DNA from: Candidatus Bathyarchaeota archaeon
Lineage (GTDB): Archaea; Thermoproteota; Bathyarchaeia; Bathyarchaeales; Bathycorpusculaceae
Assembly (NCBI GenBank): GCA_963767735.1
Contig: CAVYES010000006.1
Coordinates: 1 to 64,000, forward strand
Length of the DNA: 64,000 bases
Direction of reading: 5' to 3'
Shown here: positions 1 to 64,000 of the stretch, one piece after another
Position numbering within the stretch: position 1 is the first letter of the stretch
How the letters are laid out: the number at the start of each line of letters is the position of its first letter
The notes under the pieces: generated by a model
Seen by the model: only the letters and a program-made list of their open reading frames with translations
Database searches by the model: none
What the model was told of the DNA's origin: nothing
Made by a program: the position numbers and the translations under genes

Positions 1-51
1 TGTCTTTTAAATAGTAAAAAACATCATTGCGTTGGTCACACGTGAAAAAAT

Positions 52-1318
52 ATGACTGAACCTGAAATCGTAGAAGAAAAAGGAGCCAGATCCAAAAGAA
101 CCTGCCGATGAAGCCGTTGAACAAGTCCAAGCAGTTGAAGCAGTCAAACAAGATGAACCAGAAAAACCAGAATTAATAGACGAATTAACAGAAGAAAAAC
201 ATGAAGAAGAAACTGCACCAGACAAGAAAGAAAAGAAGTTAAAAGCAAAACCCGCCATAACCGAAGCAGCTGAACCCGAACCAGAAACAGCAGAACCAGA
301 ATTGATCGAAGAGGAACCTGAAGAAGAAACTGAGTCGCTCAAGACAAAATACCAGTTTATTGAAGACCTTCCGGGTGTTGGTCCAGCCACAGCACAGAAA
401 CTCCAGGAACTCGGCTATCACACGGTTGAATCATTAGCGATGGCCACGATACGTGAACTTGAGCCGGTCGGAGTGAGCGAGAAGAAGGCTTTTCAAAGAA
501 TGAGTGCAGCGCATTCCACGATGGGTCTTTCCTTTGTAAGGGCTGACGAACTTTTCAAGACAAGAGCGGCTGTTCAGCGTTTGACTAGCGAAATCGAAGC
601 TTTAGATAACCTTTTGGCTGGCGGGTTAGAAACACAAACCATCACGGAGTTCTATGGCGAATGTGACAGTGGCAAAAGTGAGGTGTGCCATCAGCTATGT
701 GTAAATGTGCAGTTGCCTCCTGAGCGCGGTGGCTTAGGCGGCGGCGCACTCTACTTGAACACTGAGACAACCTTCAGGCTTGAACGTATAGTGCAGAGCT
801 GAGCACTTAGGCTTGGATCCTCAGCAAGTAGCCAAAAACATCATCTACGCTGAAGCTTACACCTCTGATCATCAAATGTTTCTCTTAAAAACGCCGATGA
901 AATAATCAAGAAAAACAACATAAAACTAATCATTGTGGACTCTTTGACCGCGCACTTTCGAAACGAGTACCTGGGCAGAGAAATGTTAGCCCCAAGACAG
1001 CAGAAACTAAACAAGCACATGCACAAACTCATCTCTTTGGCAAGAGCGTTTAACTGCGTGGCAATAGTTACGAATCAGGTTATGGCTAAACCGGACCAGT
1101 TCTTCGGCGATGCTATACATCCGATTGGCGGAAACATTGTAGGTCACACAAGTCAAACGCGGATTTACCTTCGTAAACCAAAAAGTGGATCTACACGGAT
1201 CGCGAGACTTGTTTCAAGTCCCTATCTGCCGGAGGGTGAAGAAATCTACAAGATAACTGAGAACGGCATAGAGGAAGTAACTGAGGAAGAAAAAGCTGCG
1301 AAAAAAGGCAGCCGCTAA
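52..1318 (+). pseudogene. radA: RadA recombinase, disrupted, with an acidic Glu/Pro-rich N-terminal extension of about 90 aa
   Basis: HhH motif EDLPGVGPATAQKL, Walker A GECDSGKS (canonical GE[F/Y]GSGK[T/S]), Walker B LIIVDS, and RQQKLNKH and GGNIVGH motifs. Three indels (about 76-81, 797, 887) plus substitutions at conserved sites. TATA-like TTTTAAATA at 5-13. Confidence 0.8.
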
Positions 1319-1428
1319 ATCAAGCTGTTGGTTCATTTATGCGGGGTACGAGCGTAAAAAAGCTGGCTGGTTAAGAGACATCCTGACTTGTAACGCCTGC
1401 TCTTGAGATTTTTGGCTCAAAGTGGCTG

Positions 1429-1833
1429 TTAAACGTCGGGCAGTTTCCATCCTTCTTTTATTTTTTTCCTGATTATCTCTTGGATTGCTGGGACTGTTAG
1501 AGCAAAGTCGATGTGCTCGCAGTCATTGCTTTTGTCTAAGTCGCAGAATATCCCTTCTGGTTTGAAGTAGATGTCTGCTATCATGTGGAGTTTGCGATCC
1601 GTTATTCTTGCGCCGTCTGCGTCGATGTTGTAGTGTTCGAAACGCGGCATTTCTGCCATTTTGTACTGACTTAAAAGTTCCCTTAGAGCGTCCTTTATTA
1701 TTTCGGATCGGCTCTTGAATCCGTGTTTGCCGATTAACTTGTCCATTTCAACAACTATATCGTTTGGCAGCTTGATTGTTGTGTAGTTTCCTTCTATGGG
1801 GTCTTTCTCTATTCTCTTTGGCAACTCAATCAC
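1429..1833 (-). CDS. Ribbon-helix-helix (CopG/NikR-like) regulator with C-terminal putative Zn-binding domain
   Basis: YTTIKLPNDIVVEMDKLI..GFKSRSEIIKDALRELL RHH pattern; C-terminal CDLDKSNDCEH. Confidence 0.8.
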   Translation of the reverse strand: MIELPKRIEKDPIEGNYTTIKLPNDIVVEMDKLIGKHGFKSRSEIIKDALRELLSQYKMAEMPRFEHYNIDADGARITDRKLHMIADIYFKPEGIFCDLDKSNDCEHIDFALTVPAIQEIIRKKIKEGWKLPDV

Positions 1834-1840
1834 GATTTGA

Positions 1841-1858
1841 TTAGTAATGCATTACTAA
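1841..1858. promoter_or_regulatory. Perfect 18-bp palindromic operator TTAGTAATGCATTACTAA
   Basis: Perfect inverted repeat between divergent RHH genes; degenerate copy GTGGCAATATATTACTAA at 1900-1917 (13/18 match). Confidence 0.7.
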
Positions 1859-1979
1859 GATTATTATTTAACAATTCCTGTTAATAAATCACTCGCCTGG
1901 TGGCAATATATTACTAATAGATTGCAATAAACGCTTAAGTGGAACCCCTTTTATTATGCTATTATTAATAGGTGATTAA

Positions 1980-2150
1980 ATGGGCAAGAAAGAAGTGTAT
2001 GTAACAGTAAAGCTGCCAAAAACCTTGGTCGATGAAATCTTAGATCCCTTAGTTGGGGCGCATGGCTACTCAAGCAGAACTGAAGCCATAAAAGATGGCT
2101 TAAGAAGACTATCCGAAAAATACCAAAAAACAATATGTCGCGAGGCGTAG
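1980..2150 (+). CDS. Small RHH DNA-binding protein (56 aa; not in ORF track)
   Basis: MGKKEVYVTVKLPKTLVDEILDPLVGAHGYSSRTEAIKDGLRRLSEKYQKTICREA; AGGTGA RBS upstream; paralogous to the N-terminus of 1429-1833. Confidence 0.8.
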   Translation: MGKKEVYVTVKLPKTLVDEILDPLVGAHGYSSRTEAIKDGLRRLSEKYQKTICREA

Positions 2151-2374
2151 CGGCTTTGAAAAGCAAGAATTTTAGATGCACGCTTTGCTCAGGTAAAACC
2201 GAAAAGGTCTACGAGACAGAGCGCAACATATTTTTGCAATGTCCTCGCGACCATAAGGTTCCTAAAACTGAAAGACGCCCAGGTGACCCGCACAAGTATC
2301 ATGCACCAGTGTTTATGCTTCGCAAGACGGAATTTGAAGACTTTAGCAAGGCGACGATTGGTGGCGTAAGCTAA
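2135..2374 (+). CDS. Small putative Zn-finger protein
   Basis: CTLC...CPRDH motif; overlaps both neighbours in an operon. Confidence 0.6.
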   Translation: MSRGVAALKSKNFRCTLCSGKTEKVYETERNIFLQCPRDHKVPKTERRPGDPHKYHAPVFMLRKTEFEDFSKATIGGVS

Positions 2375-2607
2375 TGGAACATGCTAAGGTTTGCCCTTTT
2401 GCCGCTGCCAATCCACAGCAGGAAAACAGCGATTGCCTAGGCGACGCATGCGCATGTTACGTAAAAATGCACAAATCCATTCCTTCAGAACACTGCGAGA
2501 TTGAATTTTTCTACCGCTATAAGGGCTGCGGACTAGTCGCTCATGTTCCTTGGGAACTGGTCAAACGCGAAGATCTCAAAAAGGGCAAAACTAAACCAGT
2601 AAATTAA
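2374..2607 (+). CDS. Small Cys-rich hypothetical protein
   Basis: CPF...CLGDACAC...CGL pattern; TAATG stop/start coupling. Confidence 0.6.
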   Translation: MEHAKVCPFAAANPQQENSDCLGDACACYVKMHKSIPSEHCEIEFFYRYKGCGLVAHVPWELVKREDLKKGKTKPVN

Positions 2608-2645
2608 CTTCGGGAAAAAGATGAGTTATTGAAAGGTGGGAGGGA

Positions 2646-3098
2646 ATGGCTGAGCTTACGGATAATGCATCTACCCCAGATTGCATATTTGGCACCAAAG
2701 CCGGTTCAAATAACGGTAAGTCGGATTCTACCATGTCCGACGGCGCCAGCTCCTTATGCCCACTCGTCTATGTTCGGTACAAAGATCATGTGTTTTTTAA
2801 AAATATGCAAAATCCCAAAGCTGAAGCAATAGAGCGGGAGGCTATTGGTTGGGTAAAAGAGCAAACCGATGAGTTGTTACTTCTTGAGAATGATCGGGCT
2901 ATTCCAAGCCGTGGCAAGAATGTTAATGGGCTTATTATTTTGAAAAACTGCATCGTGGAAGCCCATCCTCTGCTATTACAAAATAATTTAAAATGGGTTT
3001 TAAATTCAGCAAAGCCTACAGTGAAGGATGAGTATGCGTTCCGACCATCGGAGCGAAAAACTCACTCCCAAAATTCTAAGGGAGAGAAGAAGCCATGA
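2646..3098 (+). CDS. Hypothetical protein, possible Sm/SH3-like beta-barrel
   Basis: LVYVRYKDH...IGWV...LLL...GLIILKNCIVE pattern; GGAGG RBS; ATGA overlap with the integrase. Confidence 0.55.
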   Translation: MAELTDNASTPDCIFGTKAGSNNGKSDSTMSDGASSLCPLVYVRYKDHVFFKNMQNPKAEAIEREAIGWVKEQTDELLLLENDRAIPSRGKNVNGLIILKNCIVEAHPLLLQNNLKWVLNSAKPTVKDEYAFRPSERKTHSQNSKGEKKP

Positions 3099-4525
3099 TC
3101 GAAAGAACAACAACCTTAGCCCCCGCTATAACTCGAACACGCAAACTCTCCATCGAACAATTAAAGGACCTTAAACTTCCGCTGATATTCCAACAAGACA
3201 TAATTATTATCGAAAGAAGCCTAAACGGCTGGAAACTACGAACGCCAATCAGCATAAACTTGGAAAAAGTCCTCGAAGCACAAGAAATCGGCTTAGTCGA
3301 ATACATCATAAAATCCTGCCTTAGTTATCAACCAAGCATAATCCCATACATCTTTGAAAACAAAAGCCTCGTAAAAGTAGCCCGCCATTTCTTTAGACAC
3401 CGCTCGGGCTCCCATGCAAGCTGCCTAATGTATGCAGTAAAGCTCCGAAAATACGCCATCTGGCTAGGACACAGCCCTGACACCATAATTCAAGACATAA
3501 AACCAATCGGTGCTATCCCCGATCCAATTAAGGTTCAAAACCACAGCGGCTTTCTTAACGATTACGTAGCTGAACTTCAAGACAACGGCTTAAAACCAAA
3601 CTCAGTTAACAATTGCATTAAAGCAGTCAAAACTTTCTACCGCGTAAACGGCGCTGAAGTAAAACTCTCTGAGCCTCTAGTCCGCAAAGCAGTCTACAAG
3701 GACAGAGCACCTAAACCAGAAGAAATCACCCTGATCCTAGACAAATCAGCCGTTCGAGAAAGCTTCATCATTGCAGCCATATCAACAGGCGGATTCCGAG
3801 AAGGAACATTCGCCAAACTAAAATACAGACACGTACGCGAAGACATAGAAGCCAATAGGATACCCATCCATATCCACGTCGAAGCTGCAATCACCAAAGG
3901 CAAATACCACGACTACGACACCTTCATTAACGCAGAAGCAAGCCAACTCCTGAAACTGTACATAGAGGACAGAAAACGCGGCACCAGATTTATGCCGCCA
4001 GAAGAACTCACCGACGACTCACCGCTAATCAGAAATGGTCGTATCGCCGACAGAGTACTTGGCGTTAGCGAAAAAACCATAAGCAAAATCGTCCACGAAG
4101 TCGCCGTTAGTACAAAAATCGCCAAAAAATTACCTGATAGCTGGATGTACAGTGTAAGGACACATAGCCTAAGAAAATTCTTTAGAACACAGATGAGCGC
4201 AGTAAAGCTTGATTCCGAAATCATCAACTACATGATGGGACACACAGTAGACACCTATGAGGACGTGCAAAGCTTAGGCATTGAGACACTAAGAAACATG
4301 TATTCATCAGCCGGATTAGCAATTAGACCAAAGACACAAGCAAACCGAATCGACCAACTCAAAGAAATCATCCGCGCCTGGGGAGAAAACCCCGAGGAAC
4401 TCCTAACCAGAGATGCATTATTGCGGGGGAACATAACTGAGACCTCAGAACAGACACACAATCACCAGCTATCGATCCTAGCCGAGCAACTAAAAGAGCT
4501 AATAAAGAAGGAGGTCTCAACATAA
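3095..4525 (+). CDS. Tyrosine recombinase/integrase
   Basis: Catalytic residues R (TGGFREG), K (TKGK), HxxR (HSLRKFF), H and Y (MMGHTVDTY); core-binding region (GLKPNSVNNCIKAVKTFY). Confidence 0.93.
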   Translation: MIERTTTLAPAITRTRKLSIEQLKDLKLPLIFQQDIIIIERSLNGWKLRTPISINLEKVLEAQEIGLVEYIIKSCLSYQPSIIPYIFENKSLVKVARHFFRHRSGSHASCLMYAVKLRKYAIWLGHSPDTIIQDIKPIGAIPDPIKVQNHSGFLNDYVAELQDNGLKPNSVNNCIKAVKTFYRVNGAEVKLSEPLVRKAVYKDRAPKPEEITLILDKSAVRESFIIAAISTGGFREGTFAKLKYRHVREDIEANRIPIHIHVEAAITKGKYHDYDTFINAEASQLLKLYIEDRKRGTRFMPPEELTDDSPLIRNGRIADRVLGVSEKTISKIVHEVAVSTKIAKKLPDSWMYSVRTHSLRKFFRTQMSAVKLDSEIINYMMGHTVDTYEDVQSLGIETLRNMYSSAGLAIRPKTQANRIDQLKEIIRAWGENPEELLTRDALLRGNITETSEQTHNHQLSILAEQLKELIKKEVST

Positions 4526-4628
4526 AAACAACCAAAAGACGGTACTTTTTCGCGTTCGCACCAGAAGAAACCAGCGGCCCCACCACAAGTCCTAACTTAA
4601 GAAAAAAGGATTCGCTTAAATAATTAAG

Positions 4629-4649
4629 CGAGTCCCAGCGGGCCCGCCA
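4629..4649 (+). repeat. Probable attR: tRNA 3'-end fragment CGAGTCCCAGCGGGCCCGCCA
   Basis: T-loop remnant, T-stem, acceptor strand CGGGCCC, discriminator G and CCA; fits archaeal GGGCCCG-acceptor tRNAs (Lys/Arg-like); 103 bp after the integrase. Confidence 0.75.
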
Positions 4650-4740
4650 TCTACCCATAAAAAATTTGTGCCTTAAAAGAAATCGGCTCAAAATTTTTTT
4701 TCTTGTTGATTAAAAAAATCAAAGAAATGGTTAAGGCTAT

Positions 4741-5418
4741 TTATTCTCTGCTTGAGAGTATCAAGATGTAGTCTGCTGTGTCGGCGCACATGTCTGCCGC
4801 TTGCTCAATGAATTCTATCAGGTCGTCGAATATTACCATGGCTCCGCAGTTCATGTCTGCGCCGTATTTCACGAATAATTTTTTAGTGTTAAGGTATTCA
4901 GCATCTATTGCGTGCTCTATTTCGCCGACTTTTTTTGCTTCATTTATGGCTTCTGTTGGGTTTGATGAGATTTTTTCTATACTGTTTCTTAATGTCTGTG
5001 CTGTTTCCACAAGTTTTCCGGTCATGAGAAGAGTTTTTTCGTTTAGCTCCGTCGGGATTTCAGCCCCAGAGAGCATTTCAAGGCATCTTGCGGCATCTTT
5101 AGTGTGGTCTGCCAGAGTGTCTAACCGTTTAACAAGGTGTAAGAGGTCTTCACGGTAATCTGCTACAAGAGCTGCACCCTTGGATAACTCCATGAAAACG
5201 TCTGTTCGAAGCTGGTCTACGCCCTCCTCAGTTTTATACAAGTTTTCAATGTATTTTTGGGCTTCTTTAAAGTTTTTTTCTGCAAAGCTTTTGGTTGCTT
5301 TATTCAGCCATGTTACTGTATCAAAAGCCTTTGTTATTTGATCATGAGCAAGTTCTAATCCTCTGTTTTTTCGGCGCTGTTCAAACCAATCGTAACTTTT
5401 TCTTTCCAATCTTATCAC
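4741..5418 (-). CDS. DUF47 / PhoU-like phosphate transport regulator
   Basis: Two EEGVD/EHAID helical repeats; REDLLHLVKRLDTLAD and IEQAADMCADTAD motifs. Confidence 0.85.
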   Translation of the reverse strand: MIRLERKSYDWFEQRRKNRGLELAHDQITKAFDTVTWLNKATKSFAEKNFKEAQKYIENLYKTEEGVDQLRTDVFMELSKGAALVADYREDLLHLVKRLDTLADHTKDAARCLEMLSGAEIPTELNEKTLLMTGKLVETAQTLRNSIEKISSNPTEAINEAKKVGEIEHAIDAEYLNTKKLFVKYGADMNCGAMVIFDDLIEFIEQAADMCADTADYILILSSRE

Positions 5419-5488
5419 TATTCTTACATTATTGAATAGTTTTCAGATATAACCCTTCTCTTAATGCTCATCCAAAGATAACTTTAAC

Positions 5489-5513
5489 GCACTCGTCTTT
5501 TTCTTACGAGTGC
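5489..5513. terminator. Stem-loop GCACTCGT-N9-ACGAGTGC
   Basis: Perfect 8-bp stem just downstream of the minus-strand small ORFs. Confidence 0.4.
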
Positions 5514-5534
5514 TTACATTTTTAGGAGTTACGA

Positions 5535-5621
5535 TTAGTATGCATCAATCGCCAGAAGCCAATCAACATGATCGCTCTTTTTCGCTTGTGCTCGCCTTGT
5601 GTTACCTGTTTTTTCCTTCAC
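5535..5621 (-). CDS. Candidate 28-aa peptide MKEKTGNTRRAQAKKSDHVDWLLAIDAY
   Basis: GTG start 7 nt after a GAGGGGG RBS; intergenic. Confidence 0.4.
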   Translation of the reverse strand: MKEKTGNTRRAQAKKSDHVDWLLAIDAY

Positions 5622-5661
5622 AATTCATCCCCCTCAATAATCTTAGATGTTTAACCATGCC

Positions 5662-5730
5662 TCAAACATGGATGAAGTACCATGGCGCTTCGAGTTCTGT
5701 GGATCGTTTTCTCATCTTCTTCTTCTGCAT
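5662..5730 (-). CDS. Candidate 22-aa peptide MQKKKMRKRSTELEAPWYFIHV
   Basis: Intergenic ORF downstream of TATA-like elements (about 5784-5814). Confidence 0.3.
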   Translation of the reverse strand: MQKKKMRKRSTELEAPWYFIHV

Positions 5731-5825
5731 GGCACTGTCATTAAACACTCTCTTTTTTTTGCTTTATTTGTACTTTCCAAATAGTATATAGAGAGTAACC
5801 TAGACTATATATTACAGATTTTATG

Positions 5826-6743
5826 TTAGCTTTCCAGAACGGTCTTAGCTAACCGCACTTTATCTTCTAAACTTTTCATCACAGTATCCGTCATTTTCAC
5901 TTTGATTCCAAGCTGCTCTATCCGGCTCTTTTCCTCAACATCTCTTATGTCAATCACATATGTATCAAGAAAATCCGCATAAAGCTTAGCAACAGAAAAC
6001 GCTGAAACCCCAAAACCTAAACCACGCAGCAGTTTATCTGCAGGCCCCTTAATCGGAGCACCAGCAACTATAGGGCTAACCCCGACAACTCTGGCATCTG
6101 TCTCCTTCAACGCGTCTCTGATTCCGTTAACCGAGAGGATAGTGCCGATGCTAACAATCGGATTGCTGGGACAAATAACAACCCTTTCCGCATCAATAAT
6201 TGAATTCACAACTTTAGGTGAAGGTTTCGCTTGAGCAGCACCGACAAATTCTACAGCTAAAACCTTATCCTTGGCTTGTCTTTTAACAAAATACTCTTCG
6301 AAATGGATTAACCCTTCCTCAATTTTTATCCAAGTCTCAAACTTATCATCCGTCATTGGCAAAATGGTGACTTTAAGCCCTAAAGTATGGCAAATCTGGT
6401 CGGTTACCTGCGAGAGTGTGAAACCTTTGTTTAACAAATTGGTCCGAAAAATATGAGTTGCAAAATCTTTATCGCCTAAATTGAACCATGTTTCTAACCC
6501 CAATTTTTTGATCATTTCGAGACATTGAAACGTGTCGCCTTTTATTCCCCAACCTTTCTCCTCGTCAACAATACCTGCCAAAGTGTACGCCACAATGTCG
6601 ATGTCTGGCGACACATGTAATCCGAACATGTCAATGTCATCGCCAGTATTCACAATTACCGAAACGTCTTCCTCTTTAACAAGCTTCACTAAACCCGTCA
6701 GGAACCTAGCTGCGCCAACGCCACCTGCTAAAGCCGTAATCAT
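5826..6743 (-). CDS. cofD: 2-phospho-L-lactate transferase (F420 biosynthesis)
   Basis: LAGGVGAARF, VNTGDD, SPDID, LGDKD, PSNPIVSIG and KGPADK motifs. Confidence 0.95.
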   Translation of the reverse strand: MITALAGGVGAARFLTGLVKLVKEEDVSVIVNTGDDIDMFGLHVSPDIDIVAYTLAGIVDEEKGWGIKGDTFQCLEMIKKLGLETWFNLGDKDFATHIFRTNLLNKGFTLSQVTDQICHTLGLKVTILPMTDDKFETWIKIEEGLIHFEEYFVKRQAKDKVLAVEFVGAAQAKPSPKVVNSIIDAERVVICPSNPIVSIGTILSVNGIRDALKETDARVVGVSPIVAGAPIKGPADKLLRGLGFGVSAFSVAKLYADFLDTYVIDIRDVEEKSRIEQLGIKVKMTDTVMKSLEDKVRLAKTVLES

Positions 6744-6763
6744 ACCTTTTCATGCCGTCAATG

Positions 6764-7228
6764 TTAATGATTATGTTTTTCTGAAACCCAATATTGAGCT
6801 GCAGAACCCTTTGAATCCACGATGTGTTCTTTTTTGAAAACTGGTGCTTCGCTTTTGTATCTCTCCACCGCCTCGCGCAGGACTGGAAAAATATCTGTAC
6901 GGTGAGAACCAGCCACCGCAACGTAGACTAAATCGTCTCCAACGTTGAATTCGCCGAGTAAATGGTGAATTTGAACGTTAACTATTCCCGGCTTTTCGGA
7001 TAAGTCATCGCATATTTTGCCTAAGACTTGATTGGCTTTTTCTTCATAAGCTTCAAGCTGGAGCTTTTCCACTTTTTGACCCTCGAAAGTTTCCCCTCGA
7101 ACTACACCGATAAAAAGCCCAATCGCCCCCGCTTTGTGGTAGTTAGGGTCTTTTTTAATGTTGTTGATAGTGTCTTGAACCGTAAAGGTTCCCTTTTCAT
7201 GAACTCCCGCCCTTGGCGACAAACACAT
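6764..7228 (-). CDS. moaE: Molybdopterin synthase catalytic subunit
   Basis: GAIGLFIGVVRG, LEAY, HR, and APVFKKE motifs. Confidence 0.9.
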   Translation of the reverse strand: MCLSPRAGVHEKGTFTVQDTINNIKKDPNYHKAGAIGLFIGVVRGETFEGQKVEKLQLEAYEEKANQVLGKICDDLSEKPGIVNVQIHHLLGEFNVGDDLVYVAVAGSHRTDIFPVLREAVERYKSEAPVFKKEHIVDSKGSAAQYWVSEKHNH

Positions 7229-7319
7229 GCTCCCCTAATGTTTCATTATGGAAAATTTTAGATTATCGTTTCTAAAGTATCTTGCCCTAAACATGAAAAA
7301 TTTGAAAATAAAAAATATG

Positions 7320-7958
7320 TTATGCTTCAGCTTGAACTACTGGTGCCGCTTGAGCTTCTTGCGTTTGCGGCTTCACTTGTGGTTCCGCTAATAGTTTGGA
7401 TTTTCTTATGCCAACATGCCTTAACGGCGCAACTTCTTTAGCTTGGTTATAGATGTCTGAAGCGATTTTGCCCAGAACCATTTCTTGGACGAACTGGTCC
7501 AGCGATAAAGCATTAGCTTTCTCGTGGATTGTTTTATCCATCATTTTGCGGATTATCTTTTCTTGCGACGTTTTTATTCTTGAAAGAGTCAGAGCTGAAA
7601 CTGCGATTCTAAGTTTATAGCCATCTTTTGTAGTTAGGTTGATTAATGAATCAACTTTTGTTGTTCTCCTTCTTACCAAGCTTCGAAGGTAATCCCGCGA
7701 GTACTCATGACCCTTAAAGAGCGTTTTAGCAGTTTTTGCGTCAACCTCGTTAACTTGGAAAAACATTTTCAAGAAATGATGAGAAAAATCGGCTGTTATA
7801 TCGTATAAAGTGGCTTCAACAACTCTTCCAATGAGCTGTTCTGGTTCTTGCGCTGGTATGGCACCTAACTCGACGTTGCCAAAATAGGGTGGAGCAACAA
7901 CCATGTACCATCCTTTACCACGCCACTTATCACGAATATGTTTTGTTTTTGAAGACAA
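7320..7958 (-). CDS. rps3ae: 30S ribosomal protein S3Ae (eS1)
   Basis: RDKW..K.WY, GRVVEATLYD, DYLRSLVRR, PLRHVGIRKSK. Confidence 0.96.
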   Translation of the reverse strand: MSSKTKHIRDKWRGKGWYMVVAPPYFGNVELGAIPAQEPEQLIGRVVEATLYDITADFSHHFLKMFFQVNEVDAKTAKTLFKGHEYSRDYLRSLVRRRTTKVDSLINLTTKDGYKLRIAVSALTLSRIKTSQEKIIRKMMDKTIHEKANALSLDQFVQEMVLGKIASDIYNQAKEVAPLRHVGIRKSKLLAEPQVKPQTQEAQAAPVVQAEA

Positions 7959-8008
7959 ATTTATTTCTCCAAACGCGCATCAACATTCTCAAGGGAATAT
8001 TAAAAGGT

Positions 8009-9298
8009 TTACCGTTTTTTGTCAATTTTTTCTCTGTTGCCCATGTATTTCCTTAAAGCTGTTGGTATGTTAATTGTGCCGTTTTCTTGCTGATTGTTTT
8101 CTATTATGGCAACTATAGTTCTGCCTGTAGCTATGGCTGTCGAGTTTAAGGTGTGAACAAATCCTTTAGGCGGTGCACCCTCTTTTTCCCTGTAACGGAT
8201 GCCTAAACGCCTCCCTTGGTAATCAGTGCAGTTGCTGCATGAAACTACCTCGCGGTAACCCTCTTGTGCTGGCATCCAAGCCTCAATATCGTATTTTTTG
8301 GCTGCGACGGTTCCAATATCGCCTGTGCAAACGTTAACGACACGGTATGGCAATTCAAGCTTTTGAAGCAAGTCCTCAGCGTTCTGCAGCAGTTCCTCAA
8401 GTAGCTTTGCTGATTCTTCGGGTTTGCAGAAGATGAATTGTTCGATTTTGTTGAATTGGTGAGTGCGGAATATTCCTCTTGTATCTTTGCCGTGTGCCCC
8501 AGCCTCTTTTCTAAAGCATGTGCTTATTCCAGCAAGTTTGAGCGGCATGTCTTGTTCCTTTAACACTTCGTTCATGTACATTGCAGCCATAGGATGCTCA
8601 GAAGTTGCGATTAAGTACAGGTCTTCGTTTTCCACTTTATAGAGAACATCAGCAAAGTCTCCAAGTGCTGTTACCCCTTCATACGCTTCCCGCTTCATCA
8701 AATACGGCGGAATAATTGGCGTGTAGCCCTTTTTTGTCAGCTCCTCTATTGCGAAGCTCATTAACGCCATGTCTAATTGTGCGACTTGGTTTTTTAAGTA
8801 GAAGAATCTTGCGCCGGAAATTTTTCCGGCCCTTTCCATGTCAATTTGGTCTAAATCTAAAGCTAAGTCGATATGATTTTTTATTGGAAAATTAAATTTT
8901 GGAGCAGTTCCCCAAGTTTTTACTTGCACGTTGTCATTGGAGTCTTTTCCAAGCGGAACACTTTCATCCAGCAAGTTCGGAAGCTGCATAAGGTAGTCAT
9001 GGGTTTTCTGTTCTTGTTGGATTACTTGCTTTTCAAGGATTGTTATTTTTTCATCAATGTCCTGTGCTCTCTCGACTTCGCTGTCGGCTTCCTTGCCAGC
9101 TTTTTTTAGTTTAGCGATTTCTATGGTTACTTGTTTTCGCTGGTGGCGCAGCTCGTTTAGTTTAGTGAGGTTAAATCGCCATTCCTTGTCAACGGCAATT
9201 AAATCCAATAGCATTTGGGTGGTTTCAGTGTTGCCCCGCTTTTCCAAATTATTTTTTACTATCTCGGGATTTTCACGGATAAGCTTGATATCTAACAT
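8009..9298 (-). CDS. serS: Serine--tRNA ligase
   Basis: MLDIKLIRENP, LIATSEHP, FRKEAG, R.HQFNKIE, EVVSCSNCTDYQ, HTLNSTA. Confidence 0.97.
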   Translation of the reverse strand: MLDIKLIRENPEIVKNNLEKRGNTETTQMLLDLIAVDKEWRFNLTKLNELRHQRKQVTIEIAKLKKAGKEADSEVERAQDIDEKITILEKQVIQQEQKTHDYLMQLPNLLDESVPLGKDSNDNVQVKTWGTAPKFNFPIKNHIDLALDLDQIDMERAGKISGARFFYLKNQVAQLDMALMSFAIEELTKKGYTPIIPPYLMKREAYEGVTALGDFADVLYKVENEDLYLIATSEHPMAAMYMNEVLKEQDMPLKLAGISTCFRKEAGAHGKDTRGIFRTHQFNKIEQFIFCKPEESAKLLEELLQNAEDLLQKLELPYRVVNVCTGDIGTVAAKKYDIEAWMPAQEGYREVVSCSNCTDYQGRRLGIRYREKEGAPPKGFVHTLNSTAIATGRTIVAIIENNQQENGTINIPTALRKYMGNREKIDKKR

Positions 9299-9388
9299 TG
9301 CTCTCACCACGAAGTAATTCTCTAACTAACAAAATCGGCTATTTAACTTTACGATGCGTTTGTATTTAGCCATTATCCCCTTTGTAAT

Positions 9389-9447
9389 GGGTTGAAGCAG
9401 AAGTAGCTCAGATCGAAAAAGCGTGGCTTTTCTGCACTCAACCTACA
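9389..9447 (+). other. Long imperfect hairpin followed by ACA (candidate structured RNA)
   Basis: GGGTTGA/TCAACCT and GCAGAAG/TTTCTGC stems, ACA immediately 3'. Confidence 0.3.
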
Positions 9448-9636
9448 AACACTTCAAACCCTGAACTTAAAAAGCAGCCAAACCATCCTGAACAAAAACC
9501 AGCAAGTTAAAACAACAAACAAACTAAACTTGGGACATTTACAGTGTCGTTGGAAATATCGATTCAGAAAAGCAATAGTTTCAAAAAATAGAAGAAGGTT
9601 TGGATTTGGTTTCTTGGATTTGTTTGTTGTCCAGTT

Positions 9637-9924
9637 TTACTTTTTGCTTAGCGTTATCTCCATCGTTGAAACCATTCTGGACTTGCTCTCTCCCTCACGT
9701 GGTGGCATCTCGGCCGTTCCAATAGCGATCTTAGCGACTTTGAGGTCTTTAATGAACCGGTTTCTCGTTATCTCTGCGACATCAACAGCGGTGGTTATGG
9801 CTTGGCCTCGGGCTTTCAAAGTGACTTCATCTAGGGTTCCTGAAGAGAAGCTTGTTATGATTGCCAGAACATAGCTCATTGGAGGTTTATTCCCGACGAA
9901 GATAACGTCTGGATTTTGGGTCAT
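9637..9924 (-). CDS. albA: DNA/RNA-binding protein Alba
   Basis: FVGNKPPMSYVLA, LKARGQAI..AVDVAE, VSTMEITL. Confidence 0.96.
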   Translation of the reverse strand: MTQNPDVIFVGNKPPMSYVLAIITSFSSGTLDEVTLKARGQAITTAVDVAEITRNRFIKDLKVAKIAIGTAEMPPREGESKSRMVSTMEITLSKK

Positions 9925-9953
9925 TTTATTTACTCCTTTTGTGTTTGCTTTGT

Positions 9954-9997
9954 GTAACGTTGCTGTTACTGCGCTTGACTAGTAACGGAAACGTTAC
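9954..9997. promoter_or_regulatory. Two GTAAC-N6-GTTAC palindromes upstream of albA
   Basis: 9954-9969 and 9982-9997, 28 bp apart, between the TATA-like element (about 10020) and the start codon. Confidence 0.55.
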
Positions 9998-10114
9998 TGT
10001 TCCACTTATACGAGTTCTTCTTAATAAGTTCATTGAAAAAACACTGATAAGCAAAAACTGTTCAACATTTTAACGGCAACCTATCTGGAAAGGCTTTTTT
10101 ACATCCGCACCATA

Positions 10115-10777
10115 ATGAGCTTTAACATTCAACAGGCTCAGGGCGTTAACTTGCTAACTAAACTGAAGAAAAAAGTTCAGCAAATGCTAACTTCACAAGC
10201 AATAGCCGCACATAAAATAGGTTTAACTCCCAACAAAGTAAGCCTCATCGGATTCATACTAGCTCTAGCGTCAGCGGGCGCCTATGCAGAAGCTCCAAGC
10301 TACAAGTGGCTTCTTCTTTTAGCAACGGCTTTGCTTTTAGCGTCAGGATTCTGCGACACGCTTGACGGCATCATTGCCAGAACTTTTCAGCAAGTAACAG
10401 TGTTCGGCGGCTTTTTTGATTCGGTTCTTGATAGGTATGCCGATGCAATAGTGTTCTCGGCCATTATAATCGCTGGATTATGCGACCCTGCTTGGGGTAG
10501 AGTTTGGGGTCCAGTTTGGGCCCTAGCAACTTTGGCAGGTTCTTTACTCGTAAGTTATAGTAGAGCAAGAGCGGAAGCTGCAGGCATAAAAATGGAGTCA
10601 ATCGGCCTCGCTGAAAGAGCTGAACGCATGCTTATTTTAGCAGCGGTTAGCATAATCGCGTTTTTCTGGCTGCCCGCCTTGGGTTATGGTATGGCCTTGT
10701 TAGCGGTGCTTTCAAACTTCACCGTTATACAAAGAGCATTTCACGTTTACAAGGAATTAAAGAAAAAAACAGTATGA
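10115..10777 (+). CDS. CDP-alcohol phosphatidyltransferase (archaetidylinositol phosphate synthase-like)
   Basis: DTLDG..AR....G...DS.LDRYAD signature; VSYSRARAE; ERAER. Confidence 0.92.
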   Translation: MSFNIQQAQGVNLLTKLKKKVQQMLTSQAIAAHKIGLTPNKVSLIGFILALASAGAYAEAPSYKWLLLLATALLLASGFCDTLDGIIARTFQQVTVFGGFFDSVLDRYADAIVFSAIIIAGLCDPAWGRVWGPVWALATLAGSLLVSYSRARAEAAGIKMESIGLAERAERMLILAAVSIIAFFWLPALGYGMALLAVLSNFTVIQRAFHVYKELKKKTV

Positions 10778-10782
10778 GCTAC

Positions 10783-11073
10783 TTAGTATCGTCTTTTGGC
10801 CCTTGAGTGGCGTTCACTTTCGGCTCTGACATTAACGATTCCACGGTGAACCGCGCAGGATATGCAGTAATATTTTGTGTCCACCCACGAAGCGAGATAT
10901 GTGCCTTTTTGTCTGAGTTCTTTAGCTAATTGAGGTTCGACAAACGATACTCGGCGAGTATTTCTTTTTGCCTTATCGCGCGGTACCATGGCTCCGCAAT
11001 TGGCGCATTGAACAAGGCTGCTGCTTCCTTTGCTTCCTTTTGATCTTCCTCGGCTTTTTCGCTTAGATGGCAA
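10783..11073 (-). CDS. rps26e: 30S ribosomal protein S26e (eS26)
   Basis: KRKSRGR, CANCG..VPRDKAK, YCISCAVH. Confidence 0.95.
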   Translation of the reverse strand: MPSKRKSRGRSKGSKGSSSLVQCANCGAMVPRDKAKRNTRRVSFVEPQLAKELRQKGTYLASWVDTKYYCISCAVHRGIVNVRAESERHSRAKRRY

Positions 11074-11123
11074 TTATTTTTAACCTCTTTCTCTCTTATT
11101 TTCCCAATATGCATTAACCTATC

Positions 11124-12017
11124 TTATATATATGCTCTTAACTTTAAAAGCTTAGCAATGTTCGCTTCTCTACTTATTTGAGGGACAATTTTTCCATCAG
11201 GCGACGTCATCAAGGTTGTAACTCCTGGACCATGGCCAGCCGTAACACAGTTCGTGTGGATTACTATGCCTACTGAAATAGCGCCTTGGCGGTAAATTCT
11301 ACCAAACGAGTGGTCAGCATCAATAATAGCTACTAAATCGCCAAGCCTTAAACTTTCAAGCCCATATTGCTCAACAACTGCTTTATCGAACAATTGAATA
11401 TCATAATCGCCCGAGTTAACCTGGTTAGCTCCTAAACCTGAACCCATGATGGCTGCTGGAACAATATGCGTAACAGGCACCTCAAGTTTGTCACCGTTCG
11501 ATTCGATGCTCCAAGCATCAAGCAAAGCTGGATCCATATTCAAGACTTTAATTTCTGGGAAATCAACCAGTTTTAAACCCACGCCGAAAGCTTTCACCAG
11601 AATCCGATCTCCCAGCACAAGCTTCTCCAAAACCTCGGAGGGAAAATCAACCAGCACATGCTCGATTCCGCCGTGTTTGCCTGTGACAGTTCCTTCAGCG
11701 CCCTTAGCGTCACCATTAACTACTGTTGCTTTGTTTCCAACGCATGATAGCACATTGAACGCGGTATTAGCGGCTTGTCCTGAGCGGGCATCGTTTTCCT
11801 TGTTTTCCACGCTGACGCCTGGCTCCACGTGATCAGCTTCCCAACCGCATGCTGGGTCGCCGACTCTTAGATTATAAGTTATGCCGCCTACTCCAGGCAA
11901 AACCACGGGTTTCCCTGTTGCCGAAACATTATAGACTGATCTGATTGTTGGGCTGGCTATTTCACCCATGACTGATATTTTTATGAGTTTTTCAACGTTT
12001 GTTCTAAGCATAAGCAT
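11124..12017 (-). CDS. DUF4438 (TM1086-like) protein
   Basis: PGVGGITYN, ADHVEPGVS, GKHGGIEH, GSGLG..SGDYDI, GHGPGVT. Confidence 0.85.
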   Translation of the reverse strand: MLMLRTNVEKLIKISVMGEIASPTIRSVYNVSATGKPVVLPGVGGITYNLRVGDPACGWEADHVEPGVSVENKENDARSGQAANTAFNVLSCVGNKATVVNGDAKGAEGTVTGKHGGIEHVLVDFPSEVLEKLVLGDRILVKAFGVGLKLVDFPEIKVLNMDPALLDAWSIESNGDKLEVPVTHIVPAAIMGSGLGANQVNSGDYDIQLFDKAVVEQYGLESLRLGDLVAIIDADHSFGRIYRQGAISVGIVIHTNCVTAGHGPGVTTLMTSPDGKIVPQISREANIAKLLKLRAYI

Positions 12018-12165
12018 TACTCATCGGGCATTTGTCCTATCCTTAAGGAGTCTAATAAAACTTTACAGAAATACGCTTCTCCCTTTAAGCAAATCTTAAA
12101 TTATGCGGCTCTTTATTGTTGCAGTGAAGCTAACTTTATCTAAAATTGTCAGAAGGAAATTGGCA

Positions 12166-12744
12166 ATGTCTGAAATTGGATTAAGAACAAAAATGCTAGT
12201 AAAAGACGTAATGAGCAGCCCAGTAGTAACTCTGGATGAAAATGAAGCTTCAAACAAAGCTGCAATGGTCATGGACAAGAACGATTTAGGCTGCGTAATA
12301 GTTACAAATAGAGCTGGAAATTCAATCGGCATCATTACAGAGCGAGACTTAGTGATTAGGGTTTTAGCAAAAAACCTCAAACCTGATACGGCTAAAGCCA
12401 AAGAAATCATGACAACTCCTCTGGTAACAATTGAACCTGACGCAACAATAACTGAAGCAGCGCGACGAATGAACCGGCTAGATATCAGACGGCTCGGCGT
12501 TATTTACAAAGGCAACCTTGTCGGAATAATCTCAAGCAAAGACATTCTTGGCGTAATGCCAGAACTGATAGAAATAATCCAGGAAAGATCACGCATCGAA
12601 GATGCAGACCGAACTGAAGAAACCGAAGAGGCGCCTGTGTCAGGATACTGCGACCGCTGCAACATCTACTCTGAAAGCCTCAAGGAACGAAACGGACAAA
12701 ACATCTGCGACGAATGCCGAATAGAACTCGAACAAGAAAAATAA
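12166..12744 (+). CDS. CBS-pair protein with C-terminal Zn ribbon
   Basis: VKDVMSSPV, GIITERD, IRRL, GIISSKD; C-terminal CDRC...CDEC. Confidence 0.9.
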   Translation: MSEIGLRTKMLVKDVMSSPVVTLDENEASNKAAMVMDKNDLGCVIVTNRAGNSIGIITERDLVIRVLAKNLKPDTAKAKEIMTTPLVTIEPDATITEAARRMNRLDIRRLGVIYKGNLVGIISSKDILGVMPELIEIIQERSRIEDADRTEETEEAPVSGYCDRCNIYSESLKERNGQNICDECRIELEQEK

Positions 12745-12880
12745 CCTTATTTTCTCGTTTAAACTGAAAAAAGTGATTTCAGGCGAAGTTATCCTTAGAA
12801 ATTCTTAAGCCAGTCGCATTGTGCGATAAATAAACTTAAATTAACCAAACTACCCGCTATTCAATAGACTGTGAACTGAT

Positions 12881-14227
12881 TTGATTGTTGATTCTGTCCT
12901 CACAAACGCCAAAGCCTACCTTAACGGGCAAATTGTCGATTGCAGCATAGCTATTGAAGAAGGCAAAATCTTCAAAATTGGCAAAGAAACTCAAATGCCA
13001 AATGCTGACCAAAAAACTAATCTAAAAAATCTTTTGGTCCTGCCCGGCTTGATAGATGAGCATGTTCACCTGCGAGACGAGGGAAAAGCGTACAAAGAAG
13101 ACTTCCAAACAGGAACAGCTGCCGCAGCCGCTGGGGGCTTCACCACGGTCTTAGATATGCCTAACAACGAACCAGTAACAATGAGCCTGGAAACTTTAAG
13201 GAACCGCATGGCAATCGCTGAAAGAAAAGTTCTGGTAAACGTTGGATTCTATTCTGAATTTCCAAAAAAATTAGCTGATGCAAAAGATATCGTTTCCGAA
13301 GGGGCAGTAGGGTTTAAGCTTTTTATGGGTAGCCAAATCGGCGGATTAAACATTGATGACGACCAAGACTTAGCGGATGCATTCAAAGAGGTTGCTGAGT
13401 TGAATGTGCCAGTGGCGGTGCATGCTGAAGACAAAGCATTGCTTACAAAAAACGAAGAGAAACTTAAGCAAGCCAAAAAAAATAGCATTGCCGCTTTTCA
13501 AGAGGCGCATTCAGAAACAGTTGAGCTAAAAGCCATCGAACGCCTACTAAAAATAAGTGCGCAAACTGATGTGCGGTTGCATTTTTGTCATGTTTCAACT
13601 GAAGAGGGCTTAAACGCCATTGTGGAAGCTAAAAAATCTGGAAGAAAAGTAACATGTGAAGTTACCCCTAACCACCTATTGTTATCAACTGCTGATTTGG
13701 AACATTACGGGCAATTGCTGATTATGGCGCCCCCGCTTCGCAGCAAAAATCATGTTGAAGCGTTATGGAAAGGTTTGGAAGCAGGCTGGATTGATGCTTT
13801 AGGTTCAGACCATGCGCCGCATGCTTTAAGCGAGAAGTCCGCAAGCAGCGTTTGGGATGTTAAAGTTGGCGTGCCCGGTCTAGAAACCACTTTGCCCCTT
13901 ATTTTGACGCTTGTAAAGAAGAATCGGTTGTCCTTAGCTCAAGCGGTTCAGCTTCTAGCGGAGAAACCGGCAGAGATTTACGGTTTGAATGACCGTGGTC
14001 GCTTGGAGCAGGGAAAGAATGCAGATTTAACTGTGGTAGATTTTAACCGCAAATTCAAAATTGAGGCTTCAAAATTCAAGTCCAAAGCCAAATATTCCCC
14101 GTATGACGGGTGGGAAGTTCAAGGTAAGCCAGTAAAAACCTTCGTTAACGGATTGTTAGTTTTTGATGAGGGGGAAATAGTTGCTAAAGCGGGTAGCGGC
14201 TCAATTGTTCGGAGAGGCAACGTGTGA
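12881..14227 (+). CDS. pyrC: Dihydroorotase (type I amidohydrolase)
   Basis: PGLIDEHVHLRD, AAAGGFTTVLDMPN, HAED, CEVTPNHL, SDHAPH. Confidence 0.88.
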   Translation: MIVDSVLTNAKAYLNGQIVDCSIAIEEGKIFKIGKETQMPNADQKTNLKNLLVLPGLIDEHVHLRDEGKAYKEDFQTGTAAAAAGGFTTVLDMPNNEPVTMSLETLRNRMAIAERKVLVNVGFYSEFPKKLADAKDIVSEGAVGFKLFMGSQIGGLNIDDDQDLADAFKEVAELNVPVAVHAEDKALLTKNEEKLKQAKKNSIAAFQEAHSETVELKAIERLLKISAQTDVRLHFCHVSTEEGLNAIVEAKKSGRKVTCEVTPNHLLLSTADLEHYGQLLIMAPPLRSKNHVEALWKGLEAGWIDALGSDHAPHALSEKSASSVWDVKVGVPGLETTLPLILTLVKKNRLSLAQAVQLLAEKPAEIYGLNDRGRLEQGKNADLTVVDFNRKFKIEASKFKSKAKYSPYDGWEVQGKPVKTFVNGLLVFDEGEIVAKAGSGSIVRRGNV

Positions 14228-14712
14228 AGTTCCTAGCGGATAGCATGCTGGGAAAACTGGCACGTTGGCTACGCATGTTAGGGCACGATGTCACATACGA
14301 CGTTCAGCTGAACGATAATGGGCTTCTTGAATTGGCAAAGAAGGAAAACCGCGTTTTATTAACTAAAGATTTAGAGCTTTACCAACGCGCCATCGCCAAA
14401 GGCATAGATGCCCTCTACCTTGAAGGCAAATCGGAATCCGAACGGCTGGCAGAAGTTGCCAAGCGATACAGCTTAACATTGGAGATAGATATGGAAAAAT
14501 CCCATTGCCCAGTATGCAACACAAAACTTAAGGCTACGCCAAAAGAGCAACTTTCAGGCGAACTAGAGAAAAACACGTTCACTTATTACGATAAGTTTTG
14601 GAAATGCCCAAATTGCGGGCAAGTCTACTGGCAAGGAGCACACTGGAAACAAATCAGCAATACACTTAAAGAAGCGCAAGCAAAACTGGAAAAATTAAAA
14701 GAAAAAAATTGA
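14224..14712 (+). CDS. Mut7-C RNase (PIN) domain protein with Zn ribbon
   Basis: FLADSMLGKLARWLRMLGHD, CPVCN, CPNCGQVYWQGAHW. Confidence 0.92.
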   Translation: MKFLADSMLGKLARWLRMLGHDVTYDVQLNDNGLLELAKKENRVLLTKDLELYQRAIAKGIDALYLEGKSESERLAEVAKRYSLTLEIDMEKSHCPVCNTKLKATPKEQLSGELEKNTFTYYDKFWKCPNCGQVYWQGAHWKQISNTLKEAQAKLEKLKEKN

Positions 14713-14715
14713 AGC

Positions 14716-14958
14716 TTAAGTTAGCCATTTTAATGGAATATCTTGGAAAGTTCCGTCTGGCAATGTCCTTCTGATCGTTATCGGAAGTATTCTGGCCTCA
14801 AGTTCTTTTAGAGCGATGTCAATCGGGTTTGTATTTTCACTTGCATCCACCAAAATCGGTGCTCCCATCGAGATTTGAAGCGCTCTAGCTCCAACTATTC
14901 TTGCTTTCTCAAAGCGAGTAATTTTTGGTGGTCCAACAGTTATTTTTTGTTCTGACAT
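14716..14958 (-). CDS. rpoK: RNA polymerase subunit Rpo6 (K)
   Basis: [27 protein letters not shown]. Confidence 0.96.
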
Positions 14959-14961
14959 ATT

Positions 14962-16642
14962 TTAATACTCTCCAGCGCCTGGATATCCGCCCATACCGCC
15001 CATTCCACCCATACCGCCGCCGCCCATTGCTCCTGGTGGTGGTCCTTTCATTTTGCCAGAGGCAATAACATCGTCGATTTTGAGTATCATGGATGCTGCT
15101 TCGGTTGCTGATTTGATTATTTGTTTTTTGACTGAGAGCGGTTCAAAAATGTTTACTTTTGACATATCTTGGATTTTTCCTTCTAGGACTTCTATGCCAG
15201 CCCAAGTTTCTCCTTTTTCATGCCTAGATCGTAATTCTGAAAGTATGTCAATTGGGTCTAAGCCAGCGTTTTCAGCAAGCGTTACAGTTATCGATTCGAG
15301 GGCTTCTGCGAATACTCTAACTGCAAGTTGCTCTCTTCCCGGCATTGTTTCAGCATATTTTCTGAGTACACTTGCCATTTCAAGTTCTGGAGCACTTCCT
15401 CCAGCAACGATTTTTGGCTCTTGGATTAGGTCTCTGATAACGCAGAGTGCATCGTGGATTGAGCGTTCTGCCTCTGCAGTCATACGTTGAGTTCCAGCTC
15501 TAATCAAGATGGTAACTGCTTTCGGGTTCTTGCAGCCTTCAATGAAAGTCATTTTGTCGTCGCCGATTCTGCGCTCTTCCACCAAAGCTGCATATCCAAG
15601 GTCTGACGGTGAAATATCATCCAAGCTGGATACTATTTTTCCGCCCGTGGCTTTTGCAAGTTTTTCCATGTCGGATTTTTTGGCTCTTCTAATGGCGATT
15701 ATTCCTTTTCTGGCAAGGAAATGCTGAGCCATGTCATCTATGCCTTTTTGGCAGACGACTACGTTTGCGCCTGAAGCTAAAATTTTGTTAGTCATGTCTT
15801 TTAGCATTGTTTCTTCTTGCTTGAGGAACGCTTCAATCTGGTCGGGGCTTTCAATGTTTATTTTAGCGTCTAACTCGGGTTTTTCAATCTCCAAAGAGGT
15901 GTCGATTAATGCAATCTTTGCTTTCTCTACCCGTTTGGGCATTCCTGAGTGAACAATTTCTTTGTCCAAAACTATGCCGTTTATTAGGCTTGTGTCGCTG
16001 AGGGATTCGCCTGTTTTCTTTTCAACTTTTACGTCGTCAACATCTGCCTTGTAGACTCCGTCGTGTTTTTCGGCGACTGCCAACATTGCCTTAACAGCTA
16101 AATCAGCTAAGTAATCTTTGTATTCAGCAACGATTTTGCTTCCCATTGATGTTGTTGCAGCCTTTTTCAGGTAATCCTGAGATTTCAGGTCTACGGGGAT
16201 GGCTATTTTTTCAAGGGTTTCTAGCGCTTTTTCAGCTGCCGTCCTATAGCCGTCAATTATGATTGTTGGGTGAATATTTTTGTCAATTAATTCTTCTGCT
16301 CTGCTGAGAAGTTCGCCTGCAATTATAACTGCAGATGTTGTTCCGTCGCCAGCTTCATTGTCTTGGGTCTTTGGCAACTTCCACCATCATTTTGGCTGCT
16401 GGATGCTGAATATCCATCTCATCCAAGATGGTTCGGCCATCGCTTGTTATTGTAACGTCTCCGAAGCTGTCAACTAACATTTTATCCATGCCTTTTGGGC
16501 CTAAAGAGCTTCGGACGCTTTCAGCTATAACTTTAGCGGCAGTTATGTTTCCGTGTTGTGCTTCTCTTCCACGGGACCTGTTTGAACCTTCTTTTAAAAC
16601 GAGAACAGGTATTCCGCCTGCTTGTGTTGGAAATGATGACAA
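14962..16642 (-). CDS. ths: Thermosome (group II chaperonin) subunit; split by a 1-nt insertion near 16370 (likely sequencing error)
   Basis: [20 protein letters not shown]-rich tail; removing one A restores VAKTQDNE. Confidence 0.93.
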
Positions 16643-16795
16643 ATCAAGTAATCTCCTTTAATGCGAACAACAACAAAATGTTACTAGCCATATAAGTTTT
16701 TCTAGTCAGTGCATAATTAATACCGCTTAGGCAAGCGTTTTTTGCATCATTTATTCTGTTTTTACAGTTTTCTTTGTTTCATTTTTGCCACGGGA

Positions 16796-17299
16796 TCAGT
16801 AGACTGAAACTTTGGCTATTCCCGGTATTTTCAGTATTTCGGGGATTAGTTCTCCTGGGATTTTTTTCTCAACTATCAAAGTGAGTTTTGGTTCCGGTGA
16901 GAGTTCTGGGTCATCTACGATAGCTTGCCTGATGCTTAATCCTGCCCTGTTGAGAATCATGGCTGCGTTGGATAAGATTCCTGGCGATTTTGCGTTTACA
17001 GGAGTTATTTCTAAGACTCCCAGATTGATGTGTTTGGCGATTTCTTTTAGTGAATGTCCTGCTGGACGTATTTCTTCAAAAATCAATTTGAGTTCTGGGT
17101 TGGCTTTTATTGTGTTTAATGTTTCGTTTACTGTTCGTCGGTCTACTCCGGCGGCTCTTGCTATGCGTACTGGTGGGATTTCGATTTGGTTTAGGTATAT
17201 TTTGTTGTCTTGGACGCTTAGTCCGTTTTCGATGAGGACACGTGCTACTTTGAGTCGTTCAGGGTATTGTTGCAGTTGATTTTTTATTTGGTTCCACAT
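16796..17299 (-). CDS. trpY: TrpY-like ACT-domain regulator (COG2150)
   Basis: YPERLKVA..L...GLSV, IARAAGVDRRTV HTH, PGIL, ISIRQA..DPEL; divergent from trpB2. Confidence 0.8.
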   Translation of the reverse strand: MWNQIKNQLQQYPERLKVARVLIENGLSVQDNKIYLNQIEIPPVRIARAAGVDRRTVNETLNTIKANPELKLIFEEIRPAGHSLKEIAKHINLGVLEITPVNAKSPGILSNAAMILNRAGLSIRQAIVDDPELSPEPKLTLIVEKKIPGELIPEILKIPGIAKVSVY

Positions 17300-17309
17300 T
17301 TTGTTTCGC

Positions 17310-17417
17310 TTGTGTATGTTTTTGTTCGTCTAAGTATAAATGTGTTGTTTAATGGTCATCGTGTTTGATGAACAAATCTGTACACAAAAGCCTTAAATAA
17401 AACTTAAACGTACGTTT
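17310..17417. promoter_or_regulatory. Putative TrpY operators
   Basis: Inverted pair 17310-17330 / 17367-17387 (16/21 match), the second containing TGTACA; palindrome AAACGTACGTTT at 17406-17417 after TATA-like CTTAAATA. Confidence 0.55.
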
Positions 17418-17447
17418 CATAGCTTTAAAGACAAAAAGGCGAAAGAA

Positions 17448-18907
17448 ATGCCAAATAGAAAAATCTTACTTAAAGAAGACGATATACCAAAACAGTGGTA
17501 TAACATAGTTCCCGACTTGCCTAAGCCGCTCCCACCATTCATCGATGCAGCAACAAAACAGCCAGGAGTCGGAATCGTCCCACGAATATTCCCAAAAGCA
17601 ATTATCGGTCAAGAAATAAGCCAAGAACGATGGATAGACATACCTGAAGAAGTCCGAGAAGTCTACCGAATCTGGAGACCATCACCACTTTTCAGAGCCA
17701 TCGGTCTAGAAAAAGCACTAAAAACACCAGCAAAAATCTACTACAAATACGAAGGCGTAAGCCCAGCTGGAAGCCACAAACCAAACACCGCCGTACCCCA
17801 AGCATACTACAACATGAAAGAAGGCACAAAACGCCTATCAACAGAAACAGGCGCAGGCCAATGGGGTTCAGCCTTAGCTTTTGCAGCCATGATGTTCGGG
17901 CTCAAAGCCACAGTTTACATGGTTCGTGCAAGTTATGACCAGAAACCATACCGAAAATGATGATGAACGCTTTCGGCGCAGAATGTATTGCCAGCCCAAG
18001 TAACAAAACAGAGGCAGGAAGAAAAATCCTCGCTGAAGACCCAGACAACAAGGGCAGCCTCGGCATAGCCATCAGCGAAGCCGTCGAAGACGCCCTCGTC
18101 AACGAAGAAGAAACCAACTATGCCATAGGCAGCGTCTTCAACCACGTATGCTTGCACCAGACAGTTGAAGGATTAGAAGCCAAAAAACAACTCGAAATGG
18201 TCGACGATTATCCCGATGTGGTTTACGGTTGCATAGGCGGAGGCAGCAGCTTCTCAGGACTCATGTGGCCCTTCTACCACGACAAGGTCGCCAAGAAAGC
18301 ACCTAAAGAAACCAAATTCGTCGCCACCGAAGCCACTGCATGCCCCAAAGTCACCAAGGGATGGTACCAGTATGACCACGGCGACACCGCAAAACTAACA
18401 CCCCTAGTTCCCATGCACACTATAGGTCACGACTTCATTCCAGCACCCATCCACGCAGGCGGGCTCCGCTACCACGGCATCGCCCCAACCATAAGCGTGC
18501 TTGTTCAAGAAAAGCAAATGACTACAGAAGCATTCAACCAAATAGAAGTCTTCGATGCAGCTAAACTTTTCATTCAAACAGAAGGCATAATCCCAGCGCC
18601 TGAACCATCACACGCAATCAAAGGCGCCATTGACGAAGCACTACGCTGTAAAAAGACAGGTGAAGCAAAAACCATCCTGTTCGTGCTCTGCGGTCACGGC
18701 TACTTTGACATGGCAGCATACGACGAATACTTCAGCGGCAACCTCCAACCATACGAGTACCCAGCTGAGAAAGTCGAGGAATCAATGAAGAAACTGCACA
18801 AACTGTACCCATGGCTGGATGAGGTTAACAAGAAATACATAAGCTGCGAAACCACTCTAAACCCACTCTCTTTTCTTTATTTTTTCTTTATCCTCAGTTT
18901 TCTTTAG
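17448..18907 (+). CDS. trpB2: TrpB2 tryptophan synthase beta chain; 1-nt deletion near 17955 (likely error); C-terminal end uncertain
   Basis: GSHKPNTA (PLP Lys), [31 protein letters not shown]. Confidence 0.92.
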
Positions 18908-19037
18908 TCTTTCTCCATCTACCTACCCGGTTATTCTAGATGATTCAAATATGCACATCTCTAGATCATAAAAATAGTCGCTTCACTGTCAATTTTCTTT
19001 TTGTTCTAGCAACCTAATACCAACTTAGGTTATTCAC

Positions 19038-20176
19038 TTGACCGTTCCCAGAAAAGTCTGCCAACAAAAACCATCGGTTTCATCGTTAACCCAGTTGCTG
19101 GAATGGGCGGCGCTGTCGGATTAAAAGGAACAGACGGCAAAGCTGTCTTAGAAAAAGCCATATCGCTTGGGCGCTAAACCCATAGCATCGCAAAGGGCAG
19201 AAACCTTTCTCGCCGAACTGGTTCCGGCTAAAGAAAGCTTACGACTAATTGTTGGCGCTGGCAACATGGGTGAGGATGAAGCTAAACAATGCGGCTTCAA
19301 ATTTGAGGTTAAGGGCGAAAGCAAGAATGAGACTACTTCGGAAGATACGCAAAATATCGCTAAAGAAATGGTGGAGGCTGGTGTTGATTTGCTTGTTTTC
19401 TGCGGCGGCGACGGAACAACCCGCGACATACTAAAAGCCGTCGGCATGAAGGTTCCTGTGCTTGGGGTTCCAACAGGCGTCAAAATGCACAGCGCCATTT
19501 TTGCTGTAACTCCTCAAGCAGCCGCAAGAGTAGCCATCAGCTATCTTTGGGGTGGATTGCCCCTGCGAGAAGCGGAGGTTATGGATGTGGATGAGCAAGC
19601 TTTCAGGGAAGGTCGCCTTTCCGCCGAACTTTACGGGTACATGTTGAGCCCATTATGAGCCTCATTTGATTCAGGGAAACAAACTTGAAAGTCCAATGAC
19701 TGAGAATGAAGTCCGCAACCAAGCGGCAATAGCAATCTACATCATTGAAGAAATGAAACCAGACTTAACTTACGTTATCGGTCCAGGAACCACCACTCGC
19801 ACAATTGGTGACCTCTTAGACCAGAAAAAAACCCTTCTTAGGCGTAGACCTCTTTCAAGACAAGAAAATAATTGCAAGCGATGTAAACGAAAAACAAATA
19901 TTGGAAGCCACAAAGGGACAAGCTGCTAGGATAATTGTGACGCCGATTGGGGGGCAAGGCTTCATTTTTGGCAGAGGAAACCAGCAAATAAGCTCCAAAG
20001 TAATCCGTCAAGTAGGCTTAGACAACATTGTTGTGGTTGCAACTAAAAGCAAATTGGACAGGTTGAAAAGCTTAAGGGTTGATACTGGCGACCCAGAACT
20101 GGATAAAGATCTTAGAGCACATGAAATCAACGTTGTAATCGACTACAAAAGCATACAAAAAATGGCTGTTGAATAA
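19038..20176 (+). CDS. ATP-NAD kinase family protein (COG3199), broken by 3-4 indels
   Basis: [55 protein letters not shown] across frames. Confidence 0.8.
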
Positions 20177-20251
20177 TCGTATTACGATTAATAGTCGGAA
20201 AAAATGAAATAGTAGCATGTGACCAGTATCCTAACAAAATGAGGCTAAAAA

Positions 20252-21355
20252 ATGATACCGATTAACATGCCAAAAATCGGCGAAGAAGAAGTCCAAGCAG
20301 TAGTTAAAGTTCTGCGAAGCGGAATGTTAACAAGCGGGCTTGGCGCTGGCCCAATGGTAACTGAGTTCGAGAAAAATTTTGCCAAATTCGCTGGCGTGAA
20401 GCATGCTGTAGCGGTTAACACTGGCACTGCCGCCTTGCACTCTGCCATTGCAGCCGTTGGTGTAAAGCAAGGTGATGAGGTTATTTTGCCCAGCTTCACT
20501 TTCGTAGCCACTGCCGAAGCAGTCGTGTTAGCAGGCGGAAAACCAGTTTTCACTGATATTGACGCTGAAACTTACAATCTCTCGCCAAGTGCGGCTGAAA
20601 AGTCAATAACAAAAAAGACTAAGGCTATACTGCCCGTGGACCTGTACGGTTTTTCAGCTGACATGAAACCTATAAGGGAAATCGCCGAGAAGCATGGGTT
20701 AGCGTTGGTTGAGGATGCTGCTCAAGCGCATGGAGCAACATACGCTGGAAAACCTGCAGGAAGCTTTGCTGATGCCGCTTGCTGGAGCTTGTACGCAAGC
20801 AAAAACATAACCACAGGCGAAGGCGGAGTAATCACAACAAACAACGACCAAATAGCTGAAACATTGCGGATGATTAGGACTCATGGAGAAAAAGCAAAGT
20901 ACGCCTCACTTATTCTTGGAAACAACTATCGCATGTCCGAAATACAAGCTGCAATAGGTAACGTGCAACTGGAAAAACTGCCGTCTTTTTTGGCTAAACG
21001 CCGCCAAAACGCGCAGCAACTAACAAAAATCCTGGAAAAAAATAGCAGGCTTATTTTACCCTGTGAGTCAAAAGACCGACAGCACAGCTGGTACCTATAC
21101 ACCGCGAGACTGAAGGACGGCACAGAAGCAGAACGGAACAAGATTGTGGATGAACTAAAGAAAAAAGGGATTGGCGCCGAAGTTTATTACGTTAACCCTG
21201 TGCATCAGATGCCGTTTTACCGCGAAAACTTTGGAAGCGCTAAATTGCCTGAAACGGATAAAGCGTCAAAACAAGTTTTCTCATTGCCAATTCACCCAGG
21301 AGTCACAGCTGAACAAGTTGATTACATAGGAAAAACTCTTCTAAGCCTCTTATAA
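20252..21355 (+). CDS. DegT/DnrJ/EryC1/StrS sugar aminotransferase
   Basis: GTAALH, TFVATA, EDAAQAHG, SLYASKNITTGEGG, NYRMSEIQAAIG. Confidence 0.93.
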   Translation: MIPINMPKIGEEEVQAVVKVLRSGMLTSGLGAGPMVTEFEKNFAKFAGVKHAVAVNTGTAALHSAIAAVGVKQGDEVILPSFTFVATAEAVVLAGGKPVFTDIDAETYNLSPSAAEKSITKKTKAILPVDLYGFSADMKPIREIAEKHGLALVEDAAQAHGATYAGKPAGSFADAACWSLYASKNITTGEGGVITTNNDQIAETLRMIRTHGEKAKYASLILGNNYRMSEIQAAIGNVQLEKLPSFLAKRRQNAQQLTKILEKNSRLILPCESKDRQHSWYLYTARLKDGTEAERNKIVDELKKKGIGAEVYYVNPVHQMPFYRENFGSAKLPETDKASKQVFSLPIHPGVTAEQVDYIGKTLLSLL

Positions 21356-21479
21356 CCAGATTGGCGCTGGGTTTGTGCGATTTGCCGCGTTGCCAACTGT
21401 AAGAGTTAAATTGAACGTTGCGTTATGAATAGCCTGTTCTTTGGGGTTTATTGGATTTTCTTAAAGGAGCATGAAACAG

Positions 21480-21880
21480 TTGAGTAATGAAGCAGTAATG
21501 AAGCAGCAGATGTTTCCCGTATAAAAGTTAAGTTTGTCATAGAAGGCTTAGGTGAAGCTGAAGGTGAATTAGTCAGGTTTTTAGCGCCAAGAACCATTGA
21601 CACAATCGTTCGGAAGCTTCCAGTTGAAGGCAGAGCTGCATTATGGAAAGAAGAAGTTTATTTTGAAATCCCAATTAAAATGGGTGAAGAAAAAGCTAAG
21701 CCAACTGTGGAAACTGGCACTATCGCTTTTTGGCCTATGGGCAGCGCTTTATGCGTATTCTATGGCAAGTCACAGCCCTATAGTCCCGTGAGCATACTTG
21801 GCAAAATAACAAGTAATTTGGATGTTTTTAAGCAAGTTAAAAGTGGAATAACGATAAAGGTTGAATTGTTAACGGCTTAA
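21480..21880 (+). CDS. Cyclophilin-like (DUF369/TM1367-type) protein; N-terminus frameshifted by an 11-bp tandem duplication
   Basis: APRTID...LP, WKEEVYF, GTIAFWP.G.ALCVFYG; AGTAATGAAGC duplicated at 21483-21504. Confidence 0.75.
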
Positions 21881-22359
21881 AAGGCTAATGAACTCTCTTT
21901 CCACAGTTGAAGCAGCCGTTCGCATTCTTCTTTTACTTTTTTGTCGCCGCTTTTATCCTTTAAAACCTGCAGGAACTCAACACGTTTAGCAACTGAGCGT
22001 TTTTCCGCGTTGCCGCCATAGTATAGTTCACCTTCCAAGTACTCTTTCATGAGATAGGCTTTTTGGATGAATAGGCTAGCGGCGTCAACTGGGTTTTCTA
22101 CGGCGAACTTGTTTGCCCAGATGGCTACTTCTGTTTCGCGCAATTGAGTTATGCCGTCGATTTCCATTATTTTCCTAATGTAAGCTCTTAAAAACTCGAA
22201 GTAACCTGCCGTTTTGATTAGTTCAAGGGTTTGGTTGATTTTTTCTTTAAAGTCTGGTGAGCCTTCAACTGTTAGGTTGTGTTTGTAGCCTTTATCAATT
22301 AGCTCTTTAGCGGTTTTTACTTCTTCAACTGTGTAAACTCTTTCTGGAAATTCTGTCAA
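21877..22359 (-). CDS. Conserved hypothetical protein
   Basis: 160-aa ORF with normal composition, downstream of rps25e. Confidence 0.7.
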   Translation of the reverse strand: MTEFPERVYTVEEVKTAKELIDKGYKHNLTVEGSPDFKEKINQTLELIKTAGYFEFLRAYIRKIMEIDGITQLRETEVAIWANKFAVENPVDAASLFIQKAYLMKEYLEGELYYGGNAEKRSVAKRVEFLQVLKDKSGDKKVKEECERLLQLWKESSLAF

Positions 22360-22419
22360 ATGAAAACTAACTCCGAATATAGATAAGATTAGAAATAAAT
22401 AATTGGTCTGTTAGCAAGT

Positions 22420-22746
22420 TTAGCTTGCTGCAGGCTTGTAGATTTTGAGGTTGTGGCTTCCGGAGACGAGCTGAACTGCACCGTTTGCTTCAAGTTGTTC
22501 TAAGAAGTCTTTGGCTGTGCTAATTCGAATGTTATACTTTGTTGCTACAGCGTATGGTGTTAGAACGTTCATTTTCTTTATTTCGCCGACGATTTTTTCG
22601 TTTTTTGCGTCTGGAGCCATTATTCCTATAGATTTTCTTTCTTTTGGCGGTCCAGCTTTCTCTTTCTTCTTAGCTTCTTTCGACTCGTCTTCTTTGACCT
22701 GCTGCTTCTCCATCTGCTTTATGCCGACCTTCTTTTTTCCACCCAT
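22420..22746 (-). CDS. rps25e: 30S ribosomal protein S25e (eS25)
   Basis: MGGKKK, LTPYAVATKYNIRISTAK..L..L winged helix, KIY. Confidence 0.9.
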   Translation of the reverse strand: MGGKKKVGIKQMEKQQVKEDESKEAKKKEKAGPPKERKSIGIMAPDAKNEKIVGEIKKMNVLTPYAVATKYNIRISTAKDFLEQLEANGAVQLVSGSHNLKIYKPAAS

Positions 22747-22777
22747 AATTTTCACTTTGCTTTTTTGTTCTCAACAT

Positions 22778-24269
22778 CTAGAATGGCTGGCTTATTTCAA
22801 CGTTATGTTTTTCTTTCCACTCTTTGATTGGAACGCCAAGTTTCTTTTCAACTTCAGTTCTGTGAATGGAGTTCATGGTGCAGAATGGAATTATGCGCCC
22901 GTCTGGCACGGCATAGTGAATTAGGCAGCGTTGTACTCTTTCAAGGTCAAAGTTGTATGGGTCCATGAAATGCATGGATGAAAGCAGAATCGCCTGCCTC
23001 TGCAAATCGCCGAGGGATTCGTAGTCGCCGCTTGTTATTACGCCTAAGAACGTATTTTCTTAGGAAACCGAATTTTACATGACGCATTGAACTAACCACG
23101 CGTAATTTAGCTTTGTTCTTGCTTCCTTTTGACGCAGTTTCGTAGACTTTGTTCATTACCCCGATGAATTTTTCGATGTTTGCATAGCGTGTGATTGGAA
23201 CGATTTTTCCTTTTTCAATTAAAAGATAAGTTGCCATACCGCAGTGAGGATGTGCAGTGAACTCTAAATATCGCCTGTCTTTTAGTGCGCCGACGGCTTT
23301 TGAAACTGGCACAACCGTGGGCACGGGGTAGAAGTCTGAGACTTTTATTGCTCCGTTTGTTTGCTCTTCAACTGCTTTCATGAAGTCTGGGATTGTGATG
23401 CGCATTTTTTCGCGGTCTTTCTGCGGCAATCGCCCGCAAAGGCTGACTGGTTGAACGTTTACGCATCTTACCACGTCGAAGTTTTTGGCGGCAAAATTGA
23501 TTATGTCGCCAAGTTGGTTATCATTAACCCCTTTCACCAATGTGACGACTAAGACTATGCTGTCTATTCCTGCTTGGCGAAGGTTTTCGATTGCCTTCAT
23601 TTTTATGTCAAGAAGGTCTACTCCGCGAATGAACTTGTAAACGTCAGGGGTTAACCCGTCGAACTGCAGGTAAATGGTGCTTACTCCCGCCTCTTTGAGT
23701 TGTCTGCAGTAATCCACGCTTTGCGAAAGTCGAAGACCATTCGTATTAATCTCCACGTGGCTGAAGCCAAGCTCTTTTGCTTTTCGAACAAAGTCGAAGA
23801 GCTCTTTGCGTATCGTGGGTTCTCCACCAGAGAACTGAAGCGCCGTGGCTGGCACTGGCTTGTTGGCTCGAAGGTTCTCAAGCATTCCAGTAATTTGCTC
23901 TTTAGTTGGTTCATAAACGTATCCTGCAGCCGCAGCATTCGCAAAGCAAACTGGGCAGGTAAGGTTGCATCTGTTTGTGACATCGATTATTGCGAGGGCA
24001 GTGTGAGATTTGTGTTCAGGGCAAATTCCGCAGTCGTATGGGCACCCGTTCTTTTTCTCGGTTCGCGGGTTCTCCATGCCTTCGCCGTCGTAGCGGAATT
24101 TTTCTGCCCGCATATATTGGTCGTAATCTGACCAGTAAAGTTCTTGGAAAGCCCCATGCTCAGGGCACTCTTTTTTGATGAAGACTTTGCCGTCGTCTTC
24201 ATAGATGGTTGCGTCTAAAGCTTTTAGGCATTCAGGGCAAATGCTTCTTGTGGTTTTGATGTCTTTCAA
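22778..24269 (-). CDS. tes: Tetraether lipid synthase (radical SAM, MJ0619-type); 1-nt insertion near 23050
   Basis: N-terminal CPEC/CPEHG, CPYDCGICPEH, CNLTCPVC radical SAM motif, HPHCG, C-terminal FMDPYNFDLERVQRC.IHY..PDGRIIPFC. Confidence 0.85.
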
Positions 24270-24372
24270 TTTTTTTTGCCTTCTTACATCTGCGCGTTTT
24301 TCGAAGTGCTTAAGAGCATATGTGTTGATAATAAGGTTTCCAAACGATTCCTAAGGTGATTGAGGGGAAAAG

Positions 24373-25125
24373 ATGTCAATTAACGAGAACACTCGGGCTG
24401 CTTTGCGGGAAATGGGCTTAAACGCCTACGAAATTGATGCTTACATAGTTTTGCTGGAAGGTGGGCAAATGACGGCTATGGAGATAAGCCAAGAAGCCAA
24501 AGTGCCCTACAGCAAAATGTACGAAGTACTCAACTCACTCAAAGAAAAGGGCTGGATTAAAAGCAGCGAAAGCCGACCATTCAAGTACTATCCAGTGCCG
24601 CCACTTGAAGCAACAAGGTTCACGAAGCTGCGGCTGGAAGACAAATACTTGAACTGGGAAAACACCGTTGCCCAAGAACTACAGCCTCTCTACGAAAAAC
24701 GAGAACTCATCGAACGACCCGACATGCTGATACTTCGTGGGCAACAAGCAGTTTTAACTAAGCTTGAAGAAGTTCTGAAGAACGCAACTAAAGAAATCGT
24801 GATTGCGGCACCAGAATTCGCAAAACCAGTAATCGCAATGGCTGAACCGTTGCTGGGCAGTGGTTTGAAGAAAACTGTTAGGATTCAGCTTATGGCAGCT
24901 GGGAAAAAGGAAGATTGGCTTTTCATAAAAAAATACCCTGGTTTAAGTGAGCTTCGAATCAGAGATCACATGTTCGGCGGCGGCATAATTGCTGACGGCA
25001 AAGAAGCCATGCTTTTCCTGGGTGAAGACAAACCAAGCCTTGTCATCTGGAGCAACCATGTAGGCTTGATAGGTTTTGCGCGAGAATATTTCCAGTTCCT
25101 CTGGGACTCCTCCGCAACCGCTTAA
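24373..25125 (+). CDS. TrmB-family transcriptional regulator
   Basis: GLNAYE..AY..LL, VPYSKMYEVL.SL..KGW, RP.KY; C-terminal effector domain. Confidence 0.9.
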   Translation: MSINENTRAALREMGLNAYEIDAYIVLLEGGQMTAMEISQEAKVPYSKMYEVLNSLKEKGWIKSSESRPFKYYPVPPLEATRFTKLRLEDKYLNWENTVAQELQPLYEKRELIERPDMLILRGQQAVLTKLEEVLKNATKEIVIAAPEFAKPVIAMAEPLLGSGLKKTVRIQLMAAGKKEDWLFIKKYPGLSELRIRDHMFGGGIIADGKEAMLFLGEDKPSLVIWSNHVGLIGFAREYFQFLWDSSATA

Positions 25126-25266
25126 AAACGCCAATTCACACTTGACAGAATCTAAATCGTCTGCCCCTTTGAACGCTTTATTGAGATTAAGGCATCTTCT
25201 TACCAGTAGAGCATAAACAGTGTTAACAAAAAAGAAGAAAGGGAGAGAACTTGAGTTATTAGGTTA

Positions 25267-25488
25267 CTATTTTCCCATGACTTTTCTAGCGGCGATTTCT
25301 ATATCTTCTGCTTTGATGGTTTTTCTTCCAGCATGCATGGCATAATCCAGAGCTTCTTTGGCAATCTTTACGCCGATTTCTTCAAGTGCCTTTGCAAGTT
25401 CCTTTGCTGCTGCTTCACTAACTCTGTCAGCACCCGCTTTTTTACACAATCTGTGCATGGGCGCTACAGCTATTTCTAATTCAGTCAC
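25267..25488 (-). CDS. Archaeal histone
   Basis: [29 protein letters not shown]; GTG start after GGAG RBS. Confidence 0.95.
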
Positions 25489-25634
25489 AACGACAACTCC
25501 TAGCCTCTTTTTCATTTTAAAGCAATATTTAACCTTTGTTATCGCTTTTTCCTCTAAATATCCGCTTACATAGAACTTGAATTTAAACAAAGAAAATTAT
25601 AAAACATCCAACAGTGATAATAGCGCTGAGAAAA

Positions 25635-26408
25635 ATGAAGCTGATAGACGCACATGTTCACCTCTCAGACGCCGAATACGCGGGCCATATTGATGAGCTG
25701 ATAGTGGATGCAAAAAACGCGGGCGTAGCCGCGTTAGTGACAAATTCGATGGATTTAAAAACTTGCCAAAGCGACCTTATATTGACAGAAAAGTATCCTG
25801 GCTTAGTTTACCCCGCTTTGGGGATTCATCCATGGAACGTAAACGTTCTTAAGGAAAATGAACTTGAAGAAACCATCGATTTAATTCAAAAACAAAAAAG
25901 CAGGGTTACAGCTATAGGTGAAATCGGTTTAGACCAAAAGTATGAAACCGTATGGGAAAAGCAAATGATGGTTTTCGAGAAAATGCTACATCTCGCCGAA
26001 TTGCTTGACCTTCCAGTAATTATACATTCACGCGGAACAACCGACAAAGTCATCGACATGCTCCCATCATACCATCTTAAGCGGGTTCTACTGCACTGGT
26101 TCAGCTACCCAATAAACGCCCTAATTAGAGCCATGGACAACGGCTACTTTATCACTGAAGGTCCGCCAGCAACTTATTCCAGCGGCATTCGCGAAGTCAT
26201 AGAGAAAGTGTCGCTGACAAATCTTTTAACTGAAACCGATGGTCCAGTGAAATATTGGAAAAGCCCCTACAATGGGCAATTAACCAAGCCTTCATTCGTA
26301 CGCAACGTCGTTGAAGCAGTGGCTGAAATCAAGAAAATGCCAGCTGAGGCTGTTGCCGAGCAAATAGCAGAAAACTTTGAAGTTTTCTTTAACATAAAAA
26401 TAAGCTGA
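25635..26408 (+). CDS. tatD: TatD-family nuclease
   Basis: IDAHVHL, GIHPW, IGEIGLD, IHSR, LHWF, ETDGP. Confidence 0.93.
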   Translation: MKLIDAHVHLSDAEYAGHIDELIVDAKNAGVAALVTNSMDLKTCQSDLILTEKYPGLVYPALGIHPWNVNVLKENELEETIDLIQKQKSRVTAIGEIGLDQKYETVWEKQMMVFEKMLHLAELLDLPVIIHSRGTTDKVIDMLPSYHLKRVLLHWFSYPINALIRAMDNGYFITEGPPATYSSGIREVIEKVSLTNLLTETDGPVKYWKSPYNGQLTKPSFVRNVVEAVAEIKKMPAEAVAEQIAENFEVFFNIKIS

Positions 26409-26558
26409 ACAAACTTTTAGTGTTCGTTGGAACTTTTTGGTTAGTTAAAATTTGGTTAGTAGGCGTAAACTTATATTAAGCCTATCATCTATTGAGAATT
26501 GCTCTTGCGCTTTCAAGCGTCGGACACTAAAACATTGATGACTAAGGGGAATTAAGAT

Positions 26559-26801
26559 TTGGGAAAAGTTAAGACTGACCAAGTTAAACGAACCGGCAAA
26601 GAACTCATGAGACGTTTTCCAACAAAATTTACTACCAAATTTGATGAGAATAAGCCGATGGTTGACTCTTTAACTCAGGGAACAACCACGCGAGTTAGAA
26701 ATCAAATTGCTGGATACATAACCCGTACGTTAGCGTTGGCTCAAGCTCATAACTCTTCAGCTGATTCTGACATGGATGATGATGAAGACGAATCAGATTA
26801 A
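26559..26801 (+). CDS. rps17e: 30S ribosomal protein S17e (eS17)
   Basis: GKVKT..VKR, F...FDENK, RNQIAGYIT. Confidence 0.95.
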   Translation: MGKVKTDQVKRTGKELMRRFPTKFTTKFDENKPMVDSLTQGTTTRVRNQIAGYITRTLALAQAHNSSADSDMDDDEDESD

Positions 26802-26827
26802 AAGTCAAGTTTAGGATAAGAAACCTC

Positions 26828-27205
26828 ATGATGGATGAGTACAGAAAGGGTTGGGCTCTAAGATACCTTCGCGAAGCGAAAGCCGAGTTGGAAGCAGCGC
26901 GAAAAATACCTTACATGGCGCCAGGCTTGGTTTTAGAAGCAATCCGAAAAGCAAGAAACGCCATATACTACAGTTTCGGTGAACCCGCTTTTATAGAAAT
27001 ACTTCTCCGCGAAGAGTTAACAAAAAACCCGCTTACCAACGATTCAATTCTGCGTTTTCTAATGGAGCTCGAAAGCGTCATTCAGCAAATCTCGCAGTTA
27101 GAAGAAGTAAACAGTGACGCAATGATGAAACAGGCAGATTCAATCGTTGAAATGGCAACCGACATAGTAGAAACATTAACAGCAGAAAGATTCCAAAACT
27201 TTTAA
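26828..27205 (+). CDS. Hypothetical helical protein (weakly HEPN-like)
   Basis: RYLREAKAELEAA N-terminal helix pattern; no Rx4-6H motif. Confidence 0.65.
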   Translation: MMDEYRKGWALRYLREAKAELEAARKIPYMAPGLVLEAIRKARNAIYYSFGEPAFIEILLREELTKNPLTNDSILRFLMELESVIQQISQLEEVNSDAMMKQADSIVEMATDIVETLTAERFQNF

Positions 27206-27274
27206 GCTCGGTAGCAAAGTGCAGAAACAATTTTAACGTAAAGTGATTCTATAAGTTTTGAGCGAAGAAAACAA

Positions 27275-27556
27275 ATGCCCTTAACGCTAAAGTTCATCGG
27301 TGCACTTCGGCAAATTTCAGGAAAAACACAATTAACTGTTAACTTCCAAGACGGGCTGTCGCTTAAAAGTTTAATTACAAAAATCAGCCAAGAAATGCCG
27401 CAGCTAGATAAAACCTTCAGTGACCAACTTAATGATTCACGATCAAACGCGCTGGTACTTATTAATGGCAGAGAAATCAGCGTTCTGAACGGTTTAGAAA
27501 CCAAATTATGTGATGGGGACGAAATCGTCTTTATCCCAGTTGTTCATGGCGGTTAG
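27275..27556 (+). CDS. MoaD/ThiS/SAMP ubiquitin-like sulfur carrier
   Basis: LINGREI, DGDEIVFIPVVHGG C-terminal diglycine. Confidence 0.92.
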   Translation: MPLTLKFIGALRQISGKTQLTVNFQDGLSLKSLITKISQEMPQLDKTFSDQLNDSRSNALVLINGREISVLNGLETKLCDGDEIVFIPVVHGG

Positions 27557-27562
27557 CTCTAA

Positions 27563-28342
27563 ATGATAACTTTGACTAGTGACTTTGGCCTCAAAGACCC
27601 TTACGTTGCCGAGATGAAAGGGGTAATTTTAACCATAAACCCAAAAGCAACACTAATCGACATAACGCACGAAGTGGAAAAATTTAACGTTCGAATGGCT
27701 GCTTTCATGTTGGCTTCGGCTGCACCCTACTTTCCAGAGGGCACCGTTCACTTGGCAGTTGTAGACCCAGAAGTTGGCACAAAAAGACGCGCCATACTAA
27801 TACAGAGTAAGAAGAGCTTTTTTGTCGGACCTGACAACGGCATTTTGGTTTTAGCCGCAGAAAACCAGGGAATAGAGCACGTGTGTGAGCTCACGAATCA
27901 TTCGTATATGTTGGCTAAAGTTTCCAGTACGTTTCATGGCAGAGACATTTTTGCGCCAGCCACAGCCTACTTAGCTAAAGGAATCCAGCCTAAAGAATTT
28001 GGACCAGAAATAAAAGACCTAACCAAACCTGAATTCGCCTCAGTCAAAAAAACAAACAACACCCTAATCGGCGAAGTCATGCACATAGACGGCTTCGGCA
28101 ACATAATCACTAACATAAACGAAAACGACGTGGTCCGAAACCGGGCTGAAAAAGTCAACGTGGATTTACTTGACATTTCAGTACAACTCAATTTTGGCAA
28201 AACCTACGCCGAAACAAAGCCAAAAGAACCTATTGCTCTAATTGGTGGCCATGGCTTTTTGGAGATTGCCCTAAACCAAGGTAACGCGGCGGAAAAGTTT
28301 CATGCGAAAGCTGGAGATAAAATCGTAGTTACGGCTGCTTAA
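27563..28342 (+). CDS. SAM hydroxide adenosyltransferase (DUF62, chlorinase/fluorinase family)
   Basis: ITLTSDFG, VVDPEVG, GPDNG, STFHGRDIFAP, DGFGNIITN. Confidence 0.93.
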   Translation: MITLTSDFGLKDPYVAEMKGVILTINPKATLIDITHEVEKFNVRMAAFMLASAAPYFPEGTVHLAVVDPEVGTKRRAILIQSKKSFFVGPDNGILVLAAENQGIEHVCELTNHSYMLAKVSSTFHGRDIFAPATAYLAKGIQPKEFGPEIKDLTKPEFASVKKTNNTLIGEVMHIDGFGNIITNINENDVVRNRAEKVNVDLLDISVQLNFGKTYAETKPKEPIALIGGHGFLEIALNQGNAAEKFHAKAGDKIVVTAA

Positions 28343-29312
28343 AACTATCTACAACTTTTTCGATTACATCAACAGGGTCTTCTAATTTTGCTAGCTCGCT
28401 TTTCACATCGAATCTTTTGCCAAGATATTTCTTTGCATACCCAAGCACTCCTCGCTCTGTTGTAGCAAAAAGTGGAAAGCCTTTCTTGGTCAAATACATG
28501 TTAACGTAAGTTTTAGCCATATCCGAAATAGCTATGCTAGGAACACCTTGAAGGGCTGCTTCCCTCGCGATGGTTCCTCCATAGCTGACCACTAAATCGG
28601 CATTCGCGACCAGCCTTGCTGAATCCACAAAGCCTTCTTTTCCTCCGAACGTTTTGCCTTGGTCGTTGTATCTTTGGATAAAATGCACATTACCCAACTT
28701 GGCAAGCTTATCTGCAAGAACTTGGTCAGCGTCTTGCTTTCCCTCTGCGTAGGCTGCTTTTGTTTCGATTTGTCTAATAACTATCAAGGGTTTCTTTAAT
28801 CCCTCAATTTTTGTGGGTTTAAAATCCTTGATCCAGGCAACCTCGTCTACTCCTTTAAACTGGACAATATTTTTGGCACAGTGCTCAGTCGCAAAACGTT
28901 TAGGCAAAGCCTCAGACACTACAACTGTGTGTGCAAAAGGTATCGTTAGCCTGTTGACTGCTGCTGCGTAAGGTGTATCGGCGGTCAAAATTATTGGGAT
29001 TCCTAAACCAAAAGCGGTTCGGCAAAGCTCAACCGATTGATGCGCTATGGCAACATCGGGTGGGTCATCTTTGAAGAGTTTAGAAAACTCTATTACGCGT
29101 TGGGCGCTCTCTTCCAGCCTCGAGGAAAGCGTTGACGGATTGTATTTGCCCACGACGATAGGTTTTTCCCCAAGAATATGTGCTAAGGGCAAGGTGTCTG
29201 GGTGCTCGCGTGTTGTAAAAATAAACTCGTGCCCTGATTTTCTAAGCCGCTGTCCGATGGCTATGCCATATCTGACATGTTTACCTGTGCAGGCGTCATA
29301 CCATATTTTCAT
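28329..29312 (-). CDS. DUF354 GT-B fold protein (UDP-GlcNAc 2-epimerase-like)
   Basis: KIWYD....HV, GVDEVAW, GGTIAREAALQGVP. Confidence 0.82.
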   Translation of the reverse strand: MKIWYDACTGKHVRYGIAIGQRLRKSGHEFIFTTREHPDTLPLAHILGEKPIVVGKYNPSTLSSRLEESAQRVIEFSKLFKDDPPDVAIAHQSVELCRTAFGLGIPIILTADTPYAAAVNRLTIPFAHTVVVSEALPKRFATEHCAKNIVQFKGVDEVAWIKDFKPTKIEGLKKPLIVIRQIETKAAYAEGKQDADQVLADKLAKLGNVHFIQRYNDQGKTFGGKEGFVDSARLVANADLVVSYGGTIAREAALQGVPSIAISDMAKTYVNMYLTKKGFPLFATTERGVLGYAKKYLGKRFDVKSELAKLEDPVDVIEKVVDSFKQP

Positions 29313-29827
29313 TTATCCGTTATCCACCCTATTCTTGATGCTATGAACTTGCCACGTTTTTCTTCATATTCCTCTAACGTCATTATTACTTTTGCTGGAA
29401 CACCGCTTAACACCGTTCTCGGAGGCACATTTTTTGTGACGACGCTTCCTCCGCCAATCACGGCGCTCTCTCCTATAGTTACGTCTGGTAGTACGGTGAC
29501 GCCTCCGCCGATTGCAACGTTGTCTTTGATGACGGGTGGAGTCATGAAAGTGCTTTTTGGATACTTGTCATTTAGAAGTGAACTGTTAGGCGCGATAAAC
29601 ACGTTATTGCCCAGTATGCAGCCGTTCGAGATTGTTACGTGAGCTTGTATGTTGCATTTTTTACCTAAAACCACGTCTTTGCCTATATCACAGAAGCTTC
29701 CAATGCTGGTTCCGTCGCCGATTTTTGCGTTATCGCCTATTACAACGTAATTCCAAATAGAGACGTTTTCGCCTATCACAACGTTGGCGCCTGTAACTAT
29801 GCCAGTGCCCTTCTTTGGATTCAGCAT
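29309..29827 (-). CDS. Hexapeptide-repeat N-acetyltransferase (WbpD-like)
   Basis: IG hexapeptide repeats, NDKYP, GGGSVVTKNVP, GVPA. Confidence 0.9.
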   Translation of the reverse strand: MLNPKKGTGIVTGANVVIGENVSIWNYVVIGDNAKIGDGTSIGSFCDIGKDVVLGKKCNIQAHVTISNGCILGNNVFIAPNSSLLNDKYPKSTFMTPPVIKDNVAIGGGVTVLPDVTIGESAVIGGGSVVTKNVPPRTVLSGVPAKVIMTLEEYEEKRGKFIASRIGWITDK

Positions 29828-29884
29828 AGCTGTTCTTTCGGGCTCCAGATTTAAATAGTTTAACTTTAACTTGACTTTCCAACG

Positions 29885-30790
29885 ATGGAGGCAAGGATCT
29901 TGGCTAAAGAGACAGTTCTGATTGTAGGTTTAGGCGAAATCGGACACACCCTTTTTGCGTTGCTAAATGATGAGAAAAAGAGTTTTGATGGTTACGGCTT
30001 GGATTTGGATCAAACAAAAATGCACGAGCTAAGTCAGAGCAGAAAAAATATTCCCGACCGAATAGACACTATGCACATTTGCTTACCGTGCAGTAACCAA
30101 CAAAACTTTGCCGACATAACCGTTGGCTACATCGAAAAGTTTAAGCCAAAACTCACAATCATTGACAGCACCGTTCCTCCGGGGACAACAATGAAGGTAG
30201 CAGAAAAATGCGGGTGCCTCGTCGCCCATTCGCCATCCCGTGGCGTACATAAAAGCTCTGAGCATATGAAGTGGGAAATGAAACGTTGGACCAAGTATGT
30301 TGGCGGCGCAAACGCGCAAGCGGCACAGGCTGCTCGTGCCCACTTTGAGAAACTGGGGCTAAAAGTGAAGGTTCTCAAAAGCTCCAGGGAAACCGAGTTG
30401 GCTAAGCTTTTCGAGACTACTTATCGGGCATGGATGATTGCTTGTTTTCAAGAGATGCATCGCATTTCCAAGGCTTTTGGCGCTGATTTCAATGAAACGG
30501 TTGATTTTCTTGAGGACACTCATCGTTTGAGGTTTGATAGGCCCGTTATGTTTCCAGGAGTGATTGGCGGGCACTGTTTGATACCGAACACTGAATTGCT
30601 GCTGGAGGCTTATGACTCAGAGTTTCTGCGGCTGATTTTGAAGTCGAATGAGAAACGAAAAGAAGAAGTTAAGGACAAAACTGTTAAAGCGGAAGTTCAG
30701 AAAGTTGCAGCAAGAGCTGAAGCTTTAGAGAAAGAACTTATGGAACAAAAGAGCAAAGAAACCTCAAAATCTCAAGAAGAATGCGAATAA
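29885..30790 (+). CDS. Short UDP-glucose/GDP-mannose dehydrogenase family protein
   Basis: GLGEIG, STVPPGTT, ELAKLFET, GVIGGHCL; lacks the usual C-terminal UDP-binding domain. Confidence 0.85.
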   Translation: MEARILAKETVLIVGLGEIGHTLFALLNDEKKSFDGYGLDLDQTKMHELSQSRKNIPDRIDTMHICLPCSNQQNFADITVGYIEKFKPKLTIIDSTVPPGTTMKVAEKCGCLVAHSPSRGVHKSSEHMKWEMKRWTKYVGGANAQAAQAARAHFEKLGLKVKVLKSSRETELAKLFETTYRAWMIACFQEMHRISKAFGADFNETVDFLEDTHRLRFDRPVMFPGVIGGHCLIPNTELLLEAYDSEFLRLILKSNEKRKEEVKDKTVKAEVQKVAARAEALEKELMEQKSKETSKSQEECE

Positions 30791-30916
30791 TCTATTTCAA
30801 TAAAATCTAGAACTGTGTTAAACATTTCTCTAAGCAGCTTGAGTCACCGCTTAATACTATTTTTAGAATTTATTTGTCAAGACTTTTATAATTCATAACT
30901 CATATAACCAAAAGAT

Positions 30917-31981
30917 ATGCTTCCCTCCGACCAAAAAGACTTACCGCTAATAACAGTGGGCGTTGTAGTTTTTAATAGAGAATGGATAATCAAGCGGATG
31001 CTTGATTCGGTGCAAAGCCAAACTTATCCACATGATAGACTCTTCGTACTGGTTGTAGACGGGGAAAGCAAGGATAACACTGTCAAAGTTGCCAAGCAAG
31101 TTTTAGCTGAATCCGATTTTAACGGTTATGAAGTCATCGTTAAAGAATCAAACATTCCTGAAGCTAGAAACATTTGCATTCAAAACATGAGAGGCGATTT
31201 TCTTCTTTTTTGGGATAGCGATGTGATAATGGAATCAACAGCAGTAGCTCGTTCGTTTGAAATTCTCAAAAAAGAAAACGCCGACATGATACAATCATGC
31301 GTTTCCGAAGTAACCGTTAGCTCAGCCGACGAAATAAGCGTAAAATGGCATGAATGGGAAACAAAATATCCTCGACGAGAAGAAACCAGAATCCTTGACT
31401 TAACTGGAACAAGTAATCTTTTAATCTCAAAAAAAGTACTAACGCAACTGGCTTTTGACCCAGACTTAACTTTTTATGAAGATCAAGATTTCACGTCACG
31501 TGCAACCAAGCAGGGCTTCAAAGTATTGGGGACAAAAAGTGTCATTGGTTTCGACGTAAATTCAAATAAATCTTACAGCAGCATCTACACCATTGATATG
31601 CCCCTGAAAGAAGCGTTGCGGGGGATTCGCAAAAAAGGATTAATTCAAGCGCAAAACGTCATAGCTGGTTCCTCCTCAATCAGCAAAGCTGTATTAAAAT
31701 TCTTTTGGACAAACAAACGCTACCTATTTTACGTTGGTTATATTCCAGTCATGGTCTTAACGATTGTTGGTATTTTGGTTCAAAATTTGTGGTTGAGTTT
31801 AATTTTTCCGCTCTACTTTTTGCTTTACTTAGTCGTACAAGTCAAGAAAAGAGGGTTCGCTAAAGGTCTAAACGCAGCGGTAAGAAGCTTTATTGTCGGG
31901 ATTCCTACGACCTATGCTCTACTTTATTACAGCGTCAAATTGAGTATCAAAAGGCCAAAAACGTTTACCAGCAAGCTATAA
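30917..31981 (+). CDS. GT2 glycosyltransferase with C-terminal TM helices
   Basis: VVDGESKDNT, ARN, WDSD, EDQDF; hydrophobic C-terminus. Confidence 0.9.
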   Translation: MLPSDQKDLPLITVGVVVFNREWIIKRMLDSVQSQTYPHDRLFVLVVDGESKDNTVKVAKQVLAESDFNGYEVIVKESNIPEARNICIQNMRGDFLLFWDSDVIMESTAVARSFEILKKENADMIQSCVSEVTVSSADEISVKWHEWETKYPRREETRILDLTGTSNLLISKKVLTQLAFDPDLTFYEDQDFTSRATKQGFKVLGTKSVIGFDVNSNKSYSSIYTIDMPLKEALRGIRKKGLIQAQNVIAGSSSISKAVLKFFWTNKRYLFYVGYIPVMVLTIVGILVQNLWLSLIFPLYFLLYLVVQVKKRGFAKGLNAAVRSFIVGIPTTYALLYYSVKLSIKRPKTFTSKL

Positions 31982-32110
31982 CTGGGAATTAGTCAGGACC
32001 ATCGAACTAGCATGAGCGCTTTACACTATGAGTATTGGAAAGCACTACACGAATTATAATTTTTCAGCGTTGAAAATGTTTTTCTGGCCCCTCTGATTGG
32101 TTTTGCTGTT

Positions 32111-33064
32111 TCAACTTATTGTTGAGTAAATTTTTAGGAGCTTCTGAACGAGTACGGGCGCAGAATGATTGATGTTAACGTAGTTAAGTTGTTCCTCTAC
32201 TCTGTTTTCCTTTTCATTTTGGTTGCTAAGGAGTCTCGAGATTATTTCTGCGGTTGCAACAGGGTTGCTTAGTTCTTCTAAGGGGCATGAAGCAAAGAAC
32301 TTCTTTGGAACGGAGTGCACGACTGGGCGTCCGCATGCCATAGCTTCTATTGCTACGGTATCTAAATGTTCACGTCCAGCGGCGAAACTGCCCAAAACTA
32401 GGTCACTTTCCCAGAACAGTTCATTGATTGAGCCATGGGGAACTTTGCTGATAAAATCGATGTTCAGCTTAAGCTCTTTTGCCAGTTGCTTTGTTTTATC
32501 CAGGTCTTTTCCTGCATTAAAGGTCTTGATCTTTATCTTTTCTGGAACTAGTGATGCTGCCCGAAGCAATTTGTCTGTGCCTTTTATGCTAAAGTCGGGG
32601 GCTGATGCCAGAAAAATGTGGTATTCCGGTCTTTTTTCGGGTAACGGTTTTGGGAAAAAGATTTCGGGGTCAAAAGGTATGGGGAAGTACTCTGCAGTTT
32701 CGTTGTATTCTTTTGCAACGCTTAAAACAGTTGGCTGGGCTACAAGTATCTTATTGCAGCTTTTTAAATTATTTTTTACGATTCTGCCCCATTTTCTACT
32801 TCGCAGTGTTTCGCGCAGGTCACTCCCATGCGCGTGGCCGACGAGAGGTTTCTTGCCCAAGAGTGAGGCAATATAGCAGTCCTGAAGGAGATAATGGACA
32901 TGGTAGAGGTCACCCTTGGTCCGAAGAATTTTGTAGGCTATGCCGAAGGTTTTGCTCCAGAATCCTCTTGTTCTTTTGATGTGCTGCTTTTCGAGGTCTG
33001 TTGGGAAATACTTGAGCAAAGTTTCTCCTACATAGGCACAATCGTTAATCATGACGACTTTCAT
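32111..33064 (-). CDS. GT4 glycosyltransferase
   Basis: HGSDLR, KG.DKL, IEAMACGRPVV. Confidence 0.9.
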   Translation of the reverse strand: MKVVMINDCAYVGETLLKYFPTDLEKQHIKRTRGFWSKTFGIAYKILRTKGDLYHVHYLLQDCYIASLLGKKPLVGHAHGSDLRETLRSRKWGRIVKNNLKSCNKILVAQPTVLSVAKEYNETAEYFPIPFDPEIFFPKPLPEKRPEYHIFLASAPDFSIKGTDKLLRAASLVPEKIKIKTFNAGKDLDKTKQLAKELKLNIDFISKVPHGSINELFWESDLVLGSFAAGREHLDTVAIEAMACGRPVVHSVPKKFFASCPLEELSNPVATAEIISRLLSNQNEKENRVEEQLNYVNINHSAPVLVQKLLKIYSTIS

Positions 33065-33197
33065 CGGCACATCCAAACCATGCTTGATCTCTTTAAGCAC
33101 TTGTTTCTTTTAATGGTAACGATTTTATCTTATAATTATAAATACATTCTGTGCGAAAGCAATATTCATTTTAAGTTCCAAACGTTGAAGGAGTATT

Positions 33198-34144
33198 ATG
33201 AACAAAGCTCGTAGAAGTGTTCTCGTTACCGGCGGAGCAGGTTTCATCGGTTCGCATCTGGTTCCACGACTTCTTGAATTAGGCCACTCAGTGACTGTGT
33301 TGGATAATTTATCCACTGGAAAGTTGGAGAACCTTGACGGAGTACTGAATCATCCTAAGTTTATGTTTCAGCGCGGAGACATACGAGACAAGACCATTCC
33401 AAACGAGGCTTTTGACGGCGTTGACTCTGTTATTCATCTTGCCGCCTTGATAGATATCTCAGCTTCCGTTTCGGATCCAATTCAAAATCACGAAGTTAAC
33501 GTAGATGGAACCTTTAATATGCTTCATGCAGCTGTCAAGCATAATGTAGAGAAGTTTGTTTTTGCTTCTTCGACAGCCGTTTATGGCGACGCGAAAACCC
33601 TGCCACTTCAAGAAAATATTGCTCTCCGCCCGATTTCGCCTTATGCAGCTTCAAAAAAGTTGTAGGCGAGGCATATTGCAGTGCATTTGCAAGTTGCTTT
33701 GGGCTTGAGACAACTGTATTGAGGTTTTTCAACATTTACGGTCCAAGAAGCGAAAACAGCCCATACAGCGGAGTCATCACCAAGTTTCTCCAAAAAATCG
33801 TTAAAGGCGAAGCCTTGACCATCGATGGCGACGGCGAGCAGGCTCGAGACTTCATACATGTAAGCGACGTAGTCAAAGTTGTAGCCTTGGCTTTGGAGCA
33901 GGAGGGATTGAAAGGCGAGATTTTTAATGTTTGCACGGGCGTGCCCACAAGCATTAATCAGCTTGCTTCCACTTTGAAGACGATTACTGGAAAAAAACCA
34001 AACGTTAAGCATGGACCTGCAAGGTTAGGCGACATACGAAGCAACTACGGCGATCCTACTAAGGCTGAACAGGCATTGAGTTTTAGAGCTACTGTCGATT
34101 TAACAAAGGGGTTACAAATATTATTTAAAGAATTTCAAAAATAG
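33198..34144 (+). CDS. NAD-dependent sugar epimerase (GalE/WbpP-like); frameshift in an A-run near 33655
   Basis: TGGAGFIGSH, ASSTAVYG, SPYAASK, RFFNIYGP, GDGEQ.RDF. Confidence 0.88.
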
Positions 34145-34285
34145 CATTCTGTTTTTTCACCGCAACAAATTGCTTAAGTAAAAGGCGACGCTGAATGAAC
34201 TAAGGCTACGGTTTTATTTTTCAAAAGATAACGGATTTGGGCTTGCAGCCATTTTTTTTTAACTAAATTAGCTTAAACTTTCGTT

Positions 34286-35146
34286 TCATTGACTTCTATT
34301 CTGCCAGCTTGCTCCGCGTATATATCCTAAAAGCCAACACAATCTGATAATTGGATAACAAAACATCAGTCTAGGATCACGCATTTTCAAAGACATTTTT
34401 AAACTTGAAAATGGAGATTTCAGAAATTTTAGAAGAAGACTGCTCAAATTTTCTTTTGTATAGATGCTGCGGAATTTTTTAAGACGACTGTAAATCTCTG
34501 GTAAACTTTTTCCATAAAAATAATAATGTTTAAACTCGTTTAAAAGACCGCCATAATGCAAATGTAAACTTTTAACATCGTAATCTACAAGCCATTTGTA
34601 CCCTTTTGACTCAAGCAAATGAGAAACAAATGTGTCGATACCCGCAAAATTAACTTTTGGAAATCCTCCAATAGTCCTTAAAGCCTCTGTACTCCAAATT
34701 GTGTTGTCTAATGTTTTTCCAAAACCACCGTAAAAATCAACATCTTTTCTAGTTGACTGGTATAGTTCGACGCTGAAACAAAAATCGTTTCTGGGCAGAA
34801 ACCGAAGTCCGCAAGCTGCGCCAACACCTTCTTTATTTATGATTAAAGCAGAAACCCTGCGCCACCAATCAGGTGATAAAATGACGTCTTGTTCAAAGCT
34901 GCAAAAATAACTAGTTTGGACATATTTTAGGGCGGTGTTTGCGCCGTCACTTATCCCTTTGCCCTCATTCTTAATAACATTCCACCCATACTTTTTTGCA
35001 ATATCGACGGTGCTGTCTTTACTGCCATCATCAACAATAAACTTTTGATTAACAACCTTTTCTGGGATAACTTTATTGATGCGGCTGAGGACGATCGGCA
35101 GCGTTTTTTCGCCATTTAAAGTCCACATGACCAAATCAACTTTCAA
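34286..35146 (-). CDS. GT2 glycosyltransferase
   Basis: VDDGSKDST, EQD, IGGF. Confidence 0.88.
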   Translation of the reverse strand: MKVDLVMWTLNGEKTLPIVLSRINKVIPEKVVNQKFIVDDGSKDSTVDIAKKYGWNVIKNEGKGISDGANTALKYVQTSYFCSFEQDVILSPDWWRRVSALIINKEGVGAACGLRFLPRNDFCFSVELYQSTRKDVDFYGGFGKTLDNTIWSTEALRTIGGFPKVNFAGIDTFVSHLLESKGYKWLVDYDVKSLHLHYGGLLNEFKHYYFYGKSLPEIYSRLKKFRSIYTKENLSSLLLKFLKSPFSSLKMSLKMRDPRLMFCYPIIRLCWLLGYIRGASWQNRSQ

Positions 35147-35348
35147 TCCTTATCCCTCACAATGTTGTCACAGAAAAATCTGAGATGTGAGTTTATTAAT
35201 CTTCTTCCGACAGCGTCTTTCCTCGTTCTCTCAAATTCGTAAGCTGCTGATTATTTGTAAATGTAAGCTTATAAGTAAAACCTCATTTAGGGTTAGCTAA
35301 AATAACGTCAGCAAATAATCCGATAAATTAAGAGAAAGGCGTAGGAAC

Positions 35349-36482
35349 TTGGCGAAATTCCTTGTAGTTCACCCATACTTAGACGTTTACGGCGGAAGTG
35401 AAAGAGTATGCCACAACGTAATCAAAACCCTAGTTGCACATGGACAAGAAGTAGAATTGTTAACTTTCGATTTTGACGCTGACAGGTATATGGATATAGT
35501 AGGACAAAATCTTCCCAAAGAGGTCACTGTTGATTCGTTAGGAAAAAGAATAGAGGTTGAACCGCCCTTCATCATTTACAAAAGGCATCGTAACTATGTA
35601 AAGTTACTAAAAAAATATAGAGACCGCTTGAAATACGATTACTTGTTTTCCACACAATCCTCCTCCCCGTTCGAACCCGTTTTCTTGAATAAAGCCAAAA
35701 AGAACATTGCTTACGTACACTTCCCAGAAATACACTTCAACTATGACCAATCTCAGCTGAAGAGGAAAGTTTACTTGTGGCTGTTCAAGAAATGGGTTGA
35801 ACAAGGGATAAATAAACTGGATATGGTTTTCTGTAACAGCAACTATACCCGAGAAATGATTGAACGTTACTGGAAACCTTACGGTGTAAAAGATCCAATT
35901 GTTGTTTACCCACCTGTAAACTTGGATAATTTTTGGTGCGATAAGCCACTATCGGAAAGAAGTAAAAGAGTACTCTATGTCGCTCGTTTTATCCCAGTGA
36001 AAAGACATGAAATAATGAAGAAGTTAGCAGCTGATTTGCCATCATACGAGTTTGTAAGCGTTGGCGGATTAATGGACGCAGAAAAAAACTGGTTTAACAA
36101 ATTCTCTGAAAACCTTCCTCAAAATTATACTTTGAAAACCAATTTGCCAGAGGCAGACTTGCTTGAAATTATGCATGATTCAAGGGTTTATGTGCACTTA
36201 ATGGAAGGAGAACACTTCGGGATAGCTCCGGTTGAAGGTTTGGCAAGTGGATGTGTCACTCTGGTTCATAACAGTGGAGGAATGAAAGAGTTTATCCCCG
36301 AAGAATTCAGGTGGGAAAACTATGCTGACTTGAAAGAAAAAATCGTCAAATACATAGAACCTACACAGGAAAGTGCAGATTGGGAGAAGAAGCGCAAAGA
36401 ATTGTGGAGTAAAATTTCAGCATTAAATATCGAAGCGTTTCAAAATGACATTTGGTTTCATGTGCAAACATTAATCAGTTAA
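35349..36482 (+). CDS. GT4 glycosyltransferase (ALG11-like)
   Basis: HPY...GGSERV, CNSNYT, VVYPPV, RF...KRH, EHFGIAPVEGLASG. Confidence 0.9.
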   Translation: MAKFLVVHPYLDVYGGSERVCHNVIKTLVAHGQEVELLTFDFDADRYMDIVGQNLPKEVTVDSLGKRIEVEPPFIIYKRHRNYVKLLKKYRDRLKYDYLFSTQSSSPFEPVFLNKAKKNIAYVHFPEIHFNYDQSQLKRKVYLWLFKKWVEQGINKLDMVFCNSNYTREMIERYWKPYGVKDPIVVYPPVNLDNFWCDKPLSERSKRVLYVARFIPVKRHEIMKKLAADLPSYEFVSVGGLMDAEKNWFNKFSENLPQNYTLKTNLPEADLLEIMHDSRVYVHLMEGEHFGIAPVEGLASGCVTLVHNSGGMKEFIPEEFRWENYADLKEKIVKYIEPTQESADWEKKRKELWSKISALNIEAFQNDIWFHVQTLIS

Positions 36483-36495
36483 AATCATCATGTTG

Positions 36496-37605
36496 TCATG
36501 GTTCTTCGCATGGGTAAGGGATATTTCCTATCGACCAGGGATTAATGGGTTTGTTGTGACTATGAATAAATTGCCGTGCAATTGTTCCCATAGCGTCATA
36601 AAGACGGAAATACAGTTTTATCGGGGCAGTAGGTAGCTTGGCGATTGTATAGGCTAAGGTGGGGGAATAACCCGAATATTTAGTTAAATCTTCTCTCAAA
36701 TTATCAAAAACTTCAGCGTTGTAAACGCCCTCGCTTCGCAGAGCCACCAACGAAAGTGACCGTCTCATATTCATTATGTTAAATTTATTTACAAACACAG
36801 CATTTGCAAGATATGCAATGACCCGCTCCTTATCCGCGGCAAGATAAACATCTGGCAGAGAACGAATAACTTTCTTCAAATCCACCCAAATCTGAAAGCA
36901 CCTTGGTATCCACTTGCTCTTTCCCGAATCGGTTGCACAAGGCTCCGCTAGGAAAAAAACATTCAAATTCTTTTTATTAGCGATATACTCAAGACTCAGA
37001 CCAAGAATCGTCCAATCAGTATTTGCGTATTTTGGCAAAAACTTCGATTTCCATGCTTCTGCTGGAAGAATTTCAAATCCCAATCCCGACAAGTTGCGAC
37101 TTAGTTCCAAGAATACCCTTCGGGCGGAAGTGTAAATTTGGGTCTTAGGAACCTTGAAAACCGGATTTAAATCGTTTAGAACTACCATGTCCCAGTTAGC
37201 TTCTTCAAGAATCTTGTAGATCTTGTCCAGCATCCCGGGTAGGAGAATGCGTCTGGCACCGATTACCCAAACGAATTTTGAAGAAGCCATACGTGCGGCA
37301 TTGATCATATTTTGGTCGATGCCCAAATTCTCCTTGTTTGACTTAAAGAACAAAAGAGGATAATTTTTTTGGAAGGATTCCAAAACCTCTATTGTATGAT
37401 CAGTTGATGCATTGTCGGAAACGTAAATCGGAATGCTGTATTGTCGAGCTTGAGGAATCATGGCTTCCAAGCTTTTTCTTAATGGTTCCGCATGATTGTA
37501 TGTTGGTGTGCACACAGAAAGTAAATCGTTTTTTTGAGGCGTCACTATTTTGCTTCTGTTAAATTGACTATCAACTGTAGCGTAAGTTTTTCCTTTAGTT
37601 TCCAT
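36496..37605 (-). CDS. GT2 glycosyltransferase (atypical, DxD position reads GARR)
   Basis: SVCTPTYN, SDNASTDHT, NLGIDQN. Confidence 0.82.
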   Translation of the reverse strand: METKGKTYATVDSQFNRSKIVTPQKNDLLSVCTPTYNHAEPLRKSLEAMIPQARQYSIPIYVSDNASTDHTIEVLESFQKNYPLLFFKSNKENLGIDQNMINAARMASSKFVWVIGARRILLPGMLDKIYKILEEANWDMVVLNDLNPVFKVPKTQIYTSARRVFLELSRNLSGLGFEILPAEAWKSKFLPKYANTDWTILGLSLEYIANKKNLNVFFLAEPCATDSGKSKWIPRCFQIWVDLKKVIRSLPDVYLAADKERVIAYLANAVFVNKFNIMNMRRSLSLVALRSEGVYNAEVFDNLREDLTKYSGYSPTLAYTIAKLPTAPIKLYFRLYDAMGTIARQFIHSHNKPINPWSIGNIPYPCEEP

Positions 37606-37659
37606 ATGGCACTTTTAAGAGTTTAGTTTTCGCTAATATAAGGTTTTACTCAGAATCCT

Positions 37660-38634
37660 CTATAGACGTACGAGCTCCTTATTTTTTGAATATGCGATTG
37701 TTTTGTCTAATCCTTCGCTTAGATTGTACTTTGGCGACCAATTGAGTTCTTTCTTAATTTTAGCGGCGTCAAGTACAAGGTACGGTTGGTCAGACGATAA
37801 GGGTCTTAGCGGATAGCCTGGAGGATAAGAACCGAACTTTACCTTCTTAATGTCGTATCCTACCTTCTTAGCTATCAGTTCAGCCAATTGCCTATTTGTA
37901 ACGCCCTTTCCAGTGCCCGCATTGTAAACCTGTCCGTCTGCCTTTGGGTTCTTGGCGACAAGCACATAAGCATTCACGTGGTCGTCCACATACATATAAT
38001 CCCTCACCGAGTCAGGAGCGCCAATATACAGGCTCTCACCCTTCAGCATTTGAGTAATGAGGTATTCAACCATGAAATTCTTCTCAAATTTCCTGCCATA
38101 CGAGTTAGTTGGCCTCAACACGGTGCCGTGCAGATTGAATGAGTTGAACATCATCTGTACGTACAAGTCGCCTGCAGCCTTGGTTACAGCGTATGGGCTC
38201 GACGGCTTCAGAGAAAGCGTCTCTTTTAACGGTTCATTACCCTGAATACCATACACCTCGGCGGTCGAGGCCGCAATCAACTTCCGTTTTTGCGCATCAG
38301 GCAGTTCTAATAGCGCGTGAGCTACGTTCATTGTGCCCGTGAAATTCGCCTGTTGATATTCAAATGGGCGCTCAAAAGAATCGCGAACTGGACTTAGGGC
38401 AGCTAAGTGAAAAACAACGTCTGGGTTAGCAATTTTTAGGGCGTTACGGGTGGAAGCATAGTCTGTAATGTCTCCCGACACTAATGTTACGTCCTTGACT
38501 GTTTCGCCGAGAACATCAAAATTTCTGCTTGCTACGCGGCGGACAAGACCGTAAACCTCGTTTCCGTTGCTTACAAGTTTCTCTGCCAGATTGCTTCCTA
38601 TAAAACCCAGAATTCCTGTGATGAGAGCTTTCAT
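37660..38634 (-). CDS. NDP-sugar 4,6-dehydratase/epimerase (GDP-mannose/dTDP-glucose dehydratase-like)
   Basis: ITGILGFIG, HLAA, STAEVYG, SPYAVTK, RDYMYV. Confidence 0.9.
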   Translation of the reverse strand: MKALITGILGFIGSNLAEKLVSNGNEVYGLVRRVASRNFDVLGETVKDVTLVSGDITDYASTRNALKIANPDVVFHLAALSPVRDSFERPFEYQQANFTGTMNVAHALLELPDAQKRKLIAASTAEVYGIQGNEPLKETLSLKPSSPYAVTKAAGDLYVQMMFNSFNLHGTVLRPTNSYGRKFEKNFMVEYLITQMLKGESLYIGAPDSVRDYMYVDDHVNAYVLVAKNPKADGQVYNAGTGKGVTNRQLAELIAKKVGYDIKKVKFGSYPPGYPLRPLSSDQPYLVLDAAKIKKELNWSPKYNLSEGLDKTIAYSKNKELVRL

Positions 38635-39347
38635 TTTTTACATCCTCGTATTGATTCAAACTCTTTTTCCGCGATAGATAAGTCTTTAACGCTATTAATG
38701 GTTAGCCATCTTTCACCTTTGCCAAGTCGGTATGCTTTAAGAAGTCGTTTTTCTGCGAGCGCGGGAAACGCAGTTTTCTCGATGGAGCCTATCGTGGGCA
38801 GGTAGTCGCATATGGCGTGATTGAAAACGTAGATACCTGTGTTTATGAGTTTGTCTTCAAGTAAGGGTTTTTCTTTGAATTCTACGATGTCGTTCCCGTT
38901 GAGCTCAAGCACAGCGAAGGGTGACCGCATGGGCGAGACGGCTATTGTTGCTATGCCTTTTTGTGCGAAGTGGAAATCGACGAATTTTTCGAGATTCATG
39001 TTTGTCAGTTCGTCGCCGTTCATCGCGAGGAAGTTCTCGTCATTTACATGTCTTTTAATGGCAAGTCGAAAGCCTTCTCCTGTCTCACCTTCCTGTGTAT
39101 GCTCGCTGAAATCCACTTTGATTCCCAGATGGTTTTCTTTAACGTAGTTGATTACTGCTTCTTTTCGGTGAGATACGCCAAGAACCACGTGGTCAAAGCC
39201 TTGGTCTCGAAGCCAAGTAAGCGTCCAATACAGGAGAGGTTTTCCCCGCAAGGGTATCATGCATTTGGGCAGGTCTTCCGTAAGAGGGCGCATGCGCAAC
39301 CCCGACCCACCGACAAGCACTACTGAGGTTCGAATTTTCAGCGCCAT
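38631..39347 (-). CDS. Sugar-phosphate nucleotidyltransferase
   Basis: GGSGLRMRPLT..PK, NGD, F.EKP, INTGIY. Confidence 0.9.
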   Translation of the reverse strand: MALKIRTSVVLVGGSGLRMRPLTEDLPKCMIPLRGKPLLYWTLTWLRDQGFDHVVLGVSHRKEAVINYVKENHLGIKVDFSEHTQEGETGEGFRLAIKRHVNDENFLAMNGDELTNMNLEKFVDFHFAQKGIATIAVSPMRSPFAVLELNGNDIVEFKEKPLLEDKLINTGIYVFNHAICDYLPTIGSIEKTAFPALAEKRLLKAYRLGKGERWLTINSVKDLSIAEKEFESIRGCKK

Positions 39348-39559
39348 TTTAGGTCACTTTTATAGAGTTTACTGATTATTGGAGCCTGCATATATAACGC
39401 TTTAAGTCTTAAAGTCTCCTGCCATCGAATCGCTCCAGTTCTCAACAATCTCGTCTCCGTTTTTGCTCAGATACCCAAAATGAATAACGTGATAGGTGCT
39501 AGATGCTTTCTGCTTCTTAATGGCAGAGGGTTTATAACTAAAATAGCATTTTCCCTTAG

Positions 39560-40213
39560 TTGGCAAATGAAGAAGCAATGATAAAGCTAAGAATCGACGT
39601 AGATTACCCTTACCCGTCTAGGAATAAAAGTTATTTATACATAGCCTTGGGAATCAAAAAAAGAAAAAGCAAAGATTATCTGAAAAACGCTCAAATCATC
39701 GCTAAAATGATTAATGAATCGCCAAAAGAAGTTATGGCTTACTGGTTCTTTACACCCTGCACAATACCTGATAAAAAACTGCTCGACTTATTAAACCCCG
39801 ACAAACATGAGGTAGCTCTGCACATTGCAACAAACCCTTACCAAGAATGGAAAATCTTAGAAAATGAAACCAACCGGACTGTAAAGTACTATACCATTCA
39901 TGGAACTCAGCGGTTAATTGCCCAGTTGTTGTGGGGACGAAAAATTGGACAAAAAGAAGCTAATGTTCCTAGCGATTTCCCGTTAAAACCCTTCGATGAT
40001 CTCAAGGTTTTTCCTACCATTAGTTTAGATCGTGTACGTTATTCTCATAGTTTAAATGAAACTGTAAAAGAAGCTGAAGAAGCGATTAATCAAAATCGTG
40101 TGTTAGCTGTTCATCCTGACTGGCTCTTTAGAAAAAAAGGTCGAGGAAAAAACCATAGGGCAGCATTTTATGATGTCTTAAAAATTATTTTGGATGTCGA
40201 TAAGGATGCTTGA
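39560..40213 (+). CDS. Polysaccharide deacetylase-like (CE4/NodB fold) protein
   Basis: RIDVD, HEVALH, IHG, VHP metal-ligand motifs. Confidence 0.65.
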   Translation: MANEEAMIKLRIDVDYPYPSRNKSYLYIALGIKKRKSKDYLKNAQIIAKMINESPKEVMAYWFFTPCTIPDKKLLDLLNPDKHEVALHIATNPYQEWKILENETNRTVKYYTIHGTQRLIAQLLWGRKIGQKEANVPSDFPLKPFDDLKVFPTISLDRVRYSHSLNETVKEAEEAINQNRVLAVHPDWLFRKKGRGKNHRAAFYDVLKIILDVDKDA

Positions 40214-41069
40214 AAAGTTAAGGATAAAAAAGAAAGCTTTCTTCAGGATAGCCTTCGACATTCAAGAGTACGAAAAAAACATTATTCCCGACAAGGGATT
40301 CACTGAGAAGCTAAGAGAAAAAAACGTGGATATTTTTACTTTTCTTGATAGAAAATGGTGCTGCCCAATTCCTAATCCGCCAAGCACCTGGATAAAAAGC
40401 GAAGATAACGTTGGCTTGCTTGAAATGAAAGACTATGACAGCTGGTGGAGCAGTGTTGGAAATAAAACTCGCAACATGGTCAGGCGGGCAGAGAAAAATG
40501 GCGTAAAAGTCGATGTTGTCCAGCCAACAGAGAAATTTACTGAAGGCGTTTGGAAAATTTACAATGAAACCCCCATAAGGCAAGAACGAGCTTTCCCACA
40601 CTACGGTGAAACGCTAGATACAGTTGCTCGGAACATTTCAGCAGCCCAAAACTCCACGTTTATCGGCGCATTTTTGCAAGAAGAACTTGTCGGATTCATC
40701 CAAATTATCCACGGTGACAGCATATCCGTGATTTCCCAGATTCTTTCGATGCAGAAACATTGGGATAAAGCAGTGAACAACGCGCTTCTTGCTAAAGCGG
40801 TTGAAGTCTGCGCCTCCAATGGCGAGAGGTGGCTTATGTATGGGCGAATAGGAAACCACCCGTCACTTGACAAATTTAAAGAAAGCAACGGATTTGTCAA
40901 GTTCCCGATAACACGTTACTACGTGCCCCTGACATGGAGAGGCAGAGTTGCTACACGACTGGGGTTACATCGGGATTTTAAGGATGCCTTGCCGCGGTGG
41001 CTTAAGGATCCGCTTATTCCAGTTTTGAACTGGGCAAGCAGAAATAAGATGCGGTTGAAACTGCATTAA
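40194..41069 (+). CDS. GNAT/FemAB-like acyl- or aminoacyl-transferase
   Basis: WW..V..KTRNMVRRAEKNGV, NALL..A...C, SL.KFK..NGF. Confidence 0.72.
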   Translation: MSIRMLEKLRIKKKAFFRIAFDIQEYEKNIIPDKGFTEKLREKNVDIFTFLDRKWCCPIPNPPSTWIKSEDNVGLLEMKDYDSWWSSVGNKTRNMVRRAEKNGVKVDVVQPTEKFTEGVWKIYNETPIRQERAFPHYGETLDTVARNISAAQNSTFIGAFLQEELVGFIQIIHGDSISVISQILSMQKHWDKAVNNALLAKAVEVCASNGERWLMYGRIGNHPSLDKFKESNGFVKFPITRYYVPLTWRGRVATRLGLHRDFKDALPRWLKDPLIPVLNWASRNKMRLKLH

Positions 41070-41154
41070 GCAAAATAAGATAAAGACGCCCAGTAGCCAT
41101 AACTTATAATTATTAAGTCTCTGAATTAATCTACAAAACGGAAAAGTACTCTGC

Positions 41155-42348
41155 ATGCGTGACGAACATCCCGTAGAGTTTAACGTGCTTGATGTTGGTT
41201 CGGGAAATCAGCCGAGAGGCGACGTAAATGTAGACCTCTTCCACGGTTCTTCATCTCAGAAAAAAAGAGCCAATAACTTTGTCATCGCCGACGCCGAGTT
41301 TCTGCCCTTTAAGGATGAAGCGTTTGACGTTGCATTTTCCGCTTTCACCATCGAGCAGGTTAAAGAGCCTTTTCTTATGCTGAAAGAAATGTGCCGCGTT
41401 ACCAAAAGAAAAACAATAGTGCGGTACGCATACAAGTTGGGCAGTGGAGCAAGAGCGCCTAATCATATCCAGCTTTTTGATGAAAAATGGTTCCAGAACG
41501 CAGCTACAACACTTGGTTTTGAAAGCGTCCAGTTTACCAATAGTAGCGATTATCCAATTAGTGTAAAGGTCCTGAAAATTTTTCCAAAAAAAACTCAGAT
41601 TCGGGCTTGGGGAATTTTTCGGCGTTTTGAAAGATGGTCTAGAAAAATACGAAAAGTTCAGGTTGAGATGGAAGTTTGGATTAAGAAAAGTAAACCCCGC
41701 TTTGATTCCGCTGAGATGAAATTCGTTGTGGTTTACAACATTCCAGAGGCTTTTAGGCAATACTTTTCTTCAAGCCCCTTTGTTTCTGCCGACAAAGTGA
41801 TCGCGTACCACAACGTGAAGAATGAGCCTCTTCCGAAGTTTTACAACGAGACTGTTCGAAAGTATCTGTCAGAGGAAACATGGTTTATTTTCTGCCACCA
41901 AGACTTTGTTTTGCGAGAAGACCTGAAGTTACTTTTAAAAGAGAAAGACACTGAAGCAGTCTACGGTCCAATAGGTGTGCGTCTTGCAGCAGAACCTTTC
42001 ATGGGGCAGATAATTCAAGCTAACAATGAACCTATCGGTACCCCACTAAGCGATGACACCGTTGTCCAAACGCTTGATGCGCAATGTCTAATTGCCCACG
42101 CATCAGTTTTCAGGCAGGGGCTGTGGTTTGATGAGCGATTTCCCTTTCACTTCTATGACGCCGATTTTTGCATGAGCGCATACACCAGGGGCTTCGACGT
42201 TTTGGCCACGCAAATAAATTGTCAACATAAAAGCAGAACCTTAACTGGGGACGTCAACTCGCCCAACTACCTTGCGTCGTTGTCTGATTTCAAAAAGAAA
42301 TGGAAACGTTTCCTGCCCATAAAAACATCGACAACAACCGTGACGTAA
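41155..42348 (+). CDS. Class I SAM methyltransferase fused to a GT-A (StrF-like) domain
   Basis: LDVGSG, DAEFLPFKDEAFD; C-terminal FCHQD, TLD, FDERF.FHFYDADFC. Confidence 0.8.
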   Translation: MRDEHPVEFNVLDVGSGNQPRGDVNVDLFHGSSSQKKRANNFVIADAEFLPFKDEAFDVAFSAFTIEQVKEPFLMLKEMCRVTKRKTIVRYAYKLGSGARAPNHIQLFDEKWFQNAATTLGFESVQFTNSSDYPISVKVLKIFPKKTQIRAWGIFRRFERWSRKIRKVQVEMEVWIKKSKPRFDSAEMKFVVVYNIPEAFRQYFSSSPFVSADKVIAYHNVKNEPLPKFYNETVRKYLSEETWFIFCHQDFVLREDLKLLLKEKDTEAVYGPIGVRLAAEPFMGQIIQANNEPIGTPLSDDTVVQTLDAQCLIAHASVFRQGLWFDERFPFHFYDADFCMSAYTRGFDVLATQINCQHKSRTLTGDVNSPNYLASLSDFKKKWKRFLPIKTSTTTVT

Positions 42349-42406
42349 AATCTGACCCTAAAGTTTAGCGTCGGCTTCTTATAAAACTCAGAAGTGTAAG
42401 CTAATT

Positions 42407-42676
42407 TTATATCAGGAGTGCTTTGAGGATTTGGTTTAGTTCTTCCCTGTTTTTGATGCTGCGAAAAATGGCTTTTCCACTTGCGTAGAGGCGGAAAGAT
42501 GTGTCTTGGAAAGTTAACTCAAAGATTATTCCAGCTATGGTGTTTTTCAATTGGGCTTTTTTTAAAATTTGGGCGATAGCCTCATCCTTTTTTTCGTACT
42601 TGAAAACTACTATAACGTCTTTTTCTTCACCGCATGTTCCCTCAATTCGCGCCACGTAATCTTCGATGGTTGCCAT
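42407..42676 (-). CDS. Small hypothetical protein coupled to sufS
   Basis: TAATG overlap; TCG motif and FRLYASGKAIF. Confidence 0.7.
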   Translation of the reverse strand: MATIEDYVARIEGTCGEEKDVIVVFKYEKKDEAIAQILKKAQLKNTIAGIIFELTFQDTSFRLYASGKAIFRSIKNREELNQILKALLI

Positions 42677-43905
42677 TAGAGCTGATCAATCTCCTTTAAG
42701 ACTTCAACGAAACGGTCAACTTCCTCGCGGGTGTTGTAAATGTAGAAGCTTGCCCGGTCAGATGAGTGAAGCTTTAGAATTTGCTGATGAAGAGGCTGCG
42801 CGCAATGGTAACCGCTTCGTATCATTATTCCATAGTTGTCACAGATAAGCGCAACATCATGCGACGATAATCCTTTAACGCTGAAAGGTATTATTCCACA
42901 TTTCTTGGTAAGGTCATTGGAGCCGTAAATTGTAACTTTGGTGCATTCTTGCATGCGTTCAATTGCATACTTAGTTAACGCTTTCTCATGGCATAGCACG
43001 TTGTCCATGCCTACTGCTTCAAGATACTTCACTGCTTCAGCTAAACCAACAGCGCCGCCAATGTTAGGCGTGCCTGCCTCAAACTTCCACGGCAGCTCAT
43101 TCCAACTTACGCTACACCCCGCGCCCAAGAACTCTACTTCCTTAATCATTTCTCCGCCACCTTGAAAAGGCGCCATCTTTTCCAGCAAATCTTTTTTGCC
43201 GTAGAGCCCCCCGATGCCTGTTGGACCAAGCATTTTGTGTCCGGAAAAAGCCAGAAAATCCGCATCCAAATCCTGAACATCAACCTTCAAATGCGGCACA
43301 GACTGTGCCCCGTCAACCAGCATTAACGCGCCATTTTCATGGGCAACTTTCGCGATTCGTTTAACATCATTAATTATGCCTGTGACATTTGAAACTTGGC
43401 TCAAGCACGCGATCTTTGTTTTGCTTGAAAATTTGCCCTCAAAATCATCGTAATCCAATGTGCCGTCCAGATTTACGTTGGCATATTTTATGGTGAACCC
43501 TTTAAGTTTAGAGATGATTTCCCAAGGCACAATGTTGCTGTGATGCTCCATTAAGGAAACTAAAACTTCATCATCTTTGCATAAGCTGTTTAGTCCCAAA
43601 GAATATGCAACTAAATTGATTGCTTCTGTTGTGCCTCTAACAAAAACAAGTTCGGAGGCGTCTTTGGCGTTGATGAATTTAGCGATTTTTTCCCGTGAAT
43701 TCTCATAAAAATCAGTGGCTTCTAAAGATAAAGTGTGGACTGCTCTGTGTACATTGCCGTTGTGGTTTTCATAGAAGCTGCTTACCGCGTCTATTACTTG
43801 ATGGGGCTTTTGTGTGGTGGCGGCGTTATCAAAATAAATTAGGGGATTGTTGTTTACTTGCCGTTTTAATATTGGAAAATCTTGCCGAATCGCTTCTACG
43901 TCCAC
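42676..43905 (-). CDS. sufS: Cysteine desulfurase, group II
   Basis: YFDNAATTQKP, EHHSN, SGHKMLGP, RSGYHCAQP, RASFY. Confidence 0.95.
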   Translation of the reverse strand: MDVEAIRQDFPILKRQVNNNPLIYFDNAATTQKPHQVIDAVSSFYENHNGNVHRAVHTLSLEATDFYENSREKIAKFINAKDASELVFVRGTTEAINLVAYSLGLNSLCKDDEVLVSLMEHHSNIVPWEIISKLKGFTIKYANVNLDGTLDYDDFEGKFSSKTKIACLSQVSNVTGIINDVKRIAKVAHENGALMLVDGAQSVPHLKVDVQDLDADFLAFSGHKMLGPTGIGGLYGKKDLLEKMAPFQGGGEMIKEVEFLGAGCSVSWNELPWKFEAGTPNIGGAVGLAEAVKYLEAVGMDNVLCHEKALTKYAIERMQECTKVTIYGSNDLTKKCGIIPFSVKGLSSHDVALICDNYGIMIRSGYHCAQPLHQQILKLHSSDRASFYIYNTREEVDRFVEVLKEIDQL

Positions 43906-43907
43906 GA

Positions 43908-44426
43908 TTACTTCTCAGCCTTCTTCTCGTCCTCTGCCTTCATTCTCTTTGACAGCATCTTTGAAAGTTCTTCCTCTTCCAACGCCTGCTTCTCCTCGAA
44001 CGTATGCTCCGCCGGCATCCAGCTTGGAGCAGCAACATTTCTTTGCGTGAAATATTGCCGTATTGCCCGTTTCAGCGCGCCTACCGCAAGGACTCCGCAG
44101 TGGAATTTGACGCTTGGCAACCCGCCGATTTCCTCAGTGACTCTCTTCCAAGTTATCTCTTCCCAAGCTTTCTCAAGAGTTAAACCCTTAATCATCTCAG
44201 TTACAATGCTTGATGTGGCGATGTTGGCGGCGCAGCCGTAGCTTTCAAAGCTTGCCTTCTCAATAACGTCTTTATCGGTTATTTTCAGGTAGAATGTTAT
44301 CATGTCTCCGCAAGCTGGGTTTCCAGCGACTGCTACTACGGTGGCATCTTCCATTTTTCCCAGGTTCTTGGGGTGTCTAAATAAATCCATAACTTTTGGG
44401 TTGTACGGTAATGGTATACGTGACAT
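43908..44426 (-). CDS. iscU: Fe-S scaffold IscU/NifU with charged C-terminal extension
   Basis: GNPACGD, YGCAA, KFHC. Confidence 0.92.
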   Translation of the reverse strand: MSRIPLPYNPKVMDLFRHPKNLGKMEDATVVAVAGNPACGDMITFYLKITDKDVIEKASFESYGCAANIATSSIVTEMIKGLTLEKAWEEITWKRVTEEIGGLPSVKFHCGVLAVGALKRAIRQYFTQRNVAAPSWMPAEHTFEEKQALEEEELSKMLSKRMKAEDEKKAEK

Positions 44427-44427
44427 A

Positions 44428-45651
44428 CTAATGCACTCCTGTTGAGCCAACTATCCCTCTAATACGATTGACAGCTGTAGGTAAAGCTTCTAAAACGTAG
44501 GCTATATCCTCTTCTGTGTGGCTACGCGTGACTTTCATCAGAATGCTGCCGTGAGCTTCCTCGAATATGCGTCCAATAGCGATAAGAACATGGCTTGGCT
44601 GCAAAAGTCGGCGGCTGCATGCGCTTCCGCTGGAAACGTAGATGCCTTTGAGGCTAAGTTCAATGGTTAATGCTTCGCCTTCAGCTCGCAGGAAACTAAC
44701 ATTAGCGTTGTCGGGGGACCGTTTATCGCCTTTTGGACCGTTAAAACGCAAGTCATCAAGCTCGCCAAATATGCCTTCAACCAGCATGTCCCGCAGCTTT
44801 CGCATCTTGGTGGTGTTTGCTTCGAAGTTTTGGAATGCAAGCTCCGACGCCTTGGTGAAGCCGACAATTAACGGGGTGTTTTCGACTCCTGGCCAGAGCT
44901 TCTGTGTTCCAATCTGTCCTTCCAAAATGCGCTCCATGTTTACGCCGTCACGCAGATACATTGCACCCATGCCTCGTGGTCCCTGAATCTTGTAGCTGCT
45001 GATAGTGGCTAAGTCCACGTTTAAGTCTTGCACGTTAAAGGGAATCCTGCCATAAGCATCTGACGCGTCGGTGTGGAAGAGCGCCCCCGGATTTTTGGCT
45101 TTAACAATATCTACCGCTTCTTTGATCGGTTGCACTGTCCCAATTTCATTGTTCACGGCTGAAACGCTTACAAGAATCGTGTCGTTGTCGACTGCTTCTT
45201 TGAGTTTCTCAAGGTTGATGAAGCCTTCATGATTGACTTTGACTTTTTGGGTGGTGAAACCGAACTTCTGCATCATCTCAGCGACTTGCATCACGTTTAC
45301 TGGTTCGATTTCAGATATGATGATTTTTTTGCCTTTGCTTTTTTGCGCAAAACATGTGCCCATGATGGCTAAGTTGTTGGCTTCTGTTTCACCTGGAGTG
45401 AAGGTTATTTCTTCCAGGATTTTTGCGCCCATTGTCTTGCTGATTTTTTGGAAACAGTTCATTATGACTTCAAAAGCTTCCCAGCCTGGCTTATGCGTGA
45501 GCGTAGGGTTGCCATAGGCTTTCTTGTCAAAATAAGGCAACATCTCGTCAACCACTTCTTTAGGAACTATGCTGGAGTTCTCGTTGTCAAGGTAAACCTC
45601 GTGCGTTATACCTTCATGCAGTTTAAGGAGTTCTTTCACGTTTTCAACCAT
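44428..45651 (-). CDS. iscS: Cysteine desulfurase, group I (divergent)
   Basis: YGNP, TEANN, NNEIGT, HTDA, SSYK (PLP Lys), SSGSACS, SHVL. Confidence 0.85.
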   Translation of the reverse strand: MVENVKELLKLHEGITHEVYLDNENSSIVPKEVVDEMLPYFDKKAYGNPTLTHKPGWEAFEVIMNCFQKISKTMGAKILEEITFTPGETEANNLAIMGTCFAQKSKGKKIIISEIEPVNVMQVAEMMQKFGFTTQKVKVNHEGFINLEKLKEAVDNDTILVSVSAVNNEIGTVQPIKEAVDIVKAKNPGALFHTDASDAYGRIPFNVQDLNVDLATISSYKIQGPRGMGAMYLRDGVNMERILEGQIGTQKLWPGVENTPLIVGFTKASELAFQNFEANTTKMRKLRDMLVEGIFGELDDLRFNGPKGDKRSPDNANVSFLRAEGEALTIELSLKGIYVSSGSACSRRLLQPSHVLIAIGRIFEEAHGSILMKVTRSHTEEDIAYVLEALPTAVNRIRGIVGSTGVH

Positions 45652-45797
45652 AGAGTATCCTCCTGTTTTGAGGGATAATATAACTCGTTACATTGCTAGT
45701 ATCTAGTTCAAATAGAAAAATGTAGCTGAAAAAACCGTTTTCGCAACGGCTAATTCTATTAATCAGCTAGTTCAATAACTGATAAATCAACGAATTA

Positions 45798-48044
45798 ATG
45801 GCGAGTTCAAAGTTGAAGATTGCAGAGTTGCCCGTACCCGAATCAGTTAAAGATATCCTGCTTAACTCGGGAATTACCGAATTGTTTCCGCCGCAGGAAG
45901 AAACTATACGAGCAGGAGTGCTTGAAGGCAAAAACATTCTTTTAGCCAGCCCAACCGCCTCGGGCAAAACTTTGATTGCTGAACTCTGCGGTCTCAAGCA
46001 CATTTTGGAAAAGAATGGCAAAGTAATTTATCTCTCGCCACTTCGAGCGTTGGCAAGTGAAAAGTTTGAGGAATTCAGGAAATACTCATCTATCAGAAAG
46101 GTGAGCGGAAGAAAAGTCAGCGTTGGCATCAGCACGGGCGATTTTGATACCGCTGACAATTGGCTTGAGCGCTATGACATTATAGTTACCACAAATGAGA
46201 AGGCGGATTCGCTTCTGCGGCACCGTGCCAAATGGATGGATGAAATTTCCCTAGTTGTGGCGGATGAGGTTCACCTTTTAAACGATGCAGGTCGTGGTCC
46301 AACCCTTGAAGTGGTGTTGGCTAGGCTACTGCAGGTTAATCCTGACATTCAGGTTTTAGCGTTAAGCGCCACTATAAACAACGTGGACGAAATCGCGTCG
46401 TGGCTGAAAGCCAACTACATTGTGACTGAGTGGCGTCCAGTGTCGCTTAAGGAAGGCGTGTTGCTGAATGAGGAAATTCAGTACAAGGATGGCGATGCAA
46501 GAAAAATCGAGAAGAAAACGCGGTACCCAACAGTAAATTTGATACTGAACACGCTGAAGACGGGTGGGCAAGCCCTCGTTTTTGCTTCGACAAGGAAAAA
46601 CTCGGTTTCAGCCGCAAAAACCATTGCCCAACACACGGGCGAAGTGTTATCTAAGCCTATGAAGCGGACGCTGGAGCATGAAGCAGAAAAAATCCTCTCT
46701 GCGGGCGAGCGGACGCAAATCAGCGAAACTCTCGCTGAGCTTGTTAGGTGCGGCACAGCTTTTCACCATGCTGGCTTAGCGGGGGTTCATCGTAAGTTGA
46801 TTGAGGATTCGTTTAAGGAGGGAAAAATCAAAGTTTTAACCGCCACGCCCACGCTGGCGTTCGGCGTTAACTTGCCTGCGCGAACGGTTATTATTCAGGA
46901 TTACAGGCGTTTTGAGCCAGGCTACGGCAACTACCCAATCAGCGTGCTTGATTATAAGCAGATGGCGGGAAGGGCGGGGCGACCAAAATACGACAAAGTC
47001 GGCGAATCAATCCTTATCGCTAAAACCTCCGATGAAGCAGACTACCTGATGGAAGGCTACGTTTTAGCTAAAACCGAGCGGATTTGGTCCAGGTTAGGGG
47101 TTGAAAAAATAATCCGCGGGCACGTGTTGGCAACGGTCGCTTCAGATTTTGCGCACTCCGAACAGGGGATTTACGAGTTTTTCGGCAAAACCTTCTACGC
47201 TTACCAATACGACGTTAAGGCAATCAAGGGCATTATCGGCAAAATCCTTGAGTACCTCTATGAAGAGAAAATGATTGATTACGTCGGAGACAACCTCTGC
47301 GCCACAAAGTTTGGGAAAAAGATAAGTGAACTCTACATTGACCCGCTCTCAGGAGTGGTAATCCGCGATGCCCTGAAAAACAAGCCCGCTTCCCTGACAG
47401 ATTTTGGCATGCTTCACTTGGTTTCGCACACGCCCGACATGGGACCAGTTATGAGACCCTACGCGCGAGAGTGCGATGCATTGGCGGTTGCGCTTGAAGA
47501 GCGAAAAGACGAGTTATTCACTGATATTCCAAACGAGCGGGGCGACCACTTCGAGTACGAGCAGTTTTTGGGCGAAATCAAAACGGCGTTGGTTATGAAG
47601 AGTTGGATTGAGGAAGTCAGCGAAGAAAAACTCATTGAACAGTTTAACGTGCAGCCCGGAGACTTGTATCGGACCATTGAGAATGCGAAGTGGCTGCTTC
47701 ACGCCACCGACGAGTTAGCTTCACTTTTCGGAGAAAAAGAAGTTCTGCCGCTAACTAACGAGTTGATTGAACGTGTTGCTAAAGGCATAAAGAAAGAGCT
47801 ACTGCCCATCGTCAAGCTGGAAGGCGTAGGCAGAGTCCGCGGACGCATCATGTACAATGCAGGCTACCAAACCATAGAAGACATAAAGCACGCATCAATC
47901 GAAGAATTGACGAATTTGCCACTTGTTGGTCCAAGGTTAGCTAAGAAAATCAAGGAACAAGTCGGTGGATTCGTAAAAAAGGATACATGGGAAAAGCTTG
48001 ACAAAGAGCCAGAATTTAAGCAAAGGGCGATGTCTGACTTTTAA
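45798..48044 (+). CDS. hel308: Hel308 (Ski2-like) DNA helicase
   Basis: PTASGKT, DEVH, LSAT, FHHAGL, TPTLAFGVNLPA, QMAGRAGR, GVGRVRGR HhH. Confidence 0.95.
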   Translation: MASSKLKIAELPVPESVKDILLNSGITELFPPQEETIRAGVLEGKNILLASPTASGKTLIAELCGLKHILEKNGKVIYLSPLRALASEKFEEFRKYSSIRKVSGRKVSVGISTGDFDTADNWLERYDIIVTTNEKADSLLRHRAKWMDEISLVVADEVHLLNDAGRGPTLEVVLARLLQVNPDIQVLALSATINNVDEIASWLKANYIVTEWRPVSLKEGVLLNEEIQYKDGDARKIEKKTRYPTVNLILNTLKTGGQALVFASTRKNSVSAAKTIAQHTGEVLSKPMKRTLEHEAEKILSAGERTQISETLAELVRCGTAFHHAGLAGVHRKLIEDSFKEGKIKVLTATPTLAFGVNLPARTVIIQDYRRFEPGYGNYPISVLDYKQMAGRAGRPKYDKVGESILIAKTSDEADYLMEGYVLAKTERIWSRLGVEKIIRGHVLATVASDFAHSEQGIYEFFGKTFYAYQYDVKAIKGIIGKILEYLYEEKMIDYVGDNLCATKFGKKISELYIDPLSGVVIRDALKNKPASLTDFGMLHLVSHTPDMGPVMRPYARECDALAVALEERKDELFTDIPNERGDHFEYEQFLGEIKTALVMKSWIEEVSEEKLIEQFNVQPGDLYRTIENAKWLLHATDELASLFGEKEVLPLTNELIERVAKGIKKELLPIVKLEGVGRVRGRIMYNAGYQTIEDIKHASIEELTNLPLVGPRLAKKIKEQVGGFVKKDTWEKLDKEPEFKQRAMSDF

Positions 48045-48170
48045 ATTCTCAACTCAGGTCGCGCTTTTTTTTGTTTGCCTATAACAACGCCAAAGTTTTT
48101 CATATAAGATTGTTGTGCACGTTTATATCTGTAGACCTGCTGAAATGGCTAAAACAAGGAATTTGGGTAA

Positions 48171-48659
48171 ATGGCAACTCCGAAGAAACCGTATTTAAAA
48201 CGAGATGTTGGAATTGTTTTGTTTATAACACTCCTTGTCGTAACTGTATTTACAGTGTACCTTTTTGAAAGTCAACAGATTAAGACGGCAAACATAAATC
48301 CCTTTACAAATAGCGGTCACTCACCTTCCAGTCCTCAAGCTCCAACGCCATACCCAAGTCCAACCGTTGTTATTAATGAAATCCAAGTATCAGGTACAAT
48401 CAATATAGCAAGTTTGGAAACTCAGCCTATATCAATAGAATTTTTGGATACTGCGACAAATTCAGGATATTTCGCATCAATTCAAAATGGGTTTTATAGC
48501 ACGTCTCTTCCAAATCAACAGACTTATGATGTGTTTGCCACTTGGGGCGGGTCAACAGTCAATATTAACGGCGTACCGACAAGTGCCTACGGTATGGGAA
48601 CATTCAACCTTAATGCAGGCGTTGGAATAACGTCAATTACAAAAAACTTCTCAGGCTAA
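48171..48659 (+). CDS. Membrane-anchored surface protein (N-terminal TM, Pro/Ser linker, beta-rich domain)
   Basis: VGIVLFITLLVVTVFTVYLF TM segment; SPSSPQAPTPYPSPT linker. Confidence 0.7.
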   Translation: MATPKKPYLKRDVGIVLFITLLVVTVFTVYLFESQQIKTANINPFTNSGHSPSSPQAPTPYPSPTVVINEIQVSGTINIASLETQPISIEFLDTATNSGYFASIQNGFYSTSLPNQQTYDVFATWGGSTVNINGVPTSAYGMGTFNLNAGVGITSITKNFSG

Positions 48660-48680
48660 AGGAATGAACCGAGTTAGGCT

Positions 48681-48696
48681 GAGAGAGAGAGAGAGA
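48681..48696 (+). repeat. (GA)8 microsatellite
   Basis: GAGAGAGAGAGAGAGA; pyrimidine tract on the minus strand just 3' of purB. Confidence 0.7.
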
Positions 48697-48718
48697 AGAA
48701 AACTGTTAAGCACGAAAA

Positions 48719-50068
48719 CTAAAGGTTGTTAGTATCGGCTTTTGCGAATTTTTCTGCTTGTTTAACTGCCGTGCCCAAATAGTTCTTGGGGTTTAAAGCT
48801 TTGTCTATCTCTTTTTCGCTCAGTTTGCGACTTACCAATTTGTCGTCGAGGAGAACTTGCTTGAAATCCAGCCTTTCCACTGCACTCTGAATTGTCAGTT
48901 TCCTAAGCATCTCGTGTGCTTCTTGCCTGTTCACGCCCTTTTTTGTCAACGCCATCATCACGGCTTCCGACATGGCGCGTCCCTGCGTAAGGTTCAGGTT
49001 CTGCAGCATCCGCTCTTTATCGATTCGCAGGTTAGCGACGATATTGCACATCAAACTAAGCATGTAATCAACAAGGATGTTTGATTCGGGCAGAATGAAC
49101 CGCTCCGCTGACGACTGAGTTAAGTCCCGCTCATGCCACGTAATCATGTCTTCCAGCGCTGGCATGCTGAGGCTTCGGACGATTCGGGCTAAACCGCAGA
49201 CGCGTTCGCATGTTTCAGGGTTCTGTTTATGCGGCATTGTGGAGCTGCCGACTTGCTTGCTGGCTTCAAACGCCTCGAAGAGTTCGCCGATTTCGGGTCT
49301 CTGAAGCTCCCTTATCTCGGTTGCGAAATTCTCCAGCGAAGAAGCAACCATAGCATAAATGCAAACTAGTTCAGCGTAACGGTCTCTTTGGACAATCTGG
49401 GTTGAAATCTCTGCTGCGGTTAAACCAAGCCGTTTCATTACAAGCTCCTGAATCTGCTCGGCATGCTCACCTAAACCCGCTTGCGTGCCGACTGCGCCGC
49501 TTATTTTCCCGACTAAGACGCGTTTTTTGCAATCGTTTAGCCGTTCTATGTGCCTGTTGACTTCGTAGCCCCAAACCGCAAACTTGAAACCCAAAGTAAT
49601 CGGCAAGGCATGTTGCCCGTGGGTTCTGCCAATCATCACCGTTTCCTTATGTTGAGCCGCTTGCTTTTGCAATATTCCCTTTAAATCGGCTAGCTTTTTC
49701 TCGATAAGGTTTGAGGCGTCTTTCAGCTGCAAGGCGTTCGCGGTATCTACAATGTCGTAGCTTGTTGCGCCCAAATGCACGTAGGCGCCGCTTGACCCGC
49801 AAACCTCAGAGAGCGCACGAACCAACGAGGCAATATCATGCTTAATCTCCCTTTCAATAGCTTTCACACGCTCAACCTTAACATAATTGGTGGAAGCCAT
49901 AGAAGCGATTTTTTCAGCATTCTTCCTTGGAATGTTGCCTACTTCAGCATGCGCCAAAGCCAAGGCAGCTTCAACATCAAGAAGTTTTTGAACTCGTGTT
50001 TCTTCTTCAAAGATTTTAAGCATCTCTGGCGTTCCATAACGGCCAGTATCTATAGGTAGGATAGGCAA
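48719..50068 (-). CDS. purB: Adenylosuccinate lyase
   Basis: KHD, HLGATS, GRTHGQHA, GSSTMPHKQNP, WHERDL. Confidence 0.96.
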   Translation of the reverse strand: MPILPIDTGRYGTPEMLKIFEEETRVQKLLDVEAALALAHAEVGNIPRKNAEKIASMASTNYVKVERVKAIEREIKHDIASLVRALSEVCGSSGAYVHLGATSYDIVDTANALQLKDASNLIEKKLADLKGILQKQAAQHKETVMIGRTHGQHALPITLGFKFAVWGYEVNRHIERLNDCKKRVLVGKISGAVGTQAGLGEHAEQIQELVMKRLGLTAAEISTQIVQRDRYAELVCIYAMVASSLENFATEIRELQRPEIGELFEAFEASKQVGSSTMPHKQNPETCERVCGLARIVRSLSMPALEDMITWHERDLTQSSAERFILPESNILVDYMLSLMCNIVANLRIDKERMLQNLNLTQGRAMSEAVMMALTKKGVNRQEAHEMLRKLTIQSAVERLDFKQVLLDDKLVSRKLSEKEIDKALNPKNYLGTAVKQAEKFAKADTNNL

Positions 50069-50162
50069 GTTGATGTTCCTCAAAGTGAAGGATACACACA
50101 TTAAGGATTAATGTTTTACCAATACTATTGCAGAATGTATTCTGTGTCGAGTGTGTTGTTGC

Positions 50163-51609
50163 ATGAAAGTAACAGTTGCATTGTTAGATAAGCAGCGAAA
50201 TAACGTGGTTGGGCGGGTTCTTGAGTTACTTCAAGCGTTGGGTGATGTGCGGACTTCGCATTTTGGGTTAGCTTCCCCAACGAAGAGTCTTTTTGACAAA
50301 AACCTCGACATCATGAGCAGGCAAGGCCTAATTTCATCAGCCATGGTTGGTTATGTTTCCTCAAAACCTAAAGCGGCGAGCGGCTACGAGTTTTTGCAGT
50401 TAGAGGATGAAACACTGTTTTTTGAAGGAAGAGTCTATTCGCCTATGCCCAAAGCCGCTGTCATGGAACAGGTTGCCAAGGAACCGCAGCACTGCGAAGC
50501 GCTCATGCAAAAATTAATCGCGGATGTCAGACGGAGACTATTCCTTCATCATCCTCAAGGACGGTTGGATTGGAGCTGGAAGAGACCCAGTTGGAGTTCA
50601 ACCGCTCTACTATGGCGAAAACCAAAGCATAGCCGCCATTGCCACAAACCGAAAAGCCCTATGGAAACTTGGAATAGAGAACCCCCTCTCTTTTCCGCCT
50701 GGAAACATTGCTTTTGTGAATCGTGAAGGCTTCCAGTTCAAACCCATCAAAATGCTGACTTTTGCAGAGCCCACGTCGATAACGTTGGATGAGGCAGCAA
50801 AGGGGCTTCAGGTTCTTTTGGAAGAATCAATTCGAAGACGCACGCGTGACGTGAAGGAGGTTGTGGTCGCTTTTTCAGGAGGCTTAGATAGCAGTTTAGT
50901 GGCTTATTTGGCAGATAAGGTTGGAATGAAAGTTAATTTGCTTCATGTTAGCATGGAAAACCAAGCTGAAACGGAAGAGGCTATTGAGGCATCAAACGGT
51001 TTGAATTTGCCGTTGCAGGTGCATTTGTTCAAGGATTCTGATGTGGAAAACACTTTGTCTAAAGCGGTGGCGCTGATTGAGGAGGCTGACCCGATTAAAG
51101 CCAGCGTCGGTTTGCCATTTTATTGGGCGGCAGAAGAAGCCTCTGAAGCAGGTTACCGTGTGATGTTGGCTGGTCAGGGTGCAGATGAACTGTTCGGAGG
51201 CTACCAACGCTACGTAACCGAATACTGCAAAGACGGAAGCGAAGCAGTCCGCAAAACAATGTTCAACGACGTGGTTAGGATTCATGAGAGCAATCTTGAG
51301 CGCGACCTCAAAATCACTGGTTTCCACGATGTCGAGTTGCGCTTGCCCTTTGCCTCGTTTGAGCTTGCCCAGTTTGCGTTGAGCCTGCCGATTGAATGCA
51401 AAATGGAGCATAACCCTGATACTTTGAGAAAGCTTGTTCTGCGTAAGGTAGCGTTGAATGTTGGCATGCCTGCATCGGTAGTAGATAAGCCAAAGAAAGC
51501 GGTGCAGTACTCCACAGGCATAAACGACGCCATCAAAAGGATAGCAAAGAAACAGGGCAAAACAGTCAACGAATACATAGGAGAGCTTTTTCAAGAATCC
51601 AAACGCTGA
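50163..51609 (+). CDS. asnB: Asparagine synthetase B-like protein; 1-nt insertion near 50527
   Basis: RDPVGVQPLYY, FSGGLDSS, GQGADELFGGY, LR.PF, KKAVQYSTG; degenerate N-terminal glutaminase domain. Confidence 0.8.
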
Positions 51610-51871
51610 GCTTTTGGTTTTTCTTTAGGAATCCGTAGTATTAATTGGTCCGTGCCTCTTTGTCGAAAAAATGTTACCTTACGGTATTATACTAAACGGT
51701 ATAATTTTGGAGGTCGCTTCATTCTCTGGAAAAAGGTTCTGAATAATTTGCTTAAGGTAAAGCTTCATCTCACGTGAATTTGTCTCTTTAACTTTTTTTA
51801 CAATTCAACCTAAACCCAAAATAAGCCCTAAATCAAAAAACAACCACAAAAAACCGCCCAAAACGACGGGC

Positions 51872-53191
51872 TTATGGCGTTAACCTGACTTTGTCACGTG
51901 GATACAGAGTTACTTCACGGATGTTCTTTTTCCCAGTTAAAATCATCGTTAACCGCTCAAGCCCAATGCCCCATCCAGCGTGAGGCGGCATCCCGTAATC
52001 GAAGGCTTGAAGATGGTACTTGAACGATTCAGGGTTAAGCCCCTTCTCAGTCATCCTTTGGATAAGCTGGTCTTTCTGGCTAATTCTCGTGCCGCCCGAC
52101 ACCAACTCGATGTAGCGCCACATTAAGTCAAAGCCCTCGCAAATCTCCGGCTTATCCTCGCGCGGTTTAATGTAGAACGCCTTCGCGTGCGTCGGCCAAT
52201 CGGTTATAAAATAGAAGAACGGGTACAGTTTGGCTAGTTCTCTGAAGGCTTCAGTGGGTATGTCTTCGCCCCAGGGAATCACCACGCCCTGCGCTTTGAG
52301 GTCTTCCAGCACTTGGGTGTAGGTTAAACGTTTAAACGGGATCTCTGGGATTTCGAACTTGTATTTGAGCACTGAAAGCTCGCTGACACACTTCTCCCTT
52401 ACCGTAACGCAAGTGTGATGGATAACCTGTTCCAGAAGCGCCATGACGTCTTGAGCGTTCGCAAAAGCCTCCTCGATGTCAACGGAAGTGAATTCGCTTA
52501 GGTGCCTGCGCGTGTGTGATTCTTCCGCCCTAAAGAAAGGTCCAACCTCAAAGACCTTCTCAAAGCTCAACGTTAACTCCTCTTTGTAGAGCTGTGGACT
52601 CTGGGCGAGGTATGCTTTCTGCTCAAAATACTTGACGCTGAAAAGCTCTGCGCCGCCTTCAGTTGCGGAGCCAATGATGCGCGGAGTGTGAACCTCCAAG
52701 AATCCCTTTTCATACAGGAAGCTTCGTATCGCAGCAAGAGCGGTATGCTGAATTTTAAAAGCCGCTAAATTCTTTTCTTGGGTAAGATCCAGCGCTCTTG
52801 CGTCCAAGCGAGCTTCTATGTTGGCTGGAGTTTTCCCCGTTATGTCTATGGGCAATTGTTCGTTTGCAGTGCTCAAAACTTTGATGCCGGAGGGGACTAC
52901 TTCTATGCCCCGGGGCGTCATGTTAGTTTTCTTAACCGTTCCCTTAACGGCTAAACTGAATCTTTTCTGCAGCAAATCAGACTTAGCTAAAACTTCTGGA
53001 GCAATACGTTTTTTAGGAATCGTAATTTGGATGGTTCCTTCTCGGTCTTGAAGGATAATAAAGCGGATGCCGCCTAAATCGCGGATTTCTTGAACCCAAC
53101 CGAAAAGAGTCACTTCTTGCCCGTCAATTTCTGGTGTAACAGCGCTTGTATAGTGGCTTCTAGTCCAGTCACCGATAGAGTTCAAGTTCAT
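51872..53191 (-). CDS. aspS: Aspartate--tRNA ligase (archaeal type)
   Basis: GWVQEIRDLGG, EGGAELF, LAQSPQLYK, FRAE, GMPPHAG, YPRD. Confidence 0.95.
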   Translation of the reverse strand: MNLNSIGDWTRSHYTSAVTPEIDGQEVTLFGWVQEIRDLGGIRFIILQDREGTIQITIPKKRIAPEVLAKSDLLQKRFSLAVKGTVKKTNMTPRGIEVVPSGIKVLSTANEQLPIDITGKTPANIEARLDARALDLTQEKNLAAFKIQHTALAAIRSFLYEKGFLEVHTPRIIGSATEGGAELFSVKYFEQKAYLAQSPQLYKEELTLSFEKVFEVGPFFRAEESHTRRHLSEFTSVDIEEAFANAQDVMALLEQVIHHTCVTVREKCVSELSVLKYKFEIPEIPFKRLTYTQVLEDLKAQGVVIPWGEDIPTEAFRELAKLYPFFYFITDWPTHAKAFYIKPREDKPEICEGFDLMWRYIELVSGGTRISQKDQLIQRMTEKGLNPESFKYHLQAFDYGMPPHAGWGIGLERLTMILTGKKNIREVTLYPRDKVRLTP

Positions 53192-53207
53192 GCCTGACCG
53201 CCAATCC

Positions 53208-53717
53208 TTAATCTGCGATTTCTACGCGCAAGGACATTTTACGTACTTTACTGGCGATTTCCTTTAAAGCTTTAAGGTCAAAAGGCAACTGTGCGCCACG
53301 TTTCCTCTTCAGGATAACTCTGGTTTCAGTGGTTCCGTCTGGAAGCCAAATCGTGTTGATCGTCAGTATGCTAAAGGGCATGAATAGGTCCTCTAAGAAT
53401 TTGCGGTCATCAACACCATACTCTAACACTCGAACATTCTTGCCTGTTTCGTCGCTCAGCGCTTTGATAATCTTTCCACTATAACCTAAAAGTCTTGGCA
53501 CATCTCCATGCCCAACGATGATGGCTAAAGTTTTTTCCACCTCAATTGCCCTATAGAAACACATACTTTGCAAGGAAGGATACTTCTCTTCTAGGGAGAG
53601 CAGTAAACGGGCTACTTTCAGGTCCATCTGACTGATCTCGCCAGATTTTACCTTCGCCGAGCATTTTTGGCATAGAATGCCGCTTTTTAAGCAGAAACTG
53701 CATAGTTCCGTTTTCAT
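53208..53717 (-). CDS. NusA-like KH protein with N-terminal Cys cluster
   Basis: CSFCLKSGILCQKC, LLGYSGKIIK KH motif, INTIWLPDGT. Confidence 0.85.
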   Translation of the reverse strand: MKTELCSFCLKSGILCQKCSAKVKSGEISQMDLKVARLLLSLEEKYPSLQSMCFYRAIEVEKTLAIIVGHGDVPRLLGYSGKIIKALSDETGKNVRVLEYGVDDRKFLEDLFMPFSILTINTIWLPDGTTETRVILKRKRGAQLPFDLKALKEIASKVRKMSLRVEIAD

Positions 53718-53750
53718 TGTGTGTCGTTTTTCCTGCAAATAGGAGTTTGG

Positions 53751-54041
53751 CTACTGCTTGTTTCCCCTTATTAATGTTATTTCTATTGTGCTTACGTTAA
53801 CGGTCGTTTCGCTTTCTTCCTGTGGTAATAGTTTGTCTGTTCCGATGCCTATGTTTTTGATTTTTACGTCAGGGAGAAACCTGTGCCTAACAACTTCAGC
53901 AACGTCTATTGCTCGGCTGATGGATTTTCCCCGTGCCTTTATGCTTACTTCTTTTGCTCCGCCGTGAAAGAAAGTGATGCATGCGAGTACATAGTTCATT
54001 ATTGGTTTTTTTCCGATTAAGACAGCGTCGGCATCAGTCAC
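53751..54041 (-). CDS. albA: Second Alba paralog
   Basis: [36 protein letters not shown]. Confidence 0.95.
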
Positions 54042-54089
54042 GTCTTCGCTTCACTCCTAGTTACTTTTTAAGTGGCTTCAGTAAACTTT

Positions 54090-54224
54090 TTTTGAAAATA
54101 AATACATTGTGGTATAGGTTCAATGTTCTATCTAGGCGTTCGCAAACTGGTTGCAGCTGTTTGCTGTTTTTTGTTTATCCAGTACCACAGTTTATTTCTA
54201 AAACACAAGCTGTCTTGGGCTTGT
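54090..54224. ncRNA. Candidate structured RNA or alba leader
   Basis: Nested stems AAATAAA/TTTATTT, TGTGGTA/TACCACA, GCAAAC/GTTTGC plus hairpin ACAAGC/GCTTGT. Confidence 0.35.
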
Positions 54225-54407
54225 AAAAAATCAGCCCCCTATTTAAGAAGCCAAATTAATCACCTTCGCAAATGATGAAACCCTAAATTGTTAGAGAGCG
54301 CCTTCTTTTTTGGTGTATCCTTATCTTGTTTTTGACGGTTTTGGCAACACCAAATTCTTAAGCAACCTCATTATTGTAAACGTTTAACTTAACAAAACAT
54401 CACATAA

Positions 54408-54875
54408 GTGATCAATTTGGAGCCATTAACTAAACGTTCAATTCAACTCTTAAAAACATTGTATGAGAAAGGGAAATCTACTAACACCTATACGCTGAAG
54501 GTAAAGCAAGACGAATTATCAAGCCAATTGGGAGTCAGTAGACAAGCTTTAAACGTGCACTTGCGCAAACTAAAAAATCGAGGCTACATTCGAACTGGCA
54601 GAGGCTTCATAGACGTCACTGATAAAGGATTGAATGCTCTGGGCGTATCCACTACTCCAGCCTTTATTCTGCTCAAGGTTTCACCAATTAAGCGAATACA
54701 TGTTTATGAGCAAATTCGTGATCTTGCCGTTTCTAGAGCTTTCCGGATAGCTGGCGAAGTAGACGCATTAATAATTGTTGAGCGCGATAACCTTGACGAA
54801 ATTCTAAAGAAACTCTATGACATAGACGGAATCGAAGATACACGTTCTTATGTCACGATTGAGGAAATTAAATAG
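54408..54875 (+). CDS. Lrp/AsnC-type regulator (wHTH plus RAM domain)
   Basis: QDELSSQLGVSRQALNVHLRKL HTH; RIAGEVD, IDGIEDTRS RAM motifs. Confidence 0.85.
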   Translation: MINLEPLTKRSIQLLKTLYEKGKSTNTYTLKVKQDELSSQLGVSRQALNVHLRKLKNRGYIRTGRGFIDVTDKGLNALGVSTTPAFILLKVSPIKRIHVYEQIRDLAVSRAFRIAGEVDALIIVERDNLDEILKKLYDIDGIEDTRSYVTIEEIK

Positions 54876-54883
54876 GGACAGTT

Positions 54884-56023
54884 TTGAATTTATTTGAGTA
54901 TGAAGCAAAACAAGAGTTTTCAAAGCATAATATTTCTATTCCAAAGGGCAAATTGGTAACTAAACTGGCCCAAACAGCTGAGGCGATTGCTGACCTTAAG
55001 CCGCCTTACATGGTGAAAGCACAAGTTTTAGTTGGCGGAAGAGGAAAAGCAGGCGGAATCCTATCTGTTACAACGGAAAAAGAAGCGGAAGAAGCCGCCG
55101 TTAAACTTCTTGGGGCACCAATAAGAGGTTTGATTGTTAAGCAGGTGCTAATAGAAGAAAAAATTCCAATCCGCAAAGAACTGTACTTGGGAATTGCGGT
55201 TGACCGCTCTAACCAAAGCTACGTTGCCCTAACTTCTGCAATAGGCGGAGTAGAAATCGAGGAAACAGCCAGTAAAACACCAAAAGCAATCATCCGAACC
55301 CTTATTGACTCCCAATTAGGCATGCGTTCTTTCCACTCACTGGCAATAGCAAAACAGTTAGGTTACAGCGGCAATCAACTTGTACAATTATCAACCATTA
55401 TCCAGAAGCTATACCAAGTTTGCATAGATAACGATGCTGAAATAGCTGAGATTAACCCGTTAGCCGAGACAGAAACAAGAGACTTCGTTGCACTAGATGC
55501 TCGAATGGTAATTGATGATAATGCCCTGTTTAGGCATCCCGAATATGAGGCAAGAGAAACCCAAACGCTCTCGCTTCAAGAGGCTTTGGCATTAAAGAAT
55601 AATTTGGCTTACGTTAAACTTGACGGCGACATAGGCGTGGTAGGCAATGGCGCTGGGCTGGTTATGGCTACGCTTGATTTGCTGAATTTTTTTGGAGGTA
55701 AACCAGCAAACTTTTTGGATTTAGGCGGTGGAGCAACTATTGATGCAATAGCGGTGGCTTTGCAGATTGTTTTTGCTGAACCAGATATCAAAGTCATACT
55801 GGTCAATGTTCTTGGAGGAATAACTCATTGTGATGATGTTGCTCGGGGCATTGTTGAGGCAGCAAACGAGGCTAAAGTTAAGAAACCGTTAGTTGTTAGA
55901 CTGGTGGGTACAAACCAGCAAGAAGGCGAAAAAATACTTGCCGAAGCCGGCATCAGCGTCTTAGTCAGCATGGAAGACGCAGCAAAACAAGCCGTTGAAA
56001 TTACCCGTGGAGCGCAACCTTAA
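54884..56023 (+). CDS. sucC: Succinyl-CoA synthetase beta subunit
   Basis: EYEAK, KAQV..GGRGKAGG, EINPL, GNGAGL.MAT.D, ANFLD.GGG. Confidence 0.95.
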   Translation: MNLFEYEAKQEFSKHNISIPKGKLVTKLAQTAEAIADLKPPYMVKAQVLVGGRGKAGGILSVTTEKEAEEAAVKLLGAPIRGLIVKQVLIEEKIPIRKELYLGIAVDRSNQSYVALTSAIGGVEIEETASKTPKAIIRTLIDSQLGMRSFHSLAIAKQLGYSGNQLVQLSTIIQKLYQVCIDNDAEIAEINPLAETETRDFVALDARMVIDDNALFRHPEYEARETQTLSLQEALALKNNLAYVKLDGDIGVVGNGAGLVMATLDLLNFFGGKPANFLDLGGGATIDAIAVALQIVFAEPDIKVILVNVLGGITHCDDVARGIVEAANEAKVKKPLVVRLVGTNQQEGEKILAEAGISVLVSMEDAAKQAVEITRGAQP

Positions 56024-56899
56024 ATGGGCATAATAATTAACGCTGACACGAAGGCGATTGTTCAGGGCATCACTGGGAAACAGGGCAGCTACCAAACCAA
56101 ACTCATGCTTGATTACGGAACCAAAATAGTGGCTGGAGTAGTTCCGGGCAAAGGCGGAACCTCAGTTAATGGAGTCCCCGTTTATGATACCGTTAAAGAA
56201 ACTGTTGAGGCGTATTCGCCTAATGCTTCAATAATTTTTGTGCCAGCGCCGTTCGCTCAAGATGCAGTTCTAGACGCTATCGCTAATAAAATCAAGACAA
56301 TAGTTGTGGTTACCGAGCATTTGCCGATAAAAGACACAATAAACCTAATGGCTTACGCAAATCAGTCGCAAGTCACTATTATTGGTCCTAACACACCTGG
56401 AATAATAACTCCTGGAGAGTGCAAACTTGGAATAATGCCAGCCAGCATCTTCAAGTCTGGCAGCGTTGGCGTGATTTCAAGAAGTGGCACTTTAACCTAT
56501 GAAATAGCGGCAGGGCTTACAGCCAACGGTTTAGGACAATCAACCTGCCTTGGCGTCGGCGGTGACCCTATTGTGGGCTTAAATTTTATTGAAGCCTTAG
56601 AATTATTCAGAGAAGACCCAGAGACTAAGGCGATAGTTTTGATTGGTGAAATCGGCGGTAACGTGGAAGAATTAACGGCAGAGTACATAGCACAAGAACG
56701 TTACCCCAAGCCGATTGTGGCTTATATGGCTGGACGATTTGCGCCGTCTGGCAAGCGGATGGGTCACGCGGGAGCCATAATAATGGGCAAGCAGGGTACT
56801 GCACAAAGCAAAATTGAAGCTTTAACAAACGCTGGAGTTAAAGTGGCTGAAACGCCTAGTGATGTGACAGAGCTCTTGATTAAGGCACTTTTGCGTTAA
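56024..56899 (+). CDS. sucD: Succinyl-CoA synthetase alpha subunit
   Basis: QGITG, GPNTPG, SRSGTLTYE, GEIGG, RMGHAGA. Confidence 0.96.
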   Translation: MGIIINADTKAIVQGITGKQGSYQTKLMLDYGTKIVAGVVPGKGGTSVNGVPVYDTVKETVEAYSPNASIIFVPAPFAQDAVLDAIANKIKTIVVVTEHLPIKDTINLMAYANQSQVTIIGPNTPGIITPGECKLGIMPASIFKSGSVGVISRSGTLTYEIAAGLTANGLGQSTCLGVGGDPIVGLNFIEALELFREDPETKAIVLIGEIGGNVEELTAEYIAQERYPKPIVAYMAGRFAPSGKRMGHAGAIIMGKQGTAQSKIEALTNAGVKVAETPSDVTELLIKALLR

Positions 56900-56994
56900 G
56901 ATTGGCTTTTTCTGTAAATTGCAAAGTTAAGACAAAAGGTATATTTGATACTTAACCATCAAAGACTTAGCCAAAATGGACGGTTAACAATAAT

Positions 56995-57156
56995 ATGCCA
57001 ATATTAGACCCAGTTAAAAAGGCAATAGCGCAGAAGCACAGGTTATACATGAAAATCTGCAGAGACTGCGGCGCACGTAACGCTGAAACCGCAGTGAAAT
57101 GCCGAAAATGTAAAGGCAAAAACCTGCGCTGGAAGAAACGAGAAATAGTAAAGTAA
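56995..57156 (+). CDS. rpl40e: 50S ribosomal protein L40e (53 aa; not in ORF track)
   Basis: MPILDPVKKAIAQKHRLYMKICRDCGARNAETAVKCRKCKGKNLRWKKREIVK. Confidence 0.93.
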   Translation: MPILDPVKKAIAQKHRLYMKICRDCGARNAETAVKCRKCKGKNLRWKKREIVK

Positions 57157-57217
57157 AGAAAGAGCTTATTTTTATTTTACTTTTATCTTCGTAACTCAGC
57201 TTCCTAAATCTCTTATT

Positions 57218-57832
57218 TTACAACGTTTTTATCAGCGTTTCCATGTTGAAAAAAGTGTTGGCGCAGCCGTTCTTTAGCAACGGAACAGATTGCCAAGCCA
57301 TGCCCATGCTACTCAGCTTTTCGCCAGACATCATCACTTCTGGACCGCATGCAACACCTACAACCCCCTCATACTTCTTTTGCTTCAAAATATTAGGCAC
57401 ACAAGAACCACCAGATAAAACGTAAACGTCGTAACCTTTCTCTCTGGCAATGCCTTCCGCCTTGTTGACAAAACAGTCAGGTGAGCAATGAGCACAAACG
57501 TAAGAGTTCAAGCTCGGCTCAAAAACGGCTTGGCATTGACTATCCATGTATTTCCTACAACAGTGGGGAAGGAACAGAGCCCTCTTTTTGGTCTGCAGAA
57601 ATTCCTTTTTTTGTACCAAGTTCAAAGTTTGCATTTTAAGGAGGTCTTGAATTAGCACCACGGCATCTTGGATGTCAAGTCCTGAAACTTCCTGGATTCT
57701 GAATTTTCTGATTAATTCCTGTAAGGTTTTCTCAAAAACCTTCTGCATGCCCATTTGGTTGCCGACAATGGCGAGTTCTATGAAAAAGTGCTGCGGCGCC
57801 TTTGAGATGTCGAAAGTAAACTTATAGGGCAT
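57218..57832 (-). CDS. DUF116 Cys-rich protein, copy 2
   Basis: LFLPHC, C..CSPDC, GGS, GVAC, PLLKNGC. Confidence 0.85.
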   Translation of the reverse strand: MPYKFTFDISKAPQHFFIELAIVGNQMGMQKVFEKTLQELIRKFRIQEVSGLDIQDAVVLIQDLLKMQTLNLVQKKEFLQTKKRALFLPHCCRKYMDSQCQAVFEPSLNSYVCAHCSPDCFVNKAEGIAREKGYDVYVLSGGSCVPNILKQKKYEGVVGVACGPEVMMSGEKLSSMGMAWQSVPLLKNGCANTFFNMETLIKTL

Positions 57833-58023
57833 AAATCAAAATGAATAAAGATCCAAACTTAAAAAGAATATCTCTTATGGAGGGTGAGGAAACACATTTT
57901 TGCTTTAGCAAGGAAGCGTGCTTTAGATCATTTATCTCACTGATTTAGGCGCAGCTGGCAAAAAATGACGCTTCTAAAAAGAAAAGTGGCAACCATTAAC
58001 CCACGCAATGAGCAGGCTCGAAA

Positions 58024-58638
58024 CTATAGAGTTTTCACGAGAGTTTCCATATTAAATACTGTATTTGCACATCCATTCTTTAACAACGGTATAGCTTGCC
58101 CGGCTACATTTAAGCTGTTCAAAAATGGCTCCAGCACTCTCATTTCTTCTCCACACGCAATTCCCACTACGCCTTCGTAATGTGTATTCTTCAGAATCTT
58201 GGGTATGCATGAGCCGCCTGGTACCACGTAAACGTCATATCCTTTTCCCCGAGCCAAGCAGTCAGACTGGCTAACTAAGCAGTCTTTTGAACAGTGGGCG
58301 CATGAGTATGACGGGATATCTGAATTAAAAACTGCTTTGCAGCGTCCGTCTAAGTACTTTCTTGTGCAGTGAGAAAGAAAGAGAGCTCTTTTCTTGGTCT
58401 GCAAGAATTTGCCTCTCTCTATCATGTTTACTGCCTGTAAATCAATAAAGTCCTGAAGCAAGACTAAGGAATCAGAAAGATTTAGTCCCGTAGCCTCTTG
58501 TATTCTGAACCTTATAATAATTTCCTGTAATTTTTTAATTAATGTTTTATGCATGCCCTTCTGGTAACTCACCGTCGCAATTTCGGTGAAGAAGAAACGC
58601 GGTACCTTTGACAAGTCGAAAGTAAATTTATAGGGCAT
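58024..58638 (-). CDS. DUF116 Cys-rich protein, copy 1
   Basis: Same motifs and same length (204 aa) as its neighbour. Confidence 0.85.
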   Translation of the reverse strand: MPYKFTFDLSKVPRFFFTEIATVSYQKGMHKTLIKKLQEIIIRFRIQEATGLNLSDSLVLLQDFIDLQAVNMIERGKFLQTKKRALFLSHCTRKYLDGRCKAVFNSDIPSYSCAHCSKDCLVSQSDCLARGKGYDVYVVPGGSCIPKILKNTHYEGVVGIACGEEMRVLEPFLNSLNVAGQAIPLLKNGCANTVFNMETLVKTL

Positions 58639-58699
58639 GTATTTAGCTAAGCTATTATGATGCTTAAATAAATAGCTGCGTCTATGTAAGAATTAACAG

Positions 58700-58987
58700 T
58701 TATTTCTTTTCCAAGTCCAAGAGGTCTTTAACGGCTTTCAGCTCTTCTCGGAGTTGCTCTACTTCTGCTTCAAGGTCGCTGGCTTTTAACTCCGCATCTT
58801 TCTTAGCGGTCTCTAGACCACTCAGCAATTCAGGTTTTGAATCAAGCTTTTCTAGTTTCTGCTGTAGATCAGCTAAATTTTGTCTAAGCCCTAACTGTAT
58901 TTCCTTAAGTCTTCCAATTAACTCTTCTACTTTTGGCGTTTCTAACGTTTTTTTGTTGGACTTAGCCATCTGTCTAAACACTTCCAT
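58700..58987 (-). CDS. Coiled-coil hypothetical protein
   Basis: Heptad L/E/K-rich sequence, downstream of tfb. Confidence 0.7.
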   Translation of the reverse strand: MEVFRQMAKSNKKTLETPKVEELIGRLKEIQLGLRQNLADLQQKLEKLDSKPELLSGLETAKKDAELKASDLEAEVEQLREELKAVKDLLDLEKK

Positions 58988-59012
58988 TGAAAAGAAAAAT
59001 TGAAAGAGCTTA

Positions 59013-59978
59013 TTAGATGCTTATTTCGAACATTAACCGTTCAACGAGTTCCTTGTACCTGTTCCGAATAGTAACCTCAGTCACCTGCGCAATCTCAGCG
59101 ATTTCCCTCTGCGTCTTCCGTTCACCTGTCAAAACTGACGCTACGTAACTTGCTGCCGCCGCAATTCCGGTTGGTCCTCTTCCTGATGTTAGTTTAAGTT
59201 CTTTTGCTGCGGCTAAGATTTTGTGGGCGATTTCTTCAACTTTTCCCTGCATCGTCAGTTGATTAGAAAACTTTGTTATGTACTGGCTTGGCCTAAGTGG
59301 TGGAATTGAATAGTTTAGTTCTCTGATTAAGAAACGGTAGCTTCTGCCGACTTCTTTCTTGTTTACACTTGATGCCTGAGCGATTTCGTCTAAAGTTCGA
59401 GGTAAGGCACATTGTCTGCACGCCAAGTAAATCGCTGCCGAAGTAACACCCTGAATTGACCTGCCTCGAATTAGCCGTTCTTTTACTGCTTTTCGGTAAA
59501 TTACTGAGGCTGTTTCAAGAATGTTTTTTGGAAGGTTCAAGTTGTTAGAAATCTTTGTTATTTCAGAAAGTGCAAATGCCAAGTTGCGTTCTGTGGCGTC
59601 TGAAACTCTGATGCGTCTTTGCCATTTCCTAAGACGATAAACTTGCGCTTTCTGCCCGGGAGAGAGACTTTTACCATAAATGTCTCGATCATGCCAATCG
59701 ATGGTTGTTGATAAACCTTTATCGTGGATTGTGTATGTTAAGGGCGCTCCAACTCTGGTTCGCTTTGACCTTTGCTCATCATCGAAGGCTCTCCACTCTG
59801 GTCCTCGGTCAGCTATTTTGGCTGCTACTACGAAACCGCAGTCCATGCACACTATTTCGGCGCATTCATAATCGCGCATAAGCCTGGTGCTGCCACATTC
59901 AGGGCATGATTGTATTTTGGCAGGTTCTGTTTTTACAGATTGGTCTGTCTCTTCATGTAACTCGGTATTTTTAATCAT
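59013..59978 (-). CDS. tfb: Transcription initiation factor IIB
   Basis: CPECG..C..CG Zn ribbon, GPEWRAF, HDKGLST, cyclin repeats, [12 protein letters not shown]. Confidence 0.97.
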
Positions 59979-60235
59979 TCATTTTTGCTCCGTTTCGTTT
60001 TCGAGAGGAGCAAGTACACCGGTTTATTCAATAGTTTAGCGGGTTCCCTGACAGTTGGTTTAACGACTGCATAAGGAGCAGACACTGGACCGATAATGTC
60101 AAAAACTTTACCCACAACACTTAAGCTTTCATCAACAACTTCTGAGCCAATTCTAGGCGCTTTCTCAGTCTTAACAATCATGTTTTTTGACGGAGTTAAC
60201 GCCCGCACCCTGCCCAATCTTTGCAAACGCGCCAT
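59975..60235 (-). CDS. gar1: H/ACA RNP protein Gar1
   Basis: [13 protein letters not shown]; typical gar1-tfb linkage. Confidence 0.88.
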
Positions 60236-60389
60236 TCCCCTCTCGCAAAACATGTAGGTGACCGTAGGAGCTTATTTAAAGCTTTCTAAAGGCTTTATAA
60301 GCTGAACGATTTAGACTGACATTTTTTAGTCGAAAGCTTCTTAAATAAGAAGTGTGGATAAGACTGTGCCTTAAAAGGGTGAGGCTAAT

Positions 60390-60770
60390 ATGTCCAAACC
60401 ATTCTATGTAAAATATGAAGTACCGAAAGAAATCGTAGATGCAGCCTATGAAGCCCTAACGATTGCTTCTAAATCAGGAGTTGTTAGGAAAGGAACAAAC
60501 GAGGCAACAAAAGCTGTTGAGCGATCTCAAGCAAAACTTGTCGTAATAGCTGAAGATGTTGATCCGCCAGAAGTGGTAGCGCATTTACCTCTTCTCTGCG
60601 AAGAAAGAAAAATTCCATACGTGTTCGTTCCAAATAAAGACAAACTAGGCAACGCAATAGGCATAGACGTCCCATGCGCAGCAGCGTGCATTCTCAAGGA
60701 AGGCGAAGCCGCAGGATTAATCAAAGAAATCGTTACTCGGATTGACCAGGTTAAACGAGGATCTCAGTAA
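60390..60770 (+). CDS. rpl7ae: 50S ribosomal protein L7Ae
   Basis: [28 protein letters not shown]. Confidence 0.97.
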
Positions 60771-60988
60771 TGAGCAAAGAAGCAGCAGAAGAGCTTATTC
60801 CATCAGAAGTTATCCAAGTCATAGGCCGTACAGGTGTGACTGGCGAAATTACGCAGGTTCGAGTCCGCATCATGGAAGGAAAAGATAAGGGCAGAATCAT
60901 AACACGCAACGTTAAAGGACCAATCCGCGTTCAAGATATTCTTATGCTGCGAGAAACAGAAAGAGAAGCAAAGAAAATTACAAGATAA
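60770..60988 (+). CDS. rps28e: 30S ribosomal protein S28e
   Basis: [20 protein letters not shown]. Confidence 0.97.
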
Positions 60989-61004
60989 CTGAGGAGAAAT
61001 TGTC

Positions 61005-61202
61005 ATGCCAAAATCAAGAAAATGTTCATTCTGCGGTGCTGATTTCCCAGCTGGTACAGGCATGATGTTCGTTAAAAACGATGGATCGATTTTATGGTAC
61101 GATTCTGGCAAATGCAAGAAAAGTTCATTGCAATTCAAACGAGACGCACGTAAACTAAAGTGGACCAAGTACTTCGGTAAAGAAGAGAAAGGCAAAGGTT
61201 AA
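61005..61202 (+). CDS. rpl24e: 50S ribosomal protein L24e
   Basis: CSFCG, GTGMMFV.NDG, RKLKWT. Confidence 0.95.
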   Translation: MPKSRKCSFCGADFPAGTGMMFVKNDGSILWYDSGKCKKSSLQFKRDARKLKWTKYFGKEEKGKG

Positions 61203-61315
61203 ACCACAAGTCTTTTCAGTTCCAACCATTTTTTCATTTTTTAGTAATTTTGTTATTCGATTTTTTACTGAAAGCTTATCTTTCGGCGGTTTTAATCATA
61301 AATTTAGGTGCCAAC

Positions 61316-61624
61316 TTGCCCCTTTTCCGTACAAAAAAAGAAGCGTTCGAATGGTTAACGTCAAGCAAAAAAACTATTGATGTCAGAAAGGGCAATCCAC
61401 ACCGCGGTGAGGTTGCTGTTTATCTTTCAGGGCGAAAGGTTCTACGGATGAGGATTATTAAGAGAGAAACGGGAAGACTAGGCGAAGTTGTGCGGCCTGA
61501 TAATTACGTGCTGGTTATTCCTTCCGCTGTGGTTATTGATGATGCTCTGGCTTACCTGCGGGCGCTTTACGATGGATATGATGGCGATTTTACCGCTTAT
61601 TATATTGTGCCGTTAGAGAGTTAA
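61316..61624 (+). CDS. ASCH/PUA-like domain protein
   Basis: FEWL...KKTIDVR motif; AGGTG RBS before a TTG start. Confidence 0.6.
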   Translation: MPLFRTKKEAFEWLTSSKKTIDVRKGNPHRGEVAVYLSGRKVLRMRIIKRETGRLGEVVRPDNYVLVIPSAVVIDDALAYLRALYDGYDGDFTAYYIVPLES

Positions 61625-61783
61625 GCTTTTTTGTCCATTTTATATTTGCGATTATGCTAAAATAAATGATTAAACTAAATTATTATTGTAAATATATTCC
61701 GTTTTTAGTAGAAAAAATAACTAAAACGTAACGCTTAAATATGCTACTGATGCTTTGTTCATATCCATAATGAGGAATTAAAA

Positions 61784-62821
61784 ATGGTAAAATTTAGTGG
61801 CTGTTACACTGCGCTAATAACCCCCATGACTCGTGATCGCCAAGTCGATTACGAAGGCTTGCGTCAACTGGTAGCTTTCCAAATAAAAGAAGGTGTAAAA
61901 GGTATACTCGCCGTCGGCACTACCGGAGAAAGCCCCACCTTAGACTGGAGTGAACACAACAAGGTTATTGAAAAAACCCACGAATATGCAGGCGCAGAAG
62001 TTTTAACTATCGCTGGAACAGGAAGCAACTCAACGCAGGAAGCCATCGAAGGCACAGAGCACGCCCAGCGCACAGGCATAAAATGTGTTCTGCTTGTAGA
62101 CCCATACTACAATGGGCCAAGCTCGATGGAAATACGTAGAGAATACATTGAGCCAATCGCACGGCAGTTTCCTGAAGTTCAAGTAATTCCATACATTATT
62201 CCAGGCAGGACAGGAACCCAACTTTACCCGCAAGACCTCGCTTTACTTCACAAGCAATACCCAAATGTCAGCTGTGTAAAGGAAGCCACTGGCGACTTGA
62301 AAAACATGGAGTTAACCCGCCAATTCTGCGGTGAAGACTTTGATATTCTCTCAGGAGACGATGACAAAACCTATACTATGATGATTTCGCCCGACATAAG
62401 AGCAAGCGGCGTAATATCTGTAATCTCTAATGTAGCTCCGAGTGCTGTTGTTGATATGGTGCACTATATTCTGGATGGCAACGAAGAGGCGGCAAGCGTA
62501 ATCGCCCAAGCACTGCAACCGCTCTTTAGCATAGTTACCGTTAAAACACAAGAACAAACCTTATACGGCGAGGTTGCATGCAAAGCTCGCAACCCTCTCG
62601 CCTACAAGACGCTAATGAACGTTTTAGGCATGCCATCAGGCCCTTGCAGACAACCATTAGGTAAAATGACTCGCAACGGCTTAGAAGTAGTGCTCACAAA
62701 CGCCAGAAAAGTGTACGAGAACACCTCTGAAATCCTTCAGCCCATTGAAGACTACTTCAACGTCGACTTGAAAGAGCGATTGTATAATGAGAAGTACTTA
62801 GAGGGGCTTTTCTATGCTTAA
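61784..62821 (+). CDS. dapA: 4-hydroxy-tetrahydrodipicolinate synthase
   Basis: TALITP, GTTGESPTL, PYYN, KEATG, SGDD. Confidence 0.93.
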   Translation: MVKFSGCYTALITPMTRDRQVDYEGLRQLVAFQIKEGVKGILAVGTTGESPTLDWSEHNKVIEKTHEYAGAEVLTIAGTGSNSTQEAIEGTEHAQRTGIKCVLLVDPYYNGPSSMEIRREYIEPIARQFPEVQVIPYIIPGRTGTQLYPQDLALLHKQYPNVSCVKEATGDLKNMELTRQFCGEDFDILSGDDDKTYTMMISPDIRASGVISVISNVAPSAVVDMVHYILDGNEEAASVIAQALQPLFSIVTVKTQEQTLYGEVACKARNPLAYKTLMNVLGMPSGPCRQPLGKMTRNGLEVVLTNARKVYENTSEILQPIEDYFNVDLKERLYNEKYLEGLFYA

Positions 62822-63608
62822 GTTATGTGTGGCAGGCGCCGCAGGCAGAATGGGCAACGCTATCATCAACGAAGCTACCTCAAAAGGGCATCAAATAGCT
62901 GGCGCAGTCGAGGCTCCAAATAATCCCTGCATAGGCAAAACCTTGCGGGAACTTGGCGTTTCCAATTCCGATACAAAAATTCAAAGTTCCGACCGATTGA
63001 GTGAAGCATTACGTGATGCTGACGTTTACGTTAGTTTCACGATGCCCGCTGCTGAAGTGATTAATATACCTATAGTCGTTAACCTTGGAAAACGCATAAT
63101 CCTTGGCACCACAGGTTTTACTCCAGAGCAAAACCGTCGAGTAGTTAACGCCATGTCAGGCAAAGTTCCAGCCGTGTTCTCGCCAAACTATTCAGTAGGC
63201 GTCAACATACTGTTCAAGATAGCTGAAGGTTTGAAGGCTTTTCCATCAGGATATGATTTCAGCATAAACGAAATCCATCATACCGGGAAAAAGGATGCTC
63301 CAAGCGGGACAGCAAAGAAGCTAGGCGAAATCATCGCTAACACGCGCGGCTACACAAAAGTAGTTTCGGGAAGAGAAGGCATAAGCCCAAGGCAGCCTGG
63401 TGAACTTGAAATCACAGCTCTGCGAGCAGGAGGAGTTCCAGGAATCCACGACCTAATCGTTGCAGGACCATATGAGATGTTGCGCATAGAGCACACAGCG
63501 TTCTCCCGTAACGTTTTTGCTCAAGGTGCTGTTTACTCAGCTGAATGGTTAAGTAAACAAAATGAGCTTAAAGTGTTTAGTATGGCTGACGTCTTAGGCT
63601 TATCTTAA
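62814..63608 (+). CDS. dapB: 4-hydroxy-tetrahydrodipicolinate reductase
   Basis: GAAGRMG, GTTG, PNYS.G, EIHH..KKDAPSGTA. Confidence 0.95.
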   Translation: MLKLCVAGAAGRMGNAIINEATSKGHQIAGAVEAPNNPCIGKTLRELGVSNSDTKIQSSDRLSEALRDADVYVSFTMPAAEVINIPIVVNLGKRIILGTTGFTPEQNRRVVNAMSGKVPAVFSPNYSVGVNILFKIAEGLKAFPSGYDFSINEIHHTGKKDAPSGTAKKLGEIIANTRGYTKVVSGREGISPRQPGELEITALRAGGVPGIHDLIVAGPYEMLRIEHTAFSRNVFAQGAVYSAEWLSKQNELKVFSMADVLGLS

Positions 63609-63675
63609 CAGAAAAATCAACCATTAACTTTTTTATCAAGGAAAAACAACTCAGAAGCAAAAGGAAGAACCAATA

Positions 63676-64000
63676 ATGTCGATGAAGCGTAAAGTCGCCA
63701 TATTAGGCGCAACCGGAGCCGTTGGACAACGGTACATTCAATTACTGCAGGGGCACCCGTGGTTCCAAATTGAGGTGCTTGCTGCTTCAGAGCGGTCAGC
63801 AGGCAAAAATTACGGGGATGCTTGCAATTGGGTTATGGAGTCAAACTTGCCCAGAGAAATTGCTGAAATGCCCGTAGCCAACGCTGATGTGGAGTCAGTG
63901 GAGAAGGCAGGCGAGGTGGATTTGGTGTTTTCGTCTCTTCCAGGCGACTTGGCTGGTCCAGTTGAGTCTGAGTTTGCGGCGCTTTTTCCGGTTTTCAGTA
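63676..64000 (+). CDS. asd: Aspartate-semialdehyde dehydrogenase, 5' part (runs off the window)
   Basis: MSMKRKVAILGATGAVGQRYIQLLQGHPWF..LAASERSAGK, FSSLP. Confidence 0.93.
   Translation, partial: MSMKRKVAILGATGAVGQRYIQLLQGHPWFQIEVLAASERSAGKNYGDACNWVMESNLPREIAEMPVANADVESVEKAGEVDLVFSSLPGDLAGPVESEFAALFPVFS

Follow-up and report, generated by a model that had tools for sequence, protein, structure and literature searches.

The left end of contig C6 of a soil Bathyarchaeon raises the question of whether a gene for a Rad51/RadA-type recombinase can travel as cargo of a small integrative element, and of where the borders of such an element lie. The source genome is a 10-contig MAG, and the window analysed is a stretch of 64,000 nucleotides from C6. 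Elements that insert at archaeal tRNA genes by means of a tyrosine integrase are already well known; this case differs in that the cargo of a 4.6-kb, integrase-only module is a full-length Rad51/RadA-type recombinase that purifying selection maintains. The original prediction placed radA inside an element inserted in a tRNA gene, with a tRNA 3'-end fragment behind the integrase and the intact tRNA to the left of the window. With a probability of roughly 65%, window positions 1-4586 are instead a copy of a small integrase-associated mobile module with a host-derived radA, lying beside the scar of an older tRNA-Arg insertion. The module comprises radA, two RHH regulators, two small Cys-rich proteins, the 150-aa protein p150 and a 476-aa tyrosine integrase, and the window copy, at the start of C6, is one of three in the source genome.

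The copies define the right end of the module to the nucleotide. C5a (C5:1-4588) is 98.3% identical to window 1-4586, and C5b (C5:134814-139432), 130 kb away on the same contig, is 88.5% identical, with about 98% identity in the first 3 kb and 70% between the integrase proteins. All three copies share the right end CCAGCGGCC[C/T]CACCAC, beyond which the flanks are all different; the integrases of C5a and the window copy are 99.8% identical, and the two sequences part precisely where the core ends, outside the gene. A congener (G036) contains a fourth copy of the block, at 94% identity and with a further, different flank to the right of the core, in addition to its own host radA, and among the congeners searched the module is confined to this genome and the source genome (G000). 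Further copies occur in peat and soil metagenomes, with the block present on ten metagenome contigs, where it adjoins an integrase of a third type (72% aa) whose core is of the tRNA-Lys type; these cores have three different 3' flanks, two of them on contigs with radA sequence. The cargo block remains 89-98% identical while the type of integrase and its core change at the p150/integrase boundary, at approximately window position 3065. As a point against mobility, the variable right flanks could have arisen by insertion of other DNA at the core.

The repeat terminates in a 16-nt sequence, CCAGCGGCCCCACCAC, at 4571-4586 (+), which is of the tRNA-Pro(GGG) 3'-end type and is predicted to be the integrase's own att core. 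The host tRNA-Pro(GGG) terminates in CCCAGCGGCCTCA and has 13 nt in common with it, and a duplicated tRNA 3' end is found at the integrase-side border in all three copies. Between integrase and core lies a spacer (4526-4570, +) with an A-rich/GGTAC/T-rich motif that occurs family-wide. Of the 78 listed loci with related integrases, 21 carry a tRNA called by ARAGORN on the opposite strand, 19-48 nt past the integrase; in most of the remainder this place is taken by a + sense tRNA 3'-end core, of the Pro type in about 12. The integrase itself (3095-4525, +) is an intact ORF of 476 aa that is not split by att, as was originally proposed; the gene is whole and the core lies 45 nt past its stop, which is not the arrangement of SSV-type (type I, 'suicidal') integrases, and the combination of an intact gene with att outside it is that of the pNOB8 type (type II). 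Its assignment to the tyrosine recombinases draws on invariant residues. PHROG integrase families match it down to E 2.5e-9; the scores of 23.0 for Pfam Phage_integrase (cut-off 27.1) and 44.9 for NCBIfam XerA_Arch (cut-off 220) fall short of the curated thresholds, a point against the mobile-module reading, and no PDB sequence matches at E below 0.3. R235, K268/K270, H357-x-x-R360, Y388 and Y403 are invariant across 35 homologues, as is G382 just ahead of H383 of the window integrase, H383 not being among the conserved columns listed. From the order of the motif, we take R235, K268/K270, H357, R360 and Y388 or Y403 to be the putative catalytic R...K...HxxR...H/W...Y residues. The integrase has a partner in p150 (2646-3098, +), whose stop overlaps the integrase start (ATGA) and which lies upstream of the integrase gene in 71 of 80 related loci and is fused to it in one (L048). 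Structure modelling of p150 (pLDDT 64 overall, 80-92 in the core) predicts a small beta-barrel core followed by a basic tail, and the matches of p150 are weak and Sm/SH3-like.

The left border is less sharply defined. Window position 1 is the contig end, and contig ends cut off the left side of the window copy as well as those of C5a and the G036 copy. The sequence that C5b shares with the metagenome copies reaches 149 nt further left than window position 1 and takes in the radA-type upstream motif, so that the true border of the element probably does not lie at position 1. A search of all of C5 upstream of C5b found neither an intact tRNA nor a left att, and Pro or Lys cores are absent upstream in metagenome contigs L169 (up to 11 kb), L170 and L176, so that neither an intact tRNA nor a matching direct repeat marks the left side of C5b or of the metagenome copies readable leftward. 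This would suit a resident chromosomal accessory locus (radA2-p150) beside an integration hot spot, with copies and mosaics produced by homologous recombination between elements and an integrase that does not move radA. The left neighbourhood common to C5b and L169, which includes an FtsX permease gene, is only 78% identical, a species-level divergence equally compatible with long residence of the locus and with mobility, and both the exchange of integrase and core beside a well-conserved cargo and a divergent allele tract that makes the window radA a mosaic (about 340-830) point in the same direction. Such a resident locus is nevertheless rather unlikely, as it sits poorly with three copies within a single genome, with near-identical integrases in C5a and the window that part company at the core end and not in the gene, and with the additional right flank at the core in G036.

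An improbable alternative is a single element in a tRNA-Arg gene, with the tRNA just left of the contig start, attR at 4629-4649 and everything from radA to the integrase inside. The Arg fragment is genuine: TCCCAGCGGGCCCGCCA at 4633-4649 is an exact 17-mer, with a match in 0 of 100 shuffles, and equals the last 17 nt of tRNA-Arg(CCG) (C6:100948-101026) as well as matching the end of tRNA-Arg(GCG) (C5:74218-74293), apart from the unencoded CCA. The tRNA 3' fragment predicted on the + strand therefore stands for these 17 nt but not for the first four (CGAG) of the 21 nt quoted, where the tRNA reads AAAT. No tRNA gene was detected in the window by ARAGORN or Rfam. The fragment borders an ancestral chromosomal flank (4650-6743, -), in which TCTACCCATAAAAAA is followed by DUF47/PhoU-like (4741-5418) and cofD (5826-6743) genes, present as a single copy in the source genome. 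Comparison with relatives, as originally suggested, was informative, with an intact tRNA-Arg(GCG) adjoining DUF47 in 6 of the 29 loci compared and a fragment of 44-53 nt doing so in two; in one relative (G018) the order is tRNA, a 5.5-kb insert, the fragment and then the TCT(A/T)CCCATAAAAAA flank as in the window. The stretch 4633-4649 is the displaced 3' end of tRNA-Arg(GCG), the ancestral neighbour of DUF47-cofD, and with a hairpin arm at 4604-4628 would make up the relic attR (4604-4649, +) of an older tRNA-Arg(GCG) integration. A single tRNA-Arg element would agree with this ancestral junction, with the orientation of tRNA, element and + sense fragment in G018 and with the CCAGCGGGCCCGCCA core that follows five related integrases (L068, L071, L076, L078 and L079). 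The three-copy repeat, on the other hand, stops at 4586, ahead of the Arg fragment and on the different, tRNA-Pro(GGG)-type core, and the fragment is missing after the core in the other two copies, which argues against it as the border of the module. A matching tRNA to the left of the window is likewise improbable: tRNA-Arg(CCG) lies 96 kb to the right, and tRNA-Arg(GCG) lies on C5, where it has a replaced tail, its own attR-like arm-plus-core 2.3 kb downstream and >500 kb of contig beyond.

That radA is cargo, as the original prediction held, is borne out by the threefold presence of the block and by a separate housekeeping gene. The proposed search for a second intact radA located one at C7:94017-95027, with synteny conserved in 16 of 16 radA loci of relatives, and 34 of 36 congeners have a radA match with about 69-76% nucleotide identity to the module gene. 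The housekeeping role belongs to the C7 gene, and the module radA, not being the only copy, is accessory cargo of a separate, long-branch clade. In the tree the module RadAs form a single clade (100/100) with a stem of 0.26, nested inside a genus clade with a median tip of 0.02, and the module gene is derived from the host genus. Linkage of radA to the integrase is rare (1 of 80 related integrase loci), which weighs against the mobile-module reading, as does the nature of the genome, a MAG with an estimated 2.5% contamination.

The window radA (52-1318, +) is disrupted and does not read through the span first given, with open pieces at 302-802 and 935-1318. Relative to both sister copies it has an extra A at 77, lacks AT after 796 and lacks G at 887, and these three frame-breaking indels are absent from eight other copies. 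It is very improbable that the C5 and C6 start copies are haplotypes or mis-joins of one locus and the frameshifts consensus errors: both contigs do start at the same repeat base, a change in homopolymer length accounts for one of the three indels, short-read contigs of other runs have the intact forms at 77, 796 and 886, and estimated contamination is 2.5%, but C5a and C5b are 130 kb apart on one contig, the DUF47-cofD flank on C6 is single-copy, the AT insertion at 796 is found in only 4.1 of 11.1 depth (run X2), and the 39 C6-specific substitutions lie mostly at third codon positions (29/38, hand count), with a dN/dS of 0.07, pointing to a real allele rather than noise. The sister copies, C5a and C5b, are intact (422 aa) and pass the NCBIfam equivalog cut-offs; the intact sister copy scored reaches 444.8 against 259 for NF003301 and 427.3 against 361 for TIGR02236, matches Pfam Rad51 and HHH_5 and has an HhH N-domain and a RecA core with Walker A/B. 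In the module RadA the Walker A lysine is preserved, as is an FxxA-like FVRA stretch, and PHROG 97, 'UvsX-like recombinase', also matches it (E 2.8e-20). A GECDSGKS P-loop and an MTEPEI... tail are present in 9 of 9 sequences fetched (P0001-P0006, P0008, P0012 and P0055), the acidic N-terminal tail being 45-100 aa long. In the comparison of G000 with G036, the module radA has a dN/dS of 0.050 and the host radA one of 0.047, demonstrating strong purifying selection on the module gene. Since selection maintains module RadA as a protein, it probably still forms recombinase filaments.

From these data we infer the following order of events. A backbone of the RHH pair with a palindromic operator region, the two small Cys-rich proteins, p150 and the tyrosine integrase would have been moved by the integrase and its core, through recombination at a 14-17-nt tRNA 3'-end core situated 20-70 nt past the integrase stop. 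At some point within the genus the module would have acquired a full-length host radA, which would then have diverged as a separate clade with the GECDSGKS P-loop and the long acidic N-terminal tail. The window copy may have inserted, or recombined in, 17 nt from the right arm of the older tRNA-Arg(GCG) element near DUF47-cofD, with a rearrangement afterwards parting tRNA-Arg(GCG) from its displaced 3' end. The window radA would later have been broken by the three indels, or mis-called by the assembler.

The closest parallels, in the available parts of the literature, are archaeal integrases of the pNOB8 type ('type II', lambda-like) and the cryptic elements integrated in thaumarchaeal genomes (PMC8371274, PMC6563490), which share with the module an integrase gene left intact after integration, tRNA targets, short att identity, small cargo with RHH-type regulators and the absence of genes for virions or replication. 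The module differs from them, as far as they are described there, in an integrase scoring under the Pfam and NCBIfam cut-offs, a beta-barrel partner gene that is integrase-fused in one locus, a core that follows immediately on the integrase stop and, within one family, occurs in both orientations, the lack of a detectable attL and a full-length RadA as cargo. A RecA/RadA-family gene within an archaeal integrated element is also reported, in the part of PMC6563490 available, for the thaumarchaeal NitGar-E5, although that homologue is inactivated and lies in a PolB operon, whereas the module RadA is full-length with HhH, at equivalog level and with a dN/dS of 0.05. Haloarchaeal virus genome maps include RadA and RecA/RadB-like genes in a figure legend (bioRxiv 10.1101/2025.02.15.638363), and outside supplements this mention and the inactivated thaumarchaeal homologue were the only records of RadA in archaeal elements in the portions of the literature covered. 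Tailed viruses with UvsX-like recombinases are likewise mobile elements with their own RecA-superfamily strand-exchange protein, but, in the parts available, are large and replicating, unlike a module of ~4.6 kb without replication genes and with a RadA from the host genus. In Thermococcales, integrases or elements such as pTN3 and TKV2/TKV3 drive chromosome rearrangement (PMC5495485, PMC8371274, in part), and several related integrated elements per genome, reshuffled tRNA/att flanks and chimeric modules are common to both systems; their integrases are of the suicidal type, in contrast to that of the module, and rearrangement here is deduced from broken synteny alone. The locus illustrates how related elements may scramble tRNA-flank synteny in Bathyarchaeia.

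It is tempting, if still doubtful, to speculate that the acidic-tailed RadA clade with the GECD P-loop is an element-dedicated recombinase. It would serve either to spread these integrase elements and swap their modules through homology, or to form joint polymers with host RadA and so tune recombination to the benefit of the element. Homology-based spread would explain the attL-less copies, the radA mosaic tract and the integrase exchange at the p150 boundary, and either option would mean that a cell-derived Rad51-type recombinase was domesticated by a minimal archaeal integrative element. The P-loop change and acidic tail provide a natural variant for testing against host RadA.

The remaining genes of the module include the predicted RHH pair, found as a 134-aa regulator with a CopG/NikR-type N-terminus (1429-1833, -; Pfam RHH_1 31.3 bits, cut-off 20.5), 100% identical across the three copies, and a 56-aa RHH-like protein (1980-2150, +; PHROG 38461, E 1.3e-8) with 51% identity to the N-terminus of the former. 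The divergent control region between them (1834-1979) contains a perfect 18-nt palindrome, TTAGTAATG/CATTACTAA, at 1841-1858 and related half-sites at 1905-1920 and 1959-1971, which are candidate RHH operators. Downstream are ORFs for a 79-aa Cys/His-containing protein (2135-2374, +), with no family assignment in profile searches of Pfam, NCBIfam and PHROG, and for a 77-aa Cys-rich protein (2374-2607, +), likewise without a family by profile search, which recurs in related elements. At the contig start, 1-51 (+) contains a radA promoter remnant with TTTTAAATA at 5-13. A TTCACTTTCACT motif, whose equivalent in the window copy would fall left of the contig end, lies upstream of radA at C5b and of host radA genes; conserved in this position ahead of radA-family genes, it could be the signature of a regulon for DNA repair.

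The genome comprises 10 contigs and 3.04 Mb (completeness 94.9%, contamination 2.5%), and its relatives are Bathyarchaeia from peat and soil. The window is the opening 64 kb of contig C6 and begins at a contig end, so that sequence to the left of position 1 is absent from that contig. ORF listing and family scans of positions 1-4649 gave a radA-like gene whose frame is broken (pieces at 302-802 and 935-1318); an RHH protein of 134 aa, encoded on the minus strand, and an RHH-like one of 56 aa; a pair of small Cys-rich proteins (79 and 77 aa) and a 150-aa protein (p150), none of the three with a family, the p150 stop overlapping the start of the following gene; and, as originally predicted, an intact tyrosine integrase of 476 aa. 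Between the two RHH genes lie putative operators: a perfect palindrome of 18 nt and half-sites related to it. No tRNA was found in the window by ARAGORN or Rfam, and Rfam had no relevant hit there or at six loci.

Positions 1-4586 form a module that recurs in the same genome, at C5:1-4588 (copy C5a, 98.3% identity), which is likewise a contig start, and internally at C5:134814-139432 (copy C5b, 88.5% identity). The first 3 kb of C5b, from radA to p150, is ~98% identical to the window, and its integrase protein 70%. The three copies share the end CCAGCGGCC[C/T]CACCAC, beyond which divergence is complete, and this terminal core is similar to the 3' end of the host tRNA-Pro(GGG) (C7:196861-196938), which ends CCCAGCGGCCTCA. 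Ten metagenome contigs carry the radA-to-p150 block at 89-98% together with a third type of integrase (72% aa); in these copies the core is of tRNA-Lys type, and three different flanks are found after it, two of them on contigs with radA sequence. Across this genome, its congener G036 and the metagenome contigs, at least six different right junctions of the radA block are present, each exactly at a core. No second Pro core was found on C5 at up to two mismatches besides the ends of the module copies. Because C8:2632 shares the core and the right flank (97%) of C5b, it was considered as an empty site for that copy; its left side differs and is without a tRNA, and the reading was rejected. The 2.6-kb hemerythrin-containing flank occurs twice at 97% identity (C8:1-2634 and C5:139415-142049) with a Pro-type core before each, and in the relative G004 the same flank follows a degenerate 26-nt tRNA-Pro-like tail; C8:2632 and G004 look like a conserved Pro-type attR beside the hemerythrin gene, not an empty site. 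Elsewhere on C8, the Pro-type 16-mer CCAGCGGCCCCACCAA (C8:247364) closes a stretch with TTGGTGG...CCACCAA pairing potential (C8:247290-247382), in which neither ARAGORN nor Rfam gave a tRNA or RNA family.

A scan of the integrase family, limited to one genome per species, yielded 80 loci, nearly all from Bathyarchaeia. p150 lies upstream of the integrase in 71 of them, and in one genome the two are fused as a single 682-aa ORF (L048:9389-11434). In 21 of the 78 loci listed, ARAGORN calls a tRNA on the opposite strand that begins 19-48 nt past the integrase stop, and a few more are recognisable by eye; the remainder mostly have a + sense tRNA 3' end of 14-18 nt at the same place. The types seen are Asn, Lys, Pro(GGG) (~12 loci) and Arg (CCAGCGGGCCCGCCA, 5 loci). 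Since a tRNA-type core regularly stands directly after the integrase, the core can be regarded as the att of this family and, judged from sequence, the att of the window module is the Pro-type 16-mer and not the Arg fragment further downstream. The core is found in both orientations within one integrase family (L016-L089), as an opposite-strand intact tRNA or a + sense 3' fragment, and both are seen for the same tRNA species (Asn, Lys and Pro); one fixed attP orientation does not explain this. In one locus (L082) the core is present as a direct repeat 7 kb upstream, and in three others (L021, L039 and L079) there is a second core ~2 kb downstream, indicating that arrays of cores occur. Residues R235, K268/K270, H357-x-x-R360, Y388 and Y403 of the integrase are invariant in 35 homologues; its HMM scores are below curated cut-offs, and no solved structure was matched by sequence. 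The p150 model is confident in a small beta-barrel core, for which there was no PDB match at E <= 0.001 and only weak Sm/SH3-like rows, and p150 is a candidate accessory DNA-binding protein. Integrases of the same family (43-68% identical; L180-L184) are also present on 15-34-kb contigs classed as viral by IMG/VR.

The + strand tRNA 3'-end fragment that the original prediction took for the border of the element is real, as the 17-mer TCCCAGCGGGCCCGCCA at 4633-4649 found a match in 0 of 100 shuffles and is identical to the end of tRNA-Arg(CCG). However, it is not the module's own border, because the repeat ends before it, on the Pro-type core, and the fragment sits 47 nt past the repeat end. 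The fragment belongs to a 44-nt unit (hairpin arm plus core) with a second occurrence at C5:76627-76670. Relatives were compared at the site next to DUF47-cofD, as originally proposed; the left neighbour of these genes is an intact tRNA-Arg(GCG) on the + strand at 6 of 29 loci, including 4 of the 6 closest, and a 3' fragment of 44-53 nt in a further 2 of the 29. In the relative G018 the order is tRNA-Arg(GCG), an insert of 5.5 kb that lacks this integrase, a fragment of 44 nt, TCTTCCCATAAAAAA and DUF47; in the window the Arg fragment is followed by TCTACCCATAAAAAA. The tRNA-Arg(GCG) of the genome itself (C5:74218-74293) retains its upstream synteny, its 3' tail has been replaced, and past it lie a 2.3-kb insert encoding a surface protein and then the second arm-plus-core unit. 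Together, the synteny in relatives, the G018 layout and the C5 tRNA indicate that the Arg fragment is the displaced original tRNA end, a relic attR, and, with tRNA-Arg(GCG) and its old flank now on different contigs, that rearrangement has occurred. A tRNA-tail-like fragment, CCAGCGGACCCGCCAC (C7:305828-305843), lies ~55 nt downstream of an intact tRNA-Arg(TCT) and is probably a further integration scar.

The left side of the module is less clearly delimited. C5 and C6 begin at the same base of the repeat, and no other contig end of the assembly overlaps the start of the repeat or carries a terminal tRNA or core. Long degenerate tandem repeats make up the start of another contig (C10:1-5000), with a self-similarity of 72-76% at several offsets. 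The 24 nt of window positions 22-45 had no match in metagenome or viral contig collections, and one Logan contig (X5 record 25) extends 397 nt left of position 1. In C5b and three metagenome copies (L169, L170 and L176) homology reaches 149 nt further left, to C5:134665. No Lys core was found upstream in L169, L170 and L176 at up to two mismatches, and no core or tRNA upstream of C5b and the metagenome copies. A CAGCGG hexamer at the start of the left homology in C5b and L169 resembles part of the core and is too short to count, and the likeness of the C5b left flank to the right end of C5 (copy C5c) extends over 37 nt only (E 0.003). The intact tRNA that had been placed left of the element was not found at copies whose left side can be read, none being present upstream of C5b or L169; tRNA-Arg(GCG) is on C5, and tRNA-Arg(CCG) is at C6:100948-101026. 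As the repeat ends exactly at the core and has no core or tRNA upstream, the right border is firm and the left border is not. It is possible that the module is a resident chromosomal locus, a reading that fits this lack of an upstream core or tRNA and the FtsX-permease neighbourhood common to C5b and L169 (78% identity). The stretch from the FtsX-permease gene to radA differs between the two: C5b has small wHTH genes there, and L169 has a methyltransferase-like ORF and one further ORF, a pair that, read by eye, resembles a restriction-modification pair. The original observation is partly confirmed and its interpretation partly supported.

With regard to radA as cargo of the integrase module, the proposal that the gene (52-1318) is accessory was upheld, although the frame is not open here. 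A second, intact radA, the host copy and the fourth in the genome, is located at C7:94017-95027; it has 81% protein identity to module RadA and its flanks match 16 of 16 radA loci of relatives. A radA match of ~69-76% nt identity to the module gene occurs in 34 of 36 congeners searched, and among the 36 the module is present only in this genome (three places) and in G036 (one place, 94%, at a contig end). The latter is also the only one of the 80 integrase loci (L036) in which radA is linked to the integrase. The second radA of G017, on a 3.4-kb contig, was rejected as a module copy, being of host type (81% to host, 77% to module).

In a RadA tree of 31 rows, from which L154, L161 and L162 (anchor motif failed) and L099, L100, L109 and L157 (no ORF passing the filter) were left out, module RadAs form one clade (100/100) with a stem of 0.26, within a genus clade of median tip length 0.02. 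In the comparison of this genome with G036, module radA has a dN/dS of 0.050 and host radA one of 0.047; dS is saturated when the module gene is compared with the host gene. The intact sister copy clears both RadA equivalog cut-offs. A protein search gave about eight clusters of module-type RadA (P0001-P0008), 86-96% identical, plus P0012 at 72%. The P-loop reads GECDSGKS in all nine module-type RadAs fetched, against GEYGSGKS in host RadAs, and each of the nine has an acidic tail (MTEPEI...), the length of which varies. Module and host proteins agree in the Walker B region, the L2 region and the FVRA stretch, which we take to be functional motifs. On the basis of the clade, selection, equivalog scores and motifs, module RadA is taken to be a functional and specialised protein.

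The window's own copy departs from this pattern. Relative to C5a and C5b it has an additional A at 77, lacks AT after 796 and lacks G at 887, and the changes at 796 and 887 are present in 0 of 8 other alignable copies. In addition, it has 42 differences of its own within positions 200-900; by hand count, 29 of 38 substitutions in this tract are at third codon positions, and its dN/dS is 0.07 at a dS of 0.33. Gene conversion from host radA was rejected as the source, since 11 of the 42 differences match the C7 allele and the tract is ~8-10% from every allele compared. The tract appears to come from another functional module allele, making the window radA a mosaic. Short-read contigs from other runs have the intact forms at the indel positions, and in run X2 the AT insertion at position 796 is present in 4.1 of 11.1 depth. 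The breaks may represent either a real pseudogene or consensus errors. A public module RadA (P0055) is frameshift-truncated after ...LTAHF, so broken module copies are not unique to the window.

The type I and type II classes of archaeal tyrosine recombinases, their att lengths and element-driven inversions are covered in a review (PMC8371274). An inactivated RadA homologue is mentioned for one thaumarchaeal element (Krupovic et al. 2019, PMC6563490), and a preprint section about viromes of haloarchaea and nanohaloarchaea has RadA among the genes labelled in a figure legend (10.1101/2025.02.15.638363). In the literature covered, no report was found of full-length RadA in a small Bathyarchaeia integrase element. 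Elements of this kind are already known; the cargo RadA, clade-specific and under selection, and the way in which integrase, p150 and core are arranged set this one apart as a variant.

The additional 149 nt on the left holds TTCACTTTCACTCACCCCTCC ~30 nt before a TATA box, and host radA on C7 is arranged alike. The motif, TT(T)CACTTTCACT[CT]A[CT]CCCTCC (TTCACTTTCACT), precedes the TATA box of radA-family genes by ~30 nt, and is located at C5:134767-134790 (C5b), at C7 ~93900 (before host radA), at C6:492928 (before a RadA-like paralogue at C6:493184), and at C4:254458, C4:169887 and C5:593046. It may be a candidate operator of a DNA-repair regulon. With at most one mismatch, it occurs at 15 of the 24 relatives' loci where the filter found radA, lying 135-215 nt ahead of the RadA HhH codons.

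Follow-up and report, generated by a model that had tools for sequence, protein, structure and literature searches.

Neighbouring tRNA-Pro- and tRNA-Arg-type ends past an archaeal integrase gene probably mark the seam of two independent integration scars

Why should the 3′ ends of two different tRNAs lie close together behind a single integrase gene? This question is raised by the left end of a 64-kb window, the whole stretch of DNA analysed here, with which contig C6 of an archaeal genome (G000; 3.04 Mb, 10 contigs, 43% G+C) begins. A preliminary description had reported three NCCA-ending motifs and an inverted repeat within about 100 bp of the integrase gene and had proposed either a record of switching between tRNA targets or a cassette of attachment sites that lets one integrase use several tRNA genes. 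The three motifs (motif 1, CGCGTTCGCACCA, 4551-4563; motif 2, CCAGCGGCCCCACCA, 4571-4585; motif 3, CGAGTCCCAGCGGGCCCGCCA, 4629-4649; all on the plus strand) and the repeat (11 of 12 positions paired) are present as described, and motifs 2 and 3 do match at 13 of 15 positions, differing at the other two. We hold it probable, at roughly 80%, that the 100 bp past the integrase are the seam of two independent integration scars and not one device. The tRNA ends were correctly spotted in the preliminary description and were over-read as a single device. ARAGORN reported no tRNA gene in the window, and an Rfam scan of positions 4300-4900 with E-values up to 10 gave six matches, all far under the gathering scores; none identifies a known RNA family.

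The gene preceding the motifs (3095-4525, plus strand) is intact and encodes a predicted protein of 476 residues with the features of a tyrosine recombinase of the phage integrase superfamily. It matches PF00589 at 7.7e-05 with 23 bits, which is under the cut-off of 27.1, and PHROG integrase families at 2.5e-09 to 8.5e-09. Its translation contains GGFREG, HSLRKF, MGHT and DTYED, to which the catalytic residues R...HxxR...H/W...Y were assigned by eye. A sequence search of the PDB was uninformative (best E = 0.37).

Motif 2 starts approximately 45 nt past the integrase stop codon and corresponds to the 3′ end of tRNA-Pro(GGG) plus CCA. It agrees at 15 of 15 positions with the tRNA-Pro(GGG) gene of the relative G008, and with a single mismatch (C/T) with that of G000 itself (C7:196861-196938, ending in CCCAGCGGCCTCA) once CCA is added. 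Among 92,094 genomic 15-mers ending in CCA, only 46 (0.05%) come within one mismatch of a tRNA tail, and motif 2 is more than a chance word. The tRNA-Pro(GGG) gene of G000 has a G2-U71 pair and no encoded CCA, and ARAGORN places it one base off.

The same motif marks the right end of a repeated 4.6-kb integrase element, here called element A (1-4586, plus strand), whose right end is defined by a homology boundary and whose left end probably lies at or near the contig start. Three copies are present in G000; by blastn the window copy shares 98.3% identity with C5:1-4588 and 88.5% with C5:134814-139432. Both alignments stop at position 4586, one base past motif 2, and the flanks beyond are unrelated among the three genomic copies. 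A four-way alignment is conserved through CCAGCGGCC(C/T)CACCA, with nothing conserved beyond it, and the likeness to copies in four further genomes (G005, G045, G044 and G027) also stops just past motif 2. In G044 the native tRNA-Pro(GGG) locus is occupied by a copy with 85% identity to the window element and 96% to the internal C5 copy. Between this copy and the flank that adjoins the tRNA-Pro locus in G000 stand 3 kb of other DNA, and the contig ends within the copy. Two metagenomic contigs give the same boundary, both departing from the window at 4586-4588: one from run X5 passes from the integrase through motif 2 directly into the native tRNA-Pro flank, as at C7:197826, and one from run X8 into a flank as at C5:139433. 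The runs searched (X1, X2, X5 and X8) carry soil or peat metagenome labels with shares of at most 0.48, which were not taken as evidence of habitat, and their data are contigs and not reads. By the identity of its core with the 3′ part of a tRNA, element A would be classed as a tRNA-targeting element, with motif 2 as its putative right-end attachment core.

Upstream of the integrase, element A carries a RadA/Rad51-like gene (52-1318, plus strand) and a ribbon-helix-helix gene of the CopG type (1429-1833, minus strand; PF01402 at 1.8e-07). The former is frameshifted in the window, where only the open reading frames 302-802 and 935-1318 are found, and both C5 copies contain an intact Rad51-like frame of 422 aa (L016:52-1320 and L014:8865-10133; PF08423 Rad51 at 1.6e-84). 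Compared with contigs of other runs, the window shows indels in this region at positions 77, 796 and 886. The element's RadA/Rad51 paralogue has an acidic N-terminal extension of about 100 aa, and its gene shares about 75% DNA identity with C7:94060-95027, a gene that may be the host radA.

The left side of the element is less informative. Two of the three copies begin at contig starts, and at the left boundary of the internal copy (C5:134814) there is neither a tRNA gene nor a repeat of the core; since the left junction of the window copy lies off the contig, a classical flanking direct repeat is seen for no copy in G000. The 31-mer at the left end occurs among 120 genus genomes only in the three G000 copies, so that attL is not readable in other genomes. 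For the flank to the right of the C5:1-4588 copy, a synteny search gave paralogue-level matches only.

Does the stack of tRNA ends belong to the integrase? Homologues of the protein (E ≤ 1e-20) occur in 40 of 61 genus genomes; 30 loci were fetched, and 27 of them extend at least 40 nt past the stop codon. At 23 of these 27 a 13-mer with at most two mismatches to a G000 tRNA tail lies 20-52 nt from the stop, either as a sense 3′ fragment (Pro GGG, Pro UGG, Asn, Lys) or as the antisense end of a whole tRNA gene. Whole antisense genes were recovered by ARAGORN at eight of nine such loci tested, for Pro(GGG), Asn, Lys(UUU), Arg(UCU) and Gln, and none at L027. The other four loci (L038, L045, L048 and L049) gave no tail match, and three of them adjoin tRNA genes according to ARAGORN. 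Within G000, a 73%-identical paralogue (C5:590077-588650) has a tRNA-Lys(UUU) core in the same position, and a 40%-identical one adjoins tRNA-Gln(CUG). In IMG/VR, five contigs encode homologues, and each of the three with downstream sequence has a single core. In this family the core thus lies no more than about 60 nt from the stop codon throughout the genus, so that the target tRNA can be read from the sequence.

Judged by these cores, different members do use different tRNAs, and target switching is real at the level of the integrase family; the stack in the window is not the record of such switching. A second, different tRNA end within 220 nt was found at only one of the 27 loci, the window itself, and the expectation that several tRNA ends and the hairpin would recur behind homologous integrases was not borne out. 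At the two loci closest by integrase protein (94% and 88% identity), motif 2 gives way to unrelated sequence, with neither hairpin nor motif 3. Homologous elements therefore lack the extra motifs, as the preliminary description had anticipated for a refutation; its other anticipation, that motif 3 alone would match a host tRNA, fails, motifs 2 and 3 both doing so. Some loci carry additional words of their own: a second, inverted Asn-like word follows the integrase at L024 and L030, and at L035 and L040 the same tRNA type occurs, by eye, a second time in degenerate form. In most homologues (L020-L043) a (G/A)GTA(C/G)(T/C) motif with a T-run lies 10-25 nt past the integrase stop, just before the core, and could be a terminator of the integrase gene or an arm site.

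Motif 1, which lies in the spacer between the integrase gene and the core, was proposed as the weakest of the three tRNA ends and did not hold up. The closest tRNA tail differs from it at four positions, and of the 92,094 CCA-ending genomic 15-mers, 4,960 (5.4%) come as close to a tail as that. By our own count the stretch 4526-4649 contains seven CCA-ending words, and one word of this closeness among the five other than motifs 2 and 3 is expected about one time in four. The exact motif is found elsewhere only in the 98%-identical copy, and homologues have GAGCCA, AGTCCA or GCACGAC at its position. Motif 1 is best regarded as a chance NCCA word.

Motif 3 has a different origin. Its last 17 nt (core 4633-4649) are identical to the 3′ end of tRNA-Arg(CCG) (C6:100948-101026), and 14 nt of the motif match tRNA-Arg(GCG) (C5:74218-74293); this motif, too, is more than chance. 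Immediately beyond it begins a native chromosomal flank (4650-5418) with a PhoU-like gene on the minus strand (4741-5418; PF01865 at 7.6e-23), and the synteny of this flank is kept in 21 of 21 relatives searched. In G004, the closest relative, whose neighbouring genes share 91% identity with those of the window, the position of motif 3 beside the same PhoU-like gene is taken by a whole tRNA-Arg(GCG) gene; the tRNA end reads ...TCCCAGCGGGCCCGCCA-TCAACCCGTAAAAAA there, against ...TCCCAGCGGGCCCGCCA-TCTACCCATAAAAAA in the window. In all four other relatives that were fetched, tRNA-Arg(GCG) lies upstream of this PhoU-like gene, with about 0.4 to 8 kb between them. Because of this synteny we regard motif 3 as the original 3′ end of tRNA-Arg(GCG), on the attR side, displaced from its gene by insertions. 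The remainder of the locus lies on another contig: in G004 the 7.5 kb upstream of tRNA-Arg(GCG) map to C5:65702-73238, beside the G000 tRNA-Arg(GCG) at C5:74218. The view of this stretch as an attachment region holding the ends of different tRNAs is therefore supported, by the tail matches and by synteny, with Pro for motif 2 and Arg for motif 3.

Between the two cores lies the inverted repeat, a hairpin or palindrome with a 12-bp stem (GGATTCGCTTAA-ATAA-TTAAGCGAGTCC; 4608-4635, plus strand) in which 11 of 12 positions are paired and a G-T pair is added. Its predicted fold has an energy of -13 kcal/mol (z = -4.3), and none of 200 shuffled sequences was as stable. As a module, GGATTCGCTTAA-N4-TTAAGCGNNTCCCAGCGG with up to three mismatches gave 62 matches in 23 of the 61 genus genomes, and a reversed control gave none; the window itself agrees without mismatch with GGATTCGCTTAA-N4-TTAAGCGNNTCC and a directly abutting tRNA-Arg-type core. 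Variants of the module run on into CCCAGCGG, CCCATCGG or CCCACCGG cores, and most of the CCCAGCGG variants continue with GGCCCG, the tRNA-Arg type. Positions 4604-4647 (44 nt) share 93% identity with C5:76627-76670. The latter stretch forms the right end of a 2.4-kb insert that follows tRNA-Arg(GCG), carries a PKD-domain gene and lacks an integrase. At the left end of hairpin-type inserts a similar hairpin stands about 27 nt past the core. A related integrase was found within 1.5 kb of only one of 30 fetched hairpin loci, and it is of the type of int429, a distant tyrosine recombinase of 429 aa in G000 that has no Pfam or PHROG match. These recurrences indicate a second, hairpin-type element family that has the hairpin as its conserved end module.

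Among 27 distinct variants of the hairpin, 90% of positions are paired, against 30-49% when the partner is shifted; double changes of a pair are almost absent, and 20 of the 27 have T.C as pair 5. The pairing pattern is thus one of conservation and not proof of structure. In a scan for bacterial-type promoters and terminators, the hairpin and the T-run behind it on the minus strand resemble a terminator, a consensus match only. It may serve as a recombinase-binding palindrome or as a terminator. Elsewhere in the family, a tRNA-like fragment lies 5-55 nt upstream of the hairpin at L076, L088 and L086, with the same core type in L088. Another hairpin follows the core at L086 and L081, as expected for tandem hairpin-type elements, and in G033 a 63% homologue of int429 adjoins the hairpin module.

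Element boundaries, tRNA identities, synteny and the separate recurrence of each module are the observations on which the reading as a seam is built. According to this reading, positions 1-4586 would be an integrative element whose core copies the 3′ end of tRNA-Pro(GGG); its integrase presumably acts on motif 2, recombining the core with the matching part of the tRNA and leaving a copy of the core at the right end. The hairpin and motif 3 would be the right end of a member of the other family, a palindrome abutting a tRNA-Arg-type core. The 3′ end of tRNA-Arg(GCG) would have been pushed off its gene by the insertions and would still stand on its native PhoU-side flank.

How a Pro-type end reached the Arg site is less straightforward. 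Besides the lack of a flanking direct repeat noted above, it speaks against the seam that the Pro-type end stands at an Arg site and that there is no Arg-type core between element A and the hairpin relic, which is not what a simple tandem array gives. The A-rich spacer of 22 nt that joins the two parts (4586-4607, plus strand) resembles, by eye, the arm past the core at the left end of hairpin-type elements (C5:74294-74320 and L086). In 120 genus genomes, with up to three mismatches, it gave seven matches outside G000 against eight for a control, that is, chance level. Solo relics arise by recombination between the terminal repeats of an element, as with solo LTRs. By eye, positions 4593-4649 look like such a relic: of a hairpin-type element only the left arm, a single hairpin and the core would be left, as if the left and right hairpins had recombined. 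A collapsed element should, however, be preceded by an Arg-type core, and here the preceding core is of the Pro type; the likeness of the spacer is in any case one seen by eye only.

The joint itself is rare. A Pro core followed by a hairpin arm within 5-35 nt occurs in one of 120 genus genomes, G000, and inspection of the 75 nt upstream of 30 fetched hairpin loci revealed a Pro core at none. In a JGI metagenome contig (L115), however, a Pro-type element end (GGGTTTAAGACACAGCGGCCCCACCA) is followed by an A-rich spacer of 29 nt, a hairpin and an Arg(TCG)-type core, and because this joint is independent, the juxtaposition of Pro, hairpin and Arg may not be pure accident. The exact 33-nt junction string of the window gave no match in JGI metagenome contigs, where records of the source genome may be excluded. 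Among the pieces listed, no X1, X2, X5 or X8 contig bridges 4588-4605; these being contigs, this has no bearing on the joint.

Several parts of this picture have counterparts in known systems. Archaeal elements that integrate into the 3′ part of a tRNA gene and keep their integrase gene intact (class II, the lambda/pNOB8 paradigm) are described in passages of PMC8371274. Element A is similar in that the integrase is intact after integration, a tRNA-3′-end core lies beside it and a displaced tRNA 3′ fragment lies at the far end. It differs from the SSV type (class I), in which the attachment site lies inside a split integrase gene: here the gene is intact and the core is 45 nt past its stop. 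The protein also departs from the pNOB8-type R...YxxR...Y pattern as given there (PMC8371274), its box II reading HSLR and not YxxR. Arrays at one attachment site, elements within elements and recombination between tandem or integrated elements are likewise described in passages of PMC6563490 and PMC8371274. As in such arrays, elements and tRNA fragments pile up in G000 at tRNA-Arg(GCG) (C5:76656 and C5:82905) and at tRNA-Pro(GGG)-type cores; unlike in a simple array at one site, the adjoining scars of the window come from two different tRNAs.

Could the two attachment systems have interacted? In the main competing explanation, a Pro-type element landed at a secondary site beside hairpin relics, or attachment sites or hairpins of arrays recombined with one another; such cross-talk would produce Pro/hairpin/Arg joints repeatedly, as in the window and L115, and would move chromosome segments between tRNA loci. 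We consider both this explanation and that consequence unlikely, and nevertheless the most serious challenge to the seam. tRNA-Pro(GGG) and tRNA-Arg(GCG/CCG) have 22 nt in common (TCCTGGGTTCAAATCCCAGCGG), covering the T-arm and the start of the acceptor up to CCAGCGG, so that Pro-type elements may land at Arg sites. The independent joint of like architecture in L115 also fits. So does the split of the Arg locus between contigs, the tRNA side of which continues into about 75 kb of DNA without clear counterpart in the relatives G003 and G004. Precedent exists in the Thermococcales, for which PMC8371274 and PMC5495485 report chromosome rearrangements between integrated elements or tRNA genes (TKV2/TKV3) and by the pTN3 integrase. 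The G000 locus resembles these cases in that tRNA-Arg(GCG) is split and non-syntenic DNA lies between two facing tRNA genes; it differs in that no enzyme is implicated, the likeness being one of locus layout and not of reconstructed end points.

Against cross-talk, both cores in the window are pure, first Pro and then Arg, and a crossover inside the shared CCAGCGG would give hybrids. A Pro-type arm joined to an Arg remainder was found at none of the 27 integrase loci, a hairpin followed by a pure Pro core in none of 120 genomes, and the order Pro core, spacer and hairpin, as noted above, in G000 only. A possible hybrid does exist at the tRNA-Pro(GGG) locus on C7 (C7:196861-197828, L019), where the tRNA gene is followed by an 870-bp insert and then by a fragment (CCAGCGGGCCTCACCA, C7:197810) with an acceptor strand of 8 nt. 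This fragment could be an Arg/Pro hybrid, as cross-talk would have it, or may carry a 1-nt insertion.

Still less probable is an artefact, in which the assembly would have produced a chimera at 4586-4607, close to a contig start rich in repeats. The window does open its contig inside a three-copy repeat, C5 opens at the same base of its own copy, and the homopolymer indels in the window copy suggest error-prone reads. The two sides, however, have just 7 nt (CCAGCGG) in common, the spacer is unique in the genome, and an analogous joint is present in the unrelated metagenome contig L115. Slighter again is the chance that the element's own lineage switched targets, an ancestor having used tRNA-Arg and the Pro core having been acquired later. 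Members of the integrase family do differ in the tRNA they use, but the hairpin module belongs to a separate family, with a related integrase near 1 of 30 hairpin loci and of another type (int429), and motif 3 is by synteny the native end of tRNA-Arg(GCG). The cassette proposed in the preliminary description, several tRNA ends on one element for one integrase, has two different tRNA 3′ ends within 80 nt past one integrase gene and their 13/15 identity in its favour, and we regard it as very improbable because the likeness among copies stops at 4586, before hairpin and motif 3, the closest homologues have motif 2 only, two different ends occur at the window alone of 27 loci, and motif 3, on its native flank, is host and not element DNA.

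If the seam is the correct reading, its meaning is mostly one of annotation: tRNA-like words past an integrase are integration scars, here from two unrelated elements, and the pile-up of tRNA ends is an ordinary by-product of mobile elements at archaeal tRNA genes. Integration into the 3′ part of tRNA genes, arrays, nesting and recombination between elements are already known. To this the analysis adds a family of elements, widespread and for the most part without an integrase, that can be recognised by a conserved palindrome beside tRNA-Arg-type cores. Should cross-talk prove true, the locus would be a concrete case of recombination between attachment sites at different tRNA genes with a common T-arm; of the whole locus, only the recurrent joint of Pro, hairpin and Arg might merit further study.

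The tRNA-Arg(GCG) locus on C5 has a history of its own. The stretch C5:74218-84280 (L015) is an array of tRNA-Arg(GCG), the 2.4-kb insert, an Arg fragment at 76656, a 6.2-kb insert encoding HTH and lectin-domain proteins, an Arg fragment at 82905 and int429. From tRNA-Arg(GCG) to a facing tRNA-Val(TAC), the approximately 75 kb of C5:74294-149218 gave only scattered short paralogue-level matches in the two closest relatives, G003 and G004, which indicates that the locus has been expanded or rearranged; synteny picks up again at tRNA-Val(TAC). This stretch, which holds the third copy of the integrase element, has the look of either a large accessory island or a joint left by a rearrangement. A single inversion did not account for the layout, as the orientation of further blocks in the comparison with G003 and G004 does not fit.

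Together with the split tRNA-Arg locus, the repeats found at contig ends suggest that such elements shape assemblies and chromosome order in this group. C5 and C6 begin at the same base of their element copies, the contig G044:C5 ends inside an element, and C8:1-2634 is 96.8% identical to C5:139415-142049. Repeated elements evidently break assemblies in the genus. A repeat of another kind opens contig C10, where a long run of degenerate tandem copies, with a unit of about 73-75 bp, takes up the first 5 kb (69-5065); judged from self-matches, shifted copies are about 70% identical.
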